The notes beneath the pieces are model-generated. The model was not told where the DNA came from. It saw nothing but the letters and a program-made list of their open reading frames with translations, and ran no database searches. Of a stretch of DNA of 64,000 bases, positions 1 through 64,000 are shown in pieces (positions within the stretch are counted from its first letter, which is position 1; each line of letters begins with the position of its first letter). The position numbers were made by a program, and so were the translations under genes. Origin of the DNA: Candidatus Methylomirabilota bacterium (GTDB lineage: Bacteria; Methylomirabilota; Methylomirabilia; Rokubacteriales; CSP1-6); assembly GCA_035457825.1 (NCBI GenBank), contig DATIAY010000171.1, positions 6,920 through 70,919 on the forward strand, in the 5' to 3' direction.

Positions 1-1
1 G

Positions 2-625
2 CCCCTCATCGGTTTTGCCGGCGCGCCGTTCACGGTGGCCTCCTACCTCGTCGAGGGCGGGCCCGCGCGCGACTACCTGCACACCAAGCGGCTCATGCAT
101 GAGGAGCCCGAGGCCTGGCACCGCCTCATGGATCTGCTCGCCGAGGCCACCGCGCGCTACCTCAACGGCCAGATCGCGGCCGGCGCCGAGGTCGTGCAGC
201 TCTTCGACTCGTGGGTGGGCGTGCTCAGCCCGGCCGACTACCGCGCCTTCGTCCAGCCCCACGTCCGCGCCGTGATGAAGGCCCTGGTACCCGGTGTTCC
301 CGTCATCCATTTCGGGACGGGCACGGCGGGGTTGCTGGAGCCCATGCGTGACGCGGGCGGCCACGTGATCGGCCTCGATTGGCGCGTGGACCTCGACACC
401 GCCTGGGAGACCCTGGGTCCCGACGTCGCGGTGCAGGGTAACCTCGATCCCGCCGCGTTGCTGGCGCCGCCGGCAGTGTTCAAGGAGCGCGTGCGCGACA
501 TCCTGACCAGGGCCGGCCACCGGCCCGGGCATATCTTCAACCTTGGTCACGGTGTCCTGCCCCAGACCCCCGTGGACCACGCCCGCGCCCTCGTCGACAT
601 GGTCCACGAAATGAGCACCAAGTGA
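2..625 (+). CDS. hemE: uroporphyrinogen decarboxylase (5' end outside window)
   Basis: Reading frame runs from the window edge. Translation (FAGAPFTVASYLVEGGPARDYLHTKRLM...NLGHGVLPQTP) matches the C-terminal two-thirds of the UroD family. Confidence 0.85.
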   Translation, partial: PLIGFAGAPFTVASYLVEGGPARDYLHTKRLMHEEPEAWHRLMDLLAEATARYLNGQIAAGAEVVQLFDSWVGVLSPADYRAFVQPHVRAVMKALVPGVPVIHFGTGTAGLLEPMRDAGGHVIGLDWRVDLDTAWETLGPDVAVQGNLDPAALLAPPAVFKERVRDILTRAGHRPGHIFNLGHGVLPQTPVDHARALVDMVHEMSTK

Positions 626-636
626 AGACCCAACGC

Positions 637-766
637 AGCCACGCCGCACCTTGAGCAGGCCACCCTCGAAACTAGGCGGACTGGCGGGCCCCGCTACAGT
701 ACGGAGCCACGCCGCACCTTGAGCAGGCCACCCTCGAAACTAGGCGGACTGGCGGGCCCCGCTACA
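637..766 (+). repeat. tandem duplication of a 62-nt unit (period 68 nt, 2 copies) in the hemE-hemH spacer; copy 2 contains the hemH TTG start
   Basis: agccacgccgcacc-ttgagcaggccaccctcgaaactaggcggactggcgggccccgctaca occurs at 637-698 and 705-766. Confidence 0.7.
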
Positions 767-1726
767 ATAGATGCCGTTCTGCTGATCGCGTTTGGCGGTC
801 CCACCGCCCCGCACGAGATCCGCCCCTTTCTGGAAGTCGTCACACGAGGTCGGCGCATCCCACTGGAGCGATTGGAGGCGGTGGCCCGCCACTACGAGCA
901 GATGCCGGGCGGGCGGTCTCCGCTGAACGAATTGACCGACGCTCAGGCGCGCGCGCTGGCTGCGGCTCTGGCCGCCGAGGGGTCAGCGCTGCCGGTGTTC
1001 GTGGGCATGCGTAACTGGCGTCCCTGGCTTCGCGACACGCTGGCGGCGATGGCGGCCCACGGGCATCGCCAGGTTCTCGGCGTGATCCTCTCGCCGCTCC
1101 GCACCGAGGCCTCGTGGGAGCGCTACATGGCCGACGTGGCCCAGGCGCGGGCCGCGATCCCGGAGGCCCCGGACGTCGTGTTCGCTCCGGCCTGGTTCGA
1201 TCACCCCGGATTCGTCGAGGCCGTCGCCGACCGCTGCCGCCAGGCCTTCGCGCAGGTGCCGGCCGCCGCGCGTGGCGAAACGCCGCTCGTCTTCACCGCC
1301 CACAGTGTCCCCGTCGCCATGGCGGCGGCGTCGCCCTACGTCGCCGACTTCACGGCGGCGTCGCGCCAGGTCGCCTCGCGGCTCGGCCATGAGCGATGGT
1401 CGCTCGCCTATCAGAGCCGGAGCGGCAGTCCCGGTGAGCCCTGGCTCGAGCCCGACATCAACGACGTCGCGCGCGCGCTCGCCCGTGAGGGCGCTCGCCA
1501 CGTCGTCGTGGCGCCGATCGGGTTCGTGTGTGATCACGTAGAGGTGCTCTATGACCTCGACGTGGAGGCGTGCGCCACTGCCCGCGCCGCCGGGCTCGCC
1601 CTGCACCGCGCGCCGGCCGTCAACGACCATCCCGCGTTCATCGCCGCGCTCGCCGAGATCGTCCGCCGTCACGTGAACGGCCCGGGTGTGACGCCGCAGG
1701 CCGGCCCCGGGGCGGGGCGGCGATGA
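719..1726 (+). CDS. hemH: ferrochelatase (possibly coproporphyrin ferrochelatase)
   Basis: VLLIAFGGPTAPHEI N-terminus and FTAHSVP / VAPIGFVCDHVEVLYDLD motifs. TTG start at 719; no in-frame ATG upstream of the conserved N-terminus. Confidence 0.85.
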   Translation: MSRPPSKLGGLAGPATIDAVLLIAFGGPTAPHEIRPFLEVVTRGRRIPLERLEAVARHYEQMPGGRSPLNELTDAQARALAAALAAEGSALPVFVGMRNWRPWLRDTLAAMAAHGHRQVLGVILSPLRTEASWERYMADVAQARAAIPEAPDVVFAPAWFDHPGFVEAVADRCRQAFAQVPAAARGETPLVFTAHSVPVAMAAASPYVADFTAASRQVASRLGHERWSLAYQSRSGSPGEPWLEPDINDVARALAREGARHVVVAPIGFVCDHVEVLYDLDVEACATARAAGLALHRAPAVNDHPAFIAALAEIVRRHVNGPGVTPQAGPGAGRR

Positions 1727-3141
1727 GGCTGGTTGTGATCGGCGGCGGCATCGCGGGACTCGCCGCCGCGCACCGGGCGGTGGAGCTCGCCCGCGAGCGA
1801 AGCATCCCGCTCGACCTCACGGTCCTGGAGGCCCGCGATCGCCTGGGCGGCACCATCGAGACCGAGCGCGCGGGCGGCTTTCTCATCGAGGCGGGCCCGG
1901 ACTCGTTCCTGTCCGAGAAGCCCTGGGCCCTGGCCCTCTGCCGCCGCCTCGGGCTCGAGCCACGTCTCGTCGGCACCGACGACCGGTTCCGACGCACGTT
2001 CGTCTGGTTCCGCGGCCGCCTGCACCCGCTGCCGGAAGGGTTCCAGTTGTTGGCGCCGACCCGGCTCCGCCCCTTTCTCGCCTCACGCCTCCTGTCCTGG
2101 CCGGGGAAAGCGCGGATGGCCCTCGACGTGATCTTACCGCGCGGCGCGGCCGGTGATGACGAGAGCCTGGGGGCGTTCGTGCGTCGCCGGCTGGGGCGGG
2201 AGGCCCTCGAGCGTGTGGCCCAGCCGCTCGTGGCCGGGATCTACACCGCCGACCCCGAAGAGCTGAGCCTGCGAGCGACGATGCCCCGCTTCCTCGAGCT
2301 GGAGCGGGCGCAACGCAGTCTCATCATCGGGCTCTGGCGAGCCAGCCGGGGTGGGCCGGCGGCGTCGGGCACCAGCGGGGCGCGCTGGAGCCTCTTTGTC
2401 ACGCTAAGCGATGGGATGGGAGAGCTGGTGCACGCGCTGGCCGCGCGCCTGCCGGCCGGCGCCGTCCATCTCAAGCGGCGCGTCACCGGCGTCGTGCGTC
2501 GCGCGGCGGCCTGGGCCGTCGATGGCGGGGGGCCCACCGTCGAGGCCGACCGCGTGATCGTCGCCGTCGAGGCGCACGCGGCGAGCCGGCTCCTCCGCTA
2601 CGTCGATCCCTCATTGACCACCTTGCTGCAGGTGATCCCCTATGCGTCGTCGGCGACCGTCTCGCTCGGCTACCAGCGCGCCGCCATCCGGCATCCGCTC
2701 GACGGCTTCGGGTTCGTGGTACCGCGGGTGGAGGGTCAAGCGCTACTGGCATGCACGTTTTCGAGCGTGAAGTACCCCGGACGCGCCCCCGACGGACACG
2801 TCCTGCTCCGCTGCTTCCTGGGCGGTGCTCTGAACGCGGGCATCCTCGAGCGCGATGACGATGAGCTGGTCCGCCTGGCCGGCCAGGAGCTAGCCGCCGC
2901 TCTCGGCCTAGTTGGCGAGCCCATTCTGATCCGCGTGGCCCGTCATCCCGCGGCGATGCCGCAGTACGTGATCGGCCACCTCAGGACGCTGGAGGCGATC
3001 GACCAACGCCTGCAGGCGGCCCCTGGCCTCTACCTGGCCGGCTCCGCCTATCGGGGTATCGGCATCGCGGACTGTGTGAGGTCAGGCGAGGCCGCTGCCG
3101 AACGGGCACTCCTCGGGGACGCTGGTCGCGTGACGCAATGA
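1723..3141 (+). CDS. hemY: protoporphyrinogen/coproporphyrinogen III oxidase, HemY family
   Basis: MRLVVIGGGIAGLAAA Rossmann N-terminus. ATG overlaps the hemH stop (ATGA). FAD amine-oxidase fold motifs throughout. Confidence 0.85.
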   Translation: MRLVVIGGGIAGLAAAHRAVELARERSIPLDLTVLEARDRLGGTIETERAGGFLIEAGPDSFLSEKPWALALCRRLGLEPRLVGTDDRFRRTFVWFRGRLHPLPEGFQLLAPTRLRPFLASRLLSWPGKARMALDVILPRGAAGDDESLGAFVRRRLGREALERVAQPLVAGIYTADPEELSLRATMPRFLELERAQRSLIIGLWRASRGGPAASGTSGARWSLFVTLSDGMGELVHALAARLPAGAVHLKRRVTGVVRRAAAWAVDGGGPTVEADRVIVAVEAHAASRLLRYVDPSLTTLLQVIPYASSATVSLGYQRAAIRHPLDGFGFVVPRVEGQALLACTFSSVKYPGRAPDGHVLLRCFLGGALNAGILERDDDELVRLAGQELAAALGLVGEPILIRVARHPAAMPQYVIGHLRTLEAIDQRLQAAPGLYLAGSAYRGIGIADCVRSGEAAAERALLGDAGRVTQ

Positions 3142-3210
3142 GAGCCAGGCGGCGCCCGGGCTGGCGCATTGGGGCTCGATTTTCTCCGCCGGCTCGCATA
3201 GTGTAGCGAC

Positions 3211-3690
3211 GTGCCAGAGCCCCTGAGCCCCAGCGCCCAGAAGGTCCAGGACGCGTTGACCGCGCTGGGCTTCGCCTGTCAGGTCGTGGAGTCGCCCCAG
3301 CCCACGCGAACCGCGGCCGACGCCGCCAGGCTCGTGGGCTGCCAGGTGGGCCAGATCGCCAAGTCGCTCGTATTCTGCGGCCGGCAGTCGGCGCGGCCGG
3401 TGCTGATCATCGCCAGCGGGGCCAACCAGGTCAACGAGTGGCAGATCGGCGTACTGCTGAAGGAGGCCCTGGACAAGGCGAAGCCGGCCTTCGTTCGCGA
3501 GCATACGGGATTCGCCATCGGCGGGGTGCCGCCCGTGGGTCACCCCAAACCGCTCGACACGTTCATCGATCAGGATCTCCTGAAGCATCAGGAGATCTGG
3601 GCAGCCGCCGGCACTCCCAACGCGCTCTTCCGGCTCTCTCCTCAGGACCTGGTCAGGATGACCGGCGGCCGCGTGGTGAAGGTCACCTAG
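3211..3690 (+). CDS. YbaK/ProX-type aminoacyl-tRNA deacylase
   Basis: 159 aa; KSLVFCG...GFAIGGVPPVGHP resembles YbaK/ProX-family deacylases. Confidence 0.7.
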   Translation: MPEPLSPSAQKVQDALTALGFACQVVESPQPTRTAADAARLVGCQVGQIAKSLVFCGRQSARPVLIIASGANQVNEWQIGVLLKEALDKAKPAFVREHTGFAIGGVPPVGHPKPLDTFIDQDLLKHQEIWAAAGTPNALFRLSPQDLVRMTGGRVVKVT

Positions 3691-3718
3691 GCTCCGACCC
3701 GTGCTTGAGGTCGTCACC

Positions 3719-3919
3719 ATGCGGGAGATCGATGCGATCTTCGCCATCACCGACGCTCTCGGCATCCACCGCGAGATGCTGGTGATCCCGCTGGGGCCGG
3801 CCTCCCCCGGCCGCGTGCGCCGGCTGCCCGGCGGCAAGCTGGAGATCATCGTGGAGGCCAACCGGCCCATCGAGGAGTGGGTCAAGGAGCTGCCCGCTCT
3901 CATCGCCGCCGTGCGGTGA
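3719..3919 (+). CDS. small hypothetical protein (66 aa)
   Basis: ATG at 3719 sits 9 nt after GAGGT. Its stop TGA (3917-3919) overlaps a GTG (3916) that can start the downstream permease. Confidence 0.4.
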   Translation: MREIDAIFAITDALGIHREMLVIPLGPASPGRVRRLPGGKLEIIVEANRPIEEWVKELPALIAAVR

Positions 3920-5271
3920 GCTCCCGACTCAAGCGGGAGCTCGGTCTTCTGCCGTTGGCGGCGATCGTCTTCTTCAACGTGAGCGGAGGGCCCTACGGCA
4001 TCGAGGACATGGTGCCGTCTTTCGGCCCCGGGCTTACCCTGCTGCTGCTCGTCCTCACACCATTGCTCTGGAGCCTGCCTGTATCGCTGGCTATGTCGGA
4101 GCTCGCTTCGGCCATGCCCGACGAGGGCGGCTACGTCACGTGGACTACCCGCGCGTTCGGCCCGTTCTGGGGGTTCCAGGTGGGGTGGTGGTCCTGGGTC
4201 GATTCCTTTCTCGACGTGGCCGTCTACCCGGCGCTCTTCGTGGAGTACATGGGGTTCTGGTACGGCGGGATGACGACGCCCGAGCGCTGGCTGCTCGCGC
4301 TCGGCTTCATCGTCGTGCTGACCGGGCTCAATGTGCTGGGGGTCCGCCCAGCCGGCCGCAGCGCGGTCGTGCTGGCCCTCGGGGCGCTGCTACCGGTGCT
4401 GGCGCTGGTCGCGGTCGGGCTGGCCACGCCCCGGGTGGCGCCATGGACACCCTTCGCCGTCGAGGGCCAGAGCCTGAGCGCCGGGCTCGGCCTGGGCCTG
4501 GCCGTCGTGATGTGGAATTACTCCGGGTGGGACACACCCTCGACGTGCCTCGGCGAGACCCGGGCGCCCGAGCATGCGTTCCGCAAGGCTTTGTTCCTGA
4601 CTTTGCCGGTCATCGCCGCCGGCTACATGCTGCCGGTGGCGGTCGTGCTGGCCAGTGACGGGGTAGCCTGGTCGGAGTGGACGACGGGGGCGCTGCCACG
4701 TATCGCCGAGGCCATGGGTGGGCCCTGGCTCGGCCACGCGGTGGCGGCCGGGGCCGTGGTGAGCACGGCCGGCCTCTTCCTGTCTCTGCTCCTCACGAAT
4801 TCCCGCCTGCCCTATGTCCTGGCCCGGGACGGCTACATGCCCCCCGCGCTGAGCCTGGTCCACCGGCGCTTCGGCACACCATGGGTCGCCCTCACCGTAT
4901 CGTCGGCGATCTACTCGCTTTTCGCCGTCTTTTCGTTCAAGGAGCTGATCGTCCTCAACATCTGGCTTTACTCGCTCAGCCTGATTGTGGAACTGGCGGC
5001 GTTCCTCTGGTTGCGCCGGGTCGCGCCTGACCTGCCCCGACCCTGGCGGGTGCCGGGCGGCTGGGGAGCCGCCATCGTCGTGGCCGGCCTGCCGGCGCTC
5101 TTCGTGGCGGCCGCCATGGCAACGGCCGGGTGGATGAACACGGGCGCCGGTGTGGCCGCGGCCCTCACGGGGCCGCTGGCGTGGGTGGCGCTCCGCCGGC
5201 GCCGGCCGTCGAGTTTGGCGGCTTCCGCCGGGGCCGCGGAGTACCCTGGAGGCCGGGAGGGCCGGTTATGA
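3916..5271 (+). CDS. APC-family amino acid permease
   Basis: Twelve-TM profile, FFNVSGGPYGIEDMV motif. Start uncertain (GTG 3916 or ATG 3877). Confidence 0.8.
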   Translation: MSSRLKRELGLLPLAAIVFFNVSGGPYGIEDMVPSFGPGLTLLLLVLTPLLWSLPVSLAMSELASAMPDEGGYVTWTTRAFGPFWGFQVGWWSWVDSFLDVAVYPALFVEYMGFWYGGMTTPERWLLALGFIVVLTGLNVLGVRPAGRSAVVLALGALLPVLALVAVGLATPRVAPWTPFAVEGQSLSAGLGLGLAVVMWNYSGWDTPSTCLGETRAPEHAFRKALFLTLPVIAAGYMLPVAVVLASDGVAWSEWTTGALPRIAEAMGGPWLGHAVAAGAVVSTAGLFLSLLLTNSRLPYVLARDGYMPPALSLVHRRFGTPWVALTVSSAIYSLFAVFSFKELIVLNIWLYSLSLIVELAAFLWLRRVAPDLPRPWRVPGGWGAAIVVAGLPALFVAAAMATAGWMNTGAGVAAALTGPLAWVALRRRRPSSLAASAGAAEYPGGREGRL

Positions 5272-6245
5272 GCGGGGTCGTCACCTGCGCCGCCTATGCC
5301 GGAGGTCGACGCGTCGCCGACGTCACGCTGGATGACATCAGCGAAGTCTTGAAGCAGGACGATGAGCGGTTCATCTGGATCGGGCTTCATGGGCCTGACG
5401 AGCCGTTGCTCAGGAAGGTGCAAGCCGAATTCGGGCTGCACGACCTCGCCATCGAGGACGCGCTTCGGGCGCACCAGCGGCCCAAGCTCGAGCTCTATGA
5501 CGGCTCCCTGTTCGTGGTGCTGCGCACGGTCCGGATGGAGCCGGGCCGACAGCTCGAGACAGGCGAGACGCACATCTTCGTGGGGCCACGTTACATCATC
5601 TCCGTTCGTCACGGGTCGTCCCTCTCCTATTCCGCCGTCCGCACCCGGTGCGAAGCCAATCCGGAGCTGCTGGCCCTGGGGCCCGGCTTTGTGCTCTACG
5701 CCCTCATGGACTTCATCGTCGACCAGTACTTCCCGGTGGTCGAGACGCTGGAAGACCAGCTCGAGGGTCTCGAGCAGGAGATCTTCGAGGAGCGCTTCGA
5801 TCGGACCACCACAACGCGGATCTACCGCCTCAAGCGTGAGCTGCTCGAGCTCAAGCACGCCGCCTCGCCCCTGGTCGACATCGGTAACCGGCTGATGCGC
5901 TTCGACCTGGCCTTGATCCCCGAGGCTGCCCGGCCCTACTTCCGCGACGTCTCCGACCACGTGGTGCGCATCAACGAAATGCTCGACACACTGCGCGAGT
6001 TGCTGACCACGGCGCTGGAGGCTAACCTCTCGCTGATCTCCGTCTCCCAGGCCGACGTGGTCAAGCGACTCACGAGCTGGGGCGCGATCATCGCCGTCCC
6101 CACCCTGGTCGCCAGCATCTACGGCATGAACTTTCACGTCATGCCCGAGCTGCACTGGTGGTTCGGCTATCCCTTCGCCCTGACCCTCATGCTGAGTATC
6201 TGCGGGTTCCTCTTCTACCGTTTCAAGCGCGCCGGCTGGCTTTAG
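5268..6245 (+). CDS. corA: magnesium/cobalt transporter CorA
   Basis: GMNF signature (IYGMNFHVMPEL) and two C-terminal TM helices. ATG overlaps the permease stop (ATGA). Confidence 0.85.
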   Translation: MSGVVTCAAYAGGRRVADVTLDDISEVLKQDDERFIWIGLHGPDEPLLRKVQAEFGLHDLAIEDALRAHQRPKLELYDGSLFVVLRTVRMEPGRQLETGETHIFVGPRYIISVRHGSSLSYSAVRTRCEANPELLALGPGFVLYALMDFIVDQYFPVVETLEDQLEGLEQEIFEERFDRTTTTRIYRLKRELLELKHAASPLVDIGNRLMRFDLALIPEAARPYFRDVSDHVVRINEMLDTLRELLTTALEANLSLISVSQADVVKRLTSWGAIIAVPTLVASIYGMNFHVMPELHWWFGYPFALTLMLSICGFLFYRFKRAGWL

Positions 6246-6311
6246 ATCCTCCCCCTCAGGATCCGGTCGCGCGGACCGGGCCCGCGCGCTAAGTGTGAAA
6301 CGGAGAGGTTT

Positions 6312-6341
6312 GGAGGGGGCAGTCTCTTCTCCGCCCCCTGC
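6312..6341. terminator. GC-rich hairpin (AGGGGGC-N12-GCCCCCT) between convergent corA and ferredoxin genes; candidate bidirectional terminator
   Basis: Inverted repeat read directly; a second palindrome (GATCCT-N7-AGGATC) abuts the corA stop at 6245-6263. Confidence 0.3.
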
Positions 6342-6351
6342 AACTTCACAG

Positions 6352-6717
6352 TCAGAGATTGTCGTCGATCACGGCCGCCAGGCAGTCCAGAGTGCCCAGC
6401 GAGTAGACGTAGGTCCGCCATCCGATCGCGATCCCGTCCGGCGGCTCACCCGCCCGCGGCGCCGGGTAGATGGTGACACTCACGTTCGGCCCGCTCCCGC
6501 TACAGCCGCCGGCGCAGGCCTCGCGCACGCGGACGCGATCGCTCAGGCCCCGCGCCCGTATCAGCTCGTCGAGGTGCTGTCGGATCATCCGGGCATCCAT
6601 CGGCACGGCGCGGAGTCCGGACCTCACGGACAGGCTGACGAGCCCGGCCTCCAGAGGGCACACATTGATGACGAGCCGTCGCGATCGGCCGCCGCCCTTC
6701 TGCGACCGCCGGGTCAC
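6352..6717 (-). CDS. thioredoxin-like [2Fe-2S] ferredoxin domain protein
   Basis: C-terminal VRVREACAGGCSGSGPNVSVTIYP...GWRTYVY matches the thioredoxin-like 2Fe-2S ferredoxin fold. GTG at 6717 is preceded by AAGGAG and overlaps the upstream gene's stop (GTGA). Confidence 0.5.
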   Translation of the reverse strand: MTRRSQKGGGRSRRLVINVCPLEAGLVSLSVRSGLRAVPMDARMIRQHLDELIRARGLSDRVRVREACAGGCSGSGPNVSVTIYPAPRAGEPPDGIAIGWRTYVYSLGTLDCLAAVIDDNL

Positions 6718-7616
6718 CTTCGCCGCTCCTTGCTCGCCCTGCGTCCTCTCGCCGGAAGGGCGCGTTCGTGTGCCGCGAGCCGTCCGGCCAACCCGGCCGC
6801 TGCTGCCACCGGCTCCGCGCACGGCGACTGCCAGTGGGCGGGCAGCCCCGCGAGCCTGACCGCCCGCTTGAGCCCGGCCCGGAACCACGCATCGGCGCAC
6901 ACGCTGCCCGCCCAACTCAACGTCACCGGCCGGCCCAAGCGCAGCCGTTTTGCCACGTCGGCCGCCTGCGCTGCCAGGTGGCCTTGCCCGGCCCGCACGA
7001 TGGCGCGAGCACGCGCGTCGCCACGCCGAGCGCGCCGGATCACGGCGGGTGCCAGCGCGGCGACGCGCACGACGGCATCCGGACCCGTCACCAGGCGGCG
7101 CGCCGGACGGAAGTCCTCGCCTCGCGAGGTGATGCGCAGCCACTGCTGACCTAGCCAGAAGGCCGAGCCCTCATCACCCAGCAGGGGTCCGAGTCCACCG
7201 GCCCGCGCCCATCGGCCACCGGGGTTCCGGCCGATCACGATTGATCCGGTACCGCTGAGGATCAGCACACCCGGGCGCTCCCCGAGCGCGCCAAGATGCG
7301 CGGCCTGCGCATCGGAGAGGACGACGACGCGCCGGGCGAAGTTGCCGAGCCGGCGAGCGAGCGCGCGCCGCTCGCCGGCGGTCCACACGCCGCGCGAAGC
7401 CACGACCAGGGCTCCGACGGTGCGCGCCGTCCAGCTGCGCCGTCGCCAGAGCGCACGAAAGAGCGAGCCGACTTCACCGACCGGCGCCGCCCGGGCTGTG
7501 AAGCGCGCCAGTGGTCTGTCGCCGCGCATCGCCTGGGCGCGCAGCCACGTCGCGCCGAGGTCGACGCCGACAGCGATTGCGGGAACGCGATCCTTGCCCT
7601 GTCGAATCATGAACAT
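6714..7616 (-). CDS. BadF/BadG/BcrA/BcrD-family ATPase (GlcNAc/MurNAc-kinase-like)
   Basis: AIAVGVDLGATWLR N-terminal phosphate-1 motif, ILSGTGSIVIG and GDEGSAFWLG motifs of the acetate/sugar kinase superfamily. Confidence 0.65.
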   Translation of the reverse strand: MFMIRQGKDRVPAIAVGVDLGATWLRAQAMRGDRPLARFTARAAPVGEVGSLFRALWRRRSWTARTVGALVVASRGVWTAGERRALARRLGNFARRVVVLSDAQAAHLGALGERPGVLILSGTGSIVIGRNPGGRWARAGGLGPLLGDEGSAFWLGQQWLRITSRGEDFRPARRLVTGPDAVVRVAALAPAVIRRARRGDARARAIVRAGQGHLAAQAADVAKRLRLGRPVTLSWAGSVCADAWFRAGLKRAVRLAGLPAHWQSPCAEPVAAAAGLAGRLAAHERALPARGRRASKERRR

Positions 7617-7754
7617 GAACGTGCCGTCCTGTCCGTATTGTCGGTCACCCGCGGGCGGGACAGCCGGGAAATCGAGCGCTTAGAAATGCGCCGGCGTGGC
7701 ACGGTCAATGCTCCCACAATCAGTGCCGAAGGAACGCGGCAAAGGGGAAAGAAA

Positions 7755-8375
7755 ATGGGCAGGGCATTGGCCGCCTGGTTGTTGATCGCTACGGCTGGCG
7801 CGCAGAGCATGACACCTCGCGATGTCGTGCAGTCTGCGGTGAGCCGCGTGGTCCAAACGATCGAGGCGGCGGCGAGCCGCCCCGAGCCCGCGCGGGCCGG
7901 ACGTTCTCAGACGCCGGCCCCGCGCATGGAGATCAGGCGGCTCGCCGCTGAACTGTTCGACTTCGGCGAGGTCGGGCGGCGAGCCCTCGGCCGGCACTGG
8001 ACCGGCCGGAGCCCGGAGGAACAGACGGAGTTCATCGCGCTGTTCACCGAGCTCCTCGAGCGGGCCTACGTCGGCAAGATCGAGGCCTATTCGGGTGAGC
8101 AGATCCTCTACACGAACGAGGTCGTCGACGGCGATTACGCGGTCGTGCGCTCCCGGGTCAACACCAGGCGGCGGGCCGAGATCGCCCTCGACTACCGGCT
8201 GCATCGGACCGACGGCGGGTGGAAGGTCTACGACGTTCTCATCGATGGCGTTAGCTTCGTCTCCACGTACCGGAGTGAGTTCAACCGGATCATCCAGCTT
8301 CACTCCTGGGACGAGCTGATGGATCGGCTGCGCAACAAGCAGATCCCCGCTCGCACCGCTACCGACCGCAGCTGA
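7755..8375 (+). CDS. mlaC: MlaC/Ttg2D-family periplasmic phospholipid-binding protein
   Basis: Signal peptide MGRALAAWLLIATAGAQS and the MlaC-family C-terminus GGWKVYDVLIDGVSFVSTYRSEF. RBS AAAGGGGA upstream of the ATG. Confidence 0.75.
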   Translation: MGRALAAWLLIATAGAQSMTPRDVVQSAVSRVVQTIEAAASRPEPARAGRSQTPAPRMEIRRLAAELFDFGEVGRRALGRHWTGRSPEEQTEFIALFTELLERAYVGKIEAYSGEQILYTNEVVDGDYAVVRSRVNTRRRAEIALDYRLHRTDGGWKVYDVLIDGVSFVSTYRSEFNRIIQLHSWDELMDRLRNKQIPARTATDRS

Positions 8376-8401
8376 CGCTGTCCTCCGCAGTATGATGGGG
8401 C

Positions 8402-9895
8402 GTGCCCGCGGCCGCTCCCGGCCTCGCCTGGTCCGACTATGCGGTTCTTGCTCTCTGCCTCGCCCTGCTGCTCGTCATCGGCGCCGGTTTCAGCCGGCAG
8501 CGCGACACGGTCGACTTCTTTCTGGCCCGACGGCGCGTGCCCTGGTGGGCGGCGTGCCTGAGCTTTCTGGCCACCGAGATCAGCGCCGTCACCATCATCT
8601 CGGTCCCGGCTACGGCCTACAGCGAGAACTGGGAATACCTGCAGTTTTTCGTGGGGTCGAGCCTGGCCAAGTTCGCGGTCGCCTGGCTGTTTATCCCCGC
8701 CTTCTACCGGTACCAGGTCGTCACCATCTACGAGTTCCTGCTCCACCGCTTTGGCCAGGCCAGCCAGGTGACGGCCGCGCTCTTCTTCTTCGTCACCCGG
8801 CTCCTCGGATCCGGTGTGCGTTTGATGGCCGCCGCTCTGGCCGTCTCGATCCTGCTCGGCTGGCCGCTGCCGCCCACCATCGCCATCTTCGTTGTGATCT
8901 CGATCCTGTACATCGCCGCCGGCGGGGTGAAGGCGATCATCTGGACCAACGTCTTCCAGGCGCTGGTGTTCCTGCTCGCCGGCGCGGCGACCCTGACCTG
9001 GGCCGTGGCGCAGGTGGCGGGCGGCGTGCCTGCTATCGCGGAGCTCGCCGGCACGGCCGGACGTCTCGACATCATCAACTGGGGTCCGGCCCCGGGTGGC
9101 CCCGACTTCTGGCGCCGGGTGTTCTCGGAACCCAACATCGTGTGGGTGGCGATCCTCAACGGCCTGGTGGGCTCGATGGCCGCCTTCGGCACTGACCATG
9201 ACCTCATGCAGCGATTGCTCACCGTCGAGACCCGGCGCCAGAGCCAGATCACCCTGTCCCTCACTCCGCTCGGCACGCTCCTGACGCTCATCATCTATCT
9301 GGGGCTGGGTTCCGCCCTCTACACCTTCTACGCGCAGCATCCGGAGCTCCCGATATCCCGCCCCGACGAGATCCTGCCTCACTTCGTGCAGCAGACGATG
9401 CCGGCGATGCTGCGGGGCCTCATGCTGAGCGCCATCGTGTTGGCTTCGATCGACTCGCCGCTCGGCTCCCTGTCCGCCTCGTTCGTGACCGATATCTACC
9501 GCCCTCTCCTGGCCCCTCGACGGTCAGAACGTCACTACCTGCTCGTCTCACGGGTTGCCGTCGTAGTGTTCGGTCTGGTCCTCGGGGGCATTGCCCACGC
9601 CTTTTCCGCCTTCAGCCAGATCCTGTGGCTGGCCTTCAAGATCGCAGGCGTGACGTTTGGATCCCTGCTGGGGGTGTTCCTGCTGGGACTCGCCACCAAC
9701 CGTCCGGTGCGGGACTGGGCGAACGTCGCGGCGATGCTGGTCATGGCGGCAGTGAACCTGACGCTACTCGTATTGTCTGAGACCGGCGTCCTCGTCTTCG
9801 CCTGGTCGTGGCTCGTGATCATCGGGACGGCCGGCACGATCCTGGTAGCCGTCGTAACAACTCACGTCCACCAATTGATCAATCGCCGAGGGTGA
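8402..9895 (+). CDS. sodium:solute symporter family transporter
   Basis: 497 aa, multi-TM, SSF-family N-terminal pattern. GTG start. Confidence 0.8.
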   Translation: MPAAAPGLAWSDYAVLALCLALLLVIGAGFSRQRDTVDFFLARRRVPWWAACLSFLATEISAVTIISVPATAYSENWEYLQFFVGSSLAKFAVAWLFIPAFYRYQVVTIYEFLLHRFGQASQVTAALFFFVTRLLGSGVRLMAAALAVSILLGWPLPPTIAIFVVISILYIAAGGVKAIIWTNVFQALVFLLAGAATLTWAVAQVAGGVPAIAELAGTAGRLDIINWGPAPGGPDFWRRVFSEPNIVWVAILNGLVGSMAAFGTDHDLMQRLLTVETRRQSQITLSLTPLGTLLTLIIYLGLGSALYTFYAQHPELPISRPDEILPHFVQQTMPAMLRGLMLSAIVLASIDSPLGSLSASFVTDIYRPLLAPRRSERHYLLVSRVAVVVFGLVLGGIAHAFSAFSQILWLAFKIAGVTFGSLLGVFLLGLATNRPVRDWANVAAMLVMAAVNLTLLVLSETGVLVFAWSWLVIIGTAGTILVAVVTTHVHQLINRRG

Positions 9896-10021
9896 TTCCG
9901 GCGGGGCGCGGGCGTGGCGAAAGCCCGGGTGCCCGCGCCCTGTTCAGCGGTCAATCGCCGAGGGTGATTCCGCAGGGACATGGGCGGGCGACAGCCCGGG
10001 CCCCATGCCCTGGTCAATGAA
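9878..10021 (+). repeat. 72-nt imperfect tandem repeat (2 copies) in the convergent spacer between the symporter and nagZ
   Basis: tcaatcgccgagggtgattccg recurs at 9879 and 9951 with similar flanks. Confidence 0.6.
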
Positions 10022-11542
10022 TCAGCAATTCCCCAGGCGAGCGATCACCGCGTCGAGCTGGCAGCGCCGGAAGCCGTAGGCGGTGATTCCAAGCACCCCC
10101 GGCTTGAGGAGCGCGATGTCATAGGGGTCGCGGAGCAGCACCACGGCGAGCGCGCGGGCCCGAGCCTGCAAGGCATCGAGCAACGCCCGGTTCGAGGCGT
10201 ACAGGTTGGCGTCGTACAGGAAGAGGATGGCGGCGTCGGCGGTGGCAGCCGCGTCCGCCGCGGCCTCGATCTCCGCGGGCAAAGGCTCGATCCCGACCAG
10301 CGTGGTGTCGGGCACGATGCCGACGGTGGCGAAGGCTTGGGCCAGGTATCCCTTTTCGTCAATCAGCTCAGGCTCGATGGTGATCCGGGCGGCCAGGTCG
10401 GAAAAGCGTGGAAACACCACGGCGACGTTTCCGTTCAGCCGTCGAGCGAAGCCCGCTGGTCCGGGCGCCAGGAGGGTCACCGCACGCGTGGCCATCGCCA
10501 TCGCGAGTGCTGCGCCGTCCTGTTCGGGGCGTGACGGGTCGTCCTCAAACCGCCGGGACCGGGCCTGGCGAAGCTGCCGGACCCGCTCGGCAGCGGTCAC
10601 GAGCCCGTCCCGAGGCAGCGTTCCTGATCGATAGGCATCGGTCAGGGCCCGGGCCGCGGCACGCTGAGCGCCCTCGGTATGGCAGATGAGCAGCAGATCG
10701 TGGCCGGCCGCGGCAGCGCGCACGGTCGCCTCTGCGATGGGGCAGGTCTCGGTAATAGCCCCCATCTCCAGGTCGTCCGAGACCACCACGCCCCGGAAGC
10801 CGACCTCCCTGCGCAGATAGTCGGTCACGATCCTCCGGGAGAAGGTCGCCGGGACGCCGGAGGGATCGAGGTTCGGGTACACGGGGTGAGAGGTCATCAC
10901 GCAGGCCACGCCGGCGGCAATTGCCTCTAGAAAGGGCACGAGATGGACCGCGCGCATCTCGTCCCAAGTAGAGTCGATGCGGGGCAGCCGCAGATGAGCG
11001 TCGAGGGGTGAGTGTCCCTTGCCCGGAAAGTGCTTGGCGCAGGCGGCAAGCCCACCCTTGGCCATGCCGCGGATGCGCGCTGTGCCATAACGCGCGACAC
11101 GCATCGCGTCCTTGCCGTACGAACGGATGCCGATGTTCGGGCTGTAGCGCTCCGTCAGCACGTCGAGCACGGGGCCCAAGTTGAGGTCGATGCCGAGCCG
11201 CCGCAGTTCCCGGCCCTCGCACAGGCCCTGCCGATACGCGAAGGTCTCCTCCCCGGCGGTACCGACGGCGAGGTTGTCGGGGAAGATCGTCACGCCTCGG
11301 CCCAGCATGATCACTCGACCGCCTTCGTGATCGGTCGCCACGAGCAGCCGGCGCCCGAGGGCTTCCTCCAATTCGCTGATCAGGCGAAGGAGCTGAGCCG
11401 GGCTCTCAAAGTTGCGGCGGTAGAGGATGAGGCCGGCGGCGTGAGTGTCTCGGAAGAGTGCGACGCTGTCCTGGCCCAGAGTGGGGCCAGGCAGCCCGAT
11501 CATGAGCCGCTCACCGACCAGTTCGGCAATGTCGACCACCAC
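10022..11542 (-). CDS. nagZ: beta-N-acetylhexosaminidase, GH3
   Basis: KHFPGKGHSPLDAHL, SDDLEMGA and other GH3 NagZ motifs. Confidence 0.85.
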   Translation of the reverse strand: MVVDIAELVGERLMIGLPGPTLGQDSVALFRDTHAAGLILYRRNFESPAQLLRLISELEEALGRRLLVATDHEGGRVIMLGRGVTIFPDNLAVGTAGEETFAYRQGLCEGRELRRLGIDLNLGPVLDVLTERYSPNIGIRSYGKDAMRVARYGTARIRGMAKGGLAACAKHFPGKGHSPLDAHLRLPRIDSTWDEMRAVHLVPFLEAIAAGVACVMTSHPVYPNLDPSGVPATFSRRIVTDYLRREVGFRGVVVSDDLEMGAITETCPIAEATVRAAAAGHDLLLICHTEGAQRAAARALTDAYRSGTLPRDGLVTAAERVRQLRQARSRRFEDDPSRPEQDGAALAMAMATRAVTLLAPGPAGFARRLNGNVAVVFPRFSDLAARITIEPELIDEKGYLAQAFATVGIVPDTTLVGIEPLPAEIEAAADAAATADAAILFLYDANLYASNRALLDALQARARALAVVLLRDPYDIALLKPGVLGITAYGFRRCQLDAVIARLGNC

Positions 11543-11820
11543 GCGATTTTATCCTCCCCGGCGCCTAAGTTCGGTGCACTGCCAGTGATCATTTGTCGAT
11601 CAGGTGACACATTGACGGGCCCTCGAGCACCGACCGCCGGTGCAAGTGCGCGCCGTTTCTACCGTCCCTGGACGCCCCGAACCTGGCATATCCGGTGCAC
11701 CGGGGCCATCACCATGATCCAAAGTGTTGGGCTCAGACGCTGGCTCATTCTCGGACTGATTGCCATCCTCATGCTGGCCGAGGTGCTCCTCGGAGCCACC
11801 GTCGCGCCGGTGTAGCAGCG

Positions 11821-12165
11821 ATGTTGGACGACGACGACCGGTGGGATCTCGGGAAGTTAGCCGCGATCGGGCTGGCGTTCGTCATGGTCGGAGCGGTCAT
11901 CGTCGGGTTGGTGGTGGCGAACTGGACCAGTCCGGTTCCGATGATGATGCTGCCGGCTTCAGTTCCCGAGAGGGCGCAGGCCCCGAGGATCGTGCTGTCA
12001 CCGGGTGTGGTGCCGGTGGCGGGGCGCGAGCCCGTCGTCGCGCCCCCAGCGGTTGACGAAGCCTGCAACGAGTACGCGGCGAAGGAGGTCGGCCCGTTGG
12101 GCAAGGCGATGGAGATTCCCTACCGGGCCGCCTACGTCATCTGCGTGCGTGCCCGAGGCTATTAG
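11821..12165 (+). CDS. hypothetical membrane protein (114 aa)
   Basis: ATG followed by one TM helix (LAAIGLAFVMVGAVIVGLVVA); Cys pair in the C-terminus. No recognised family. Confidence 0.35.
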   Translation: MLDDDDRWDLGKLAAIGLAFVMVGAVIVGLVVANWTSPVPMMMLPASVPERAQAPRIVLSPGVVPVAGREPVVAPPAVDEACNEYAAKEVGPLGKAMEIPYRAAYVICVRARGY

Positions 12166-12175
12166 GAGAGGTCGC

Positions 12176-12514
12176 GTGTCAGCTCGAGCCTTCATCAAAG
12201 CGCTGGCCTTGGCGATGACCTTCGTATGGGCCTTCCCGGGCTGGGCCGCCGATGACCGCAAGGTCAAGGCGGCAACGGGACAGATCGAGTCCGGGGCCAA
12301 GAAGATCGGTCAGGGGAAGATCGGTGAGGGTGTCGAGCAGACCGCCAAGGGGATCGGTAACACCGTGGTCGAGGGGGCCAAGTTCAGCGGCGACAAGCTG
12401 AAGGCGGCGGGCAAGGCGGCCGAGCCCGAGGCCAAGAGCACCTGGGGCCACATCAAGGAGGGCGCCACGTCTTTCGGACAGAGCATCAAGACGTTCTTCT
12501 CGCGCCTCTTCTGA
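12176..12514 (+). CDS. hypothetical secreted Lys/Gly-rich protein (112 aa)
   Basis: GTG 6 nt after AGGAGAG. Signal-peptide-like N-terminus (AFIKALALAMTFVWAFPGWAA) followed by a KxGxG-rich region. Confidence 0.5.
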   Translation: MSARAFIKALALAMTFVWAFPGWAADDRKVKAATGQIESGAKKIGQGKIGEGVEQTAKGIGNTVVEGAKFSGDKLKAAGKAAEPEAKSTWGHIKEGATSFGQSIKTFFSRLF

Positions 12515-12549
12515 CGTAACCCATCCGCCCCGCACTCACGGGCATCGCC

Positions 12550-13722
12550 TCACCGATACATGAGGAAGGCGGTCCGTTGTTTCTTCCAGCTCGTGAGTCC
12601 GCGTCGCCAACCGCGCTCCAGTGCGTCGAGGGCCGCGCCCCGCTCCAGGCCGCGGCGAATCGAATCCGTGCCCAGGAGGATGTCGATCGGCAGCCGCCGC
12701 GCCTCGAACTCGTAAGGCGGCCGCCGCCACGCGAAGCGACGTGGCGCCTGCCGTCGGGCCACAGCCAGCAGGCCCAGGCCCGTCAGGAACGGCTTGAACC
12801 GCCGGCGATCCTCCACGTGAATCTGCACACCTCCGCAGAGACGTTCGGCCCACTTGTGGAACGTCGGCCTGAAGCGGAGTGGCCGGAATTTGACGCCGGG
12901 CAACCCGAGGCGGTCCAGCGCCGTCGCGTAACGGCGCGGGTCGAGGAAGGGCGCTCCGACCCACTCGAACGGTCGCGTCGTGCCCCGGCCCTCGGAAAGG
13001 TTCGTTCCCTCGATCAGGCACCCCCCGGGATAAACGCGCGCGGTGTCGGGCGTGGGCATGTTGGGGGAAGGGGCGACCCACGGCAGATCCGTGTCCTCCC
13101 AGAGCATGCCGCGGCGCCAGCCCTGCATGGGCACTACCGTGAGATCGCAGCCGAGTCCATGCCGGCGGTTGAGATATAGAGCAAGCTCCCCGATGGTCAT
13201 GGCGTGCCGGGCCGGCAGGGGGAAGAGCCCGACGAACGATGCGAACGCCGGATCGGGGAGGTTGCCCTCGACGATCTCACCGCCGAGGGGATTGGGACGA
13301 TCGAGCACGATCACCGGCACACTCGCCCGGGCGCACGCGCCCATCGCCAGCGCCATCGTCCACACGAAGGTGTAATAGCGGGCTCCGACGTCCTGAAGGT
13401 CGACGATCAGGGCGTCGAGTTGGCGCAGCATGGCAGGAGCCGGCGCCCGGCGCCGACCGTAGAGGCTCAGCACCGGCAACCGAGTGATGGGCTCGCGCAC
13501 GTGCGTGATCGGAGCATGGTCCTGGGCGGCCCCCCAGAGGCCGTGCTCGGGGGCGAAGAGCCGGACGAGCCGCACGCCGGGTGCTTCCCGAAGAAGTACG
13601 GCGGCGTGTTCGAGACGCGCATTCACCGAGGCCTGGTGGGCGAGAAGCGCGAGCCGCCGGCCGCGGAGCAAGGCTCCGCTATCGGCCAGCAACACCTCCA
13701 GACCCGAGCGCACGCGGGGCAT
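12550..13722 (-). CDS. DUF1343-family protein (exo-beta-N-acetylmuramidase NamZ-like)
   Basis: LFAPEHG, DLQDVGARYYTF, SEGRGTTRPFEWVGAP and PYEFE motifs characteristic of DUF1343. Confidence 0.8.
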   Translation of the reverse strand: MPRVRSGLEVLLADSGALLRGRRLALLAHQASVNARLEHAAVLLREAPGVRLVRLFAPEHGLWGAAQDHAPITHVREPITRLPVLSLYGRRRAPAPAMLRQLDALIVDLQDVGARYYTFVWTMALAMGACARASVPVIVLDRPNPLGGEIVEGNLPDPAFASFVGLFPLPARHAMTIGELALYLNRRHGLGCDLTVVPMQGWRRGMLWEDTDLPWVAPSPNMPTPDTARVYPGGCLIEGTNLSEGRGTTRPFEWVGAPFLDPRRYATALDRLGLPGVKFRPLRFRPTFHKWAERLCGGVQIHVEDRRRFKPFLTGLGLLAVARRQAPRRFAWRRPPYEFEARRLPIDILLGTDSIRRGLERGAALDALERGWRRGLTSWKKQRTAFLMYR

Positions 13723-13783
13723 GCGACGATAGTAGCCCACCCTGCACAGGCCGGTGGCCGCCCGGTGGCGGATTCGGGGTACG

Positions 13784-14743
13784 ATGCGGCCCAGCATGCG
13801 CCGCGGGTCCTGGGTCGGGCTGTCTACCGAGCGCGTCAACCCCGTCAGTCGCGCGTTGGACCGCATGACGTCGCTCGAGATCGCCCGGTTGATGAACCGT
13901 GAAGATCAGGCGGCGGTTCGCCGCGTTCGGCGCGCGCTGCCCGCGATCGGCCGAGCCGTGGATCTCATCGTGACGGCGCTGTCCCACCGGGGGCGGCTCT
14001 TCTTCATCGGCGCCGGCACGAGCGGACGCCTCGGGGTGCTGGAGGCGGCGGAGTGCCCGCCGACGTTCGGGACGCCACCGGCCCTGGTGCAGGCCATTAT
14101 GGCCGGCGGGCGGGCTTCCGTGTTTCGCTCGCGCGAGGGGGCTGAAGACGACGCCAGGGCGGCGGCGCGGGCCGTCCGGGCCCGGGTGCGGCGAGGGGAC
14201 GTCCTCGTCGGCGTCTCGGCAAGCGGCGTGACCCCCTTCGTGCGCGCGGGCCTCGGTCAGGCCCGGCGGCTCGGTGCTCGCACAGTGCTTGTCGTGTGCA
14301 ACCCTCGACCGGCGCGTCTGGGCGAGGTGATCATCGCGCTCGCTCCGGGACCGGAAGTCCTCACCGGGTCCACCCGCCTCAAGGCCGGGACCGTGACGAA
14401 GCTCGTCCTCAACACGCTGACGACAGCCAGCATGGCCCGTCTGGGCCGGGTGTACGGAAACCTCATGATCGACCTCCAGCCCCGGTCGGCCAAACTTCGA
14501 GCCCGGGCTTCACGGCTGGTCCAGCAGATCGGGCGCGTGCCGGCGCCGGCCGCCGCGCGCGCCCTGCGCGCTGCCGGCGGCCACGTTCGGCTGGCGCTGG
14601 TCATCGCGCGCACCGGGCTCGCGGCGGCCCCAGCGCGGCGCCTCCTGCGCGATGCGGGTGGTCCGCTCAGCGTCGCGTTGGAGCGCTACGGCGGCGGGCC
14701 ACCGCGGGCACGCTTCCGCGCCAGGCGTCGGCCAGCCCGGTGA
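13784..14743 (+). CDS. murQ: N-acetylmuramic acid 6-phosphate etherase
   Basis: GLSTERVNPVSRALDRMTSLEIARLMNRED and the SIS-domain motif FFIGAGTSGRLG. Confidence 0.85.
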   Translation: MRPSMRRGSWVGLSTERVNPVSRALDRMTSLEIARLMNREDQAAVRRVRRALPAIGRAVDLIVTALSHRGRLFFIGAGTSGRLGVLEAAECPPTFGTPPALVQAIMAGGRASVFRSREGAEDDARAAARAVRARVRRGDVLVGVSASGVTPFVRAGLGQARRLGARTVLVVCNPRPARLGEVIIALAPGPEVLTGSTRLKAGTVTKLVLNTLTTASMARLGRVYGNLMIDLQPRSAKLRARASRLVQQIGRVPAPAAARALRAAGGHVRLALVIARTGLAAAPARRLLRDAGGPLSVALERYGGGPPRARFRARRRPAR

Positions 14744-14768
14744 AGCGTGGCGGATTCGGCGCGGACGA

Positions 14769-16502
14769 TCAGGCGTGCGAGGGACCGGCGGTATCCTCGA
14801 CCCGCACGGGCGTCTGGCCCCGCAGGAAGTCGAAGTCGCATCCCTCGTTGGCCTGCAGGACGTGGTCGACAAAGAGCTTGCCGTAGCCACGCGTGAAGTG
14901 CGGCAGGCGAGGCCGCCAGGCCGCGCGCCGCCGGGCGAGCTCATCATCGCTGACTCGCAGGGTCAGCCGGCGCCCGGGCACATCGAGCTCGATCTGGTCG
15001 CCATCGCGGACCAGCGCCAGCGGTCCGCCGACCGCCGACTCGGGCGCCACGTGGAGAACCACTGTGCCGTAGGAGGTACCGCTCATCCGAGCATCCGAAA
15101 TGCGCACCATGTCTCGCACCCCTTGCCTCAGGAGCCGGGCGGGGATGGGGGCCGCCCCCCACTCGGGCATGCCCGGGGCGCCCCTGGGGCCGACATGCTT
15201 CAGCACGAGGACGGAGCGCTCGTCGATCGGCAGCGCGGGATCGTCGATCCGGCGGTGCAGGTCGGCGTGATCTTCGAAGACCACCGCGCGGCCGCGATGG
15301 GTGAGCAGTTCGGGCGAGGCCGCCGATTGTTTGAGCACGGCGCCGTCGGGGCACAGATTGCCGGTGAGCACGACCGTGCCGCCCTCCGGGGCCAGCGGCA
15401 CCGCGAGCGGCCGGATGACGTCATCGTTGTAACTCTTCGCGTCGCGAACGTTGTCGTTCAGCCTGGACCCGTTCACCGTCAGGACATCGCCGTGGAGCAG
15501 CGGGAGCAGCTCCTTGAGGACCACGGGCAACCCGCCGGCGTAGAAGAAGTCCTCCATGAGGTACTTGCCGGAGGGGCGCACGTTGACCAGCAGGGGAGTG
15601 CTTCGGGAAAGGGCATCGAACCGGGCGAGGGGCAGGGTCAGGCCCACCCGGCCGGCAATCGCCACCAGATGGATGATCGCGTTCGTCGATCCTCCTATCG
15701 CCATGTCGGCACGGATGGCATTGTCAAAAGCGTCCGCGGTCATGATCCGGGAGGGTCTTGGTCCGCCGGCCAGAGCCAACTCGACGGCCCGCCGTCCGGA
15801 GAGCTCGGCGAGGACGAGCCGCCGCGAGTCCGGGGCGGGAATCGCGGCGTTGCCGGGCAGCGTCATGCCGAGCGCCTCGGCCATGGCCGCCATGGTGGAC
15901 GCCGTGCCCATGACCATGCAGTGGCCAGATGACCGGGACATACAGGACTCGGCCTCGCACAGCTCCTCATCGGTGAGTCGCCCGGCGCGCCGCTCGCCCC
16001 ACAGCCGCCAGGCGTCGGTGCCCGATCCCAGCTCCTCGGTGCGCCACTTGCCACGCAGCATCGGGCCCCCGGTCACCATGATCGCGGGGATGTCGGCTGA
16101 AGCCGCGCCCATCAGCATGGCCGGCGTCGTCTTGTCGCAGCCCGACAGGAGTACCACTGCGTCCAGGGGGTAGGCCCGCAGGCACTCCTCCACGTCCATG
16201 GCCATCAGGTTCCGAAAGAGCATCGTGGTGGGCTTCATGAGGACCTCGCCCAGCGAGATCGTGGGAAACTCCAGCGGGAATCCGCCGGCGCTCCACACCC
16301 CACGCTTAACGGCCTCGGCCACCTGGCGGAGGTGGGCATTGCAGTTGGTGAGCTCGGACCAGGAGTTGGCGATGCCGACGACCGGGCGGCCGTCGAACAC
16401 GAGGTCGCTGAATCCCTCGGTCTTGAGCCACGAGCGGTGGACGAACCCGTCGAGGTCCCGGCGACCGAACCAGTTGCGGCTTCTGAGCGGCTGTGCTGTC
16501 AT
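14769..16502 (-). CDS. IlvD/EDD-family dehydratase (dihydroxy-acid or sugar-acid dehydratase)
   Basis: SRNWFG N-terminus, CDKTTPAML Fe-S cysteines, SGHCMVMGTA. Confidence 0.85.
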   Translation of the reverse strand: MTAQPLRSRNWFGRRDLDGFVHRSWLKTEGFSDLVFDGRPVVGIANSWSELTNCNAHLRQVAEAVKRGVWSAGGFPLEFPTISLGEVLMKPTTMLFRNLMAMDVEECLRAYPLDAVVLLSGCDKTTPAMLMGAASADIPAIMVTGGPMLRGKWRTEELGSGTDAWRLWGERRAGRLTDEELCEAESCMSRSSGHCMVMGTASTMAAMAEALGMTLPGNAAIPAPDSRRLVLAELSGRRAVELALAGGPRPSRIMTADAFDNAIRADMAIGGSTNAIIHLVAIAGRVGLTLPLARFDALSRSTPLLVNVRPSGKYLMEDFFYAGGLPVVLKELLPLLHGDVLTVNGSRLNDNVRDAKSYNDDVIRPLAVPLAPEGGTVVLTGNLCPDGAVLKQSAASPELLTHRGRAVVFEDHADLHRRIDDPALPIDERSVLVLKHVGPRGAPGMPEWGAAPIPARLLRQGVRDMVRISDARMSGTSYGTVVLHVAPESAVGGPLALVRDGDQIELDVPGRRLTLRVSDDELARRRAAWRPRLPHFTRGYGKLFVDHVLQANEGCDFDFLRGQTPVRVEDTAGPSHA

Positions 16503-16546
16503 GGGGCCTCCCGAAGGCTTGGATTATAGGAGATCGGAGGACGCGC

Positions 16547-17344
16547 ATGCGCTTGGCCGGCAAGGTCGCGATCGTCACAGGGGGAGGCAGTGGCATCGGG
16601 CGGGGGATCGCCATGGCACTGGCCCGCGAGGGTGCCGACGTGGCCATTCCCGACATCCAGGTTTTGAACGCGGAGAAGGTCTCCGACGAGATCAAGGGGC
16701 TAGGCCGAAAGGCGATGGCCATGAAGGCCGACGTGACCAGCTCCGCCGACGTCAAGACCATGGTCGATCGGACGCGCGAGTCCCTGGGCAAGATCGACAT
16801 CCTGGTGAACAACGCCGGTATGGCGGCCCCCCCGGGCATGCCCTTCACCAACAACACCGAGGACGACTGGGACCGGGCCTTCGCCGTCAACACCAAGTCG
16901 GTATTCCTCACGTGCAAGGCCGTGGCGCCCTACTTCATCGAGCGCAAGGCCGGGCGGATCATCAACATCGCGTCGATCGCCGGGCCGCTCGCGGCCGTCA
17001 CCATGCCGGCCTACAGCGTGGCCAAGCAGGGCGTGATCACGTTCACGCGCGTGGTGGCCAAGGAGCTGGCGGCGCACCGAATCACCGTGAACGCGATCTG
17101 CCCCGGCGTGTTGTGGACGGATTTCTGGCAGAAGCTCGCGGCCCACATCGCGCAGACCAATCCGGCCTTCGCAGGACTGACGCCCCGGCAGGTGTTCGAC
17201 AAGCGGGTCAGCGACATCGTGCCGATGAAATGTGAGCAGGAGCCAGAGGACATCGGCGCGGCTGCGGTCTTCCTGGCTTCAGACGAAGCGCGCTACATCA
17301 CCGGCCAGGCCCTCATGGTCGACGGCGGCTGCGTGATGTGGTAG
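16547..17344 (+). CDS. SDR-family oxidoreductase (FabG-like)
   Basis: TGGGSGIGRG cofactor motif, NNAG, YSVAK catalytic motif. GGAGG RBS 7 nt upstream of the ATG. Confidence 0.85.
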   Translation: MRLAGKVAIVTGGGSGIGRGIAMALAREGADVAIPDIQVLNAEKVSDEIKGLGRKAMAMKADVTSSADVKTMVDRTRESLGKIDILVNNAGMAAPPGMPFTNNTEDDWDRAFAVNTKSVFLTCKAVAPYFIERKAGRIINIASIAGPLAAVTMPAYSVAKQGVITFTRVVAKELAAHRITVNAICPGVLWTDFWQKLAAHIAQTNPAFAGLTPRQVFDKRVSDIVPMKCEQEPEDIGAAAVFLASDEARYITGQALMVDGGCVMW

Positions 17345-17462
17345 TGCGAGCCGAGGCGCGGCGGGCGGCGAGGCGAGCGGTGAGATGGTCGTGGTAGTGC
17401 GAGCTGAGGCGCGCTCGGGCGGCGAGGCGAGCGGTGAGATGATCGAAGTATGCGAGGGATGA
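17344..17462 (+). repeat. 2.5 tandem copies of a 53-nt unit after the SDR gene, forming TAGTG-overlapped mini-ORFs
   Basis: tgcgagc[ct]gaggcgcg...ggcgaggcgagcggtgagatg[ga]tcg..gta recurs at 17345, 17398 and 17451. Confidence 0.6.
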
Positions 17463-17487
17463 TCGACAACCCAAGGTAGGGTCCGGA

Positions 17488-18666
17488 ATGGACTTCGATT
17501 TCACGCCAGAGCAGGAGGCGTTCCGCAAAGAGATCCGACAGTGGCTGGAGCGCACCCTGCCCGACGAGCTGCGCGGGCGGGGTTTTGCCGCATCCCGCGC
17601 CGACCAAGCGGAAGTCCGAAAGTTACGTACTTGGCAGCAGACGATGTACGAGGCCGGCTACGTCGGAATCGACTGGCCGCGCGAGTTTGGCGGGCGCGGG
17701 GCCACGCTCGTCGAGCAAATCATCCTGTACCAGGAGATGGCCCGTGCCGAGTCGCCCCAGCCCGTCAACCGGGGTGGGCTCTCGATGTTGGGCCCCACTC
17801 TGATGAAGTACGGCACCCCGGCCCAGCAGCAGAGATTCCTGCCTCGAATCCTGACGGCGGATGATCTCTGGTGTCAGGGTTTTTCCGAGCCGAACTCGGG
17901 ATCCGATCTGGCCAACCTCCAGACGCGGGCAGTGCGCGAAGGAGATGCGTTCGTCGTCACTGGCCAGAAGGTCTGGACGAGCATGGCTCACGTGGCTGAC
18001 TGGTGCTTCCTGCTCGTGCGGACCGACCCGCAGGTGGTCCGGCACAAGGGCATCAGCTTCCTGCTGGTCGACATGCGATCGCCGGGGATCACGGTGCGCC
18101 CCCTGCGCCAGATGACGGGAGAGGCCGAGTTCAACGAAGTGTTCTTCGACGGGGTGCGGGTCCCGGCCGAGAACCTGGTAGGCCGGCTTAATGAGGGGTG
18201 GTCGGTCGCCATCACCACGCTCGCCTATGAGCGCGACCTCCTCACCTTCATCCGGCATGTCTCGCTTCGCAACGCCGCCCAGCGGCTGGTGCGCCTCGTC
18301 CAGGAGCACGACCGGGCCTCCGAGCGGGCGCTCCGCCAGAAGATCGCAGGAATCTGGATCGGTGAGCAAGCGCTGCAGCTCAACGCCTACCGCAGCCTGA
18401 CGAAGATCCTGCGCGGCGGCCAGCCCGGACCGGAAGGCTCGACGTCCAAGCTCTTCTGGAGCCAGGTGGACCAGGAACTGGCCCAGGTGGCCACCGAGGT
18501 GCTCGGGCCCTTTTCCCAGCTCGCCGGCGGCTCGCCCTGGGCGCGTGACGACGGGCAGTGGGAGTTCTATGCGCTGCTGGCCCAGGCCAGCGGAATTCGA
18601 GCCGGCACATCGGAGATTCTCCGGAACATCCTGAGCGAGCGCGTGCTCGGGCTTCCCAAGGACTGA
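17488..18666 (+). CDS. acyl-CoA dehydrogenase
   Basis: 392 aa; ACAD N-terminal, middle and C-terminal domain motifs (FSEPNSGSD, QKVWTS). Confidence 0.85.
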   Translation: MDFDFTPEQEAFRKEIRQWLERTLPDELRGRGFAASRADQAEVRKLRTWQQTMYEAGYVGIDWPREFGGRGATLVEQIILYQEMARAESPQPVNRGGLSMLGPTLMKYGTPAQQQRFLPRILTADDLWCQGFSEPNSGSDLANLQTRAVREGDAFVVTGQKVWTSMAHVADWCFLLVRTDPQVVRHKGISFLLVDMRSPGITVRPLRQMTGEAEFNEVFFDGVRVPAENLVGRLNEGWSVAITTLAYERDLLTFIRHVSLRNAAQRLVRLVQEHDRASERALRQKIAGIWIGEQALQLNAYRSLTKILRGGQPGPEGSTSKLFWSQVDQELAQVATEVLGPFSQLAGGSPWARDDGQWEFYALLAQASGIRAGTSEILRNILSERVLGLPKD

Positions 18667-18684
18667 GCGGGCGCGGAGGCGCGC

Positions 18685-19467
18685 ATGAGCGATCTGCTCT
18701 ACGAGGTGAAGGATCGTATCGCCACCATCACGTTGAACCGGCCGGACAAGCTCAACGCCTTCACCGGCTCCATGATCGAGGCCTGGGCCCGCTCGCTGGG
18801 CGAAGCCCAGGCTGACGACGCCGTCCACGTCGTCGTGGTCACCGGCGCCGGTCGCGCCTTCTGCGCTGGAGGTGACGTGGGACGCATGGGCCAGGGAGCG
18901 CCCACGCCCCTGGAGCACAAGAACCAGCTCTGGGAAAACATCCACCGCGTGCCCCGGACTCTGGAGGCGATGGACAAACCGGTCCTGGCCATGGTGAACG
19001 GCCTGGCCGTTGGCGCCGGGATGGGCATGTCCCTCATGTGCGACGTGCGGGTGGCTTCGGAGGAAGCGCGGTTTTCGACTGGCTACGTCAAGGTCGGGCT
19101 CGTGCCCGGCGACGGCGACACCTTTTTCCTGCCCCGGCTGGTGGGACCCGCCAAGGCTCTGGAGCTCCTGTGGACGGCGGACTTCATCGAGGCCGCCGAC
19201 GCCCTGCGTCTGGGTATCGTCAACCGGGTGGTCCCGGCGGCGCAGCTTCACGAGACCACGTACGCGCTGGCGCGGCAGATCGCCGACGGCCCGCAGATCC
19301 CGATCCGGATGATCAAGCGCCTCGTCTATCAGAGCCTCCGCCTGGATCTGCGCACGCACCTCGACCTGGTCTCGTCCCACATGGCGGTCGTGCGGCAAAC
19401 AATTGACCATGCCGAGGGCGTCGCGGCATTCAAGGAGAAACGGCCCCCGCGTTTTCAGGGTCGCTGA
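18685..19467 (+). CDS. enoyl-CoA hydratase/isomerase
   Basis: ITLNRPDKLNAF and AFCAGGD crotonase-fold motifs. Confidence 0.85.
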   Translation: MSDLLYEVKDRIATITLNRPDKLNAFTGSMIEAWARSLGEAQADDAVHVVVVTGAGRAFCAGGDVGRMGQGAPTPLEHKNQLWENIHRVPRTLEAMDKPVLAMVNGLAVGAGMGMSLMCDVRVASEEARFSTGYVKVGLVPGDGDTFFLPRLVGPAKALELLWTADFIEAADALRLGIVNRVVPAAQLHETTYALARQIADGPQIPIRMIKRLVYQSLRLDLRTHLDLVSSHMAVVRQTIDHAEGVAAFKEKRPPRFQGR

Positions 19468-19581
19468 CAACCCTGTCGGCCGGCGATCGTGGCCTGCCAG
19501 GCTGACACCTCGTCGGCGCGGATCTGCTGCCCAACTAGCTGAAAGGACGACGGCGGACCGCACACTGCCCTGGCCCCCCTC

Positions 19582-20100
19582 TTGCTCGTTTCTCAGGACG
19601 TGGACGTCACCGAAGCCAAGGACCGAATCGCGATGGCCCTGGTGGAATCGATCTTCCGCCGGGCCCGCTATCGGGTGACCGCGCTCCTCCCGGAGCGAGC
19701 CCGATTTCGCTTCGTGCGTGACGACATCGTTCCGCGCCTGAGCATCAACGTGCCCGACGCCACCGGCGTGGAACGGGACGTGCCCATGGGCATCGCCTAC
19801 AAGCCGTTCATCGAAGCGTTCATTGCACTGGAGAACCAGCGACGCGACTCCTCGCTGTTCGCGATCGCCCGGCGGCGGTGTCCAACGCTGTTGCTCATCC
19901 TGATCACCGATCATCCGGCGCCCGGGCGCTCCTGCTTTCAGGCCATGGCCCCGGCGGGGCTCGAGGGACTACGCACGGTCGACCTGCTCACCCTCACCCA
20001 GCTTCGCCTGTTTCCCCACAACATCGCCGACCACGAGACGCTGCTGCGGCGGATCTTCGCGCTGCTCTCCGACGAGCAGCTCGCCACTCGCGTCGGATAG
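19582..20100 (+). CDS. hypothetical protein
   Basis: 172-aa ORF with a TTG start and no recognisable family or RBS; call rests on ORF length alone. Confidence 0.3.
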   Translation: MLVSQDVDVTEAKDRIAMALVESIFRRARYRVTALLPERARFRFVRDDIVPRLSINVPDATGVERDVPMGIAYKPFIEAFIALENQRRDSSLFAIARRRCPTLLLILITDHPAPGRSCFQAMAPAGLEGLRTVDLLTLTQLRLFPHNIADHETLLRRIFALLSDEQLATRVG

Positions 20101-20127
20101 CGCGTCCGGACGCGCTGGGGGTCAGCC

Positions 20128-20820
20128 TCAGGTAATGGCCTGGGCGATGAGAAAGGCCACGCCGGCGGCGAGCCCGCCGATGAGCGCGGTCTGCAGCGCG
20201 CTGCGCCCGGGCGGCGCGCCGGTGAAACGCCCCTTCACGTAGCCGAAGACGAGCAGGGCGACGATCGTGACCGCCGATGAGACGATCAGCGCCCTGGTCG
20301 CGCGCGGGATCAGCATGTAGGGCCAGAGCGGGATGAGACCTCCCAGGACGTAGGCGCCACCGATGGTGATGGCGCTGCGTAGCGCGCGCCGGGGATCCGG
20401 CCGCTCCAAGCCGAGCTCGAACCGCATCATGAAGTCGACCCAGCCCTCGGGGTTGCGCTGCAAGGCCTCCACCAGCGGGGCTGCGGCCTCCGGCTTCACG
20501 CCGTAGCCTTCCAGCACCTCGAACACCTCCGTGGCCTCGGCCTGGGGCTTGTCCCGGACTTCGCGCTCCTCGCGCTGGCGCTCGCTGTCGTAGTGCTCGG
20601 CGTCGCTCCGGGCCGCGAGGTAGCCTCCCAACCCCATCGCGATGGCGCCGGCACCGATCTCGGCGAGCCCGGCCACCACGATGATCCAGGTCGTGTCGAT
20701 GGCGCCGGTGAGCCCGGCGGCCAGGGCAAACGGCACGGTCAGCCCATCGGCCATGCCGAGCACGAGGTCGCGCACGGCCCGGTTACCGGTAAAGTGCCGC
20801 TCGGGATGGGCCAGCGTCAT
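20128..20820 (-). CDS. VIT1/CCC1-family iron/manganese transporter
   Basis: DGLTVPFALAAGLTGA and C-terminal TM bundle typical of the VIT family. Confidence 0.8.
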   Translation of the reverse strand: MTLAHPERHFTGNRAVRDLVLGMADGLTVPFALAAGLTGAIDTTWIIVVAGLAEIGAGAIAMGLGGYLAARSDAEHYDSERQREEREVRDKPQAEATEVFEVLEGYGVKPEAAAPLVEALQRNPEGWVDFMMRFELGLERPDPRRALRSAITIGGAYVLGGLIPLWPYMLIPRATRALIVSSAVTIVALLVFGYVKGRFTGAPPGRSALQTALIGGLAAGVAFLIAQAIT

Positions 20821-21347
20821 GCGTCGACCGGACTGACGCCGGTCTTGTGGCGCTGGGCCAACGCCTGGTAGCCGCTAGGGTTGGCCCGCACCCAGAATTC
20901 GGCCGGCGTTCCAGTTAGCGGTCCCTTGACCCGCGCCGGCGCGCCCACGGCCAGGACGCCGGCGGGAATGTCGGTGCCGGGTGTCACCAGCGCTCCGGCC
21001 GCCACCATGGCTCGCGCGCCGATGCGTGCACCGTCCAGGACCGTGGCTCCATTGCCGACCAGGGCTTCTTCCTCCAGCACTGCGCCGTGGACGACGCAGG
21101 TGTGGCCGATGGTCGCGCCGGCCCCGATCTCCACCGGATGCATGGGCGTCACGTGTACGACTGCGCCGTCCTGGACGTTGGCGCCGCGCCGGATCATCAC
21201 CGGTCCGAAGTCGGCGCGGACGACGGCGTTATACCACACCGATGCATTCTCCTCGACGGTCACGTCTCCGATCAGCACGGCAGTCGGCGCGATGAAAGCG
21301 GACGGGTGCACCGTGGGGCGTTTTCCCTCAAAGCTGAACAGTGGCAT
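20817..21347 (-). CDS. gamma-class carbonic anhydrase / hexapeptide-repeat protein (YrdA/PaaY-like)
   Basis: Left-handed beta-helix hexapeptide repeats. Stop overlaps the downstream VIT gene's start. Confidence 0.8.
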   Translation of the reverse strand: MPLFSFEGKRPTVHPSAFIAPTAVLIGDVTVEENASVWYNAVVRADFGPVMIRRGANVQDGAVVHVTPMHPVEIGAGATIGHTCVVHGAVLEEEALVGNGATVLDGARIGARAMVAAGALVTPGTDIPAGVLAVGAPARVKGPLTGTPAEFWVRANPSGYQALAQRHKTGVSPVDA

Positions 21348-21403
21348 AGGGCGGGCCCTCGCAGTATCCTCGGGTTCGTCGACCCAATCTTACGCGAACC
21401 GTC

Positions 21404-22447
21404 ATGCCGAGAGAGACGCCGATTCGGTACCCTCGGATAGCCGCGGCGGCCACCGCCTCGCCAGCGTATCGCTTCACCCAGGCCGACGTGCTGGCGCTGG
21501 CCGGCTACGAGGACTCCCAGCGTCGAGGCTTCTTCGAGCACAGCGATATCGAGAGCCGATTTCTCTGCATCGACCCCATGCGTTTCCATCCTCCCGAGAG
21601 CGTGGAGGAGATGCAGGCCAGGTTCTGCGAGGGTGCACTGACGCTGGGGGAGGCAGCGGCGCGGCAGGGCCTGGCCCGGGCCGGCTGGAGCGCCGCGGAC
21701 CTCGACTTCCTCGTCACCACCACGTGTACGGGGCGTCTGACCCCGAGTCTGGATGCCCACCTGATTGCCCGCCTGGGCTGCCGATCCGATGTCCAGCGGG
21801 CGCACATCGGCGACACTGGCTGCGCGTCGGCCATGGTAGCGCTGCAGCAGGCGTGGAATCATCTGCGGGCCTTTCCCACTCACCGGGCCCTGGTGATCGC
21901 CGTGGAGATCTGCTCGGCAGCGTACTACCTGGACCATCGTCTGGAATCCGCCGTGGCCCACGCGATCTTCGCGGATGGGGCCGGCGCCGTGGCCCTTTCC
22001 CTCGATGGACCGGGGCCAGCCATCGTGGCCCATCGAACACTGTTCCGCTCCGAGCACCTTGACGCCATGGGCTTCGAGTACCCGGGCGGGCGTCCCCGCG
22101 TGATCCTCTCCAAAGACGTGCGACGGATCGGACCCGCCATGCTGAAGGAGATGGCGCAGGCGCTGATGGGCGCCCAAGGGCTCAAGCGAGAGGCCGTCCG
22201 TTACTGGGTGCTGCACTCGGCAGGCCGCCGTGTGCTCGAGCGGGCGGCCGACCTGCTCGGCCTGGGCGACGCGGAGATGGCGCACGCCCGGGCGGTGCTG
22301 CGCACGTACGGGAACATGTCCTCGGCAACGATCCTCTTCGTGCTCGAGCGGACGCTGCAAGCCGAATCGCCGATGCCGGGCGAGTGGGGTCTCATGATCG
22401 GGCTCGGGCCCGGCTTCACGGCCGAGGGCGCCCTGCTTTGCTGGTGA
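21404..22447 (+). CDS. type III polyketide synthase (chalcone/stilbene synthase family)
   Basis: Catalytic Cys in GDTGCASAMVAL, His in HSAGRRVLE, Asn in YGNMSSATI; full thiolase fold. Confidence 0.85.
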   Translation: MPRETPIRYPRIAAAATASPAYRFTQADVLALAGYEDSQRRGFFEHSDIESRFLCIDPMRFHPPESVEEMQARFCEGALTLGEAAARQGLARAGWSAADLDFLVTTTCTGRLTPSLDAHLIARLGCRSDVQRAHIGDTGCASAMVALQQAWNHLRAFPTHRALVIAVEICSAAYYLDHRLESAVAHAIFADGAGAVALSLDGPGPAIVAHRTLFRSEHLDAMGFEYPGGRPRVILSKDVRRIGPAMLKEMAQALMGAQGLKREAVRYWVLHSAGRRVLERAADLLGLGDAEMAHARAVLRTYGNMSSATILFVLERTLQAESPMPGEWGLMIGLGPGFTAEGALLCW

Positions 22448-22451
22448 GGTG

Positions 22452-23126
22452 ATGCTGCCCCGCGCGGAAGGCGCGCTCGAATACCTCGACGGATCCGTAC
22501 CCGGGGTCGACCGCGAGGCCTCGCTGGCCGATATCCATCGCCTCAACGCCTGGTTCGGCGGCTACCGGCTCAGTGAGCGGGCGATCGAGAGACTGATCCC
22601 GGCGGCGCTGCGGGGGGCGGCCCTGTGCATCGTGGACGTCGGCGGCGCTCGGGGCGACCTGGCCACACGGCTGGTGGCCCGTGCGCGCCGGCGGGGTCGC
22701 CGCCTGGTCGTGATCGTGGTCGATCGCGACGGTGCCGTGCGGCCACGGCCGGGTGTGATCGTGGTGCGCGCCGACGCCACCGCGCTGCCCTTTCGACCCG
22801 GGGCGGCCGACGTGGTGACGGCCTCGCTGCTGCTCCATCACCTCGAGCCCGCCGCCGCCGCCCTGAGCCTGGCCGAGATGCGGGCGGCTGCGCGCCTGGG
22901 CGTGGTCATCAATGATCTGCTCCGGAGCCGGCTCACGCTCGCCCTGGTGTGGCTGGTCACCCGGCTGTTCACGCGCCATCGGTTCGCGCGTCACGACGGA
23001 CCCCTCTCGGTCCGCCGGGCCTACTCGCCGGACGAGTTGTCCGCGCTGGCGGCGCGGGCTGGTCTGGCGCGTTTCGATGTGCGGCGCCACCCGTGGCTGG
23101 GGCGGATCGTGGCAGTGGCAGAATGA
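22452..23126 (+). CDS. class I SAM-dependent methyltransferase
   Basis: VDVGGARGDL glycine-rich SAM motif. Start overlaps the PKS stop. Confidence 0.75.
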   Translation: MLPRAEGALEYLDGSVPGVDREASLADIHRLNAWFGGYRLSERAIERLIPAALRGAALCIVDVGGARGDLATRLVARARRRGRRLVVIVVDRDGAVRPRPGVIVVRADATALPFRPGAADVVTASLLLHHLEPAAAALSLAEMRAAARLGVVINDLLRSRLTLALVWLVTRLFTRHRFARHDGPLSVRRAYSPDELSALAARAGLARFDVRRHPWLGRIVAVAE

Positions 23127-24313
23127 CGACGCGCGCCGACGTCGTCGTCGTGGGTGCGGGGCCGGCCGGCGCCGCCACCGCCATCCTGCTCGCCGAGCGC
23201 GGCCTCGAGGTCGTGGTGCTCGACCGAGCTCGTTTCCCCCGGGCCAAGCTCTGCGGCGAGTATCTGAGCCCCGAGACCACGCGGCTCCTCGACCGTCTCG
23301 GTGTGCTCAAGGCGGTGGAGGCCGCGGGCGCCGCCCCTCTCCTGGGAATGCGCATTACTGCCCCCGACGGCACGGTTGTGGAAGGCAGGTACCGTCCGAT
23401 CGGTTCCTGGCGGCCCTATCGTGACTGCGCCCTGGGGGTGAGTCGCGCCACACTCGACGCGGTGCTGGTGGATCGTCTGCGGGGATTGCCCGTCGATTTC
23501 CACGAACAGACGCGCGTCACCGATCTGCTGTGGGAGGGCCAGCAGGTCGTCGGCGTCAACACCGTCGACGCGGCGGGCCGGGCCCAGCCCTTTCGGGCCC
23601 GGCTGGTGGTCGGCGCCGACGGTCGAGGCTCGGTGGTGGCCCACCAGCTCGGCTGTCGCCGACCTCACCGCCTGCGTCGCATGGCGCTGGTGACCTATGT
23701 CCGGTCCATCGCCGACTGCCGGGACATCGGCGAGATCTTCATCGACCCGCCGGACTACGCGATTCTCAACCCTCTGGCGCCCGATCGCGTGAACATGAGC
23801 CTCGTGGTGCCGCTCGACCACGTGGCGCCCTGGAGCGGCCGGCTGGACGCGTTCTTCGACGCGCGGGTCAAGCAACTCCGCCACCTGGCCCGTCGCGTGG
23901 TCGACGCCGAGCGGACCGTGCCCGTGCAGGCGATGGGGCCGCTGGCCTATACGGTACGTCCGCCGTCGCAGGGCGGCGTGCTGCTGGTCGGTGATGCCGC
24001 GGGGTTTTACGACCCGCTCACGGGGGAGGGCGTGTTCAGCGCGTTGCGGGCGGCCGAGCTGCTCGCGGAGACGGCCGCCCACGCGTTCCGCGCAGGGGAC
24101 TGGTCGTGGACCATGCTCGCCGGCTACGAGCGCGCCCGACGCACTGTGTTCGCCGGCAAGGAGCGCTTCACCCGCGCGCTCCAGTTGGTGGTGCGGCGTC
24201 GGCGGCTGGCCGACCTGACCGCCCATCTGCTGGCGCGGCGCCCGGCGCTCGTCGACCTCCTCCTCGGCGTGGCCGGCGACTACGTGCCCCCGCGCGCGCT
24301 CCTGGGGCGCTGA
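23123..24313 (+). CDS. FAD-dependent oxidoreductase (geranylgeranyl-reductase/flavin monooxygenase family)
   Basis: VVVVGAGPAGAATA dinucleotide fold and GDAAGFYDPLTGEG. ATG overlaps the methyltransferase stop (ATGA). Confidence 0.8.
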   Translation: MTTRADVVVVGAGPAGAATAILLAERGLEVVVLDRARFPRAKLCGEYLSPETTRLLDRLGVLKAVEAAGAAPLLGMRITAPDGTVVEGRYRPIGSWRPYRDCALGVSRATLDAVLVDRLRGLPVDFHEQTRVTDLLWEGQQVVGVNTVDAAGRAQPFRARLVVGADGRGSVVAHQLGCRRPHRLRRMALVTYVRSIADCRDIGEIFIDPPDYAILNPLAPDRVNMSLVVPLDHVAPWSGRLDAFFDARVKQLRHLARRVVDAERTVPVQAMGPLAYTVRPPSQGGVLLVGDAAGFYDPLTGEGVFSALRAAELLAETAAHAFRAGDWSWTMLAGYERARRTVFAGKERFTRALQLVVRRRRLADLTAHLLARRPALVDLLLGVAGDYVPPRALLGR

Positions 24314-24319
24314 GCGAGC

Positions 24320-24985
24320 ATGACGACCCGCTCCGACAACCTGCCCCGTCGGTTCGCCAGGCTCCCCACGGCCGCTGTTACCGACGTGATGGACGAGATG
24401 GGCCTGCAACGTCAGACGTTGCCCTCGACGATCCAGCCACTGAGTCCCGACATGCGGGTGGCCGGCTACGCTTTCACAGTCCGGGGCCGGGCCCAGCGCG
24501 GGAGCCCGCGGGAGCGTGACGCCACGCTGCGACGCTTCCTCGAGATGCTGACCGCGGCGCCCGCCGACTCGGTGCTGGTGCTGGCCAGCAACGACAGCTC
24601 CGCAGCCCACTTCGGCGAGCTGTCGGCGGCGTGGCTCCGCGCCCGGCGAGTGCGCGGTGCCGTCATCGACGGGGCCACCCGGGACAGTCCGACGATCCGT
24701 CGGCTGGGCTTTCCCACGTTCGTCCGTTATCGAACACCTCAGGACTCGGTGCCGCGGTGGCGCGTCAGCGACTGGGGGTTGCCCGTCGTCATCGGAGGCG
24801 TCCGGGTGACGCTCGGCGACATCATCGTGGCGGACCTCGACGGTGTCGTTGTCGTCCCCCGCCGCGCCGCTCACGAGGTGCTGGTCCGCTGCGAGCGTCT
24901 GGTGAGCACGGAGCATCGGGTGCGAACGGCGCTCCGCCGGGGGATGTCCCCCCTCGACGCCTACAAGAAGTTCGGCAGCTTTTGA
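24320..24985 (+). CDS. RraA-family protein (RNase E inhibitor / 4-hydroxy-4-methyl-2-oxoglutarate aldolase-like)
   Basis: RraA-like fold motifs. Confidence 0.7.
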   Translation: MTTRSDNLPRRFARLPTAAVTDVMDEMGLQRQTLPSTIQPLSPDMRVAGYAFTVRGRAQRGSPRERDATLRRFLEMLTAAPADSVLVLASNDSSAAHFGELSAAWLRARRVRGAVIDGATRDSPTIRRLGFPTFVRYRTPQDSVPRWRVSDWGLPVVIGGVRVTLGDIIVADLDGVVVVPRRAAHEVLVRCERLVSTEHRVRTALRRGMSPLDAYKKFGSF

Positions 24986-24997
24986 GGTGAAAGGTCT

Positions 24998-26386
24998 CTA
25001 ACGGGACTTGGCGGGGCTGCGCGCGCCGGCGCTGGCCAGCGGCCCCCCGATCCGGTCGCGGACCCACTTGCCGTCCCACCACTCGAGCGGCGTGACGGAG
25101 ACCCCCTGGATCAGGACCTCGTAATGCAGGTGATCGCCGGTGGCCAGGCCCGTGGTGCCGGTGCGACCGATCTCCTGTCCCTTGCTCACGTCGTCGCCGA
25201 CCTTCACGCCGATCCGTGAGAGGTGGCCGTAGAGCGTCATGAGCCCCAGACCGTGGTCGATGATGATCGTGTTGCCATAGATGGTGAGCGGGCCGGCGAA
25301 GACGACCGTCCCGTTGTTGGCGGCGGGCACCGGGGCCTGCTTGGTGGAGGCCAAATCATAACCGAAGTGAATCTGGGTGTCGATTTCGCGCCCCTGGTAG
25401 CGGTAGGTTCGGGTCTCGGCAAAATTCGAGAAGACTTTGGTGTTCTTCGGTTGCACGAAGGCGCCGTCCCAGAGGGGTCGGTCGGCGGTCTTCGCGGCCA
25501 ACCGTCGCTTCTCCTCCTCGGCCTGGCGACGCTGGTCGCGATTGATCGTCAGGAAGCCCTCCACCAGTGGCCGCCCGGCCGGGTGCTGGGGTAGGAGTTC
25601 CGCCACCTTCATCTGCAGCAAGGCATCCGTCACTTCGATCGTGTCGCGGCGGAAGCGCCGCGGGAGCACCTCGGTGCCGATGCCGCGGGTCGCCGTGTTG
25701 CCGGCCTCGTCCTGAGCGTTGACGGTCAGGGCGCTGCCCCGCGTGAAGTCGTGGGGCAACGCGAAGAGCCCGACCCGGAGGCCAGCACTCCCGAAGGCGA
25801 AGGTGGGAAAGCTCAGTGTCGCCACACGTGTCTCGGCCCGGATTGCATCACCAGCCTGTACCACCACCAGACCCGCGCCGCCCGGCGCCACATAGGGCGT
25901 AGCCGCCACGACCTCGAGCTTGGGCGGCGTGAAATCCACGACGACGGGGAAACTGGCCGCCGCGCGCTGGGCGCGGCCGAAGGGACGCCAGAAATCATCG
26001 GTGGCCCACACCTCAAGGGAGCCGGCACCCTCCCGGACACCGCTGCCCGGTGCGAGCGTCGCCACGACCTCGACCCGTGGCGTCGGCCGGCCTTCGTAGC
26101 GACCGACGACGGTGACGGCCTCGCCTTGCACAACACGAACCTCGGTTCGGGAGACGTTGCCGCGCGCCGCCTCCACGACCAGTGTCACGGGCGTGCGCGA
26201 TCCGATTGCCCGCGCCGGGGCACCGGTCACCCGGACGCCGGGCACGGACTGACGCCAGGTGAGGTATGAGGCGCCACCGATGACGATCAGAAGGAGCATT
26301 GCGATGAACCAGAGCTTCAGGCGGGACCGCCGAGACACGAACGCATCATAGCACGCCGCTGCACCGGCTCCGTCACCCCACGACAT
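24998..26386 (-). CDS. M23-family (LytM-type) metallopeptidase with N-terminal TM anchor
   Basis: HFGYDL...GNTIIIDHG...GTTGLATGDHLHYEV. Start chosen at MSWGDGA just before the TM helix. Confidence 0.75.
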   Translation of the reverse strand: MSWGDGAGAAACYDAFVSRRSRLKLWFIAMLLLIVIGGASYLTWRQSVPGVRVTGAPARAIGSRTPVTLVVEAARGNVSRTEVRVVQGEAVTVVGRYEGRPTPRVEVVATLAPGSGVREGAGSLEVWATDDFWRPFGRAQRAAASFPVVVDFTPPKLEVVAATPYVAPGGAGLVVVQAGDAIRAETRVATLSFPTFAFGSAGLRVGLFALPHDFTRGSALTVNAQDEAGNTATRGIGTEVLPRRFRRDTIEVTDALLQMKVAELLPQHPAGRPLVEGFLTINRDQRRQAEEEKRRLAAKTADRPLWDGAFVQPKNTKVFSNFAETRTYRYQGREIDTQIHFGYDLASTKQAPVPAANNGTVVFAGPLTIYGNTIIIDHGLGLMTLYGHLSRIGVKVGDDVSKGQEIGRTGTTGLATGDHLHYEVLIQGVSVTPLEWWDGKWVRDRIGGPLASAGARSPAKSR

Positions 26387-26478
26387 TCCTGCGTGCAGGA
26401 GTAACGGTCCTGGGTAGCAGTAGCAGGCGCGGGCTCGGTTGCTTGACACTGCTGGCGACCGTTGGCTAGAGTGACGCG

Positions 26479-28350
26479 GTGTCCACGGTCGTCTGGTTGG
26501 TCCCCGCCTTTCCCTTGCTCGGTGCGCTCGTCAATATCCTCGGGGGACGCTATATCGGGCGCCGAGCCCACTGGATCGCGGTGCCCGCGCTCGCCGCCTC
26601 CTTTGTGGCCGCCGGTGTCGTCTTCGCCGGGGTGCGACAGGGCCAGGTCGTGACGACGGCGCTCTTCCCGTGGGTGACGGCGGGAGAATTCGAGAGCTCG
26701 GTGAGCGCCCATGTCGACCCCCTGAGCGCCGTCATGCTGCTCGTCGTCACCGGCGTGGGTCTCCTCATCCACCTCTACTCGGTGGGCTACATGCACGCCG
26801 ATGCGAGCTACACCCGCTACTTCGGGTACTTGAACCTCTTTGTTTTCTCCATGACGATGCTCGTGCTGGCCGGTAACTTTCTTGTCCTCTACGTCTTCTG
26901 GGAGGCCGTCGGCCTCTGCTCCTATCTCTTGATCGGCTTCTGGTACACGCGCGCGGCTGCGGCCCAGGCGGGCAAGAAAGCGTTCGTCGTCAACCGCGTG
27001 GGGGATTTCGGCTTTGGCCTGGCCGTGATGTGGTTGTGGTTGGAGCTGGGCACGCTCGACTACGGCGAGGTGTTCGCCCGCGCCGGCGAGCTCACGCCAC
27101 CCACGGCGACGGCCATCGCGCTGCTACTGTTCATGGGTGCCTGCGGCAAATCGGCGCAGCTCCCGCTCCACACGTGGCTCCCCGACGCCATGGAAGGCCC
27201 CACGCCGGTCTCCGCGCTGATCCACGCCGCGACCATGGTCACGGCCGGCGTCTACATGGTGGCCCGCAGCCACGCCGTGTTCGAGCGCTCGGAAGTGGCC
27301 CTGGGGGTGGTCGCCTGGGTGGGAGTGGTCACGGCGCTGTTCGCCGCGACCATCGCCGTGGCCCAGACCGATATCAAGCGGGTGCTCGCCTACTCCACGG
27401 TGAGCCAGCTCGGCTACATGTTCGCGGCGGTGGGGCTCGGGGCCTACGCGGCGGGGATCTTTCACCTGGTGACGCACGCGTTTTTCAAGGCCCTGCTCTT
27501 CCTCGGCGCCGGCAGCGTGATCCACAGCCTCAACGGCGAGCAGGACCTGCGCCGGATGGGTGGCCTGGCGCCCAAGATGGTGGCCACGACCCTCACCATG
27601 ACGGTAGGCGCGGCCGCGCTGGCCGGGGTTCCACCCCTGGCCGGGTTCTTCTCCAAGGACGAGATCCTGCACGCCGCCTTCACTCGCGCCCCGGTGATCT
27701 GGGTCCTGCTGCTGCTGGGCGCCTTCCTCACCGCCTTCTACACCTTCCGGCTGATCTTCCTGGCCTTCTTCGGCTCGCCGCGAATGTCGCGGGAGGTCGC
27801 CCACCACGTCCACGACTCGCCCGGCGTGATGACCCTGCCGCTCGGCGTGCTGGCGCTTCTCACAATCGTGGCCGGCTGGGCGATAGGTCTGCCCTCGGCG
27901 CACGGAACCCGCTTCGAACGATTCCTCAGCCCTGTGTTCCCGGCTCACGATGCCGCGAGCAGCGGCGTGCTGACGCTCATGCTGGGCGTTCTCAGCGTGG
28001 TGGCGGCCGCCTCCGGTATCACCCTGGCCTGGTTCCGCTACCTGGCCACGCCGGTGCGGGCCGAGAGCATCGGACGACCACGATCTCTGTTCCACGCGCT
28101 CCTGCTCAACGCCTATTACGTCGACCCGCTCTACGACCGGGCCATCGTGCGGCCTTTGCTGGCACTCTCGGAGTTCCTGGCCCGGGCGGTCGATCTCAGG
28201 GTGATCGACGGCATCGTGAACGGGGTGGGACGTGCCGTCGTGATCGGGGCGGCCGCCGCACGCCGCTTGCAGACGGGGTACGTGGTGAACTACGCGTTCA
28301 CCATGCTGGTGGGTGCGGTGGCCCTGGTCGCATTCTTGCTCTCGCGATGA
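26479..28350 (+). CDS. nuoL: NADH-quinone oxidoreductase subunit L
   Basis: 623 aa, antiporter-like, with the long C-terminal amphipathic-helix region typical of NuoL. Confidence 0.85.
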   Translation: MSTVVWLVPAFPLLGALVNILGGRYIGRRAHWIAVPALAASFVAAGVVFAGVRQGQVVTTALFPWVTAGEFESSVSAHVDPLSAVMLLVVTGVGLLIHLYSVGYMHADASYTRYFGYLNLFVFSMTMLVLAGNFLVLYVFWEAVGLCSYLLIGFWYTRAAAAQAGKKAFVVNRVGDFGFGLAVMWLWLELGTLDYGEVFARAGELTPPTATAIALLLFMGACGKSAQLPLHTWLPDAMEGPTPVSALIHAATMVTAGVYMVARSHAVFERSEVALGVVAWVGVVTALFAATIAVAQTDIKRVLAYSTVSQLGYMFAAVGLGAYAAGIFHLVTHAFFKALLFLGAGSVIHSLNGEQDLRRMGGLAPKMVATTLTMTVGAAALAGVPPLAGFFSKDEILHAAFTRAPVIWVLLLLGAFLTAFYTFRLIFLAFFGSPRMSREVAHHVHDSPGVMTLPLGVLALLTIVAGWAIGLPSAHGTRFERFLSPVFPAHDAASSGVLTLMLGVLSVVAAASGITLAWFRYLATPVRAESIGRPRSLFHALLLNAYYVDPLYDRAIVRPLLALSEFLARAVDLRVIDGIVNGVGRAVVIGAAAARRLQTGYVVNYAFTMLVGAVALVAFLLSR

Positions 28351-29864
28351 ACCTCGGGTTGCTGACGGCGGTGACGTTCCTGCCGGCGGTGGGGGCGCTC
28401 CTCCTGGCCTTCGTCCCCCGCCGGCACGAGGGCTTGCTGCGGGGGGGCGCCCTGGTCGTGGCCCTGGCTACCTTCGCACTCTCGGTCCCGCTCTATGTCC
28501 TCTTCGACGGCACGTCCGCCGCCTACCAGTTCGTGGAGTACCTGCCCTGGATCCCCACTTTGGGCGTCGGCTATCATCTGGGCCTCGACGGCATCAGCCT
28601 GCTCCTCGTGCTCCTGACGACGTTCATCACCCCGCTGGCCCTGGGCTCGGCGTGGCACGCCATCGACGACCGGGTCAAGGAGTTCGTGGTGACGATGCTC
28701 CTGCTGGAGACGGGGATGGTGGGCGTGTTCGTGAGCCTGGATCTCTTCCTCTTCTACGTGTTCTGGGAAGCCATGCTCATTCCGATGTACGTCATCATCG
28801 GCGTGTGGGGCGGGAGCGCGCGCATCTATGCGGCCGTGAAGTTCGTGCTCTACACGATGATCGGTTCGCTGTTGATGCTGGTGGCCATCCTGGTCCTCTA
28901 CTTCCAGCACGGCGCGGCCACCGGCACCTACACCTTCGACGTGCCCGCGCTGGCCCGGTGGGTGGTGCCGCCGGGGTCGGCGCAAAACCTCATGTTCGCC
29001 GCCTTCGCTCTGGCCTTCGCGATCAAGGTGCCGCTCTTTCCCTTTCACACCTGGCTCCCCGACGCCCACGTGGAGGCCCCCACGGCCGGGTCCGTCATCC
29101 TGGCCGCCGTGCTGCTCAAGATGGGAACCTACGGCTTCTTGCGCTTTTGCCTGCCGTTTTTCCCGGACGCCAGCCTGACCTTCGGACCGCTGATGTTCGC
29201 CCTGGCGGTCATTGGCATCGTCTACGGCGCCTGGGTGTCCACGGTGCAGCCAGATCTCAAGAAGCTCGTGGCCTACTCGAGCGTGAGCCACCTGGGCTTC
29301 GTGGTGCTGGGCATCTTCACGCTCAACGTGCAGGGCATGGTCGGCGGGCTGATCCAGATGGTCAACCACGGACTGTCCACGGGGGCGTTGTTCCTGCTGG
29401 TGGGCATGCTCTACGAGCGGCGTCACACGCGCCGCATCGCCGACTTCGGCGGGCTCTGGAAGGTCGCGCCGGCCCTGTCCGCGGTCTTTCTGGTCGTGGC
29501 CCTGTCCTCGATGGGGCTGCCCGGCCTCAACGGCTTCGTGGGCGAATTCCTCGTCCTCGTCGGCGCCTTCCAGGTCAGCCGCCTGCTCGGCGCGGTAGCT
29601 ACCACGGGCATCATCTTCACCGCCGTCTACCTGCTCTGGATGTACCAGCGGGTCTTCTTCGGCGACCTCCAGCACGAGGACAACCGCCGGCTACCCGACC
29701 TCACCCCGCGTGAGTGGGCGCTCCTGGCCCCGGTGGTGGTGCTGATCGTCTGGATCGGCGTTTACCCGCTGGCCTTCACCGGGCCCACCGAGGCCTCGCT
29801 CGAGGCTCTGATCACCCAGGTCCAGTCCAAAGCCGGCGTCGCCCGCGCGGCCTGGGCCCGATGA
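28347..29864 (+). CDS. nuoM: NADH-quinone oxidoreductase subunit M
   Basis: ATG overlaps the nuoL stop (ATGA); NuoM-type antiporter fold. Confidence 0.85.
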   Translation: MNLGLLTAVTFLPAVGALLLAFVPRRHEGLLRGGALVVALATFALSVPLYVLFDGTSAAYQFVEYLPWIPTLGVGYHLGLDGISLLLVLLTTFITPLALGSAWHAIDDRVKEFVVTMLLLETGMVGVFVSLDLFLFYVFWEAMLIPMYVIIGVWGGSARIYAAVKFVLYTMIGSLLMLVAILVLYFQHGAATGTYTFDVPALARWVVPPGSAQNLMFAAFALAFAIKVPLFPFHTWLPDAHVEAPTAGSVILAAVLLKMGTYGFLRFCLPFFPDASLTFGPLMFALAVIGIVYGAWVSTVQPDLKKLVAYSSVSHLGFVVLGIFTLNVQGMVGGLIQMVNHGLSTGALFLLVGMLYERRHTRRIADFGGLWKVAPALSAVFLVVALSSMGLPGLNGFVGEFLVLVGAFQVSRLLGAVATTGIIFTAVYLLWMYQRVFFGDLQHEDNRRLPDLTPREWALLAPVVVLIVWIGVYPLAFTGPTEASLEALITQVQSKAGVARAAWAR

Positions 29865-31303
29865 GCCCGATCGCCGCGCCCCCCGTGGCCCTGAGCACGC
29901 TGCTGCCGACGCTCATCGTGCTGGGCACGGCGCTGCTGGTGCTGCTCCTGGATCTCCTGCCCCCGCGGGGGCGGAAGGCGCATCTGGGTTTGCTGACCCT
30001 GGTGGGCTTGATCGGCGCACAGCTGGCGACGCTGGCCGTGTGGGGCGGCCCCGGGCGGGGCTTCAAGGACATGATCGTCCTCGACAACCACGCGCTGTTC
30101 TTCCACCTCGTGATCACCTACGCGGCGGCCCTGGCCGTGCTGATGTCGATGGACTACCTGCGCCGGGCCGGTGCCGAGTCGGCCGAGTACTATGCGCTGC
30201 TGCTCTTCGCCGCGTCGGGGATGCTGCTGCTGGCCTCGGCCAACGACCTCATCGTCGCCTTCCTGGCCATCGAGCTCATGTCGCTCTCGCTCTACGTGCT
30301 GTCCGGCCTCTTCAAGCGGCGGCCCGACGCCGGGGAAGCCTCGATGAAGTACTTCCTGCTGGGCGTCTTCGCCTCGACGTTTCTCCTCTACGGCATTGCC
30401 CTCCTGTACGGTGCCGCCGGCTCCACGAGCTTCGATCGCGTTGCCGCCGCGCCCCGCACCCCCCTCGTCCTGATCGGCCTGGGTCTGCTCCTGGTCGGCT
30501 TCGGCTTCAAGATCTCGTCGGTGCCGTTCCACATGTGGGCGCCCGACGTCTACCAGGGGGCGCCGACCAGCGTCACCGCCTTCATCGCCACCGGGTCCAA
30601 GGCTGCGGTGTTCGCGGTGCTCATCCGCCTGGTGGTGGCCGGGCTGCGTTCGGTGCAGGCCGACGCCACCCCGGTGCTCTGGGCCCTGGCCGCCCTCACC
30701 ATGACGGTGGGCAACCTCGTGGCCATCGCCCAGTCCAGCTTCAAGCGCATGCTCGCGTACTCGTCAGTGGCCCACGTGGGCTACATCCTCGTGGGAGTGG
30801 TGGCCGGCGGCCCGGCCGGGGCCAGCGCCGTCCTCTTCTACCTGTTGGCATACACGTTCACTACTGCGGGCACCTTCGGGGTGATCGCGCTCTGCGAGCG
30901 GGCCGGCGAGGAGGCGGTGGACGTCCGGGACTACGCGGGGCTCGGGCGGCGGCACCCGGCGCTGGCGCTGGTGCTGAGCCTGTTCTTGCTCTCGCTCGTC
31001 GGCATTCCGCCGCTAGCCGGGTTCGTAGGGAAGGTCTACCTGTTCGGGGCTGCCGTGCGCGCCGGGTTCGTGTGGCTCGCGGTGATCGCCGTGCTGAACT
31101 CTGCCCTGGCCGCCTATTACTACCTGCGCGTGATCGTCTACATGTACATGCGCGACCCCGAGGGCGCCTCTGCCTCGCCCGTGCCCTCGTTCGCCGGCGC
31201 GCTGGCATTGGCCATCGCGCTGGTCGGCATCGTGCTCCTCGGCCTCGTGCCGGCCCCGTTCGCGGATCTTGCGACGGCGGCGGTGGTCCCCTTGCTGCGC
31301 TAG
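29861..31303 (+). CDS. nuoN: NADH-quinone oxidoreductase subunit N
   Basis: ATG overlaps the nuoM stop; NuoN-type antiporter fold. Confidence 0.85.
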   Translation: MSPIAAPPVALSTLLPTLIVLGTALLVLLLDLLPPRGRKAHLGLLTLVGLIGAQLATLAVWGGPGRGFKDMIVLDNHALFFHLVITYAAALAVLMSMDYLRRAGAESAEYYALLLFAASGMLLLASANDLIVAFLAIELMSLSLYVLSGLFKRRPDAGEASMKYFLLGVFASTFLLYGIALLYGAAGSTSFDRVAAAPRTPLVLIGLGLLLVGFGFKISSVPFHMWAPDVYQGAPTSVTAFIATGSKAAVFAVLIRLVVAGLRSVQADATPVLWALAALTMTVGNLVAIAQSSFKRMLAYSSVAHVGYILVGVVAGGPAGASAVLFYLLAYTFTTAGTFGVIALCERAGEEAVDVRDYAGLGRRHPALALVLSLFLLSLVGIPPLAGFVGKVYLFGAAVRAGFVWLAVIAVLNSALAAYYYLRVIVYMYMRDPEGASASPVPSFAGALALAIALVGIVLLGLVPAPFADLATAAVVPLLR

Positions 31304-31313
31304 CGGTCCCGGC

Positions 31314-32411
31314 GTGGCCCGTCGCCCCCGGCTGCCGCTCGAGGGTTACCGCGTGGTGGAGATGGCTCACCACCTGGCCGCGCCCCTGGCCGCCATGTAT
31401 CTGGCCACCAACCGCAACAAGCGCAGCCTGAGCCTGGACTACGCAAGCCCCGCTGGACGCCGGGTCCTCGATCGCCTGCTGGCCGGCGCCGACGTGCTCC
31501 TCACCAACTACACGCCCGAAGTGCTGGCCCGGCTGCGCTTGACGCCCCGCGTGCTGGCTCGCCGCCACCGCCGCCTCGTCGTCTGCGCCCTCTCCGCGTT
31601 CGGCGACCGTGGGCCCGAGGCGGGCCGCCGCGCGTTCGACATCGTCGTCAGCGCGGAGACCGGTCTGCTGCTGCCTCACCCCGACGGAACGAGCGCCCCG
31701 CTCGTCAACGCCGCGCCCATCGCCGACACCCACAGCGCGCTCATGCTGGCCTATGGCGTCACGCTGGCGCTTCTGCACCGCCAGCGGGGCGGGCGGGCCC
31801 AGGCGGTGGAGTCAGCCCTGCTCTACGCCTGCATCGCGCTGCAGGCCCATCGGTTCATCTGGCTGGAGGGCGACGCGGCCCCGGAGACGGCACCGCCGTC
31901 GACGGCGCTCTATCGGGCCTATGCCACTGCCGACGGCTTCATCGCGGTGGCGGCGATCGCCGAACGCCTGTGGCAGCGACTGTGCCGGGCCCTCGATCTG
32001 GAAGGGCTGCTCGCCGACCCCCGCTATGCGCCGTGGGCGACGCTGGTGACCCGGCGCAGCGACCCGGCCCTGATCGACGCGCTGGCCGCCCGATTCCTCA
32101 CACGCTCCACCGAGGAGTGGCTCAAGCTCCTCGTCGCGGCCGGCGTGCCGGCGGGCCGCGTGCTCGCCGGCCCTCAGGTGTTCGAGCACCCTCAGCTCAC
32201 CGCCAACGGCGTCGTGCTGCAGACCCGGGATCCCCGCGCGGGCCGGCTGCGCATGATGGGTTTCCCGTTGCGCCTGAGCCGTACGCCGGCCCGCTTGCGT
32301 CGGCACGCCCCGGCTTTGGGCGCCGACACCGTGGGTGTCCTCCGCGACATCGGTTACGCCGCGCGGGAGGTCGCGCGGCTACACAACGCCGGTGTCGTGC
32401 GCCGGCCGTGA
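31314..32411 (+). CDS. CoA-transferase family III (CaiB/BaiF-like)
   Basis: Family III CoA-transferase motifs; GTG start chosen at 31314. Confidence 0.7.
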   Translation: MARRPRLPLEGYRVVEMAHHLAAPLAAMYLATNRNKRSLSLDYASPAGRRVLDRLLAGADVLLTNYTPEVLARLRLTPRVLARRHRRLVVCALSAFGDRGPEAGRRAFDIVVSAETGLLLPHPDGTSAPLVNAAPIADTHSALMLAYGVTLALLHRQRGGRAQAVESALLYACIALQAHRFIWLEGDAAPETAPPSTALYRAYATADGFIAVAAIAERLWQRLCRALDLEGLLADPRYAPWATLVTRRSDPALIDALAARFLTRSTEEWLKLLVAAGVPAGRVLAGPQVFEHPQLTANGVVLQTRDPRAGRLRMMGFPLRLSRTPARLRRHAPALGADTVGVLRDIGYAAREVARLHNAGVVRRP

Positions 32412-33217
32412 GCCCGCGCCCCCTGCCACACCCCTACCGTGGCTGGCTGTTCGACCTCGACGGCACCGTGTATCGCGGCGACGCCCTCATCTCCGGCGCG
32501 GCCGAGACGATCCGGGCTATACGCCAGGCCGGGCGCCGCGTGGCGTTCCTGTCCAACAAACCATTGCAGACGCGCCGCGAGTACGCACGCAAGCTGACGG
32601 CGCTGGGGATCCCCACCGAGGCCGAGGAGGTCATCACGGCCTCCCTGGTGCTGGCCCGTCACCTGCAGGCCCTGGATCCGGGGGCGCCCGTCTTCGTGAT
32701 CGGCGAGCCCCCGCTCATGGCTGAACTGGCCGCGCATGGCCTTCAGGTGCGCAGCGACCACCGCGTACGCTGGGTAGTGATCGCCTTCGACCGCACCTTC
32801 GACTACGCCAAGCTGAACACGGCGCTGCAGGCCGTCCGGAGCGGGGCCCGGCTCATGGCCACCAACCCCGACCGCACCTGCCCGACCGAGGAGGGAGAGA
32901 TCCCCGACTGCGCCGGCATGATCGCCGCGGTGGAGGCGGTCACGGCGCGCGCCGTCGATGTCGTCGTCGGCAAGCCCTCGCCCATCATCCTCGAGGTCGC
33001 TCTGCGTGCGCTCGCGGTGCCGGCGGCGGAGTGTGTGATCGTCGGCGACAGGATTGAGACCGACATGGTGATGGGCAAGCGCGGAGGGCTGGGCACCGTC
33101 CTCGTGCTCAGCGGTGTCACGCGCGCCGACGACCCTCGCATCGCCGAGGTCAGGCCGGACGCCGTGATACGATCGATTCGGGATCTTCTCGAGTCATGGC
33201 CCGAGCGATCGAGCTGA
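32408..33217 (+). CDS. HAD-IIA family hydrolase (NagD-like)
   Basis: WLFDLDGTVYRG motif I, SNKP motif II, VGDRIETDM motif IV. GTG overlaps the upstream stop (GTGA). Confidence 0.75.
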   Translation: MSPRPLPHPYRGWLFDLDGTVYRGDALISGAAETIRAIRQAGRRVAFLSNKPLQTRREYARKLTALGIPTEAEEVITASLVLARHLQALDPGAPVFVIGEPPLMAELAAHGLQVRSDHRVRWVVIAFDRTFDYAKLNTALQAVRSGARLMATNPDRTCPTEEGEIPDCAGMIAAVEAVTARAVDVVVGKPSPIILEVALRALAVPAAECVIVGDRIETDMVMGKRGGLGTVLVLSGVTRADDPRIAEVRPDAVIRSIRDLLESWPERSS

Positions 33218-34818
33218 CCGATGGCGACTACGACGTCGTCATTCTCGGCGGCGGCGTGGCCGGCGCTGGCGTGGCTCGTGACCTCGCGTTGCGTGGCGTG
33301 TCGGTGGCGTTGCTCGACAAGGGTGATTTCGCCTCCGGCACCACGTCACGATCGTCGAAGCTGATTCACGGCGGCCTGCGGTACCTGGAGCTGTTCGACT
33401 TCGGGCTGGTGCGGGAGTCACTCCGCGAACGGGAGACCCTGCGGCGACTGGCGCCCCACCTCGTCCGCCCCCTGCCCTTCCTGGTCCCCGTCTACCGGGA
33501 GTCCTCGCGCAGCCTCATCAAGGTGCGGATCGGGCTCACGCTGTACGACTGGCTGGCACCCCGCCGCGGCCGGGAGCGCTACCGGGTGCTGGCGCCGGTC
33601 GATGTGCTCAGCCTGGAACCCGCCCTGCGCGCCCACGACCTCAAGGGCGCCGGCTACTATTTCGACGATCTCCTGCTCTTCCCCGAGCGGCTCTGTCTGG
33701 AGAATGTCCTGTCGGCCTGCCGCCACGGTGCCCGCGCCTTCAACTACACGGAGGCCGAGGAACTCCTGCGCGACCGCGGGGGTCGCCTGGTGGCCGTCAA
33801 GGCGCGCGATCTCCTCAGTGATCGGGTGGCGACCCTGCGGTGCCGGGTGGTGGTCAACGCCACCGGGCCGTGGGTCGATCTCGTCCGCGCCCGCGCGGGC
33901 ATCGCCGAGCGGGGAAGCCGGATCGTGCGGCGGACGAAGGGAATCCATTGCCTGTTGCCCCGGCTCACCGAGCGGGCCATCTACCAGAGCACCAGCGATG
34001 ACCGCATGATCTTCGTGATTCCCTGGCGCGACTTCTCACTGGTTGGTGCCACCGACACCGATTTCGACGGCGACCTCGACCGCCTCGCGGCGACCCGGGA
34101 GGAGGTCGCGTACTTGCTCGGCGAGGTACGCAAGGTCGTGCCCGATGACCGGGTCACTCCCGAGCAGGTGGCTTACACGTACGCCGGCGTACGGCCCCTC
34201 TCGTGGGAGGAGGATAAGCGCGCGTCTGACGTGTCCCGCGCCCATCGGGTCGTGCCGGAAGCGGAGGGAACGCTGCTATCGATCACGGGGACCAAGCTCA
34301 CCTGCTACCGGAGCCTCGCCGCGGAGCTGGGTGATCGGGTGCTGCGGACGCTGGGACGTCAGACGGCCGGCCGGACGGCCCGTCTGATGCTCGACGGCAC
34401 CGACGGCGAAGTCGGGCGCATGGAGGCCCGGATCTGGCTCGACGTGGGGCCCGAGGTGGCGGCCTCCGGTCTGCAGCGGGATACCCTGCAAACCCTGGTC
34501 GAGACCTACGGTCGCGGCTACCGACGGGTGATCGAGCTGGCCGGCAAGGTGCCCGGCGGCACCGAGTTGCTGTGCCCGCAGAATCACGAGATCGTGGCCC
34601 AGCTCTACACGGCGGTGCAGGAGGAGCAGGCCGTCTCGCTTCAAGATTTGCTGCTCCGCCGCACCGGAATCGGCACGAGCCGGTGCCAGGGACTCGACTG
34701 CGCCGAGGCCATCGGGCGCCGCATGGCCCAACTATCCGGATGGACGCCGCGCCGCCTGGAGGCCGAGCTGGACGCCTATCACGCCTGCGTCGCGCGCTCA
34801 CGGCGGTTCCGCGACTAG
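33196..34818 (+). CDS. glpD: FAD-dependent glycerol-3-phosphate dehydrogenase
   Basis: YDVVILGGGVAGAGVA and SSKLIHGGLRYLE motifs. Confidence 0.85.
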   Translation: MARAIELTDGDYDVVILGGGVAGAGVARDLALRGVSVALLDKGDFASGTTSRSSKLIHGGLRYLELFDFGLVRESLRERETLRRLAPHLVRPLPFLVPVYRESSRSLIKVRIGLTLYDWLAPRRGRERYRVLAPVDVLSLEPALRAHDLKGAGYYFDDLLLFPERLCLENVLSACRHGARAFNYTEAEELLRDRGGRLVAVKARDLLSDRVATLRCRVVVNATGPWVDLVRARAGIAERGSRIVRRTKGIHCLLPRLTERAIYQSTSDDRMIFVIPWRDFSLVGATDTDFDGDLDRLAATREEVAYLLGEVRKVVPDDRVTPEQVAYTYAGVRPLSWEEDKRASDVSRAHRVVPEAEGTLLSITGTKLTCYRSLAAELGDRVLRTLGRQTAGRTARLMLDGTDGEVGRMEARIWLDVGPEVAASGLQRDTLQTLVETYGRGYRRVIELAGKVPGGTELLCPQNHEIVAQLYTAVQEEQAVSLQDLLLRRTGIGTSRCQGLDCAEAIGRRMAQLSGWTPRRLEAELDAYHACVARSRRFRD

Positions 34819-34821
34819 GCG

Positions 34822-35637
34822 GTGAGGACCGCCGTCACCCTCTTCGTTCTGGCCCTCGCCTTCGCCGCCCTGCCTGCGGCCGGTGCCGGCCCGCGGGTGG
34901 CGGCTCACCGCGGTGGCGCGCTCCTCTGGGTAGAGAACAGTCTGGGGGCCTATCGGAAGGCGCTGGAGCTGGGTGTCGACTATGTCGAGACCGACGTGCA
35001 CCTGACTGCCGACGGCGATCTGGTGGTGGTGCACGACGCCACGCTAGACCGCACGACGAGCGGGACGGGCACCGTCCGCGAAGCCCGCCGCGACGAGCTG
35101 AGCAGGTTGCGGCTTCGGGCCCGGGATGGGAGCCTGACCGACGAGCCCCTCCCCACGCTGGGCGCGTTGCTTGACGTCGTCCGACCGAGCCGGGCGGAGC
35201 TCCTCCTGGAGATCAAGGTGGACGAACGGGGCCGGCGCTACCCGGGCATCGAGGAAAAGGTGCTGGCCCTCCTTCGGGAGCGTGCACTCTCGGCCCGGAC
35301 CCTGATCATGGCCTTCGAGCCCGACACGCTGCGCCGCGTGCGCGAGCTGGACCCGGCGGTGCGCACCGTGCTCCTGATCAACCGGGGCCGGGTCCAGCAC
35401 GAGCGGGTCTGGCCGGCAGCCGCCGTCACGCGCGCCGTCGAGCTGGGCGCCGCCGCGGTGGGTTTCAACCACCGGCTGGTCGATGCCGACGTGACGGCGG
35501 CCGCCCGCCGGGCCGGGCTGGTGCTGGCCGCCTGGACGGTGAACGAGGAGGCCGACCTCAGCCGCGTGATCGCTCTGGGCGTAGACGTCGTCATCAGCGA
35601 TCGACCCGACCTGGCGCTGCGCCTCACCGGGCGATGA
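34822..35637 (+). CDS. glpQ: glycerophosphodiester phosphodiesterase (secreted)
   Basis: Signal peptide; AAHRGG...ENSLGAY...[25 protein letters not shown]-family motifs. Confidence 0.75.
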
Positions 35638-37142
35638 CGCGGCGCTTCGTTCTGGCGCTCGACCAGGGCACCTCGGGCTCCACGGCCCTGATCGTGGATC
35701 CCGAAGGGCAGGTGCTGGCCCGCGGCTACGCCGAACTGCCCCAGTATTACCCTCAGCCCGGATGGGTGGAGCACGACCCTGAGGAGATCTGGACCACCAC
35801 CCAGCGGGCGGCCCAGGCCGCGCTCAGGACCGCGGGTGTCGCCGGGACCGAGGTGGCAGCGGTCGGTATCAGCAACCAGCGCGAAACGACGCTCCTGTGG
35901 GAGCGGTCGGGTGGTCGGCCGGTGCACCGGGCGATCGTGTGGCAGTGCCGGCGTACGGCCGCGATGTGCGAGCGCCTGCGGGCCGACGGTCACGAGACGC
36001 GCGTGCGCGAGATCACCGGGCTCGTGCTCGACGCCTACTTCTCCGGCACCAAGCTTCGCTGGCTGCTGGACGAGGTGCCGGGCGCGCGGGGGCAGGCCGA
36101 GCGAGGCGAGCTCGCCTTCGGCACCGTCGATAGCTGGCTGCTCTGGAAGCTTACCGGCGGCGCGGTCCACGCCACCGACGTGAGCAATGCCTCGCGCACG
36201 CTGCTGCTCGATCTCCGCAAGGGGGACTGGGATCCCCACCTGCTGCGGGTGCTCGGCGTGCCGGCCGCGGTCTTGCCTCGCGTGCAGCCGTCGTCCGGGG
36301 TCTTCGGTGAGAGCGTCGAGCTCGGCTGGCTTCCGCGCGGGGTTCCCATCGCTGGGATCGCCGGCGATCAGCAAGCCGCGCTCTTCGGGCAGGCGTGCTA
36401 CCAGCCCGGGACCGCCAAGAACACGTACGGGACCGGGTGCTTCCTCCTGCTCAACACCGGCGAGACACCGGTGACCTCCGGACACGGCCTCCTCACGACG
36501 ATCGCGTGGCGCATCGGGGGCGTGACGACGTATGCTCTTGAGGGCAGCGTCTTCATCGCGGGGGCGGCCGTGCAGTGGCTGCGGGACGGACTCGGGCTCA
36601 TTCGGACGGCGGCCGAAAGCGAGGCCCTGGCCCGCTCGGTAAGCGATACCGGCGGTGTCTATTTCGTCCCGGCCTTCGTCGGTCTGGGCGCGCCCTACTG
36701 GGACATGTACGCCCGGGGCACGATCGTGGGCCTGACTCGCGGCACGACGGCCGCCCACCTGGCCCGGGCGACGCTGGAAGCGATCGCGTACCAGAGCCGC
36801 GACGTCCTGGAGGCGATGGTGGCCGACGCCGGCATCGCTCCCCGGCGATTGAGAGTGGACGGCGGCGCGGCGGCCAATGATCTGCTGTGCCAGTTCCAGG
36901 CGGACATGCTGGACGTGCCGGTGCTGCGGCCGGGGGTGATCGAGACGACGGGGCTGGGCGCCGCCTACCTGGCCGGTCTGGGGGTCGGGGTCTGGGACTC
37001 GCTGGACGCGCTGGCCGAGCGCACGACGATCGAGCGCACCTTCGTCCCGGCGATAGACCCCGGGCGGCGGGCGCAGTGCTATGGGGGCTGGCGACGGGCG
37101 ATCGAACGGGCCCGCGCCTGGGCCCACCCACAAGGAGACTGA
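35634..37142 (+). CDS. glpK: glycerol kinase
   Basis: [10 protein letters not shown]-terminus; FGGY sugar-kinase motifs throughout. Confidence 0.9.
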
Positions 37143-37144
37143 CG

Positions 37145-38254
37145 ATGCCGCGATTCGGGATCTTCGTTTTCGCGATGCTCGTGGCGCTGGCGGCGGGCTC
37201 GGCGGCCGCGCAAGCCCCCATCGAGAGCGAGCTCGTGCTCATCACCCCGGTGTCGAAGTTCATCCACGACGCTGCCCTGAAGGCCTTCGCCGAGTACGCC
37301 AAAGAGAGGTGGAACGTCAGCGTGAAGGTCAACGCCATCCCCGCCGGCACCCCGATCGCGTATGGACGCATCGTGGAGTGGAAGGGCCGGCCCGAGGCCG
37401 ACATCTTCTGGGGGGGCGAGTCGGCGCTCTTCGAGAAGCTGACCGAGCAGAAACTGCTTCAGAAGGTCGAGATCGGTCGCGAGGCGTGGGATTCGATCCC
37501 GGCCTCGATCGGTAAACCGAAACCCATTCCCCTCAAAGACAAGGAAGGCTACTGGGTGGGCACGGCCCTGGAGCCGTATGGCCTCGTCTACCACCCCCGG
37601 AGGCTCCAGCGGCTGGGTGTTCCCGAGCCCAAGGAGTGGGACGACCTCCTGCATCCCAAGCTCCGCGGCGAGGTCGCGCAATGCGCGCCCACCCGCTCCT
37701 CGTCGTCGAACGCGACCTACGAGGTGATGTTGTCGATGCACAGGGAGGAAAAGGGCTGGGAGTGGCTCAAGCGCCTCGCCGCCAACACCGGACATTTCAC
37801 CGCGCGCAGCCGTGACGTGCCCACCGTGGTGGCCAAGGGCGAGTACGCCGCAGGCTTCGCGGTGCCCTCGTACATGGCCTTCGAGGAGAAGCTGGCCGGG
37901 TTCGACATCAAGTTCGTGGCCCCCCGGAACGCCTTCGTGACCCCGGAGCCCATGGCGATCCTTGCCGGGGCCCGCAACCCCAGGGCGGCCCGCGCGTTCA
38001 TCGAATTTCTGCTCACCGAAAGGGGCCAGAAGGTGTTCATGGAGCGCGGCCTGTTTCCCATCACCCCCCGCTTCCGGGTCCAGGGCCCGCCGGGCTCCAC
38101 GGCGGAAAAGGCCGTCGAGTTCACCGGCGGGGTGCGCTCGTATTTCGATGGCGAGGTCGCCAACGTCTATGACGAGGGCGTCGCGGCCAAGCGATCGGAG
38201 GCGCTCAAGCAGCGATACCGCGCGGACATCGAGGCGGTCTGGAAGAAGCCCTGA
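37145..38254 (+). CDS. ABC transporter substrate-binding protein (Fe3+/thiamine/spermidine type, SBP family 1)
   Basis: Signal peptide MPRFGIFVFAMLVALAAGSAAAQA; bilobed SBP similar to FbpA/AfuA. Confidence 0.75.
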   Translation: MPRFGIFVFAMLVALAAGSAAAQAPIESELVLITPVSKFIHDAALKAFAEYAKERWNVSVKVNAIPAGTPIAYGRIVEWKGRPEADIFWGGESALFEKLTEQKLLQKVEIGREAWDSIPASIGKPKPIPLKDKEGYWVGTALEPYGLVYHPRRLQRLGVPEPKEWDDLLHPKLRGEVAQCAPTRSSSSNATYEVMLSMHREEKGWEWLKRLAANTGHFTARSRDVPTVVAKGEYAAGFAVPSYMAFEEKLAGFDIKFVAPRNAFVTPEPMAILAGARNPRAARAFIEFLLTERGQKVFMERGLFPITPRFRVQGPPGSTAEKAVEFTGGVRSYFDGEVANVYDEGVAAKRSEALKQRYRADIEAVWKKP

Positions 38255-38317
38255 CGGGGCCACACCACCCCGAGCAGGCCACCCTCGGCTCAAGCCGGGC
38301 GGCGACGCTTCGTTACC

Positions 38318-39382
38318 ATGACCACCATCTCTCTGCGCGGCGTCCTCAAGCGGTTCGGCGGCGTCATCGCGGTGGACGGCGCCAGTGTCGATGTCGGTGA
38401 TGGCGAGCTGTTCACGCTGCTGGGTCCGTCAGGCTGCGGCAAGACCACGCTGCTCAGGCTGATCGCCGGGTTCTACAAGCCCGACGCCGGCGAGATCTGG
38501 TTCGGTGATCGCCGCGTGGACGGCGTGCCCGTCTACGCCCGCAACATCGGCATGGTCTTCCAGAACTATGCTCTCTGGCCCCACATGACGGTGCGGGCGA
38601 ACATCACCTATGGTCTCCGGCTGCGCCGCCTGGCTGCCGCCGAGATCGAGCGCCGGCTGGCCGAGGTGCTGGGCAAGGTCAACCTGGTGGGGTTGGAGGG
38701 GCGCTACCCCGGCCAGCTCTCGGGGGGCCAGCAGCAACGGGTGGCGTTGGCCCGCGCGCTCGTCCTCAATCCCGAGATCCTCCTGCTCGACGAGCCACTC
38801 TCCAACCTGGACGCCAAGATCCGGGTGCAAGTTCGGACGGAGATCCGCCGCCTGCAGCGAGAGCTGGGGATTACCACGGTGTACGTCACCCACGACCAGG
38901 AAGAGGCGCTGTCGCTGTCCGATCGAGTGGCGGTCATGCGACAGGGCATTATCTTGCAGACTGCTACCCCCAAGGAGCTCTACGAGCGCCCGGGCACACG
39001 CTTCGTAGCCGACTTCGTGGGGGTGAACAACTTCATCGCGGGCGTCTGCCGCGAGGCGGGCAACGGCCGGGTCGTCGTGGAAACGCCGCTCGGCCGCCTG
39101 CGCGGGCGCCCGGGCCGCGTGATACAACCCGGCGAGCGTTGTGTCCTGGCCGTCCGCCCCGAGAACATCGCGCTGGGGCCGGGGCCCGAGAATTCCTGCC
39201 CGGGTCGTGTCGTGCTCGCCTCGTATCTGGGCAGCATCCTGCGTTACGACGTGGAGACGGCCGCGGGACAACTCCTGAAGGTCGACGTGCGCGACCCCTG
39301 GCACCACGAGGTGCTGGCCCCGGGGGCCCAGGTCATCCTCTCTTTTCCCTCGTCGACGGCGCTGACGCTGGCCGATGACTGA
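38318..39382 (+). CDS. ABC transporter ATP-binding protein (FbpC/PotA type, with C-terminal TOBE-like domain)
   Basis: Walker A GPSGCGKTT, LSGGQQQRVALARAL, LLLDEPLSNLD. Confidence 0.85.
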   Translation: MTTISLRGVLKRFGGVIAVDGASVDVGDGELFTLLGPSGCGKTTLLRLIAGFYKPDAGEIWFGDRRVDGVPVYARNIGMVFQNYALWPHMTVRANITYGLRLRRLAAAEIERRLAEVLGKVNLVGLEGRYPGQLSGGQQQRVALARALVLNPEILLLDEPLSNLDAKIRVQVRTEIRRLQRELGITTVYVTHDQEEALSLSDRVAVMRQGIILQTATPKELYERPGTRFVADFVGVNNFIAGVCREAGNGRVVVETPLGRLRGRPGRVIQPGERCVLAVRPENIALGPGPENSCPGRVVLASYLGSILRYDVETAAGQLLKVDVRDPWHHEVLAPGAQVILSFPSSTALTLADD

Positions 39383-41084
39383 CGGCGCCGCCGCCCCGGC
39401 TGCGGCTCGGGCCTCCGGGCGCGTCGCCGTGGCGCCGGTCCTCGGCGTCGCCGCGATCTGGCTTTTCCTGCTGGTGTTCCTCGTCTATCCGCTCCTGAGG
39501 ATCTTCTGGGACGCCTTCACCGACGAGCTCGGTCGCTTCACCGTGGTCCACTTCGTCGAGTTCGCCGGCGACGCGTTCTACCGGCGCTCGCTGGTCAATT
39601 CGCTCCTGCTCGGCCTGGGAACCGTGGCCGCCACCTCGGTGCTGGGCTTCACGATCGCGTTCCTGCTCGTCCGCTACGAGTTCGTCGGCCGGAACCTGTT
39701 CAGCTACCTCACGCTGATTCCCATCATCTCGCCTCCCCTGGTCGGGGTCCTGGGCTTCACCTTCATCCTGGGCCGGGCCGGCACCGTCAACGTGCTCCTG
39801 ATGGACTGGCTGGATATCGCCCGCCCCCTCAACTTCATCTATGGCCTCCATGGCGTGCTGCTCGTGGAGACGCTGCACCTGTTTCCGATGATCACGCTCA
39901 ACGTGGTCGACGCCCTGGCCAAGATCGATCCCGCTCTGGAAGAGGCGGCCGAAAGCGTGGGCGCTCGCGGCTGGCGCAAGCTGCGCACGATCACGCTGCC
40001 CCTGACCACTCCCGGCTATATCGCCGGGGCCTTGCTGGTCTTCATCTGGACCTTCTCCGACTTCGCCACGCCCCTCGTGCTGGGCGTCCACGACCTGCTG
40101 GCCGCGCAGGCCTATCTCAACATCGTGCAGTTCGTGGACCGGCGTCTCTTTCGCATGGGGATCGTCATCTCGGCCCTCATGGTGGTGCTCGCCGTCGTAT
40201 TCCTCGTCGCCGCCCGACGGTACGTCGCCATCAAGGACTACTCTTCGCTGGCGTACTCCCGTGTGGCCCGGCGCCGGCTGACCGGGGCCCCGCAGGCCCT
40301 GGCCGTCGGGTTCCTGTCGCTGGTGATGGCGGCCTCGTTCATTCCTTACGCCGGCGTGGCCCTGGCCTCGGTGGGGCGGGGCTGGTCGCTCACGCCGCTG
40401 CCGGTGCAGTACACGTTGCAGTACTTCGAGCGGGTGATCGTGGAAACCCCGAAGTACATCGTGAACACCTTTCTCTATGCCGGGCTGGCCGTCGGCATCT
40501 GCATCGTCGTGGGCCTGCCTATCGCCTGGCTGCTGGCCCGTACGCGGCTGCCCGGCCGCGATGTCCTGGACGGTCTCAACACGCTGATCCTGGCCATCCC
40601 CGGCACCGCCATCGGCATCGCTTATATTCGGGCCTTCCACGTCCCCCTGCCCGGTCTCGACCGCGGCCTCACCAGTTTCTGGATCATCCTGCCCCTCGTC
40701 CTGGCCGTGCGGCGGCTGCCGTACACCGTGCGCGGCTCATACGCCTCGCTGCTCCTCGTGCACCGCTCGATGGAAGAGGCCGCGGCCAGCGTGGGGGCCG
40801 GCGGCCCGCGCTCCTTCCGGGACATCACGCTGCCTCTGATCTGGCGCGGCGTCCTGGTCGGTTCTCTGTTCTCGTTCATGACGTCGCTGCAGGAGGCCTC
40901 CGCCGTGCTGTTCCTCTCGCTCGGGGGCTGGGAGACGATGACCGTGGGGATCTTCTCGTTCTACATCGCCGGCAGCGCCAACGAGGCGGCCGCGCTGGGC
41001 GTGATCCTCATCGTGGTCGCGGCGGTGACGCTGATCCTCATCAACCGCGTGGCCGGCGCCCGCATGGGCGGGATGTTCGGCTAG
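39375..41084 (+). CDS. ABC transporter permease (duplicated two-domain FbpB type)
   Basis: 569 aa; two EAA-loop permease halves (ALAKIDPALEEAAESVGAR and SMEEAAASVGAG). Confidence 0.8.
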   Translation: MTDGAAAPAAARASGRVAVAPVLGVAAIWLFLLVFLVYPLLRIFWDAFTDELGRFTVVHFVEFAGDAFYRRSLVNSLLLGLGTVAATSVLGFTIAFLLVRYEFVGRNLFSYLTLIPIISPPLVGVLGFTFILGRAGTVNVLLMDWLDIARPLNFIYGLHGVLLVETLHLFPMITLNVVDALAKIDPALEEAAESVGARGWRKLRTITLPLTTPGYIAGALLVFIWTFSDFATPLVLGVHDLLAAQAYLNIVQFVDRRLFRMGIVISALMVVLAVVFLVAARRYVAIKDYSSLAYSRVARRRLTGAPQALAVGFLSLVMAASFIPYAGVALASVGRGWSLTPLPVQYTLQYFERVIVETPKYIVNTFLYAGLAVGICIVVGLPIAWLLARTRLPGRDVLDGLNTLILAIPGTAIGIAYIRAFHVPLPGLDRGLTSFWIILPLVLAVRRLPYTVRGSYASLLLVHRSMEEAAASVGAGGPRSFRDITLPLIWRGVLVGSLFSFMTSLQEASAVLFLSLGGWETMTVGIFSFYIAGSANEAAALGVILIVVAAVTLILINRVAGARMGGMFG

Positions 41085-41192
41085 GTCAGATTGTGCGGCA
41101 CTCCGATCCGGTCAGCCCCAGAAATCACCGGGGAATCAACTAGTTGAGCTGCCTTGTCCCGTTCCACGCGATGTGCTAGTGTCCTTCTTCAC

Positions 41193-41426
41193 ATGACGTC
41201 GGGGCCCGAGCCCGCCTTCAAGTCTGTCGGCGAGCTGGCCTCGATCGGCGTGGCTCTGGTGCTGGCGACCGTGATCGGGCTGGGCGCTGGTTACTACGCC
41301 GACCGCTGGCTGGGCACGAGCCCGTGGTTGACCCTGGTTGGTCTCGGGCTCGGGATCGCTGCGGGCTTCGTCACCCTCTTTCGCTCGGTCAGGAGCGCGG
41401 AGCGGAACCTCGAGGACGATGCGTGA
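41193..41426 (+). CDS. atpZ: AtpZ/AtpI-family small membrane protein of the F0F1 operon
   Basis: SVGELASIGVALVLATVIGLGAGYYADRWLGTSPWLTLVGLGLGIAAGF matches the AtpZ pattern. Start ambiguous (TTG 41154 or ATG 41193). Confidence 0.55.
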   Translation: MTSGPEPAFKSVGELASIGVALVLATVIGLGAGYYADRWLGTSPWLTLVGLGLGIAAGFVTLFRSVRSAERNLEDDA

Positions 41427-41787
41427 GCTGAGAGCGCGCGTCACGCTGGTCAGCGCGGCAACGGCTGCCGTGCTGGCCGGACTGGCCTATGGGCTGGCCG
41501 GCCCCGCCGCGGGGCTCGGCGTCGCGGCAGCGGGGGGGCTGACGCTCGCGAACTTCTGGTGGCTCGTGCACAACGCCGCCGTCGTCACCGACATCGGCCC
41601 CGCCTCGCGCCGGCTCGTCTGGGCCGTCGCCTCTGGAGTGCGGCTCCTGGCGCTGGTGGCGGCGCTGGCCCTCCTGCTCGCCTCCGGGCTCGTGCACGCC
41701 GTGGCGTTCGTCGTCGGGCTGGTGATCGTGCCCGGCGCGGTGATCGTGCTGGGACTGCGCGCCGCCTGTCGGGTCGGAGCCGGATGA
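41419..41787 (+). CDS. atpI: ATP synthase protein I
   Basis: Small four-TM hydrophobic protein immediately upstream of atpB; start overlaps atpZ. Confidence 0.55.
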   Translation: MRELRARVTLVSAATAAVLAGLAYGLAGPAAGLGVAAAGGLTLANFWWLVHNAAVVTDIGPASRRLVWAVASGVRLLALVAALALLLASGLVHAVAFVVGLVIVPGAVIVLGLRAACRVGAG

Positions 41788-42569
41788 TGGGAGCGATCGA
41801 GCACCCTCCGATCCTCCAGCTGCCGACCATTCCCGATCATGTCACGTATACGTGGCTGGTGATGATCCTGCTCGCCACGCTGGCGTTCGTTGGCTCCCGG
41901 CACGTCGCGCTGGTCCCGCGGGGCCTGCAGAACATCCTGGAGGTGGTGCTCGAGCAAATCCTGGGAATGATCGACGACGTCATCGGGCCCGGCGGGCGCC
42001 AGTATCTGCCTCTGATCGCCACCCTCGGGCTCTTCATCCTGACCGGCAACCTCATCTCGCTCGTGCCCGGCCTGGCCGGGCCGACGGCCAACCTCAACAC
42101 CACCGCGGCGTGTGCCATCATCGTGTTCGTCTCCTACCATTACATCGGCATCCGGAATCAGGGCCTGGTGACCTACCTGAACCACTTCACCGGTCCCATG
42201 CCCTGGTCGCTGGGAATGGCTCCCATCAAGCTATTGATGATTCCCATCGAGCTCATCAGCCACCTGGCCCGGCCCCTGTCGCTGTCGCTCCGGCTCTTCG
42301 GCAACATGACGGGCGGGCACATCCTCCTGGCGATCATCTTCTTCCTCATGGGTCTGGACGGGCTGCTGGGGTGGGCGCTCTCGGGGGGCGCGCCCGCCAT
42401 CGTGTTGGGCGGACTGGGTAGCATCATCATGGTCGTCTTCACCGTCGGCTTCCTGTTCCCTCTGAAGATCCTGGTTTCGTTCCTGCAAGCCTTCATCTTC
42501 GTCATGCTGACCATGCTGTACATCGCCGGCGCGACCGAACACGCCGAGCATCACGCGGAGCACCACTAG
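41784..42569 (+). CDS. atpB: F0F1 ATP synthase subunit a
   Basis: Essential Arg motif [18 protein letters not shown] overlaps the atpI stop (ATGA). Confidence 0.85.
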
Positions 42570-42588
42570 CCACAAGGAGGGCCGGTTC

Positions 42589-42918
42589 GTGCGACGTTCA
42601 CTGGCTGCAGTGGGCATGATAGTGTTCGCGTTCCCGGGCCTGGCGCTGGCCCAGACGCCCGCCGGAGGAGGGGGCGGCGGCTGGGTCGGGCCGTTCGCCG
42701 TCCTGGCCGCCGGGCTCGGCATGGCGTTCGCCGCCGGTCTCTGTGGTCTCGGGCAGGGGCGTGCGATCGCGTCTGCGGTCGAAGCCATGGCCCGCCAGCC
42801 CGGCGCGGCGGCGCGTATTCAGACCGCGATGATCATCGGTCTGGCGCTGATCGAGTCGCTGGCGATCTACACGCTGGTCATCGCGATCATCTTGTTGTTC
42901 GTCCAGCCGGTCAAGTAG
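42589..42918 (+). CDS. atpE: F0F1 ATP synthase subunit c with N-terminal signal-peptide-like extension
   Basis: ARQPG loop and carboxylate in IESLAIY. GTG start 8 nt after AAGGAGG. Confidence 0.8.
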
Positions 42919-42971
42919 ACAGGCTCGCGGTGGCGGGCGCGGACGCCGTGCCCGCCACCCACGCACTGCCC

Positions 42972-43622
42972 ATGCCCCGGCGCCCGGCCTACCGGCCTCC
43001 CAAGATCCCCGAGATGACGATCCGCCGGCTGTCCGTTTACACGCGCTGCTTGCTCCAGCTCGAAGAAGACGGGGTCAAGACCATCTCCTCGCAGGACCTG
43101 GCCGAGCGCTTCAACCTGAACTCCGCCCAGGTCCGCAAGGACCTCGCCTACTTCGGCGAGTTCGGCGTCCGGGGCATCGGCTACTATGTGTCGGGGCTCA
43201 AGGCCGAGCTGCAGCGGATTCTGGGCCTGGATCGTGAGTGGCCGGTGGCCCTGGTCGGCTTCGGTAACCTCGGTTCGGCGCTCTTCCATTACCGGGGGTT
43301 CGGCCGCCAGGGCTTCCGCATCGTGGCCGTCTTCGACGACGATCCGGCCAAGCACCACCGGGAGGTCGACGGGGTCCCCGTGTTCCCCGCCCGTGAGCTC
43401 GCCCGCGAAGTGCGAGCCCGCTCGATCCAGATCGGGATCGTAGCGGTCCCGGCCGAGTCCGCACAAGCCGTGGCCGATCAGCTGGTGGCGGCAGGTATCA
43501 AGGCCGTGCTTAACTTTGCCCCGACCCGGATCCGTGTGCCGCGTGACGTCCGGCTCAAAGACGTGGACCTCTCGATCGAGCTGGAGACGCTGTCGTTTTA
43601 CCTGGCCAAGGGATCACGATAG
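42972..43622 (+). CDS. rex: redox-sensing transcriptional repressor Rex
   Basis: KIPEMTIRRLSVYTRCL winged-helix N-terminus and GFGNLGSALFHY Rossmann motif. Confidence 0.8.
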   Translation: MPRRPAYRPPKIPEMTIRRLSVYTRCLLQLEEDGVKTISSQDLAERFNLNSAQVRKDLAYFGEFGVRGIGYYVSGLKAELQRILGLDREWPVALVGFGNLGSALFHYRGFGRQGFRIVAVFDDDPAKHHREVDGVPVFPARELAREVRARSIQIGIVAVPAESAQAVADQLVAAGIKAVLNFAPTRIRVPRDVRLKDVDLSIELETLSFYLAKGSR

Positions 43623-43647
43623 GGTAGTTAACCGTAGCAGTCGCTCC

Positions 43648-46600
43648 ATGCTGGAACAGTGGCCGCCTTTCGAAGCCCTGGCGAAAGCCTTCGCCGCGGG
43701 AGATCCCTGTCTACGCATCGCGGGCCTCACCGGAGGGGCCCGGGCTCTGGCCGTAGCCGAGCTCCTCCAGGTCACTCCGCGGGCGGCCCTTGTCCTGGCC
43801 GCTTCACTCCCCGACGCGCGGTCCTGGGCCCAGGATCTGAGGTTCTTCGGTGCCCCGGCCGTGGAGTTCCCCGAGGGCGAGCCCCGGCTCTGGCGTGGTG
43901 GTCGCCAGCGCGAAGCCGATGCCGAGCGCGCGCTCATCTGTCGACGGCTGCTCTCGGGCGAGCCCGTGATCGTCGTGGCCACCCGTTCTGCTCTGGAAGT
44001 GCCGCTGGCGGCCCCCGGGGCCTTCGGCGCCGGCACGCTGCGCCTGTCGGTCGGCGACAGTCTCGATCGCGAGCTGCTCCTAGAAGCGCTCACGGCCGCT
44101 GGCTACGAGCGGGTCGACACGGTCGTCGAGGTGGGCCAGTGGAGCCTGCGGGGCGGCATCGTCGACATCTTCTCGCCCACGCACCCGGCGCCGGCCCGCC
44201 TCGAGTTCTTCGGGGACGATATCGAGTCGATCCGGCTGTTCGATCCCACATCGCAGCGCTCACAGACGGCCCTGGACGAGCTGGTCGTGCTGCCTCTGGA
44301 GGCTCCGGCCCCGGGGGCGTCGGGGGCTCCCGCCGACTTGCTCACCTACCTGCCGGCCGCCGCGGCCGTCGTCGTCGATGGTCCGCGACTGCTCGACGAA
44401 GGGGCCGAGGAGGCGCCGGACCAGCCGCCACTGGGGAAGCGGCTGGCACCCCGGCAGCGTCTGGAGCTTGAGCTCGTTACCGGGGCATCCGGCTCGCCTG
44501 CATTCGCGCTGGAGACCCACGCGGCGGGCCGTTACTCGGGACGGTTCACCCAGCTGGCCGAGGAGATCGCCGGCTGGCGGCGCGAGGGGTTTCGCGTCCG
44601 ACTAGTGGCCGCCGACGTCACCCAGGCCCAGCATCTGCGGCAGATTCTTCGCGAGCACGGGTTGGAGGCGGTGGACGCGCCTGGTCTGGGAACGGCCGAC
44701 GGTCTGGCCGTCGTGGTGGGCGAGTGCTCGACCGGCTTCACCATCCCGGCGCTGGGGCTCATCGTGTTGACCGAGGACGAGATGTTCGGGGCCCGGCGCC
44801 GCACCCTCCGGCGGCCCAAATACCAGCGCGGCTCGCCCGTCACGGCCTTCACCGATCTGGCCGTCGGTGACCTGGTCGTCCACGATGACCACGGGATCGG
44901 GCGCTACCTCGGCCTGCGCACCATGCACGTGGGAGACCGCGACGGCGACTACCTGCTCCTGGAGTACGCGGAGGGCAACCAGCTCTATCTCCCGGTCGAG
45001 CGGCTCGATCTCATCTCCAAGTATCTCGGCGGAGACGCGACCACGGCTCGTCTCGATCGTCTGGGCGGGGCTTCCTGGCAACGCGTCAAAGAGTCGGTGC
45101 GGGCCGCCCTTCGCGAGATGGCCGAGGAACTCCTCAAGCTCTACGCCCGTCGCGCCGTCGCCGAGGGCCATGCCTTCGCCACCGACAGCGCGTGGCAGCG
45201 GGAGTTCGAAGCCGCCTTCCGGTTCGAGGAGACGCCGGACCAGCTTCGGGCCATCGCCGACGTCAAGCAGGACATGGAAGGGGCCCGCCCCATGGACCGC
45301 CTGGTCGCCGGGGACGTCGGCTACGGCAAGACGGAGGTGGCGCTCCGGGCCGCCTTCAAGACGGTCGCCGACGGCCTGCAGGTGGCGGTGCTCGTCCCCA
45401 CGACGGTGCTCGCCCAGCAGCACTGGGCCACATTCGCCGAGCGTTTTGCCGCGTTCCCGGTTCGGGTCGAGCTGCTCTCGCGCTTCAGATCACCGGCCGA
45501 GCAAAAGGCCGTGGTGGACGGGCTGCGGGTCGGAACAGTGGACGTGGTGATCGGCACCCACCGCCTACTGTCCCGCGACGTCGGCTTTAAAAATCTTGGA
45601 TTGCTGATCGTCGACGAGGAGCACCGGTTCGGCGTCGCCCACAAGGAGCGACTCAAGCAGTTTCGAACGGCGGTGGACGTGCTGGCGCTGACCGCCACGC
45701 CCATTCCCCGTACGCTCTATATGTCGCTCTCCGGGGTGCGGGACATGTCGGTGATCGAGACGCCGCCGCTGGATCGGCTGCCCGTGGAAACGGTGATCCG
45801 TCGCTTCAGCAAGGCGGTGATCCGGGAGGCCCTCGAGCGGGAGCTCCGGCGCGGCGGTCAGGTCTTCTTCGTCCACAACAGGGTCCAGTCGCTTCCCTCG
45901 ATGGTGCGTATGCTCGGCGAGCTAGTTCCCGATGCCCGCCTGGTGATGGCGCACGGTCAAATGCGCGAGCGGGAGCTGGAGGCGGCCATGGTGAAGTTCG
46001 TCAGCGGCCAGGCCGACGTGCTGGTCTCGACCGCCATCATCGAGTCGGGCCTTGACATCCCGGCCTCCAACACGATCGTCGTGAACCGGGCAGATCGTCT
46101 GGGTCTGGCCCAGCTCTACCAGTTGCGGGGGCGGGTGGGCCGCGAGCGTCAGCAGGCCTTCTGCTATCTGCTCATCCCGGCCGACGGACGGGTCGACGAG
46201 CAGGCCCAGCGGCGGCTCCGGGTGCTCCAGGAGCTCACCGAATTGGGCTCGGGGTTCAAGCTGGCTCTGAGGGACCTCGAGATCCGGGGCGCCGGCAACC
46301 TCCTGGGCGCCCAACAGCACGGCCATATCGCCGCGGTAGGCTTCGATCTTTATTCGAAGCTCCTGGCGGAAGCCGTGCGAGAATTGAAGGGCGAAGCGAC
46401 CGCTGCCAGTGTCGAGCCGGTCGTGAGCGTGAACGTCGAAGGCTTCTTGCCAGAAGACTATGTCTCCGAGGTCAACCAGCGTCTCGCGCTCTACAAGCGC
46501 CTCGCCGGAGCTCGCACCGCGGGCGAGGTGGCGGACCTTCGCGCCGAACTGGTCGACCGCTTCGGCCCCCTGCCGCCCCCGGCCGAGCAGCTACTCGACA

Positions 46601-46851
46601 TCGTCCGGATCCGGGTGGCCGCCCGTGACCTTGGCGTGGAACGCATCGAGGCGGGCGCGGGCCGCGCCCTCCTCACCTTCGCGCCCTCGACAACGCTGGA
46701 TCCCCAGCGGCTCGTCGGCACCATCCAGCGGAGCCGGGGCCGGCTGCAGATGAAGCGCGAGTTCACGCTCGAGGCCTCGATCGGCGGCGGGGAGTGGCCG
46801 AGCATCCGGGACTCGCTGCTGGCGCTGCTCGACGGCCTGGGCCACGCATGA
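43648..46851 (+). CDS. mfd: transcription-repair coupling factor
   Basis: About 1068 aa, with UvrB-like N-terminal domain, RecG-like helicase motifs ([18 protein letters not shown]) and TRCF C-terminus. Confidence 0.9.
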
Positions 46852-47885
46852 CGGCCGCGCTGGCTCTGGCCATGGTCGCGCTGCTTCTCGGAGGCTGCGG
46901 CTCTGCCACCAGCAGCACCCCCCCGGAAGTGACGGGCCGACCCTCGGCGGCGGCGGCCAAGGAGCCCGAGCGTTCGCCGGCCCGGGCCGTCAGCGCCCCC
47001 GACGTAGTCGATCGCGTCGTGGCGGTCGTCAACAACGATGCGATCACGCTCGCCGAGGTGCAGGAGACTGTGCTGTCCTTCCGGCAAGAGAATCGCGGCC
47101 GGGCGTCAGGCTCCGACGAAGAGCTGGCCCGGCAGTTCCTGACCCGCCTCATCGAGACGCGGTTACAGCTCCAGGAGGCCGACCGGGAGAAGATCTTCGT
47201 CGACGACAGCGAAGTCGACGAGGAGTTGGCCGAGCGGATGAAGCGCTTCGGGGCCAAGAACAAGGACGAGATCGCGACCATGCTCAAGGAGCAGGGGTTC
47301 ACTATCGAGGCCGTCCGCAAGCGCGTTCGCGAGACCGTGCGCATCGCCAAAGTGGTCCGCCGGAAGGTGACCCTGCGTGTCTCAGTCACCGAAGAGGAGA
47401 TCGACCACTATCTGGCCGACAACCGGTCCAAGCTGGAAACCGGGCTCAGTTACCACGCCCGCCACATCCTCATCACCCCGGCCGGCAGCTCCGACGTGGC
47501 GTGGGAGGCGGCCCGCATCCGGGCCGAGATGATCCGCGAAGAGCTCGCTGCCGGCGCCGACTTCGCCGAACTGGCCCGGCAGCATTCGCGGGACGCCAGC
47601 GCCAAAGTCGGCGGGGATCTGGGTACCCTCAAGCGGGGTGAGCTGGCTGCCGAGATCGAAGCCCGCATCCTCGCACTGGGGGAGGGGGAAGACTCTCTCC
47701 CGTACCGGTCCACGCTGGGCTACCACCTCTTTCGGCTGGAGAGCAAGGAGACCCTGGAAGGGGACGCCTTGCGGCGGGCCCGGCAACAGGTCCGCGAGAT
47801 CCTGTTCCGGCAGAAGTACGAGTCGAGACTCGAGGCCTGGCTCAAGGAGATCAAGCAGCGCGCAATCGTCGAGGTTCGCATGTGA
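46848..47885 (+). CDS. SurA/PrsA-like peptidyl-prolyl isomerase lipoprotein (parvulin domain)
   Basis: Lipobox LLLGGC and parvulin motif HILI...GGDLG. ATG overlaps the mfd stop (ATGA). Confidence 0.7.
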   Translation: MTAALALAMVALLLGGCGSATSSTPPEVTGRPSAAAAKEPERSPARAVSAPDVVDRVVAVVNNDAITLAEVQETVLSFRQENRGRASGSDEELARQFLTRLIETRLQLQEADREKIFVDDSEVDEELAERMKRFGAKNKDEIATMLKEQGFTIEAVRKRVRETVRIAKVVRRKVTLRVSVTEEEIDHYLADNRSKLETGLSYHARHILITPAGSSDVAWEAARIRAEMIREELAAGADFAELARQHSRDASAKVGGDLGTLKRGELAAEIEARILALGEGEDSLPYRSTLGYHLFRLESKETLEGDALRRARQQVREILFRQKYESRLEAWLKEIKQRAIVEVRM

Positions 47886-48030
47886 GGCGGTTCAGGAAGA
47901 AATCCGTTGACAGCCTGGCGCAGCGGTGCGAGGATCACTGGGTAAGTGCCGTCCAGCCCCGCGGAAATCTGCGTCACATTCAACCACTAACGTCATTGAC
48001 GGCAGCGAATGCCGTCCCCGGAGCCGTTTG

Positions 48031-49350
48031 ATGAGCGCCCGCCGAGACCGAGTTCAGGGAAATTCGACGACCGAAGCGACCCAGACGAGTGGTGGCCTGA
48101 ATCTTTCCGAGCTGAAGGAGAAGACCATCGCCGATCTGAACACGATCGCCCGCGAAATGAACGTCCAGAACATGGGCGGTCTGCGCAAGCAGGAGCTCAT
48201 CTTCAAGATCCTGCAGGCCCAGGCGGAGAAGGACGGCCTCATCTACGCCGAGGGAGTCCTGGAGGTCCTGCCCGACGGCTTCGGTTTCCTCCGCGCGCCC
48301 GACTACAACTATCTGCCGGGTCCCGACGATATCTACGTCTCTCCCTCGCAGATCCGGCGGTTCGATCTGCGGACCGGGGATACGGTGTCGGGCCAGGTGC
48401 GCCCACCCAAGGACTCCGAGCGCTACTTCGCGCTGCTCAAGGTGGAGGCGATCAACTTCGAGGGGCCGGAGCAGGCTCGGGACAAGATCTTCTTCGACAA
48501 CCTCACTCCGCTCTATCCGATGGAGCGGCTGCGACTGGAGCACGACCCGGAAAACCTCACCACCCGGGTCATGGACCTGCTCACGCCGATCGGGAAAGGT
48601 CAGCGCGGACTGATCGTGGCCGCGCCCCGGACGGGCAAGACGATGATGCTGCAGTCGATCGCCCATGCCATCGCCAAGAACCACCCGGAGGTGTACCTCA
48701 TCGTGCTGCTCATCGACGAGCGGCCCGAAGAGGTAACGGACATGCAGCGGACCGTGAAGGGCGAGGTCATCTCCTCGACCTTCGACGAGCCCCCTCAGCG
48801 CCACATTCAGGTGGCCGACATGGTCATCGAGAAGGCCAAGCGGTTGGTGGAGCACAAGCGTGACGTGGTGATCCTGCTCGACTCCCTCACGCGCTTCGCC
48901 CGCGCCCACAACGCGATCATCCCCTCGTCGGGTAAGGTGCTCTCCGGTGGTCTCGACGCCAACGCCCTGCAGCGCCCGCGTCGCTTCTTCGCCACCGCGC
49001 GGAACATCGAGGAAGGAGGCTCCCTGACCATCATGGCCACGGCCATCGTGGACACCGGGAGCCGGATGGACGACGTGATCTTCGAGGAATTCAAGGGTAC
49101 CGGCAACATGGAGGTGCACCTGGACCGTCGCCTAATGGACAAGCGGATCTTTCCGACGATCAACATCGAGCAGTCCGGCACCCGCAAGGAAGAACTGCTG
49201 CTGGAGAAAGACGAGCTGCAGAAGGTCTGGCTGCTTCGCAAGGCGCTCTCCCAGCTCAACCCCGTGGAGGGAATGGAGCTGCTGCTGGACAAGCTCAAGC
49301 TCACCCGGAGCAACAAGGAGTTCCTCGCCTCGATGCACTCGATGGGGTAG
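48031..49350 (+). CDS. rho: transcription termination factor Rho
   Basis: [15 protein letters not shown] cold-shock-type RNA-binding domain and RecA-type ATPase AAPRTGKT. Confidence 0.9.
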
Positions 49351-49368
49351 GGCCTTCCGGCCGCGCAA

Positions 49369-49399
49369 CCGCCCGGCTTTTGGCGATTTTCCCGGGCGG
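49369..49399 (+). terminator. hairpin CCGCCCGG-N15-CCGGGCGG between rho and rpmE (candidate terminator or leader structure)
   Basis: Perfect 8-bp inverted repeat with a T-rich 15-nt loop; no 3' U-tract. Confidence 0.3.
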
Positions 49400-49430
49400 T
49401 GGTATCCTTGGTCGTTCAAGGAGGTAGGCC

Positions 49431-49646
49431 GTGAAGGCTGGCATTCATCCGGAGTACGTCGAGACCACGATCACCTGTGCCTGCGGGGAGGTCATTCAAA
49501 CCCGTTCTACCAGGCCCGACATCCGCGTGGAGATCTGCTCCAAGTGCCATCCCTTCTACACCGGCAAGCAGAAGATCGTCGATACGGCGGGCCGGGTCGA
49601 GCGCTTCCAGCGCAAGTACAAGCGTCAAGCGGCTCCGACCAGCTGA
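49431..49646 (+). CDS. rpmE: 50S ribosomal protein L31
   Basis: MKAGIHPEY...CACGEVI...[10 protein letters not shown] zinc-ribbon L31. AAGGAGG RBS before the GTG. Confidence 0.9.
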
Positions 49647-49684
49647 GCGCTCCGCCGGGCCGGCACCGGGCCGGGTGAGCCACG

Positions 49685-50758
49685 ATGCTGTTTGACAAGC
49701 TCCGTCAGATCGAGGAGCGCTGGGAGGAGCTGGGCCGCGCGCTGGCTGATCCCCGCGTCTACGGCAATCCCCACGAGCTAGCCCGCCTCCGCAAAGAACA
49801 CGCCGAGACCGCCGAGATCGTCGAGCACTTCCAGGAGTATCGCGAGATCTTGCGTCGGCTGGGCGAGGCCCGGCACCTGCTCGGCGAGGAAGGCGACCAC
49901 GAGCTTCAGGAACTGGCCCAGGCCGAGGTCGCGGAGCTGAGTCGGAAGCAGGCCGACCTCGAAATCGAGCTCAAGCGGCTCCTCGTTCCCCGGGACCCCA
50001 ACGACGACAAGAACGTTTTCCTGGAAATCCGCGCCGGAGCTGGCGGTGACGAGGCTGCGCTGTTCGCGGCCGATCTGGCCCGGATGTACACGAAGTACGC
50101 CGAGCGCCAGCGCTGGAAGGTCGAGGTCATGGACTCGAGCGCCACCGGTGTCGGCGGTCTCAAAGAGATGATCCTCTTCGTCCAGGGGCGGGGCGCCTGG
50201 AGCCGGCTCAAGTACGAGCGCGGCGTCCACCGGGTACAACGGGTGCCGGTCACCGAGTCGGCCGGCCGGATCCACACCTCGACCGTGACAGTGGCGGTCC
50301 TGCTGGAGGCGGAGGATGTCGAGATCAGGGTGGACGAGAAGGATCTGAAGGTTGACGTCTACCGCTCCTCCGGCCCGGGGGGCCAGGGCGTCAACACCAC
50401 CGACTCCGCCGTGCGGATCACGCACCTGCCCACCGGATTGGTGGTCACGTGTCAGGACGAGCGGTCGCAGATCAAGAACCGGGCGAAGGCGCTCCGAGTC
50501 CTCAAGGCCCGCCTGCTCGAGCGCGCCCAGCAGGAGCAACAGGCGGCGATCGCCGCCGACCGGCGAAGTCAGGTGGGCACGGGTGAGCGCAGCGAGCGCA
50601 TCCGTACGTACAACTTCCCCCAGACCCGGGTGACTGACCACCGGGTCGGGCTGACGCTGCATCGGCTGGGCGCCGTGCTGGAGGGCGACCTCGACGAGAT
50701 CATCGATGCCCTGGCGGCGGCCGAGCATGCTGAGCGGCTCGAGCGGGTGACGCCATGA
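49685..50758 (+). CDS. prfA: peptide chain release factor 1
   Basis: PxT-type RF1 with the GGQ motif ([12 protein letters not shown]). Confidence 0.9.
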
Positions 50759-51705
50759 GGTCGGCCGGGACGATGGCCCGGCTGCTGGAGGTGGCCTCGG
50801 CCCGGCTGGCGGCGGCGGGTATCGACACGCCACGAGTGGACGCCGAGTGGCTGCTGGCCGGCCTGCTCGGGTTCCGCCGCGGCGACCTCGGGGTACTCCT
50901 TGCCCAAAAGCCGGATGCCGGGCTCGTTACGCGGTACGAGGCGGCGATCGAGCGTCGCCGGAGCCGTGAGCCCCTGCAACGCATCCTCGGCTGGGAAGGC
51001 TTTCGGGGCCTGCGTTTGGACCTCAACCCCGAGGTGCTCGTGCCCCGGCCGGAGACCGAGGTCCTCGTGGAGCTGGCCCTGGCCCTGCTCCCCACACCCC
51101 GTGGGGGGCGCTGCCCGGTGGTCATCGACGTTGGCACTGGCTCGGGGTGCGTCGCCTGCGCCATTGCCGCCGAGCATGCCGACCTCCGGGTGATCGCGAC
51201 CGACACGGCGACCGGCGCGCTGCAGGTCGCGCGGGCCAATGCCCTTCGGCTGGGGCTGAGCCGGATCCACTTCGTCGCCGCCGACCTCCTGACTGCAGTG
51301 GGGCCGGGGGCCGCCGATCTGGTCGTTTCCAACCCTCCATACCTGACCACGTCGCAGCTGGGGAGCCTGGGACCGGAAGTGCGGGATCACGAGCCCCGGG
51401 GGGCGCTGGATGGTGGGCACGACGGTCTGCGAGTGCTGGCCGGTCTGGTTGGGGACTCGAAGCGCATCCTCCGCCGCGGGGGGGTTCTGGTCGTGGAGTC
51501 GGCCGGTGGCCCTCAGGCCGACGCCGTGGTGGAGCTCATGCGCGAGGCAGGCCTCGTCGACGTGGCAGTGCATCGGGACCTTGCCGGGATTGACCGCTTC
51601 GTCTCCGCGAGGGTTGACGCGAGTCATGTGCGGAATGTGGGTCGCACCACACTCGAACGGGGAGGTGTGGCGGGGACGGCCGCCGCCCTCGCCAGGATAA
51701 AGTAA
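50755..51705 (+). CDS. prmC: release factor glutamine methyltransferase
   Basis: NPPY motif (VVSNPPYL) and VIDVGTGSG; overlaps prfA. Unusual roughly 35-aa C-terminal extension. Confidence 0.85.
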
Positions 51706-52958
51706 TGCCGGCCCGACTGCTCATCGAGGGAGGCGTGCCGCTCAGGGGCTCGGTCACCGTCAGCGCCGCAAAGAACGCCGCGTTGCCTGCGCTGGCGGCC
51801 GGGCTGCTGACCCCGGAGCCGCTCACGTTCTCGAACGTCCCGGACCTTCAGGACGTTCACACCATGGTCCGGTTGCTGCAAACGCTGGGGGCTTCGGTCG
51901 ACCGCCTGGGGTCCCGGGCCCGCGTCCGGGTCGAGCGCGTCGCCGGCGACGTCGCCGCCTACGAGCTGGTGTCCACGATGCGCGCCTCCGTGCTCGTGCT
52001 GGGACCGCTGGTGGCCCGGCACGGCTCGGCGCGCGTCGCGTTGCCCGGAGGATGCGCGATCGGCGTCCGTCCCATCGATCAGCATCTCAAGGGGCTGGCC
52101 AAGCTCGGGGCTGAGATCGCCATCGAGAACGGCTACGTGGTGGCCCGGGCCAGCCGGCTCAAGGCCGCGCGTATCGCTACCGATCTCGTGACCGTGACGG
52201 GCACGGAAAACCTCATGATGGCGGCGACACTAGCCCAGGGTACGACTGTCATCGAGAACGCCGCCCGGGAGCCCGAGGTCGTCGATCTCGCTCGCCTTCT
52301 CCAGGCGATGGGTGCGCACATCGAGGGCGCGGGAACGCCGCGGATCGAGATCGAAGGCGTGTCGGATCTGGGCGGAGCCCTGCACACGATCGTTCCCGAT
52401 CGCGTCGAAGCAGGAACGCTGCTCGTGGCAGGGGCGATCACCCGGGGCGATGTGTTCGTGACGGGACTCGTTCCCGACCACATCACCGCCGTGCTGGCCA
52501 AGCTCGAGGAGTGCGGGGTGAGCCTGGAGGTCGGGACCGACCGTGTGCGTGTGCGAGGCCCGGAGCGGCCACGGCCGGCCGACGTTACGACCAGCCCGTT
52601 CCCGGGCTTCCCCACCGACATGCAGGCGCAGCTGATGACGCTGCTCGGCCTTGCCGACGGCCAGTCGCGGGTGACCGAGACCATCTTCGAAAACCGCTTC
52701 ATGCACGCAGCCGAACTGGTACGCATGGGGGCCCGCATCGAGACGGAGGGCTCAACGGCCATCATTCGGGGCGTGCCCTCGTACCAGGGAGCACCGGTGA
52801 TGGCGTCGGACCTGCGCGCGTCGGCGGCCCTCGTACTGGCCGGGCTGGCTGCCGGCGGCCGGACGGAGATTGCCCGTGTCTATCACCTCGATCGCGGCTA
52901 CGAGCGGTTGGAGGTGAAGCTGCGCGGGCTGGGCGCCCGCATCGAGCGCCTGCCGTGA
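51705..52958 (+). CDS. murA: UDP-N-acetylglucosamine 1-carboxyvinyltransferase
   Basis: Active-site Cys in [14 protein letters not shown]; EPSP-synthase fold. Confidence 0.9.
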
Positions 52959-53616
52959 AAGAGCGACTCACCCTGGCTTTGCCCAAGGGGCGCCTGCTCG
53001 ACGGCGCCCTGGCGCTGCTTCGCGAGATCGGGATCGACGGGGTCGAGGCAGAATCGCGACGGCTGATCTTCACGGATCCACGACGCGGCCTCCGGCTACT
53101 CTTCCTCAAGCCGGCAGACATTCCCGCCTACGTCACCTACGGGGCCGCCGACCTCGGCATCGTCGGCAAGGACATCCTGCTCGAGCAGGAGCCTGATGTG
53201 TACGAGCCGCTCGACCTGGGCTTCGGATTCTGCCGGCTGGTGGTGGCCGAGCCCCGCGAGCTGTGGGAGCGCGACGATCCCTCGAAGTGGTCCTGGGTCC
53301 GGGTCGCGACCAAGTATCCGCGGATGGCCGAGCGGTACTTCTCCGAGCGCGGGGTACAGGTGGAGATCGTGCGCCTGGACGGCTCCATCGAGCTGGCGCC
53401 CCTGGTCGGGCTCGCCGAGCGTATCGTGGACCTCGTGCAGTCGGGGGAAACCTTGAGGGCCAACGGGCTGGTGGAGGTTGCCGAGATCGCGCGCTCCACG
53501 GCCCGGGTGATCGTCAACCGGGCCTCGATGAAGACCGAATACGCTGCCGTGACCGAGCTGATCGATGAGCTGCGCCGGCGCACGGTGCCCGTGCCGGCCT
53601 CTTCGGGCTCCCGGCC

Positions 53617-53620
<4 letters not shown>
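52955..53620 (+). CDS. hisG: ATP phosphoribosyltransferase, short form
   Basis: [11 protein letters not shown]-terminus. GTG overlaps the murA stop (GTGA). Confidence 0.85.
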
Positions 53621-54920
<1,300 letters not shown>

Positions 54921-54924
<4 letters not shown>

Positions 54925-55520
54925 GCCGAGCGCTGCGCCAGGCCCGTGTGGAACGCAAGACGAAGGAGACCGAGGTGGCGATCAGCCTCAACCTCGACGG
55001 CACCGGTGCCGCCAAGGTCGGCACCCCGATCCCCTTCTTCAGCCACATGCTCGAGGCGTGGGCGAAGCACGGCCTCATGGACCTCACGGTGGAAGCGAGT
55101 GGGGACGTCGAGGTGGACATCCACCACACCGTCGAGGATGTCGGCATCGTGCTGGGACAGGCCCTCCGCGAGGCCTTCGGCGACAAGCGCGGCATCGTTC
55201 GCTACGGGACCGCCTTCGTGCCCATGGACGAGGCCCTCGTCGCGGCCGCCGTCGACATCTCGGGGCGCCCGTACCTCGTGTTCAACGTGCCGGTGGCCCG
55301 CACCCGGGTGGCCAACTTCGACCTCGACATGCTCCAGGAGTTCTTCCGGGCCTTCGCCTTCAATGCCGAGATCACCCTGCACGTGACCATGCATTACGGT
55401 CATAACCTGCACCACATCACGGAGGCCGTATTCAAGGCCGTGGGGCGGGCGCTGGCCGAGGCCAGCCGGATCAACCCTCGCATCGCCGACGTTCTGCCAT
55501 CGACCAAGGGACGCCTGTGA
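54921..55520 (+). CDS. hisB: imidazoleglycerol-phosphate dehydratase
   Basis: RKTKETEV N-terminus, and DIHHTVEDVGI / HYGHNLHH metal-binding motifs. Confidence 0.9.
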
Positions 55521-55652
55521 TGGTGGTCGTGCGAGCCGCAGGTGAAGGCGAGGTGAGCCTGTGATGGTGGTCGTGCGAGCCGCAGGTGAAGGCGAGGCGA
55601 GCCGGTGATGGTGGTCGTGCGAGCCGCAGGCGAAGGCGAGGCGAGCCGGTGA
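55520..55652 (+). repeat. three tandem 44-nt units, each a 14-codon mini-ORF (MVVVRAAGEGE-V/A-S-L/R), chained by TGATG overlaps from the hisB stop to the hisH GTG
   Basis: Units read directly at 55520-55564, 55564-55608 and 55608-55652. Period 44 = 45-1. Confidence 0.65.
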
Positions 55653-56308
55653 TCGCAATCATCGATTATGGCCGCGGCAACCTGGGTTCCGTGGAAAAGG
55701 CCTTCCAGCGGGTCGGTGTGCCGGCGACGGTCACCGAGGATCCGCGCGTCGTCGAGGACGCCGAGGCCGTGGTGCTCCCCGGGGACGGGGCGTTCCACGA
55801 CGCGATGGCCAATCTGGAGCAACTGGAGTTGCGGGCGCCGCTGTTGCGCGCCCTGGACGGGCGCCGGCCCTTCCTGGGAATCTGCCTGGGCTATCAGCTG
55901 CTGTTCTCGAGCAGCGAGGAGTTCGGCCAGGGCCGCGGGCTGGACGTCATCCCCGGCGTGGTGCGGCGGTTCCCGGCCGGCCGGAAGGTCCCGCACATGG
56001 GCTGGAATCGCGTCCACGGTGGCGGCGGGCTCCGGCTGTTCGAGGGGATCCCCGACGGCGCCCACTTCTACTTCGTCCACTCTTTTTATCCGGTTGTAGC
56101 GGGGGCCGCAAGCTCGGGTAGGACCGAGGGTGGCCGGCCCCCGGCGGCCGGAGCTCCGGAGGTGGCGTGGTGCGAGTACGGTGTGCGATTCGCGGCCGCC
56201 CTGGAGCGTGGGCGGATCTTCGCGACGCAGTTCCACCCCGAAAAGAGTCAGCGCTGGGGGCTGCGGCTCCTCGAGAACTTTGCCGCGCTCGTGAAGAGCG
56301 GCGGATGA
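55649..56308 (+). CDS. hisH: imidazole glycerol phosphate synthase, glutamine amidotransferase subunit
   Basis: IAIIDYGRGNL N-terminus, catalytic GICLGYQLL and HPEKS. GTG overlaps the last mini-ORF stop (GTGA). Confidence 0.85.
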   Translation: MIAIIDYGRGNLGSVEKAFQRVGVPATVTEDPRVVEDAEAVVLPGDGAFHDAMANLEQLELRAPLLRALDGRRPFLGICLGYQLLFSSSEEFGQGRGLDVIPGVVRRFPAGRKVPHMGWNRVHGGGGLRLFEGIPDGAHFYFVHSFYPVVAGAASSGRTEGGRPPAAGAPEVAWCEYGVRFAAALERGRIFATQFHPEKSQRWGLRLLENFAALVKSGG

Positions 56309-57015
56309 TCGTCATTCCGGCCGTCGACATCCGCGGCGGCCTCTGCGTGCGCCTGCGCGAGGGTCGGGCCGACCAGGAGACCGTGTTCTCCGCGGATCCG
56401 GTGACCGTGACCCGACGCTGGGTGGAACTTGGCGCCGAACGTCTGCATGTCGTCGATCTTGACGGGGCCCTGGGCAAACCCCGACAGATGGACGTGGTGC
56501 GCCGGGTCATCGAGGCCGCCGGGCCGGTCCCCGTGCAGGTGGGTGGAGGTCTCCGTGACGATGCGGCCGTGGCGGCGATGTTCAAAGCCGGGGCGCGCTG
56601 GGTGGTGCTCGGGACCCGGGCCCTCGATACCACGTTCCTGACCGGGACTTGCCAGAAGCACCCGGGGGGCATCATCGTCGCCGTTGACGGGCGCGGCTCG
56701 CGTGTGGCGGTGAAGGGTTGGACCGAAGTCGCCGAGGTGACGGTGATCGAGCTGGGCCGGCAGGCCCAGGCCGCGGGGGCGGCCGCGCTTCTGTACACGG
56801 ACGTCAGCCGGGATGGGACCGAGCAGGGGCCCAACGTGAAGGACACGGCGGCGCTGGCCGAGGCCGTCGGCATGCCCATTCTCGCCTCAGGCGGCGTGTC
56901 GAGCGTCGACGATCTCAGGGCGCTCGCCGCCGTTCCCGGAGTCGAGGGGGTGGTCGTCGGCCGCGCGCTGTATACCGGGGCCATCGATCTCCGCCAGGCA
57001 CTGGAAGCCGTCTAG
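56305..57015 (+). CDS. hisA: ProFAR isomerase
   Basis: IPAVDIRGG N-terminus. Confidence 0.9.
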   Translation: MIVIPAVDIRGGLCVRLREGRADQETVFSADPVTVTRRWVELGAERLHVVDLDGALGKPRQMDVVRRVIEAAGPVPVQVGGGLRDDAAVAAMFKAGARWVVLGTRALDTTFLTGTCQKHPGGIIVAVDGRGSRVAVKGWTEVAEVTVIELGRQAQAAGAAALLYTDVSRDGTEQGPNVKDTAALAEAVGMPILASGGVSSVDDLRALAAVPGVEGVVVGRALYTGAIDLRQALEAV

Positions 57016-57789
57016 ATGCTGGCCAAGCGCCTCATCCCCTGTCTGGACGTCAAGGACGGGCGCGTCGTCAAAGGGGTGCGCTTCGTCGATCTCCGCGACG
57101 CCGGCGATCCGGTGGAGGCCGCGTTGGCCTACGATGCCCAGGGTGCCGACGAGCTCGTCTTCCTGGACATCACCGCCTCTCACGAGAATCGAAAGATCAT
57201 GCTCGACGTCGTGGCCCGCACAGCAGAGGGCATCTACATGCCGCTGACGGTCGGCGGCGGCATCCGGGGGATCGCTGACGTCCGGGCGTTGCTGCGCGCC
57301 GGCGCCGACAAGGTGTCACTGAACACTGCAGCGCTGGAAAGCCCCGAGCTCATCAAGGAGGCCGCCGAGCGGTTCGGGAGCCAATGCATCGTGGTGGCGA
57401 TAGACGCGCGCCGGGCGCCGGGCCCCGGCTCCGGCCGCTGGGGCGTCTACACCCATGGCGGGCGGCGGGCGGCCGGGCGGGACGCCGTGGAGTGGGCCAG
57501 GACGGCGGTGGCCCTGGGCGCCGGTGAAATCCTCTTGACGAGCATGGATCGGGACGGCACCAAGGACGGCTATGACCTCGAGCTGACCCGTGCGGTGGCC
57601 GAGGCGGTGGAGGTGCCGGTGATCGCCTCGGGCGGTGCCGGTTCCCTGGAGCACCTCGCCGAAGGCCTGATCGAGGGGCGCGCGGACGCGGCCCTGGCCG
57701 CGTCGATCTTCCACTTCGGTATCCATACCATCGCCGAGGCGAAGCGGTATCTTCGCGACCGCGGTGTGGAGGTGCGGCTGGAGCCGTGA
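57016..57789 (+). CDS. hisF: imidazole glycerol phosphate synthase, cyclase subunit
   Basis: [17 protein letters not shown]-terminus. Confidence 0.9.
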
Positions 57790-58418
57790 AGCTGGACGAC
57801 CTGAAATTCGACGACCGTGGTCTCATCCCGGCGGTGGTCCAGGAGGCCGACACCGGTGAGGTCCTCATGGTTGCGTGGATGGATCGGCGGGCGCTCGAGG
57901 CGACGCTGGCGACGGGACTCACCCACTTCTGGTCCCGCTCACGGCAACAATCCTGGCGCAAGGGCGAGACTTCGGGTCACACCCAGCACGTCCGCGCGCT
58001 CTACACCGACTGCGATGCCGACACCCTGCTCGTCCAGGTGCATCAGGAGGGCGTTGCCTGCCATACCGGCAACCGCACCTGCTTTTTCACGGCGATGCGG
58101 GAAGGTCCGCAGGCCGCCAACATGTTGGAGCGGCTGGAGCGGGTCGTGGAAAGCCGCAAAGCGACACCCCAGGCCGGCTCCTACGTGAGCGGGCTCCTGG
58201 CCAAAGGCGAGGCGACCATCGCCCGAAAGATCGGCGAGGAGGCGAGCGAGGTGATTACGGCGGCCCTGGGCGGCGAAGGCGATCGGCGCGTGATCGAGGA
58301 GGTCGCCGATCTCTGGTTCCACACGCTGGTCCTGCTGGGGGCCCGGGGGCTCCGGTTGCGCGAGGTGCTTGAGGAGCTGGCCCGGCGCCATCAGGCTCGC
58401 ACGACGCCAAGCGCCTGA
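57786..58418 (+). CDS. hisIE: bifunctional phosphoribosyl-AMP cyclohydrolase / phosphoribosyl-ATP pyrophosphatase
   Basis: HisI region ([16 protein letters not shown]...[10 protein letters not shown]) followed by HisE region ([10 protein letters not shown]...[10 protein letters not shown]). Confidence 0.9.
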
Positions 58419-58425
58419 GCGCCGG

Positions 58426-58950
58426 GTGCGCCTCTTCTGCGCCGGGGTGGTGAGGGTCGGCCTCCTGGGCGCGCTGTTCGCGTTCCTGGTGGCCGGCTGT
58501 GCCGGGCGTCGGATTGAGCACGGCGTCTTCTACTCGACGAAGGGCTATCAGATACGGATCCCGGGACCAGAGTGGATGGTCGTCAACGATAGCCGCGCTG
58601 ACCTGGAGCTGAAGGCGCGCGACGGGCGGGCGGGGATGCTGGCGAATGCCACCTGCGAGGCCCACGTCGCCCGGCGCTCGCCCAATGTTCTCCAACGGCA
58701 ATTGCTCGTGGGGCTCTCGAACCCGCGCGTCATCGAGCGGGGTGAGGTGACCATGGCGGGTCGACCCGCCCCGCGCACCGTGCTGGAGGCGGGGGTCGCC
58801 GACGACGGTGGGCGGGTGCGCATTGACGCGGTCACGGTGACCAACTCCCGCTGTGTGTACGACCTCATCTTCGTCGCCCCCGTCGCCGCCTTCGCCGAGC
58901 GGCAGGCCGACTTCGCGGCGTTCGTAGCGAGCTTCACGGCAGGACGGTGA
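58426..58950 (+). CDS. hypothetical lipoprotein
   Basis: Lipobox FLVAGC after a hydrophobic stretch; no recognised family. GTG start chosen to avoid overlap with hisIE. Confidence 0.45.
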   Translation: MRLFCAGVVRVGLLGALFAFLVAGCAGRRIEHGVFYSTKGYQIRIPGPEWMVVNDSRADLELKARDGRAGMLANATCEAHVARRSPNVLQRQLLVGLSNPRVIERGEVTMAGRPAPRTVLEAGVADDGGRVRIDAVTVTNSRCVYDLIFVAPVAAFAERQADFAAFVASFTAGR

Positions 58951-59711
58951 TGATCCTCTACTTGCGACGGACCGCGATGTGGTACGGGGGGCTGGGCCTG
59001 CTCGGCGGTGCCGTGTTGCGCAACCTAGCGCTGCCGCCCGCCTACGTGCAGCATGTCGTGGCCGAGATGGAGACGATGGGCGTCCGCTCGCTGGGGGTGG
59101 CCCTGACCGCGGCGATCTTCACCGGCATGGTGTTCGCCATCCAGAGCGCCGTCAACATGGCCCGCTTCGGCGCCGAGAACTACGTCGGCCCTCTGACCGC
59201 CCTGGCCATCCTGCGCGAGCTCGGGCCCGTGCTCACTGCGGTCCTGGTCGGTGGTAAGGTGGCCTCGGGCATCACCGCCGAGCTGGGATCGATGAAGGTC
59301 ACTGAGCAGATCGACGCGCTGCGCACGCTGGGCGTCAACTACATCAAGCGGCTCATCGTCCCGCGCATCCTCGCCGCCCTCGTGGTCTTCCCCCTCCTCA
59401 CGGTGCTGGCCGATGCGCTGGGGGTGCTCGGCGGCCTGGCCGTGATGGTTTTCGAGCGGGGGGCCGACCCGTATGCGTACTGGAACACGACGACGTACTG
59501 GGTCGTGCCGAAGGACTTCCTCATGGGGATCGGCAAGAGCGTCTTCTTCGGGATCATCGTCACCCTCATCGGCTGCTACAACGGTCTGGCGACGGAGGGC
59601 GGGACCGAGGGGCTGGGGCGGGCCACGACGGCCACAGTCGTTCACGTCACCATGGGGGTCATCGTGTCGGACTTCTTCCTGACCAAGCTCTTCCTCAGCC
59701 TGTTCTGGTGA
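58947..59711 (+). CDS. mlaE: MlaE-family ABC permease (phospholipid transport)
   Basis: 254 aa, five or six TM helices. Confidence 0.85.
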   Translation: MMILYLRRTAMWYGGLGLLGGAVLRNLALPPAYVQHVVAEMETMGVRSLGVALTAAIFTGMVFAIQSAVNMARFGAENYVGPLTALAILRELGPVLTAVLVGGKVASGITAELGSMKVTEQIDALRTLGVNYIKRLIVPRILAALVVFPLLTVLADALGVLGGLAVMVFERGADPYAYWNTTTYWVVPKDFLMGIGKSVFFGIIVTLIGCYNGLATEGGTEGLGRATTATVVHVTMGVIVSDFFLTKLFLSLFW

Positions 59712-60457
59712 GGGTCGTGGCGCCGCTGGTCGAGGTCGTCGATGTCTGGAAGGCGTTCGATGCCCTCCAGGTGCTGTCAGGGGTGTCGCTGAAAGCTGTG
59801 CGGGGAGAGACGCTGGTCGTCATGGGGGGTAGCGGGTCGGGCAAGACCGTGCTGCTCCGGATCATCGCCGGCCTGCTCCGTCCCGACCGGGGGCGCATCT
59901 GCCTGCTGGGCCACTGGATCGAGCGCCTGTCGGAGGAGCAGCTGCTCCCCATTCGCCGGAGGATCGGCTACGTCTTTCAGGGCGCGGCGCTCTTCGACTC
60001 GCTCTCGGTCCTGGAGAACGTGGCCTACCCCTTGCGCGAGCACGCCCGGCTCGGAGAGTCGGAGATCCACGATCGGGTGGTGCACTTCCTGTCGCTGGTC
60101 GGACTCAACGGCAACGTGCTATCGCTCCTGCCCGCCGAGCTCTCCGGGGGCATGCGCAAGCGCGTCAGCATCGCCCGGGCCCTGGCGAACGAGCCCGAGG
60201 TCATGCTCTTCGACGAGCCGACGGCGGGCCTCGATCCCACGAACTCGCGGCTCGTCGCCGAGCTGATCTCGCAGGTGAGGACGGGGGTGTGCGACACTGC
60301 CATCGTGGTGACGCACGACCTCGAACTCACGCGCACGGTCGCCGATCGTGTCGCCGTCCTCATCGACGGACGATTCGCCGCATCGGGGCCACGAGAAGCC
60401 GTGCTGGAGTCGACCGACTCCGCGGTGCAGGCGTTTCTGGCCGGCCAGGCGAGGTGA
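59708..60457 (+). CDS. mlaF: MlaF-family ABC ATP-binding protein
   Basis: Walker A GGSGSGKT, LSGGMRKRVSIARAL, LFDEPTAGLD. Confidence 0.85.
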   Translation: MRVVAPLVEVVDVWKAFDALQVLSGVSLKAVRGETLVVMGGSGSGKTVLLRIIAGLLRPDRGRICLLGHWIERLSEEQLLPIRRRIGYVFQGAALFDSLSVLENVAYPLREHARLGESEIHDRVVHFLSLVGLNGNVLSLLPAELSGGMRKRVSIARALANEPEVMLFDEPTAGLDPTNSRLVAELISQVRTGVCDTAIVVTHDLELTRTVADRVAVLIDGRFAASGPREAVLESTDSAVQAFLAGQAR

Positions 60458-60461
60458 AGAC

Positions 60462-61652
60462 GTGAACGAGGAACCCAGCGATCGGGCGAGACGGCTCCGG
60501 GTCGGCATCTTCGTCCTGGTCGCCGTCATGGCGTTCCTGGGGATGATCTATGCCCTGGGAGCGCGGACGCGGCTCTTCGAACCCCGCTACAGCATCCACG
60601 CCGAGTTCACGGAGGTGGCCGGGCTCACTGAGGGCGCGACGGTACGGCTGGCCGGAGTGCAGATCGGCCGGGTGGCGGATGTGCACCTGCTCGCCCAGCC
60701 CGGTGGCAAGGTGCGGGTCGAGCTCAACATCGCCAGGCGTTACGCAGACCGCATCCGGCAGGACTCCATCGCCCGCATCGAGACCCAGGGGCTCCTGGGA
60801 GACAAGATCGTTGAGATCACCGTGGGCACCGCCGGAGCGCCGCCGCTTCGCTCTGGCGAGACCATCACCACTCGTGACCCCACGAATATCGCCGAGGCCA
60901 TCAACAGCGGCGCCGAGACGATGAAGAACGTGGCGGCGGTCGCCGAGAGCCTCCGCCAGACGGCGGAAAGTTTCAACCAGACCAAGATCGTCGAGGACAT
61001 CGCGGCAGCCTCGGCCACGGCGCGCAGAGCCACCGAGCAGTTCGCCCGCATCGGGGCGGAGGTGGAGAAGGGCCGGGGCTGGGCCCATGCCCTGATCTAC
61101 GAGGAGCCCCAGGCCCTGCGCCGGCTCAACCGCCTCCTGGCGGCCACTCAGAGCGTGCTCGATCGGGTAGAGCGGGGAGAGGGAGTCGTCGGCGTGCTCA
61201 CCTCCGAGCGATCCACGGAGGCCGCCCGGAAGTTCGTCCAGGCGATGGAGCGGATCGCTCGGCTGTCCGAACGCGGGGAGGAAGGGCTCCTGCCCGCGCT
61301 CCTGTTCGACCCCAAGTACCGGGGCGTACTCGAGGATCTGCGCGTGATGGCGCGGAATTTCCGGGACGTCTCAGACCGGATCGTGGGCGGCCGGGGCACT
61401 CTGGGCAGCCTGGTCAAGGACACCCCCGGTGACGGCAACCTCCGCCTGGCGGTCGAGGATCTGCAGGTCGCCACGGCCAATCTCAAGGCCATCACCACGA
61501 AGATCAACGATGGGGAGGGCACCTTGGGAGCGCTCATCGCGGATCCCACCGTGTACGACCGCCTGGTGACGATCCTGGACGGTGTCCAGCGGAGCCTCTT
61601 GCTTCGCTCACTCATTCGGGGACTCGACAAAGACCGCGGGCAAAAGGAATGA
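60462..61652 (+). CDS. mlaD: MlaD/MCE-domain protein with long C-terminal helical extension
   Basis: N-terminal TM helix and MCE domain (ATVRLAGVQIGRVADV). GTG start 7 nt after AGGTGA. Confidence 0.8.
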   Translation: MNEEPSDRARRLRVGIFVLVAVMAFLGMIYALGARTRLFEPRYSIHAEFTEVAGLTEGATVRLAGVQIGRVADVHLLAQPGGKVRVELNIARRYADRIRQDSIARIETQGLLGDKIVEITVGTAGAPPLRSGETITTRDPTNIAEAINSGAETMKNVAAVAESLRQTAESFNQTKIVEDIAAASATARRATEQFARIGAEVEKGRGWAHALIYEEPQALRRLNRLLAATQSVLDRVERGEGVVGVLTSERSTEAARKFVQAMERIARLSERGEEGLLPALLFDPKYRGVLEDLRVMARNFRDVSDRIVGGRGTLGSLVKDTPGDGNLRLAVEDLQVATANLKAITTKINDGEGTLGALIADPTVYDRLVTILDGVQRSLLLRSLIRGLDKDRGQKE

Positions 61653-63010
61653 GAGACCGGAGCGTCTGGCGCTGCCCGCAGTGCGGGTTCGCGAGCCCCA
61701 AGCCGGGCACGTGTCCTGATTGCAAGCGCGCGACTGGCGAGCTCGCCGTCCTCGTGGAGGAGCGGCAAGGGGGCCCATCCACCGGGCGACGGGCAGTGAC
61801 CGCGACGAATCGGCCCCGCCCGCTCGTGGACATTGCCGCGGAGCGGGTCGAGCGCGTCCGGACCGAGATCGGGGAATTGGACCGCGTGCTGGGCGGTGGT
61901 GTGGTGCCGGGCTCGCTGGTTCTCATCGGGGGGGATCCCGGCATCGGCAAGTCGACGTTGCTGCTTCAGGCGGCCCGGGCCTTGGCCGCTGCCGCCCCCC
62001 CGGTTCTCTATGTCTCCGGAGAGGAGTCGACGGCCCAGGTGCGCCTCCGCGCCGAGCGCCTGGGGATCGGGGGTGACGGCCTGCTGCTGTGGGCCGAGAA
62101 CGACCTGGCCGTGGTCCAGGCCGAACTCGACGCGATCAAGCCGCAGGCTCTGGTCATCGATTCGATCCAGACGGTCTTCCTGCCCGAGCTGGAGTCGGCC
62201 CCCGGGAGCGTGGCTCAGGTCCGCGAGTGCGGAGCTCGCCTCATGTCGCTCGCCAAGGGACGGGGGATGGCCACGTTTCTCGTGGGCCACGTAACGAAAG
62301 AAGGGGCGTTGGCCGGGCCTCGGGTGCTCGAGCACCTCGTGGACACTGTGCTTTACTTCGAGGGGGAGCAGCACCACGCCTATCGAATCCTAAGAGCCGT
62401 GAAGAACCGCTTCGGCTCGACGAACGAGATCGGCGTGTTCCAGATGGCTGAGGGCGGCTTGCTCGAGGTCCCCAACCCGTCGGGCTTCTTCCTGGCCGAG
62501 CGTCCCCAAGGCGCTCCCGGCTCGGTCATTGTCCCCGGGTTAGAGGGCACGCGGCCGCTGTTGTTCGAGCTGCAGGCGCTGGTCAGCTCTGCCTCGTTCG
62601 GGACACCGCGGCGTACGGTGCTCGGAACCGACTACAACCGCGTCTGCCTGCTGCTCGCCGTCCTCGAGAAGCGCGCCGGCGTGCCGCTGGGCACCCAGGA
62701 CGTCTTCGTCAATGTGGCCGGCGGCGGTCGTGTCGTGGAGCCCGCCGCCGACCTCGGCATCGTCCTGGCCGCCGCCTCGAGTTTCCTCGACCGTGCCGTC
62801 CATGGCGAGCTCGTGGTGGTGGGCGAGGTGGGCCTCACGGGTGAGGTTCGGGCGGTGACCGGGCTCGAGACACGGCTGCGCGAGGCCGCGGCGCTCGGAT
62901 TCAAGGAGGCGGTGGTTCCCCAGACGAGTCTGGCCGAGCATCCTCGGCTTCCGCTCGACGTTCACGGTGTCGCCACGGTCCAGGCCGCGCTGGACCTGGT
63001 CCTCGGGTGA
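61649..63010 (+). CDS. radA: DNA repair protein RadA
   Basis: C4 zinc finger CPQCG...CPDC, Walker A GDPGIGKST, KNRFG motif, Lon-like C-terminal domain. Confidence 0.9.
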   Translation: MRDRSVWRCPQCGFASPKPGTCPDCKRATGELAVLVEERQGGPSTGRRAVTATNRPRPLVDIAAERVERVRTEIGELDRVLGGGVVPGSLVLIGGDPGIGKSTLLLQAARALAAAAPPVLYVSGEESTAQVRLRAERLGIGGDGLLLWAENDLAVVQAELDAIKPQALVIDSIQTVFLPELESAPGSVAQVRECGARLMSLAKGRGMATFLVGHVTKEGALAGPRVLEHLVDTVLYFEGEQHHAYRILRAVKNRFGSTNEIGVFQMAEGGLLEVPNPSGFFLAERPQGAPGSVIVPGLEGTRPLLFELQALVSSASFGTPRRTVLGTDYNRVCLLLAVLEKRAGVPLGTQDVFVNVAGGGRVVEPAADLGIVLAAASSFLDRAVHGELVVVGEVGLTGEVRAVTGLETRLREAAALGFKEAVVPQTSLAEHPRLPLDVHGVATVQAALDLVLG

Positions 63011-63720
63011 GCCCGATGTCGGCAGCGCCGCGCGGGCACCGCGGTGACGTGGCGGTCGTCATCCCGGCGGGAGGGTTGGGCACCCGGTTGGGGCGGCGCA
63101 CGCCCAAGCAGCTCCTCACCCTCGGGCGCACGCCGATCCTGGTGGTCACCGTGCGACACTTCGTCGAGCATCCCCGGGTGTCGGCCGTCGTGGTAGCGGC
63201 GCCAACCCCCTACCTCAAGCGCACCCGGCGACTGCTCGCGCCACTCGCCGGGCGGTGTCAGTTGACCGTAGTGGAGGGCGGTCCCACGCGCCAGGAGTCC
63301 GTGTGGCGGGCGCTGCAGGCAACCTCGAGCGATGCCGAATTGATCCTGGTGCACGATGCCGTCCGGCCGTTCATCACGCGAAGGCTCGTCGACGCCGTGC
63401 TGCAGGCGGCCCGGGCCCACGGGGCCGCCCTCTGTGCCCTGCCGATCGCCGAGACGGTGAAGCGGGTCAATGGCGAGTACGTGGAGGCGACGCTCGATCG
63501 GTCGTCGTTGTGGGCCGCCCAGACTCCCCAGGCCTTTCGGGCGGCGCTGCTGCGCGAGGCCCACGAGAAATCGCACCGTGACGGGATTTCCGGGACGGAC
63601 GAAGCGGCGCTCGTCGAGCGCCTGGGCGTGCCCGTGCGTATCGTGCGCGGCCTGGAGGCGAACCTCAAGATCACGACCCCCGACGACCTCCGACGCGCGC
63701 GGGCCTGGGCTCGGCGGTGA
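63007..63720 (+). CDS. ispD: 2-C-methyl-D-erythritol 4-phosphate cytidylyltransferase
   Basis: VIPAGGLGTRLG and VLVHDAVRPF motifs. Confidence 0.85.
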   Translation: MSPMSAAPRGHRGDVAVVIPAGGLGTRLGRRTPKQLLTLGRTPILVVTVRHFVEHPRVSAVVVAAPTPYLKRTRRLLAPLAGRCQLTVVEGGPTRQESVWRALQATSSDAELILVHDAVRPFITRRLVDAVLQAARAHGAALCALPIAETVKRVNGEYVEATLDRSSLWAAQTPQAFRAALLREAHEKSHRDGISGTDEAALVERLGVPVRIVRGLEANLKITTPDDLRRARAWARR

Positions 63721-64000
63721 CGCGAGTCGGCCTGGGCTTCGACCTCCACCCGCTCGTGCGCAATCGCGCGCTCGTCCTGGGCGGCGTGACGATTCCCTCC
63801 GAGGTCGGGCTCGGCGGGCACTCGGACGCCGACGTCCTGGCTCACGCGGTGGGGGAGGCGCTCCTCGGTGCGCTGGCCCTGGGCGACTTGGGCCGGCACT
63901 TCCCCGACACCGATCCGCGCTGGGCTGGAGTCTCGAGCCTCCACCTGCTGGTCGAGGTCATGGGTCTCGTGCGTCGGCACGGCGGACACCTGATCAATGT
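63717..64000 (+). CDS. ispF: 2-C-methyl-D-erythritol 2,4-cyclodiphosphate synthase (3' end outside window)
   Basis: GTG overlaps the ispD stop (GTGA). Translation VGLGFDLHPL...GHSDADVLAHAV...GDLGRHFPDTD matches IspF. This ORF is absent from the supplied track because it is truncated by the window end. Confidence 0.8.
   Translation, partial: MTRVGLGFDLHPLVRNRALVLGGVTIPSEVGLGGHSDADVLAHAVGEALLGALALGDLGRHFPDTDPRWAGVSSLHLLVEVMGLVRRHGGHLIN

Follow-up and report, generated by a model that had tools for sequence, protein, structure and literature searches.

A tandem array of a dispersed gene-junction element at the hemH start in a Rokubacteria genome, and the short open reading frame that it creates

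Does the short open reading frame that ends on the start codon of the ferrochelatase gene hemH regulate this gene, or does it only reflect the repeat in which it lies? In this work we have analysed a 64-kb stretch of DNA (the window) from a Rokubacteria genome, in which the region around the hemH start is present twice. The original prediction was that a hemH-specific initiation region had been duplicated, yielding a decoy N-terminus or regulatory upstream ORF (uORF). Our results point to another answer: hemH probably carries a tandem array of a dispersed junction element, a reading in which we take its history and its near-neutral outcome together, and the uORF is most likely an incidental result of changing copy number, not a dedicated regulator. 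The features of the locus are as follows.

1-625, + strand: 3' part of hemE (uroporphyrinogen decarboxylase; TIGR01464 match, E = 2.8e-64)
633-700, + strand: element copy 1 (nhmmer match spanning 626-700, E = 2e-15 against the family HMM)
651-722, + strand: 23-codon uORF MSRPPSKLGGLAGPATVRSHAAP, from the TTG of copy 1 to the TGA at 720-722 in copy 2 (ORF listing)
699-704, + strand: copy junction GTACGG, which includes the inter-copy mismatches 699 and 704
701-768, + strand: element copy 2, which contains the hemH start (nhmmer E = 6e-17; alignment A1)
719-1726, + strand: hemH (ferrochelatase), 335 aa, with its TTG start within copy 2 (TIGR00109, PF00762)
1723-3141, + strand: hemY (protoporphyrinogen/coproporphyrinogen oxidase; TIGR00562 match)

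The duplication of the hemH start region was found where it had been predicted and with the predicted period: a 68-nt unit occurs twice in tandem (633-700 and 701-768), with 66 of the 68 positions identical (97% in the repeat search). TRF placed the array at 633-766 (period 68, 2.0 copies, 98% matches, score 261), and an exact 61-mer is shared by 638-698 and 706-766, with no match in 100 shuffles. The two differences between the copies, C 636 for G 704 and G 699 for A 767, both adjoin the copy junction, and the 3' end of copy 2, GCTACAAT, continues into the conserved hemH N-terminus (IDAVLL). This duplication is genuine and not an artefact, because a contig of an independent NCBI MAG (GCA_035763905.1; L201), 98.7% identical over window positions 633-1826, carries this array too, and its copies are joined at the identical sequence, CAGT/ACGGAGCC. 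The L201 array consists of two full copies and the 3' end of a third, that is, at least three copies, and both full copies carry an A to G change at the equivalents of 671/739 and 680/748. Other arrays of the element are joined as ...TACA followed by ACG(G/C)AGCC.

The start of hemH at TTG 719, on which the predicted arrangement depends, was upheld. It is the sole canonical in-frame start, with zero ATG, GTG or TTG codons in frame between 626 and 719; the NCBI protein HSF07072.1 (335 aa), which is identical to hemH of the window, begins at it; and hemH of the relatives L140 and L001 begins at the same TTG. On these grounds TTG 719 appears to be the best supported hemH start. The GGAG of copy 2 sits 12 nt 5' of it. 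The preceding gene, hemE, is in the same frame as hemH and ends at TGA 623-625 with the protein tail VDMVHEMSTK-stop, while hemH and hemY are joined by an element-free ATGA overlap at 1723-1726. Gene starts are called inconsistently in Rokubacteria MAGs: for nearly identical sequence, the annotated protein has 335 aa in one MAG and 366 aa in another.

The uORF likewise appears in the ORF listing as predicted, from TTG 651 to TGA 722, and its stop codon (720-722) overlaps the hemH TTG (719-721) in the sequence TTGA at 719-722, a 4-nt stop/start overlap. Its TTG lies 25 nt downstream of the hemE stop, and no Shine-Dalgarno sequence for it was found in the upstream sequence ...AACGCAGCCACGCCGCACC, which has GCAG where copy 2 has GGAG. 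The C-terminus of the uORF, RSHAAP-stop, is the same element reading that forms the hemE tail in L140. This relative, 92% identical, has one element copy and no uORF, and its hemE terminates at the TGA of ccTTGAgc, overlapping the hemH TTG. Over 18 codons, the window and L140 peptides differ by four non-synonymous and two synonymous codon changes; coding constraint on the uORF or on an N-terminal extension was considered and rejected, since change among the window, L140 and L001 is mostly non-synonymous. In alignment A1, the column that holds the TTG of the window is occupied by TAG in most family members; TTG itself occurs in 5 of 40 rows, and hemH copies account for four of these five. The phasing of the uORF with hemH is not beyond chance, because any period of 3n-1 containing TTGA yields it; at 70% G+C, moreover, a stop-free stretch of 22 codons has a chance of about 65%, as estimated from base composition. 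The original prediction had also pointed to other loci in the window with phased ORFs. Repeats do exist at these loci, but they belong to a separate, second junction-repeat family bounded by GTGA (family 2), which points to a general property of such repeats and not to hemH regulation.

What is the duplicated unit? It is a dispersed element of about 66-70 nt that we take to be specific to Rokubacteria/Methylomirabilota, with a consensus of roughly ACG(G/C)AGCCACnCGCaCCTnnnGCAGGCCACCCTCGGnnnGAGCCGGnCTCGCGGnCCCCGCTACAA, and it sits upstream of many unrelated genes; being generic, it does not bear out the claim that a hemH-specific initiation region was duplicated as a decoy. When genomes were scanned with the core motif, matches fell on numerous contigs belonging to the same Rokubacteria MAGs, and the similarity extended over about 70 nt of flanking sequence; exact core matches occur on at least 6 contigs of isolate SD8033 bin.13 and at least 4 of SMAG_U3894. 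An alignment of 40 copies (A1) has the invariant core GCCACCC-CG, and the core GCAGGCCACCCTCGG is nearly invariant (11-15 nt) even between genomes that share only about 70% identity in their hemH proteins. The family HMM (nhmmer) identified four copies in the window, the two at hemH and the following:

38249-38322, + strand: element copy 3 (nhmmer E = 5.5e-9; ORFs, Pfam matches)
56093-56160, - strand: element copy 4, diverged and in reverse orientation, within hisH (nhmmer E = 4.5e-10)

The gap filled by copy 3 separates the stop codon of a solute-binding-protein gene (TGA 38252-38254) from an ABC ATPase gene, the ATG of which (38318) directly adjoins the 3' end of the copy, GTTACC. Copy 4 is translated in frame as VVAGAASSGRTEGGRPPAAGAPE in hisH (55649-56308, + strand; Pfam GATase match). 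The hisH homologues that lack the insert are 204 aa long, and in proteins that are near-identical apart from it the insert carries a 45-nt sub-repeat once, twice or three times.

The element usually separates two co-oriented genes. Element and downstream gene are co-oriented in 36 of the 39 matches with a callable downstream ORF, the downstream start codon lies at or within about 15 nt of the element 3' end, and the upstream stop is usually a few nt from its 5' end. The 3' end abuts or supplies the downstream start (TACAATG, TACAGTG, TACCATG), and at some loci a TAG or TGA within the element terminates the upstream gene. A hand count found ATGA, with A as the fourth base, after element-associated starts at 9 of 14 independent loci, an enrichment that is suggestive only. 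The hemE-hemH junctions of L006, L010 and L073, the 38252/38318 locus and family 2 have TGA...(A/G)TGA flanks; these are not diagnostic of target-site duplication, because the requirement for a stop and a start demands the same pattern. Target specificity of solo copies for TACA was also considered, and it was not seen in the 5' flanks. Copy number varies between near-identical strains; three tandem copies are present in L120 and two in L129, and sub-modules are amplified as well (the 5' module three times in L156, the 3' module twice in L154, L191 and L193). Copies also lie at contig ends (L115, L129, L150, L185, L197 and L201). The element is apparently undescribed in Rokubacteria/Methylomirabilota, and our literature search found nothing relevant on repeats of these bacteria or on 'mobile promoters'.

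Comparison of the hemE-hemH spacer in relatives did not favour the original prediction. The element is present at this junction in 7 of 66 related loci and absent from the other 59, and element-free loci have a plain ATGA/GTGA overlap; L140 has one copy. In L006, L010 and L073 the junction is organized as TGA-7 nt-element-(A/G)TGA, and the proximal ATG is missing in the window, L140, L001 and L002. In L010, with its two element copies upstream of hemH, the period is about 70 and not of the form 3n-1; the phasing of the uORF is therefore not conserved at the junction.

We propose that the ancestral hemE-hemH junction was probably a 4-nt ATGA/GTGA overlap, which the element may then have entered, giving a state such as that of L006, L010 and L073. 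In the clade of the window a 3-nt deletion would have removed the proximal ATG, and initiation would have shifted to the TTG within the element, or to an ATG in L002-type genomes. After the split from L140 the element would have been duplicated, by slippage or unequal exchange, leaving an array of variable size (two copies here, at least three in L201) whose copies have presumably been homogenised. Since the start codon lies within the unit, as TTGA, and 68 is 3n-1, each extra copy automatically brings with it a short ORF, the stop codon of which overlaps the TTG of the following copy. As far as the sequence allows us to judge, the effect of the duplication is most likely near-neutral. If TTG 651 were used, ribosomes terminating at TTGA could reinitiate on hemH, in which case the uORF would be a relay that preserves hemH expression and not a decoy. 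Such a putative role, by termination-reinitiation at TTGA, is possible; the position of TTG 651, 25 nt past the hemE stop and with no Shine-Dalgarno sequence, counts against it. Two observations count against the proposed explanation as a whole. The TGA...NTGA flanks could be the product of stop/start selection and not of target-site duplication, and the orientation bias and the invariant core could mean a selected cis-acting function (a promoter, or a protein- or RNA-binding site), with the consequence that the duplication might matter for expression.

Three other explanations have to be weighed against a tandem array of a junction element. It is extremely improbable that the assembly has written a single-copy locus twice, as strain variants, for instance, might cause it to do. 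The genome is indeed a MAG assembled from short reads, and the element does break assemblies elsewhere, but the independent assembly GCA_035763905.1 has the same junction with more copies, arrays are common in the element family, and the junction GTACGG is a unique sequence that must exist in the reads. Furthermore, a Logan contig with an identical hemY (L197) begins at window position 737, the predicted branch position, which would be the expected break of a 31-mer graph if ...GCTACA precedes both A and G. That the duplication made a dedicated regulatory uORF, with a decoy N-terminus that tunes ferrochelatase translation, we consider quite unlikely. The uORF stop does overlap the hemH start as TTGA, coupling at this TTG is plausible because hemE of L140 has the same overlap with hemH, and the array persists in two strains. 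Against this stand the generic nature of the unit and its similar tandem copies at unrelated loci, the single copy in L140 and the 59 of 66 hemH loci that have none, the period of L010, in which the phasing is lost, the lack of conservation of the peptide, the lack of a Shine-Dalgarno sequence at TTG 651 and the variation in copy number between strains (two against at least three).

The element could also be a selected cis-acting expression module, whether a portable promoter, a translation-initiation region or a protein- or RNA-binding site, whose function the tandem copies would double upstream of hemH. This we regard as unlikely, although several observations argue for it: 36 of the 39 copies face the gene downstream and terminate at its start codon, the core is near invariant in spite of the divergence of the hemH proteins, and in divergent intergenic regions (L147, L171, L091) TACAAT-N6-GTG has the look of a leaderless-type promoter. 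Single-sequence folding of the RNA is also weaker than that of shuffles (MFE z = +0.90 and +1.19), which would favour Shine-Dalgarno-independent initiation. On the other side, the case for TACAAT as a -10 box is weakened, since its last base is T, A or C in alignment A1 and since within operons many TACAATG overlap the start codon, so that a transcript from such a -10 would miss it. A promoter consensus scan of 400-1100 (sigma-70-type -35/-10, 16-18 nt spacing) gave zero sites, and no attenuator or terminator structure was found over the same interval. RNAalifold on the 40 copies gave no consensus pairs and no covariation, and cmscan of window positions 1-3000 against Rfam 15 (E <= 10) had zero matches in 626-772. 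In addition, the copy in hisH is reversed and translated, and the distribution of the element at orthologous junctions is patchy. Hairpins drawn by hand at the 5' and 3' ends were discarded (64.7% paired versus 63.2% in shuffles, no covariation), as was pairing of the core with the 16S rRNA 3' region, which gave only a 5-nt match to the universal 16S sequence.

What does a tandem array of a junction element mean for hemH and beyond it? For hemH the result lowers expectations: nothing speaks for a dedicated uORF switch tied to haem, and the duplication is best read as copy-number noise of a generic repeat. The repeat family itself is of greater interest. It lacks the defining features of REPs and MITEs, palindromes or terminal inverted repeats, occupies junctions which in relatives without the element are plain ATGA overlaps, provides start and stop codons, and can be translated as a variable HisH loop. 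Should the family prove to be mobile and junction-targeting, it would bear on how the translational coupling of operons is broken and rebuilt, on the migration of start codons, and on the fragmentation and inconsistent gene starts of Rokubacteria MAGs. Our widest hypothesis, tentative and on balance rather unlikely, is that the junction repeats of Rokubacteria form families of mobile cassettes, small, oriented and without palindromes, which preferentially enter the 4-nt NTGA stop/start overlaps of operons and duplicate the TGA. From such a cassette the upstream gene would receive its stop, and the downstream gene both a new start codon and a new initiation region. Tandem expansion and contraction would then produce relay ORFs chained together by TTGA, whereas in hisH the sequence would have turned into a protein loop that is read in frame and varies in length. 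Selfish repeats would thus have a hitherto unrecognised route by which to uncouple and re-wire operon translation.

How does the element compare with known systems? REP and BIME elements and REPINs are known from enterobacteria and Pseudomonas and are mobilised by RAYT Y1 transposases. Like them, the element is short (tens of nt), G+C-rich, multi-copy, located between operon genes and often clustered. A GTAG on the reverse strand of its 3' module may be a further resemblance to REPs; the corresponding CTAC is present at the 3' end of most main-family rows of A1, with TAAC, TCCA and TAAA as variants. It differs from them in having no palindrome or stem-loop (zero inverted repeats in 600-800 with seed 6 and minimum length 8; its ends, ACGSAGCC and CGCTACAA, are not complementary), in its direct head-to-tail arrays (window, L010, L120, L129, L201) instead of inverted pairs, and in its strong orientation toward the downstream gene. 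MITEs such as the Neisseria Correia elements, ERIC and RUP are dispersed non-coding repeats, lie mostly immediately upstream of genes and are co-transcribed with them; they can donate expression signals and occasionally lie inside ORFs (PMC10969869). The element resembles them in its many dispersed copies, mostly upstream of genes and occasionally within an ORF, but it has no terminal inverted repeats and, at about 70 nt, is shorter than most MITEs. Rickettsia palindromic elements are described as in-frame inserts in protein-coding genes (Ogata et al. 2000, as cited in PMC10969869). Similarly, the hisH copy (56093-56160) is read in frame and tolerated in a loop of a conserved enzyme; in our element, however, the intragenic copy is the exception and junction copies are the rule, the sequence is not palindromic, and the number of sub-repeats is VNTR-like.

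Translational coupling is efficient at overlaps of 4 nt and almost lost at gaps of about 20 nt (PMC10666635; PMC6728339), and E. coli and Haloferax reinitiate poorly about 25 nt after a stop (PMC10666635). The TTGA of the uORF and hemH, the ATGA/GTGA overlap of the putative ancestral hemE-hemH junction and the present hemH-hemY overlap are all of the arrangement used in termination-reinitiation coupling, but at hemH the place of the upstream gene is taken by a by-product ORF of 23 codons, putatively translated, with no Shine-Dalgarno sequence and 25 nt past the hemE stop. Finally, as a short ORF directly upstream of the main start and overlapping it, the uORF looks like a leader peptide; it differs from one in that neither peptide nor uORF is conserved in relatives, in that no attenuator or terminator accompanies it, and in that its origin lies in a change of repeat copy number.

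Our comparisons indicate that the repeat upstream of the ferrochelatase gene hemH consists of tandem copies of a Rokubacteria junction repeat that is oriented, lacks a palindrome and is apparently undescribed. The genes concerned are listed here; hemE and hemH share one frame, and hemH and hemY meet in a plain ATGA overlap (1723-1726).

hemE, 3' part (the window begins inside the gene), stop TGA 623-625
hemH, TTG 719..1726
hemY, 1723..3141

TRF gave one strong tandem repeat at 633-766 (period 68, 2.0 copies, 98% matches), and a repeat search placed the copies at 633-700 and 701-768 with 97% identity. They share an exact 61-mer (638-698 and 706-766; 0 in 100 shuffles) and differ only at 636 C/704 G and 699 G/767 A, both adjoining the copy junction. 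A 23-aa ORF (uORF, TTG 651..722) starts in the upstream copy, and its stop TGA 720-722 overlaps the hemH TTG at 719-721. The original prediction, in which a duplicated hemH initiation region forms a decoy or regulatory uORF coupled through TTGA, was accurate in its facts on the repeat, period, ORF and overlap, as the TRF, repeat-search and ORF listings agree. The objection that hemH might start elsewhere found no support: TTG 719 is the best predicted start, since it is the sole in-frame ATG, GTG or TTG from the hemE stop to the conserved ferrochelatase N-terminus IDAVLLIAFGG, since NCBI annotates exactly this 335-aa protein (HSF07072.1), and since homologues start mostly directly ahead of DAVLL (MIDAVLL, MTDAVLL) or at MAPATID. 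The top protein matches are Rokubacteria/Methylomirabilota ferrochelatases, and the NCBI record of a relative, HEY7363529.1, has the equivalent TTG form. The closest GGAG lies 12 nt 5' of TTG 719, a poor spacing.

The unit is dispersed and not specific to hemH. The hemE-hemH spacers of relatives hold a common motif in whatever reading frame, and a scan for GCCAC-N11-12-GCAGGCCACCCTCG in one genome per species hit individual Rokubacteria MAGs on many of their contigs (at least six of SD8033 bin.13, at least four of SMAG_U3894). About 70 nt of flanking similarity surrounds the Rokubacteria matches and is missing from those in other phyla. In alignment A1, forty copies define an element of ~70 nt whose core is nearly invariant, and a profile HMM places four copies in the window:

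626-700, plus strand, element copy
699-772, plus strand, element copy
38249-38322, plus strand, element copy
56160-56093, minus strand, element copy

No match was found in Rfam, and literature searches found no published description. RNAalifold gave no consensus base pairs, and proposed hairpins were paired in 64.7% of cells versus 63.2% in shuffles; folding of the region is weaker than that of shuffles (z = +0.90 and +1.19), and searches of the locus found no inverted repeats and nothing resembling a promoter or terminator. We rejected a structured RNA, a REP and a MITE on the lack of consensus pairs, the weak folding and the lack of inverted repeats. What is conserved is the primary sequence of the element. 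Two modules appear to make it up, one of ~40 nt at the 5' side ending GCAGGCCACCCTCGG and one of ~30 nt at the 3' side ending CGCTACAA; these are duplicated separately in related genomes (three 5' modules in locus L156, two 3' modules in L154, L191 and L193), and in one subfamily the 3' module is of another sequence.

The element sits characteristically at gene junctions. It is oriented toward the downstream ORF in 36 of the 39 copies where one is callable, a count of non-independent matches that by our reckoning comes to ~15 independent loci for and 3 against. Its 3' end, ...CCCCGCTACAA, abuts or provides the start codon (TACAATG in L006 and L010, TACAGTG in L073, TACCATG at window 38318 and in L170), or is followed by a Shine-Dalgarno sequence and start (L115, L150, L156) or by N6-GTG (L091, L147, L171); at the 5' end, upstream stops lie mostly within a few nt. 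The copy at 38249-38322 occupies the entire 63-nt gap from a solute-binding-protein gene (TGA 38252-38254) to an ABC ATPase gene, whose ATG 38318 lacks a Shine-Dalgarno sequence and lies directly 3' of the element end GTTACC. An exception to the usual pattern is L131:7922-7991 (minus strand), where a copy abuts the 3' end of an opposite-strand tRNA-like sequence (…TGGAGCGGGAAACGGGATTCGAACCC…) and no protein-coding start. Many copies stand at the extreme ends of short-read contigs (L115, L129, L150, L185, L197, L201), and the family appears to fragment Rokubacteria assemblies.

At the hemE-hemH junction, element-free Rokubacteria have a stop/start overlap, ATGA or GTGA. Among the 66 hemH loci whose upstream sequence was long enough, the element lies ahead of hemH in only 7 and between hemH and hemY in 3 (L005:2417-2492, L007:2410-2621 and L023:2446-2588), often in two copies; in these three, hemH runs into the element and ends at an internal TAG, and the hemY start GTGA follows right 3' of it. 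L006, L010 and L073 have the arrangement TGA-7 nt-element-(A/G)TGA at hemE-hemH. The proximal ATG is lost in the window's clade (ACAATCGAC in L001, ACAATAGAT in the window), and, on this comparison, initiation appears to have shifted to a codon within the element, an ATG (MAPATID) in genomes of the L002 type and a TTG in the window, L140 and L001. TTG is rare in the start-codon column of A1: it is found in 5 rows of 40, of which four are the hemH copies just described, and TAG is the usual triplet.

L140 (DATBIM010000050), 92% identical to the window, has a single element copy in the region 7345-7445. A short deletion there carries the hemE frame on into the element (…HEMSARSHAAP*) as far as the TGA of ccTTGAgc, which overlaps the hemH TTG. 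A relative thus has TTGA coupling at the hemH start in which hemE itself is the partner upstream, and the 4-nt overlap is restored via the element. L201 (GCA_035763905.1), an independent MAG contig 98.7% identical to window 633-1826, carries two full copies and one end of a third, joined as in the window (CAGT|ACGGAGCC), and its full copies have in common two A-to-G changes relative to both window copies. From the L140 and L201 comparisons we conclude that the array is real, that it postdates the split from L140 and predates the divergence of the window and L201 strains, that it varies in copy number and that its copies undergo homogenisation. The duplication proposed originally is genuine, being found in an independent assembly. 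A Logan contig whose hemY is identical has its first base at window position 737, the point at which, we infer, presence of the array in the reads would make a 31-mer graph branch. L201:1-150 and window 626-770 are nearly identical, yet the annotated ferrochelatases have 366 and 335 aa, the longer call starting at a TTG in the degenerate third copy; the repeat is a source of inconsistent start calls.

Tandem amplification is, on the copies compared, a habit of the family. L010 carries an array of whole units ahead of hemH (period ~70), L120 has one at a different locus (3 copies) and L129 has one with period 79; L002 has a full and a partial copy, and L007 and L023 have two copies each between hemH and hemY. 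Within arrays, neighbouring copies are joined in direct order through the same two ends of the element (...TACA|ACG(G/C)AGCC), head to tail, the window junction having two extra bases (GT). A copy inside a gene, and the arrays of a second, unrelated junction-repeat family (motif GCGAGCCG...GGCGAGGCGAGC, units bounded by GTGA), are as follows:

56093-56160, minus strand, reversed element copy inside hisH (55649-56308, plus strand)
17334-17456, second-family array, x2.3, period 54, past a gene end at ~17340
55513-55653, second-family array, x3.2, period 44, hisB-hisH spacer

The second-family arrays are the other phased-ORF loci of the original prediction; single copies occur in L149 and L154 (in L154 again at hisB-hisH), flanked by TGA...(A/G)TGA. 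The hisH copy is translated in frame as a loop, ...YPVVAGAASSGRTEGGRPPAAGAPEVAWCEYG (VVAGAASSGRTEGGRPPAAGAPE). Insert-free Rokubacteria HisH has 204 aa and the largest insert-bearing form 278 aa; in other HisH proteins the insert, at this single loop, is the reverse-translated element, and a 15-aa (45-nt) sub-repeat, GLSPVAGAPDARSTA, occurs 1, 2 or 3 times in the near-identical homologues P0122, P0124 and P0125. This in-frame, length-variable copy argues that the sequence spreads and expands whether or not it has a regulatory role.

What, then, does the duplication do at hemH? Since the unit contains both the start codon and TTGA and 68 = 3n-1, every added copy creates an ORF ending on the next TTG, and a three-copy array would give a chain of such ORFs. 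At 70% G+C, an open stretch of 22 codons is nothing unusual. The other tandem array at this junction, in L010, has a period of ~70 and does not preserve the phasing, and the peptide is not conserved either. A dedicated regulatory uORF, disfavoured by this missing conservation and by a unit that is not hemH-specific, is quite improbable; the original observation stands, and its interpretation is supported in part, the regulatory role finding no support. If TTG 651 serves as TTG 719 did before the duplication, the uORF would relay ribosomes to hemH instead of acting as a decoy, a function that we regard as rather unlikely; TTG 651 lacks a Shine-Dalgarno sequence and lies 25 nt 3' of the hemE stop, and termination-reinitiation in tested systems is nearly abolished at such a distance and efficient at 4-nt overlaps (PMC10666635; PMC6728339).

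That the element is a selected expression module would be compatible with our main explanation and would account for its orientation bias and invariant core, but the hisH copy, which is reversed and translated, and the element's patchy occurrence speak against it, and we consider it unlikely. An assembly artefact is essentially excluded by L201. We favour near-neutral copy-number variation as the best reading of the duplication. The result matters little for the regulation of hemH and more for the repeat family and its effects on operon junctions. The Rokubacteria junction repeat may be classed among the small dispersed repeats of bacteria, a known kind of sequence, and its hisH copy is reminiscent of the palindromic elements of Rickettsia, which lie in frame within genes (PMC10969869).

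Follow-up and report, generated by a model that had tools for sequence, protein, structure and literature searches.

Based on the whole analysis, it was concluded that the 53-base repeat in the spacer between a short-chain dehydrogenase/reductase (SDR) gene and an acyl-CoA dehydrogenase (ACAD) gene is one member of an abundant family of repeats found at gene junctions of soil Rokubacteria (GTDB phylum Methylomirabilota). The family consists of a palindromic core, GTGCGAGCC...GAGGCGAGC, and a short linker with a stop/start overlap. It is conserved at the level of the nucleotide sequence and of the hairpin, through compensatory changes, and not at the level of the encoded peptides. The array in the SDR-ACAD spacer is likely to represent a dispersed, non-coding and probably mobile repeat that is transparent to translation and analogous to the mycobacterial MIRUs. 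In the literature searched, nothing relevant was found on such repeats in Rokubacteria or on MIRU-like elements outside mycobacteria, which is not proof of their absence from the record.

The analysed window was a stretch of 64,000 nucleotides, and all the features described were located on its forward strand. The SDR gene (16547-17344; Pfam adh_short_C2, 2e-63) was the first gene of an SDR-ACAD-ECH operon, followed by the ACAD gene (17488-18666; product starting with MDFDF; Pfam Acyl-CoA_dh N, M and C domains) and by the enoyl-CoA hydratase gene (18685-19467; Pfam ECH_1, 3.5e-62). The SDR open reading frame begins with a GTG at 16493. The true start is most likely the ATG at 16547, which has GGAGGA upstream and gives the product of 265 amino acids present in public assemblies. 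That product was found on at least 23 public contigs, and a look-up in public assemblies returned no record of a product starting at GTG 16493. The SDR protein matched Rokubacteria/Methylomirabilota MAGs only, the best match (L007) having 100% protein and 93% nucleotide identity, and the synteny with ACAD as the downstream partner was kept in L001-L080. A mycobacterial (MIRU) origin of the DNA, which had at first been assumed from a look at the sequence, was ruled out, since the flanking genes matched only Rokubacteria/Methylomirabilota MAGs.

The SDR gene ends with TGC GTG ATG TGG TAG (stop 17342-17344; C-terminus CVMW-stop), and the last G of its stop codon is shared with a GTG, forming the first TAGTG junction (17342-17346). 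The same TAG/TGCGAGCC junction was present in L007, L013, L016, L019, L020, L029, L036 and L205-L213. The GTG at 17344 opens mini-ORF1 (VRAEARRAARRAVRWSW-stop, 17344-17397), the stop of which overlaps the GTG of mini-ORF2 at a second TAGTG (17395-17399). Mini-ORF2 (VRAEARSGGEASGEMIEVCEG-stop, 17397-17462) ends with a TGA at 17460-17462, 25 nt before the ACAD ATG at 17488. The overlap at 17344, the 18-codon ORF, the second TAGTG, the second ORF and the 25-nt distance had all been described in the first-pass annotation, and their coordinates were confirmed. However, the chain of two ORFs proposed there lacked its third link, mini-ORF3 (MIDNPR-stop, 17459-17479; stop TAG 17477-17479), whose start overlaps the TGA of mini-ORF2 in an ATGA at 17459-17462 and whose tail is also conserved in L001. 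The ACAD ATG follows the last mini-ORF stop after 8 nt (17480-17487), as in the L007/L205-L212 group, a spacing comparable to that of 7-10 nt which is native to empty sites. A purine-rich AGGG (17478-17481) precedes the ATG.

Tandem Repeats Finder (TRF) placed the repeat at 17334-17456 with a period of 54, 2.3 copies, 87% matches and a score of 188. Unit 1 (17344-17396), which was recovered by TRF, blastn and a covariance model, is 53 nt long (3x18-1) and is composed of a 35-nt core (17344-17378, GTGCGAGCCGAGG..GAGGCGAGC) and an 18-nt linker (GGTGAGATGGTCGTGGTA). In unit 2 (17397-17450), the core is 36 nt long (17397-17432) and the linker (GGTGAGATGATCGAAGTA) has diverged. The covariance model matched the two cores over their whole lengths with 25.1 and 25.7 bits, respectively, and the likeness of the units was not due to chance, as blastn-short gave an E of ~1e-11. 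The period of 53 nt that had been assigned to the array is valid for unit 1 alone, as the clean 53-mer; unit 2 differs by the 1-nt indel in the core, and the common 3' block of the two units is read in two different frames. The units follow each other head to tail and no unique spacers were found between them, so the array is not a CRISPR array. The spacer had no match in plasmids.

An intergenic position upstream of a metabolic gene and a core hairpin conserved in the family would also be expected of a structured cis-regulatory RNA, such as an attenuator, a riboswitch or a protein-binding leader, that controls ACAD expression. This explanation was considered very improbable. RNA folding of the spacer in the window was at the level of shuffles (z = -0.04), the window's own units gave no folding signal either (spacer and units, z = -0.04 to +0.6), and the inner stem was degenerate in both units. 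A search of the whole window against Rfam 15 at the gathering threshold returned 0 matches, and a pattern scan found neither a promoter nor a terminator. Further, copies of the element precede unrelated genes (hisH and those of an ABC ATPase, PssA and a B12-binding domain protein), and the copy number varies from strain to strain.

Besides the SDR-ACAD spacer, a single other locus of the family was found in the 64-kb window, between hisB (imidazoleglycerol-phosphate dehydratase, 54921-55520; Pfam IGPD) and hisH (glutamine amidotransferase, 55649-56308; Pfam GATase). The array (55517-55648; TRF period 44, 96% matches) comprises three 44-nt units (3x15-1), each made up of GTGATGGTGGTC, a 30-nt core and CY. 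The hisB stop TGA (55518-55520) is overlapped by a GTG at 55517, the three mini-ORFs (55517-55564, 55561-55608 and 55605-55652) are joined throughout by GTGA overlaps, and the GTG start of hisH overlaps the TGA of the last mini-ORF. Local alignment of the SDR-spacer units with the 44-mers scored 47 versus 16.4 for shuffles, none of 200 shuffles reaching 47. The covariance model, built from other family members, found all five units of the window, matching the his cores at 55529-55558, 55573-55602 and 55617-55646. The relation between the two arrays, which had been noticed earlier from shared sequence blocks, was thus substantiated.

It had also been suggested that the repeat arose by duplication of the SDR terminus. 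The SDR end, GTGATGTGGTAG, does resemble the unit linker, as it would if the SDR 3' end had merely been duplicated in tandem at this locus, the likeness to the his units being due to chance and no family existing at all. This was refuted by the presence of the family on at least 120 independent contigs, at many unrelated junctions, and by the significant similarity of the SDR and his units, so that its probability was practically nil. Additionally, the comparison of orthologous junctions revealed GTGATGTGGTAG to be the native, conserved end of SDR, which is kept at empty sites too. The SDR end more plausibly resembles a unit end because ..TGGTAG is a preferred target.

The wider distribution of the family was explored with a flank-free pattern, GTGCGAGCYGMRGN{8,38}GAGGCGAGC, which matched at least 120 further metagenome contigs; hence the family is not confined to the two loci of the window. 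The invariance of both conserved blocks in this set is by construction, because the pattern holds them both, and the taxonomic origin of the copies was inferred only from the GC content (mean 69.8%) and a few orthologous flanks. Outside the focal spacer, about 7 loci were counted in 570 kb, in addition to the 2 loci in the 64-kb window, and the family was present at many orthologous SDR-ACAD junctions. Viral contigs gave just 3 pattern matches, which from their flanks look like chance or in-gene matches. The units were 42-68 nt long and formed direct tandem arrays in intergenic positions flanked by Pfam-verified gene pairs. Junctions with such partners included MlaE-ABC ATPase (L182), psd-pssA (L101) and hisB-hisH of the window, all of them with GTGA overlaps.

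The gene context of the metagenome loci was obtained with a home-made codon-model caller, fit for strand and noisy for exact stops and starts, and more weight was therefore put on the SDR-ACAD junction, at which homology defines the ends of both genes. Among the matches listed, 61 arrays had both nearest coding regions on the strand of the element, as against 14 arrays with both on the opposite strand (p = 4e-8), and the downstream gene was co-oriented in 92 cases versus 25. Several of the cases with both genes on the opposite strand were chance matches inside genes, and about a quarter of the copies were not between two co-directional genes. The upstream stop lay at fixed offsets from the core: of 47 analysable cases, 14 had it at -2 and 6 had it at -11. 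Of 156 distinct units, 45 had a TA before the core, which gives TAGTG, while the TA dinucleotide frequency was 0.011, and 72 had an [AG]TGA starting 1-2 nt past the 3' block. Among 46 array periods, 23 were 3n-1, 18 were 3n and 5 were 3n+1. The 3n-1 logic put forward in the first-pass annotation therefore holds as a tendency and not as a rule, the 3n read-through units being a second solution. Some copies extended the C-terminus of the upstream protein, with the stop at core +33 to +58.

The coupling was clearest at the SDR-ACAD junction. Of 17 occupied spacers, 15 had a strict chain, limited to -4/-1 overlaps, that ended no more than 15 nt from the ACAD start, versus 0.21 expected from shuffles; this count includes near-identical strains and draws on about 10 independent lineages. 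In the metagenome sample, where some of the shuffle nulls of the context analysis were inflated because terminal overlaps were kept, only 16 of 47 analysable arrays contained the strict chain (6.6 were expected), so that coupling is not universal; when reinitiation from -7 to +15 nt was allowed, 36 of 47 arrays were chained (20 expected). Some of the coupling comes cheaply in GC-rich DNA, in which stops are rare and NTGA is common, and a stop overlapped by a start is a weak statistic there, since any base other than C before TGA qualifies. Among strains with an identical SDR protein, the spacer held one or two copies of the 53-mer or a 48-nt in-frame read-through unit, and the same last stop, 8 nt before the ACAD ATG, was kept in these variants. 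The 15 of 17 chains, the fixed stop offsets, the orientation bias and the 120 or more further contigs bear out the earlier proposal of a dispersed family that is placed at gene 3' ends and junctions with preservation of the coupling.

Pairing of the core ends, GCGAGCC and GGCGAGC, encloses an inner GC-rich stem that is variable or deleted, and the core falls into length classes of ~30, 35/36, 51 and 54 nt, joined by linkers of 12-20 nt with TAGTG, GTGA or ATGA. In the hairpin class, 92.5% of the cells were paired and 36 double-sided changes were counted versus 7.6 in shuffles, none of 500 shuffles reaching 36. When 42 distinct copies were aligned with the model, 96.2% were paired and double-sided changes occurred in 14 of 17 pairs. 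Folding was better than that of shuffles in the 51-nt and 35-nt classes only.

The mini-ORFs are repeated and have start codons, and the peptides of the his and SDR units are superficially similar, as the first-pass annotation had pointed out; functional micropeptides of the VRAEAR..GEASGE type could accordingly be imagined as the selected product. The data made this hardly credible. The 1-nt indel between the window units results in a wholly different peptide after 6 residues, and the length of the conserved core decides whether it is read in frame 0 or frame 1. The variation by codon position was 40/49/58, with no concentration at third positions, and 120 changes fell in 24 paired columns versus 27 changes in 27 unpaired columns. 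Both the unit type and the copy number vary among near-identical strains. The peptide similarity was hence dismissed as a by-product of the same nucleotides being read in different frames. Nucleotide conservation dominates over peptide conservation, which refutes a functional peptide and leaves the coupling logic untouched.

The group L205-L213 had an identical SDR protein and spacers of 94-152 nt, the copy number varying among near-identical strains. Several observations pointed to mobility of the element. A second orthologous locus carried 1, 3 or 6 units. Occupancy of the SDR junction was patchy on the SDR tree, with at least 7 occupied clades interleaved with empty sites. Comparing the filled site of L016 with the empty sites of L023 and L011 showed that the element follows the last sense codon and precedes the native TGA, which is retained. 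Nested copies were found inside hairpin loops with the frame still open. As regards a MITE, which would have terminal inverted repeats and a target-site duplication and would derive from an IS element, the core ends GCGAGCC/GGCGAGC paired imperfectly, direct repeats the size of a stop codon (TAG..TAG, GTGA..GTGA) were present on either side of some arrays, and no parent IS element is known.

A different account of this movement is offered by REP-type palindromes (REP/BIME/REPIN and RAYT transposases, PMC2817692), which would be moved by a RAYT or an IS200/IS605-like single-strand transposase, or would be kept for a role in DNA or RNA such as mRNA 3' stabilisation or protein binding. The ORF phasing would then be a residue of purifying selection at operon junctions and not the purpose of the element. 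The two kinds of repeats are alike as short, GC-rich, extragenic imperfect palindromes of high copy number that are often co-transcribed at gene 3' ends. The core described here forms an extended imperfect palindrome that varies in a strongly compensatory manner, copies occur outside operon junctions too, and nested insertion into hairpin loops would suit a single-strand DNA mechanism. Many copies start with GTAG, T and the palindrome, like the GT[AG]G head of REPs (PMC2817692). However, GGTA directly before the core was present in 37 of 156 units, so that about a quarter of the units have such a head, the others having GTC, GCA, GCT or GCC. REPs typically form inverted doublets or alternating clusters with a flanking RAYT gene, whereas the Rokubacteria arrays are direct, co-oriented with genes and phase-locked to stop and start codons. 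Copies on both strands occurred in only 4 of 120 loci (among the matches listed), 84 nt to 2.3 kb apart, each copy following its own neighbouring gene. The translations between these inverted copies, judged by eye, included a proline-racemase-like protein, an MFS transporter and others and no RAYT-like ORF, and none was seen by eye in the sampled loci. A selfish palindrome alone would also leave the orientation bias, the fixed stop abutment and the depletion of 3n+1 periods unexplained. A REP-type nature was consequently regarded as rather unlikely; it is partly compatible with the main explanation and may describe how the element moves.

The architecture of the Rokubacteria family matches that described for the MIRUs (Supply et al. 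1997, as summarised in PMC12548453 and PMC3184786), as was checked against the real senX3-regX3 locus of M. tuberculosis (L204), where ATGA overlaps link 77-nt units (3x26-1) to one another, to senX3 and to regX3. The likeness to MIRUs, the nearest analogue known, had gone unnoticed in the first-pass annotation. Both are direct tandem units of 40-100 nt placed in sense orientation at junctions of co-transcribed genes, with one short ORF per unit and a stop overlapping the next start (3n-1), the latter not being universal in the Rokubacteria family. Both come in length classes set apart by internal segments and contain a GC-rich inverted repeat inside the unit; both have a copy number varying among strains (VNTR), tens of loci per genome, empty and filled orthologous sites and short direct repeats at the ends. 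They differ in the host phylum, which is Rokubacteria here and not Actinomycetota, and they have no sequence similarity: the 77-mer of L204 scored 11-17 against four Rokubacteria unit classes on both strands, with shuffle means of 13-16 (p = 0.2-0.98). Unlike the MIRUs, the Rokubacteria family has three junction solutions (the TAGTG 1-nt overlap, the NTGA 4-nt overlap and in-frame read-through), a longer hairpin core with clear compensatory variation, and nested copies.

Rickettsia palindromic elements and further repeats that have become in-frame parts of ORFs (reviewed in PMC3184786) likewise are palindromic mobile repeats that survive in translated sequence by keeping the frame open, but they insert within genes and join the protein, while the usual state in Rokubacteria is that of separate, linked mini-ORFs between genes. 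The proposed principle may be the same as that of translational coupling by short 'ribosome-delivery' ORFs (reviewed in PMC12548453), in which termination-reinitiation at -4/-1 overlaps feeds the downstream cistron. The delivery ORFs here would come from a repeated element of variable copy number and not from a unique, locus-specific uORF.

In the main explanation, a unit lies in sense orientation between co-directional genes, directly before the native stop codon of the upstream gene. The unit provides a new stop for that gene, and the overlapping start opens a short ORF through the unit, ending at the next overlapping stop/start. The last ORF ends at the downstream start or a few nucleotides before it, often at the retained native stop. 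Each stop/start overlap amounts to one frame step, or else there is no stop, and therefore the unit lengths are mostly 3n-1 or 3n (read-through). A ribosome leaving the upstream gene could thus be relayed by termination-reinitiation to the downstream gene, and insertion inside operons would therefore be tolerated. The data demonstrate the anatomy of the units, their dispersal, the bias in orientation and phase, the variation in copy number at strain level, the patchy occupancy and the structural covariation. We infer that the mini-ORFs are translated, that the relay is under selection, and that the arrays grow and shrink by slippage or recombination. New sites would be reached by insertion at the DNA level, preferentially at ..TGGTAG and GTGA junctions.

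A broader reading, in which phase-locked, translation-transparent repeats form a general, convergently evolved class of bacterial mobile DNA and are no peculiarity of mycobacteria, was held only tentatively, as one that is possible but improbable. It would include active targeting of stop/start sites, with entry just before the stop codon at ..TGGTAG or GTGA, and possibly a hairpin-dependent insertion of single-stranded DNA, at which the nested insertions in hairpin loops hint. The copy number, which varies among strains, would then set the translation ratio of adjacent operon genes in the manner of a rheostat.

MIRUs have served as a typing tool for M. tuberculosis for decades. To our knowledge, their siting exactly at stop/start junctions, their spread and any tuning of operon expression by them have been hard to study, partly because a single lineage was available. 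That a family without relation to the MIRUs follows the same logic in an uncultured, distantly related phylum from soil makes the design appear to be a repeatable evolutionary solution. The Rokubacteria family provides a second and much more diverse data set for inferring target rules and the selection on phase, with numerous length classes, copies nested in one another, occupied as well as empty sites and variants at the level of strains. For annotation, the arrays are a warning, as they can lead to over-extended N-termini of downstream genes, contig breaks and hidden operon junctions in MAGs. They also constitute natural VNTR markers for tracking Rokubacteria strains in soil metagenomes.

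In the window, the short-chain dehydrogenase/reductase (SDR) gene (Pfam adh_short_C2; start probably ATG 16547) ended with TGG TAG (stop 17342-17344), and the acyl-CoA dehydrogenase (ACAD) gene (Pfam acyl-CoA dehydrogenase) began with ATG 17488, both on the plus strand. The spacer carried a chain of short reading frames (mini-ORFs) on the same strand. The G of the SDR TAG opened the first (GTG 17344, VRAEARRAARRAVRWSW), which terminated at a second TAGTG (17395-17399), where the second began (GTG 17397, VRAEARSGGEASGEMIEVCEG, stop TGA 17460-17462). All coordinates in the first-pass annotation were confirmed, and both ORFs and the TAGTG junctions stood. However, that chain was incomplete, as a third ORF (MIDNPR) started at ATG 17459, overlapping the TGA at 17460-17462 (ATGA), and stopped at 17477-17479, 8 nt from the ACAD ATG.

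Tandem Repeats Finder defined the array as 17334-17456, with a period of 54, 2.3 copies and 87% matches. Units 1 and 2 matched each other with E ~1e-11 and were one 1-nt indel apart (core of 35 nt vs 36 nt), thus their common 3' block was read in two frames. No promoter- or terminator-like site was found in this spacer, its RNA stability was not unusual, and no Rfam match was obtained anywhere in the window. A near-perfect 68-nt tandem duplication (633-766, 2.0 copies, 98% matches), placed after a gene end (~625) and ahead of the following ATG (~771), was unrelated to this repeat.

The look of the sequence suggested a mycobacterial MIRU, which was ruled out because the SDR protein matched only Rokubacteria/Methylomirabilota MAGs. 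The nearest relative was DATBIM010000050.1 (100% protein and ~93% nucleotide identity). The gene 5' of the SDR, a dihydroxy-acid dehydratase, was divergent, hence the operon, SDR-ACAD-enoyl-CoA hydratase, began with the SDR; this gene order was kept across the phylum.

The repeat family was searched in metagenomes by a flank-free pattern, GTGCGAGCYGMRGN{8,38}GAGGCGAGC, and at least 120 contigs matched. Viral contigs gave three matches, whose flanks suggested chance or in-gene occurrence, and plasmids gave none. Core lengths fell into classes of about 30, 35/36, 51 and 54 nt; the window SDR units belonged to the 35/36-nt class and the hisB-hisH units to the 30-nt class. The relatedness of these two arrays, claimed previously, was borne out by a similarity score of 47 vs 16.4 for shuffles and by a covariance model which was built from 51-nt-class copies alone and found 5/5 window units. 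These were the only two loci of the family within the window; the density elsewhere was about one locus per 70-100 kb. Related strains carried units of 44 nt at the hisB-hisH junction too, in which the linker was a variant one (GTGATCATGGTC). Metagenome contigs often terminated inside family arrays (L214, 1277-1348; L215, 619-690; L088, L089, L097, L104, L149 and L150), which look like assembly breaks at repeats.

The SDR-ACAD junction was compared at 80 orthologous loci, with the gene ends on both sides fixed by homology. The junctions either lacked a repeat and were short (4-20 nt, or the genes overlapped by ATGA/GTGA) or were occupied, by the family of the window SDR units or by one of at least three other families of short repeats. 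A chain of only 4-nt/1-nt overlaps led from the stop of the SDR to a point at most 15 nt away from the ACAD start in 15 of 17 family-bearing spacers (about 10 independent lineages), when 0.21 were expected from shuffles. Such occupied orthologous junctions, together with the metagenome contigs, upheld the earlier view of a dispersed family. Strains whose SDR proteins were identical (L205-L213) differed in their arrays, which consisted of a single 53-mer, a pair of 53-mers, one 48-nt unit that reads through, a 48-mer combined with a 53-mer, or a hairpin-type unit of another kind. In this last variant (L211), the chain terminated 6 nt ahead of the ACAD ATG, and in the other four at a common stop 8 nt ahead of it.

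It had been proposed that the repeat was born by duplication of the SDR terminus. This was excluded, since the SDR end ..GTGATGTGGTAG was native and present at repeat-free junctions. In the SDR tree, occupied sites appeared in at least seven clades, interspersed with empty ones. When the filled locus L016 was compared with its empty sisters L023 and L011, the element was found to follow the last sense codon and to precede the native TGA, which was retained with its 7-nt spacer. The element provided a new TAG for the SDR, and the native stop terminated the last mini-ORF. At a second orthologous junction, where the upstream gene also ended with ..TGGTAG, 1, 3 or 6 units were found in three contigs. 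Minimal units nested in the loops of hairpin units left the frame open. Taken together with the strain variants, these data argued for repeated gain, presumably by mobility or conversion from other copies, and for putative slippage-type changes of copy number.

Other repeats were recorded at the same junction. Eight loci (L004, L014, L017, L025, L027, L030, L032, L055; spacer at ~3796-4050 per locus) held a different palindromic element of ~140-180 nt (..GACGGGCGGCGATAAGGGCCCATCTGCTTCGTTGGCTC...CTCGCATCTGGACCCTTCTCGCCGCCCGTGCGAGC), which looks MITE-like; a strictly coupled chain to the ACAD start was found in 3/8 of these spacers (1.0 expected from shuffles). A third family of ~50 nt (CGCGTGTACGCAGGGGAGTCGAGAGGGGGGCGGAGCCCCCTTCTCCCA) was present in L038 (4 copies), L041, L043, L046, L048, L052 and L034. 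Its single-copy form was flanked by ATGA overlaps (caATGAgcc ... cccaATGAac), so more than one phase-compatible family may exist in Rokubacteria. A deeper clade (L056, L058-L063, L065, L068-L072) carried an additional small gene between SDR and ACAD, whose product had a signal-peptide-like N-terminus; it was bordered by CCCCTCACCCTGCCCTCTCCCCTGAGGGGAGAGGGCAGGGTGAGGGG-type palindromes in L056, L058, L059, L061, L063, L065, L068 and L070.

The core of the unit was an extended hairpin, with conserved ends GCGAGCC and GGCGAGC pairing around a tandem G.A mismatch. The inner stem varied with the length class, being long at 51 nt, short at 35 nt and missing at 30 nt. Among 39 distinct 51-nt-class copies, 92.5% of cells were paired, and double-sided changes numbered 36 vs 7.6 in shuffles (0/500); slid controls gave no more than 7. 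A set from unbiased loci gave 96.2% pairing and double-sided changes in 14/17 pairs, figures biased towards structure by an alignment fitted to the model. The compensatory variation in the core hairpin was strong.

The linker between cores (consensus ..CTGTGAA..TGGTA/GTGCGAGCC) held the stop/start overlap. TA stood directly 5' of the core, forming TAGTG, in 45/156 distinct units (background frequency 0.011; p ~3e-50), and [AG]TGA started 1-2 nt past the 3' block in 72/156. The GAGG of this block lay 6-7 nt ahead of the [AG]TGA restart codon, plausibly at a Shine-Dalgarno position. Composites were also seen in which a 51-nt hairpin unit held a minimal 30-nt-core unit in its loop (L100, L108, L122, L131, L158, L096, L168). 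A 90-nt composite, found again in several contigs, remained in frame because its inner GTGA was mutated (CTGCGTGAG).

The gene context of metagenome arrays was called by a crude codon model trained on the window, according to which the two nearest coding regions shared the strand of the element in 61 arrays and both lay on the other strand in 14 (p = 4e-8). For the downstream gene, co-orientation with the element was seen in 92/117 cases, and several opposite-strand cases were chance matches inside genes. Of 47 analysable cases, 14 had the upstream stop at -2 (TAG/TG) and 6 had it at -11 (GTGA + 12 nt). By the same crude calls, the upstream ORF extended beyond the core start in another 14 arrays: some stopped 33-58 nt further, approximately at the unit's own stop, as a C-terminal extension, and others hundreds of nt further, the latter probably being spurious frame calls. 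Exact GTGA..GTGA insertion was found between the Pfam-verified, functionally linked genes of the pairs MlaE/its ABC ATPase, psd/pssA and hisB/hisH. The 3n-1 period logic suggested initially held in part: 3n-1 was the commonest (23 arrays; excess p = 0.014), but 3n occurred in 18 and 3n+1 in 5 (deficit p = 4e-4), and the 3n units, having lost the in-frame stop, read through. Contig L134 carried opposite-facing arrays (60-210, minus; 2499-2696, plus), each 3' of its own gene (MFS transporter-like and luciferase-like monooxygenase, respectively, by eye from translations), illustrating that orientation follows the adjacent gene.

The similarity of the encoded peptides, noted in the first-pass annotation, was a by-product: those of the window SDR units were unrelated beyond six residues, and the conserved core was read in frame 0 or 1, as set by its length. 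Conservation lay at the nucleotide and pairing level, with substitutions by codon position of 40/49/58 (third position not enriched) and mostly in paired columns (120 vs 27). The frame switching, divergent peptides and paired-column changes suggest that the mini-ORFs serve as conduits rather than products.

The family resembled REP/RAYT elements, palindromes with a GTAG head that form inverted doublets (PMC2817692), in its palindrome and, for some units, the GTAG head. However, the Rokubacteria repeats formed direct co-oriented arrays, with both-strand copies in only 4/120 loci among the matches listed; no transposase-like ORF was seen between opposite-strand copies in these four by eye from translations. 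A closer likeness was to the M. tuberculosis senX3-regX3 locus (L204), where three 77-nt MIRUs (3x26-1), each one ORF with a small internal GC hairpin, were joined by ATGA to senX3, one another and regX3. The same architecture is given in reviews (PMC12548453; PMC3184786), along with tetranucleotide direct repeats, empty/filled sites and ORFs overlapping adjacent genes (PMC3184786). Both are ORF units with stop/start overlaps between co-directional genes, but there was no sequence similarity and the host differed. By analogy, the Rokubacteria repeat would function like a MIRU, yet outside the MIRU family by sequence and host. Our literature search yielded nothing published on repeats of this type in Rokubacteria, nor on elements resembling MIRUs in bacteria other than mycobacteria.

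Many database entries of M. tuberculosis RegX3 were 245-347 aa rather than 227 aa (P0001-P0010), and one gene call (L204, 2001-2771) began within the MIRU array; gene callers join MIRU mini-ORFs to the downstream gene. Genes 3' of Rokubacteria arrays are exposed to this over-extension too, for instance hisH, which has a reading frame that stays open a long way upstream. The original observation was real, and its main interpretation, a family at gene junctions that keeps stop/start coupling, held. A MIRU-analogous, translation-transparent family of interspersed repeats in Rokubacteria would be the most fitting description, of relevance to research on bacterial repeats and translational coupling.

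Follow-up and report, generated by a model that had tools for sequence, protein, structure and literature searches.

The window analyzed here, a 64,000-nucleotide stretch of DNA from a Candidatus Methylomirabilota bacterium, contains a hisB–hisH junction in which three short ORFs lie between the two genes, each beginning where its predecessor stops. The arrangement raises the question of whether the spacer is a device for handing ribosomes from hisB to hisH or a repeat on which a translatable path has been imposed. On the + strand, hisB (imidazoleglycerol-phosphate dehydratase; Pfam PF00475, E = 1.4e-65, from the ORF and its translation) occupies positions 54921–55520 and ends in a TGA at 55518–55520. 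The gene for the glutamine amidotransferase subunit, hisH (Pfam PF00117, GATase), follows on the same strand at 55649–56308. The spacer (55517–55652, + strand) is a tandem array of three units of 44 nt each, for which TRF returned a period of 44, 3.2 copies, 96% matches and a score of 254. The 20-mer GTGGTCGTGCGAGCCGCAGG occurs three times against 0.06 expected. The unit, ATG GTG GTC GTG CGA GCC GCA GG(T/C) GAA GGC GAG G(T/C)G AGC C(T/G)G TGA, is translated as MVVVRAAGEGE(V/A)S(L/R)*, an ORF of 14–15 codons, and neighboring units have the A of TGATG in common. Sequence and TRF thus agree with the first-pass annotation, which described three stop/start-overlapped mini-ORFs with a 44-nt period running from the hisB TGA to the hisH GTG. 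The same annotation called the units identical, which they are not: the three copies differ from one another at 3–4 positions.

Each mini-ORF has two usable starts in the same frame. Mini-ORF 1 (55517–55564, + strand; unit 1, 55517–55560), delimited from the sequence, TRF and a chain walk, can begin at GTG 55517, which overlaps the hisB stop as GTGA, or at ATG 55520, which overlaps it as TGATG; it ends at TGA 55562–55564 and encodes V-MVVVRAAGEGEVSL. Mini-ORF 2 (55561–55608, + strand; unit 2, 55561–55604) can begin at GTG 55561 or ATG 55564 and ends at TGA 55606–55608, and mini-ORF 3 (55605–55652, + strand; unit 3, 55605–55648) can begin at GTG 55605 or ATG 55608 and ends at TGA 55650–55652. 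Every ATG is preceded by a GTG one codon upstream, and it is this GTG that forms a −4 (GTGA) overlap with the preceding stop. The ATG had originally been taken as the start. The TGATG overlaps behind that assignment are present, but in each case the ORF can also open one codon earlier, which makes ATG its second codon, and the GTGA overlap is the version conserved in relatives. In a variant found on two other contigs with an identical HisB, the ATG is shifted by one codon (GTG ATC ATG GTC...) without any change to the GTGA overlap or the 44-nt period. An SD-like GAGG lies within each unit (55550–55553, 55594–55597 and 55638–55641), exactly 7 nt upstream of the next GTG, that of hisH included. 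The first GTG has a native SD-like motif, AAGGGA (55506–55511, + strand), 5 nt upstream.

The hisH start at GTG 55649 overlaps the last TGA. Translation from this codon gives VIAIIDYG..., the N-terminus also found in HisH of insert-free relatives. There is an alternative in-frame start at GTG 55586, which would add 21 repeat-encoded residues; exact-protein look-ups of the short- and long-start forms of HisH found neither on record. An internal promoter or an intrinsic terminator in the spacer was ruled out by a scan of positions 54800–56400, which placed none between hisB and hisH. Rfam matched nothing in the whole window at gathering thresholds and nothing in the spacer at E ≤ 1, so the spacer corresponds to no described RNA family. 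A blastn search of the array against the PLSDB plasmids found no match.

The first-pass annotation had proposed searching other genomes for the unit. A scan of one genome per species (185,579 species representatives) with the pattern TGGTNGTGCGAGC-N6-36-GGCGAGGCGAGC found 58 loci, all of them in Candidatus Rokubacteria/Methylomirabilota MAGs, and several unrelated repeat loci were often found in one MAG. A profile search with nhmmer, using these 58 loci and the window, collected 117 units in 69 arrays. Unit counts were taken from the nhmmer profiles; an earlier loose regular expression, which gave 33 matches in shuffled sequence, was dropped. Many of the loci are orthologous, and the counts given here exceed the number of independent events. 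Outside the seed sites the density is roughly one array per 30–60 kb, which by extrapolation would amount to the order of 100–200 arrays per genome. We found no paper describing this family in the literature on Rokubacteria intergenic repeats.

Copy number in the family ranges from 1 to 5 and the period from 42 to 58 nt. Among 67 arrays (L001 and L002 excluded), 40 have one copy, 15 have two, seven have three, three have four and two have five; copy number also varies between L029 and L056 and between L076 and L077. Multi-copy arrays are all head-to-tail, with no inverted dimers or BIME-like clusters, and in the only pair on opposite strands (L049) the copies belong to two convergent genes. 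By-eye tallying of the periods of multi-copy arrays, with orthologues counted once, placed about 16 loci at 2 mod 3 (44, 53, 56), five at 0 mod 3 (42, 45, 51) and three at 1 mod 3 (43, 46, 58). This skew is no independent evidence of a frame constraint, because units of the short subclass are natively 44 nt long. The first-pass observation that a 3n−1 period keeps the phase is similarly correct, but it is trivial once the units are recognized as copies that each carry their own start and stop.

The window itself holds a second family array (17338–17440, + strand) of the long subclass, with a period of 53 and two units followed by a degenerate third. It sits between the ORFs 16493–17344 and 17488–18666, and the TAG (17342–17344) of its TGGTAG tag terminates the upstream ORF. 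The two window arrays share the arms GTGGTAGTGCGAGC and GGCGAGGCGAGC. Orthologous junctions have two units, the second degenerate (L004), or one (L006). These arrays bear on the possibility that the three copies between hisB and hisH come from mis-assembly of a repeat whose true unit number differs. Two short-read contigs with an identical HisB both stop inside the array, a sign that assemblers struggle there. However, the 3–4 differences among the window units anchor them, and arrays of two to five units are present in many independent assemblies, long contigs included. An artefact is unlikely because the units differ and tandem arrays of the family are common elsewhere; we regard it as very improbable.

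The hisB–hisH junction was then compared among relatives, as had also been suggested, using a metagenome scan with HisB that gave 80 loci (73%–91% identity). The junction is empty at 15 of the 80, where the genes share a 4-nt overlap (...CTG TGATCGC...) with the hisB TGA lying within the hisH GTG-A. About 37 loci have short gaps of 0–14 nt, some of which (e.g., CTGTGAGCCTATGATCGCC) look like possible remnants of the 3′ end of the element. One unit is present at about 16 loci, two units at two loci and three in the window; four further loci have other, longer inserts of 124–202 nt. In filled junctions the hisH start region is doubled over 5–16 nt, with one copy on each side of the element (e.g., GTGATTGCCGTC ... 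ATGATTGCCGTC). In the left copy the start codon continues to overlap the hisB stop, and from it runs a mini-ORF that reads the GTG CGA GCC frame as (V)RAAAEGEASL; the TGA of this mini-ORF overlaps the right copy, which is the working hisH start. The first-pass annotation had offered as one option a replicating element that duplicates the stop/start junction. A dispersed, lineage-specific family, with GTGA in empty relatives and these duplications in filled ones, bears that option out.

Reading frames are preserved across almost all of these inserts. The distance from the old to the new hisH start is 41, 44, 47 or 50 nt with one unit and 89 nt with two, in every case 2 mod 3, and 1 mod 3 is not represented at any junction. 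The exception is L077, at 45 nt, where the old start is in frame with hisH (an in-frame fusion). Of the 21 junctions whose insert is 30 nt or longer, 20 have an intact ORF chain connecting the hisB stop with the hisH start, the remaining one being L077. An automated walk restricted to −4 and −1 overlaps confirmed 16 of the 20 chains; those of L110, L118, L119 (TAG, then directly GTG) and L137 (TAGTG into hisH) were checked by eye. The inserts of L133, L134 and L135 (148–202 nt) are each spanned by a single ORF of 50–69 codons; the first two are unrelated sequence and the third is a composite repeat with an element core.

In a tree of HisB, filled and empty junctions are interleaved (L064/L065, L067/L075, L110/L113, L118+L119/L115, L091+L088/L078), and insertion points vary from clade to clade. 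On these two grounds the element has entered or left the junction repeatedly, with a minimum of about seven fillings or losses. Judged by sequence comparison, the ancestral junction was probably the plain 4-nt GTGA overlap, which is the commonest and apparently ancestral state. The locus is also a frequent site for the element, since 17–18 of the 22 arrays in 228 kb of his-operon DNA lie at this junction, and the junction sequence CTGTGATC is the usual 3′ end of the element.

This history can be set against the idea that the array is an adaptive rheostat, in which each relay step cuts reinitiation and copy number (0–3 or more) tunes the HisH:HisB ratio in a manner resembling phase variation. 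Copy number does differ among close relatives while the chain is preserved, and an SD-like GAGG recurs in every unit with a constant 7-nt spacing, both as such tuning would predict. The direct GTGA overlap is, on the other hand, the commonest and apparently ancestral condition, the filled states are patchy in the HisB tree, and the element occurs at many unrelated junctions, which fits a spreading repeat better than locus-specific regulation. We consider the rheostat unlikely.

The spreading repeat is strongly polarized with respect to genes. The upstream flank is coding on the element's strand in 64 of 69 arrays, and 51 of 54 scorable downstream flanks run in the same direction. The TAG of the tag terminates the upstream gene in 36 arrays (...TGG TAG), giving proteins that end in Trp; in 12 the gene has its own stop no more than 30 nt 5′ of the element, and in ten it reads into the element, mostly ending at the terminal TGA. 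Among 61 arrays, the upstream ORF follows the TGG-TAG frame in 48 and the GTG-CGA-GCC frame in nine, leaving only four in the third frame, which would run into or fuse with the downstream gene. Where the upstream gene has its own stop, 11 of 12 arrays are in the sole frame that lets the overlapped start reach the terminal TGA, against a chance expectation of one third. The GTG or ATG of the terminal NTGA is the start of the downstream gene in about 17 arrays.

Nine arrays elsewhere are open as C-terminal tails of the upstream gene, whose frame reads through them. Ordinary coding could be extended to the window array in two ways, with hisH starting at GTG 55586 and carrying the 21-residue N-terminal extension, or with the 14-residue peptides being functional in themselves. 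The ORF 55586–56308 is open in the hisH frame, the old start of L077 is in frame with hisH, and the C-terminal tails elsewhere point the same way. Against this, HisH of empty-site relatives begins exactly at (V/M)IAI, and the frame of the element differs between loci, so that no peptide is conserved. A coding role of either kind is in our view highly improbable.

The element has, from 5′ to 3′, a (T)GGTAG tag, an imperfect hairpin, an SD-like GAGG and a terminal (G/A)TGA. GTAG is found in 46 of 65 first units, a position that was left free in the search pattern. The hairpin follows the plan GC-[GA/GA]-GCC-[GA or GCA/GA]-apical stem-loop, with ten base pairs broken by the GA/GA loops. Its apical part is GCC GNN GGC in the 44-nt class and longer in the ~53-nt class (e.g., GCCGT-TCG-ACGGC, GCCCCT-TAG-AGGGGC and GCCGG-TTCCT-CCGGC); the 3′ portion consists of the arm GAGGCGAGC(C) followed by the final (T/G)(G/A)TGA. 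For 15 distinct units of the long class, the paired fraction of cells is 94%, a level that none of 500 column shuffles attained (85%); sliding the partners lowers it to 27%–38%. Two apical pairs show compensatory GC↔CG changes, in four and six sequences, and a C→U change in four sequences retains a G-U pair; the outer arm pairs do not vary, which follows from the way the sequences were gathered. Folding energy does not set the element apart from shuffles (z from 0 to −1.1 for single units, the whole array and 51 distinct central segments), and stability alone thus gives the structure no support. Taken as a whole, the sequence evidence for the hairpin is moderate. The hisB–hisH units of the window are decayed copies, with GTCG in place of the GTAG tag and GGT GAA GGC in place of the apical GCC GAA GGC, and their hairpin is degraded.

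These features raise the possibility that the element is mainly an RNA or DNA structure, a REP-like hairpin whose mini-ORFs are a by-product of G+C-rich, GTG/TGA-rich sequence. The roles proposed for such a structure are stabilization or processing of the upstream mRNA, stalling of terminating ribosomes, and protein binding. The conserved architecture, with its compensatory and G-U-preserving changes, is what this explanation would predict, as is the placement of a sense-oriented element right after stop codons, which is seen in GTAG-tagged REPs (PMC3733652). It is less easily reconciled with the folding energies, or with window units that have no apical pairs yet keep the ORF. Furthermore, the mod-3 insert lengths at hisB–hisH (41, 44, 47, 50 and 89) and the ORFs that bridge long inserts of other sequence are reading-frame signals for which a structure gives no account. 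That structure is the main function seems distinctly unlikely to us. Structural and ORF roles of the element can coexist.

Maintenance of a translatable path was assessed across the family in 51 arrays with co-directional flanks. A chain was defined as an unbroken series of −4 (NTGA) or −1 (TGATG, TAGTG) stop/start overlaps leading from the upstream stop, and it had to enter the frame of the downstream gene; mononucleotide shuffles and Altschul-Erickson dinucleotide shuffles served as controls. Overlap-only chains were observed in 25 of the 51 arrays, a count inflated by orthologous loci, against 6.5 ± 1.35 (mononucleotide) and 14.5 ± 2.2 (dinucleotide) in the shuffles. When gaps of up to 15 nt were allowed, the number rose to 39 of 51, against 16.5 and 25.8, respectively. 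The relay is more frequent than in shuffles but not shared by every array, and about half of the arrays are without a complete overlap-only chain. As a separate point, GTG is frequent in DNA of 70% G+C, and dinucleotide shuffles alone yield the 14.5 chains.

Selection for translational coupling, which the first-pass annotation had raised, is well supported by the chains at 20 of 21 filled junctions and by the excess over shuffled arrays (25 of 51 against 6.5–14.5). On this view the coupling is a limit placed on an inserting, amplifying repeat and not the work of a purpose-built device. We consider it probable that the spacer is a three-copy VNTR of a Rokubacteria-specific dispersed repeat, with the anatomy of GTAG-tagged REPs and the behavior of MIRUs, and we infer the relay from its sequence. 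As the comparisons show, the repeat enters gene boundaries one way round, duplicates the downstream start region, and persists only where a translatable path is kept.

The likely steps at hisB–hisH can be set out as follows. In filled junctions the old hisH start, still overlapping the hisB stop, opens a mini-ORF through the element, and the TGA of this ORF overlaps the new hisH start. The two junction copies could then recombine unequally, or replication could slip between them, amplifying a 44-nt segment made up of the element and one junction copy. Because that segment contains them, every new unit would inherit a start, an SD-like GAGG and an overlapping stop. A ribosome terminating on hisB would reinitiate at mini-ORF 1, then at mini-ORFs 2 and 3, and finally at hisH, and de novo initiation at each GAGG-N7-GTG might aid or supplement reinitiation. 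Such a relay would let the insertion persist without severing hisH from translation. Since the direct overlap is ancestral and commonest, the relay is probably no improvement on it but rather the price of admission.

Two candidate routes may be proposed for the spread of the repeat. One is RAYT-like ssDNA transposition, a chemistry suggested by the GTAG tag and the hairpin; the other is templated insertion via microhomology to ...CTGTGAT, suggested by the identity of the target with the 3′ end of the element. A fixed-length target-site duplication of a classical transposase was rejected, as the duplicated stretch varies from ~5 to 16 nt, and duplications of such variable length argue against that class of enzyme. 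A tblastn search with E. coli RayT found no match in 707 kb of Rokubacteria DNA, a search of low power that falls far below excluding RAYT elsewhere in the genomes. A bolder proposal, which we find doubtful, is that of a hitherto undescribed sort of self-compensating mobile element that homes to the NTGA junctions of coupled genes and regenerates stop, SD and start on both sides, with the passage of ribosomes thereby preserved. Amplification would then give 0–5 reinitiation steps, with which the host may set operon ratios, and homing might use homology to the element's own 3′ end (...CTGTGAT), independently of RAYT.

The hisB–hisH series offers unusually clean evolutionary evidence for selection on termination-reinitiation coupling. 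What is new is a natural series of junctions with 0, 1, 2 or 3 units, together with other inserts, in which the coupling path is conserved whatever has been inserted (in L077, as a fusion); the presence of such repeats in an uncultured phylum is new as well. The natural alleles are ready-made constructs for determining the efficiency of reinitiation at each step. The arrays also have practical consequences. They break short-read assemblies and mislead gene callers, giving extended HisH starts, spurious C-terminal tails and protein ends of the Trp-TAG type; they may also be useful as VNTR markers in studies of Rokubacteria populations.

Three known systems resemble the repeat. MIRUs are outlined in PMC5056196 as 40–100-bp direct tandem intergenic repeats with one orientation relative to transcription and with small ORFs, and PMC12548453, citing Supply et al. 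1997, relates that they are thought to insert at start codons, with an internal ORF coupled to the gene at −4 nt. The Rokubacteria family likewise forms direct tandem arrays of variable copy number (0, 1, 2 or 3 units at hisB–hisH), lies at operon junctions in one orientation (64/69 upstream and 51/54 downstream flanks co-directional), and has small ORFs that overlap the flanking stop and start with −4 coupling, although not in every array. MIRUs are described without obvious palindromes in the accounts of Supply et al. 1997 given by PMC12548453 and PMC5056196, whereas the Rokubacteria family carries a GTAG tag followed by an imperfect hairpin whose apical pairs covary, and it often supplies the stop codon of the upstream gene (TGG TAG). 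It belongs to Methylomirabilota/Rokubacteria and not to Actinobacteria, and the likeness noted here is one of behavior. Coupling-preserving repeats of the MIRU style are thus not peculiar to mycobacteria, since an abundant family that follows the same logic and also bears hallmarks of REPs is present in an unrelated, uncultured soil phylum.

Rickettsia palindromic elements (RPE), as summarized in PMC3733652 together with other REPs of this habit, are small repeats that insert in frame within genes. As that summary presents them, they resemble the Rokubacteria family in being tolerated only where reading frames are preserved and in that some copies become parts of proteins. They differ in lying inside coding regions, whereas the Rokubacteria family lies at gene boundaries and keeps stop/start overlaps rather than an internal frame.

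In appearance, the closest counterparts are the GTAG-tagged REPs, which have an unpaired GTAG beside a G+C-rich stem-loop of 20–40 nt (Di Nocera et al. 2013, PMC3733652). These occur as many dispersed copies just 3′ of ORFs, between unidirectional or convergent genes; the TAG is often a stop codon, some copies are read as protein tails, and head-to-tail reiteration carries flanking DNA, with mobilization thought to be by RAYT (PMC3733652). The Rokubacteria family shares the GTAG end, the dispersal after ORFs, the TAG stops, the head-to-tail reiteration and the protein tails, and a putative stem-loop follows its tag. This stem, however, is broken by two GA-rich internal loops, and REP surveys generally allow fewer mismatches; its arrays showed no inverted dimers, whether head-head or tail-tail, and the 3′ end carries an SD-like motif and an NTGA junction. 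The strong reading-frame constraints seen here have no described equivalent in PMC3733652. On the sequence comparisons made here, the repeat is best seen as a new family of an established type, one that appears to work like a MIRU and to look like a GTAG-tagged REP.

The window holds a second array of the dispersed Rokubacteria repeat family to which the hisB-hisH units belong. This array (17338-17440) is of the long subclass, with a period of 53 nt, and lies between ORFs at 16493-17344 and 17488-18666. The TAG of the family's TGGTAG tag serves as the stop codon of the upstream ORF, and the chain passes through TAGTG, a second TAGTG and ATGA, followed by an 11-nt gap before the downstream ATG. 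The orthologous junctions in two relatives carry two units, the second degenerate (L004), and one unit (L006). A 68-nt tandem repeat at 633-766 (2.0 copies, 98% identity), immediately 3′ of a gene's TGA stop (around 623-625), is unrelated to the hisB-hisH family and may be a member of a different one.

Orthologous gene ends are occupied in several relatives. The element is found at the 3′ end of nuoK (L005, L012, L020 and L022), of a gene ending RLEW* (L003, L008, L019, L030, L038 and L040) and of a presumed mutL, whose product contains a CPHGRP motif and ends KRTW* (L007, L013, L028 and L037); each end carries it in four to six different species. At all of these loci the encoded protein has an extra terminal Trp followed by TAG, and the apical hairpins differ among elements at orthologous ends. 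These gene ends are either hot spots of repeated insertion or sites of old elements that have evolved in place. Copy number also differs between contigs with near-identical flanks: three versus two units in L029 and L056, which come from the same MAG (AR41), and two versus one in L076 and L077. These one-unit differences indicate copy-number polymorphism within populations.

The hisB-hisH junction itself varies among relatives. Gaps of 4-13 nt occur in L071, L079, L081-L084, L090, L094, L099 and L101, and such short spacers (e.g., CTGTGAGCCTATGATCGCC or ...GGCGAGCCAGTGATT) correspond to the element's final 10-15 nt; they look like remnants left by deletion of earlier insertions. No family units were detected in the longer inserts of L133 (148 nt) and L134 (202 nt). 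Each is bridged by a single ORF (50 and 69 codons, respectively), whose start overlaps the hisB stop and whose own stop overlaps hisH in an ATGA. The predicted coupling of hisB to hisH is kept regardless of the nature of the insert. The same junction in L135 (1240-1460) carries two copies of a roughly 80-nt composite repeat, in which the element core is joined to another conserved segment, ...AGAATCCTAAATTGACCGCCCGGGAAGAGCGGAACCCGGAAG. Just 3′ of the L003 array lies a similar motif, AATCCTAAATT, and the feature was also noted downstream of the arrays in L012 and L022. The segment may represent a second repeat family associated with the element. Degenerate family units lie at the hisH-hisA junction of L116 (2160-2300), directly 5′ of MLVIPAVDLKGG; therefore, the element can occupy further his-operon junctions.

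These arrays also complicate annotation. A GTG within unit 2 of the hisB-hisH array opens an ORF in the hisH frame (55586-56308), and automated gene calling could give HisH an N-terminal extension of 21 residues encoded by the repeat. Comparable traps at other loci are the Trp-TAG endings and repeat-encoded C-terminal tails.
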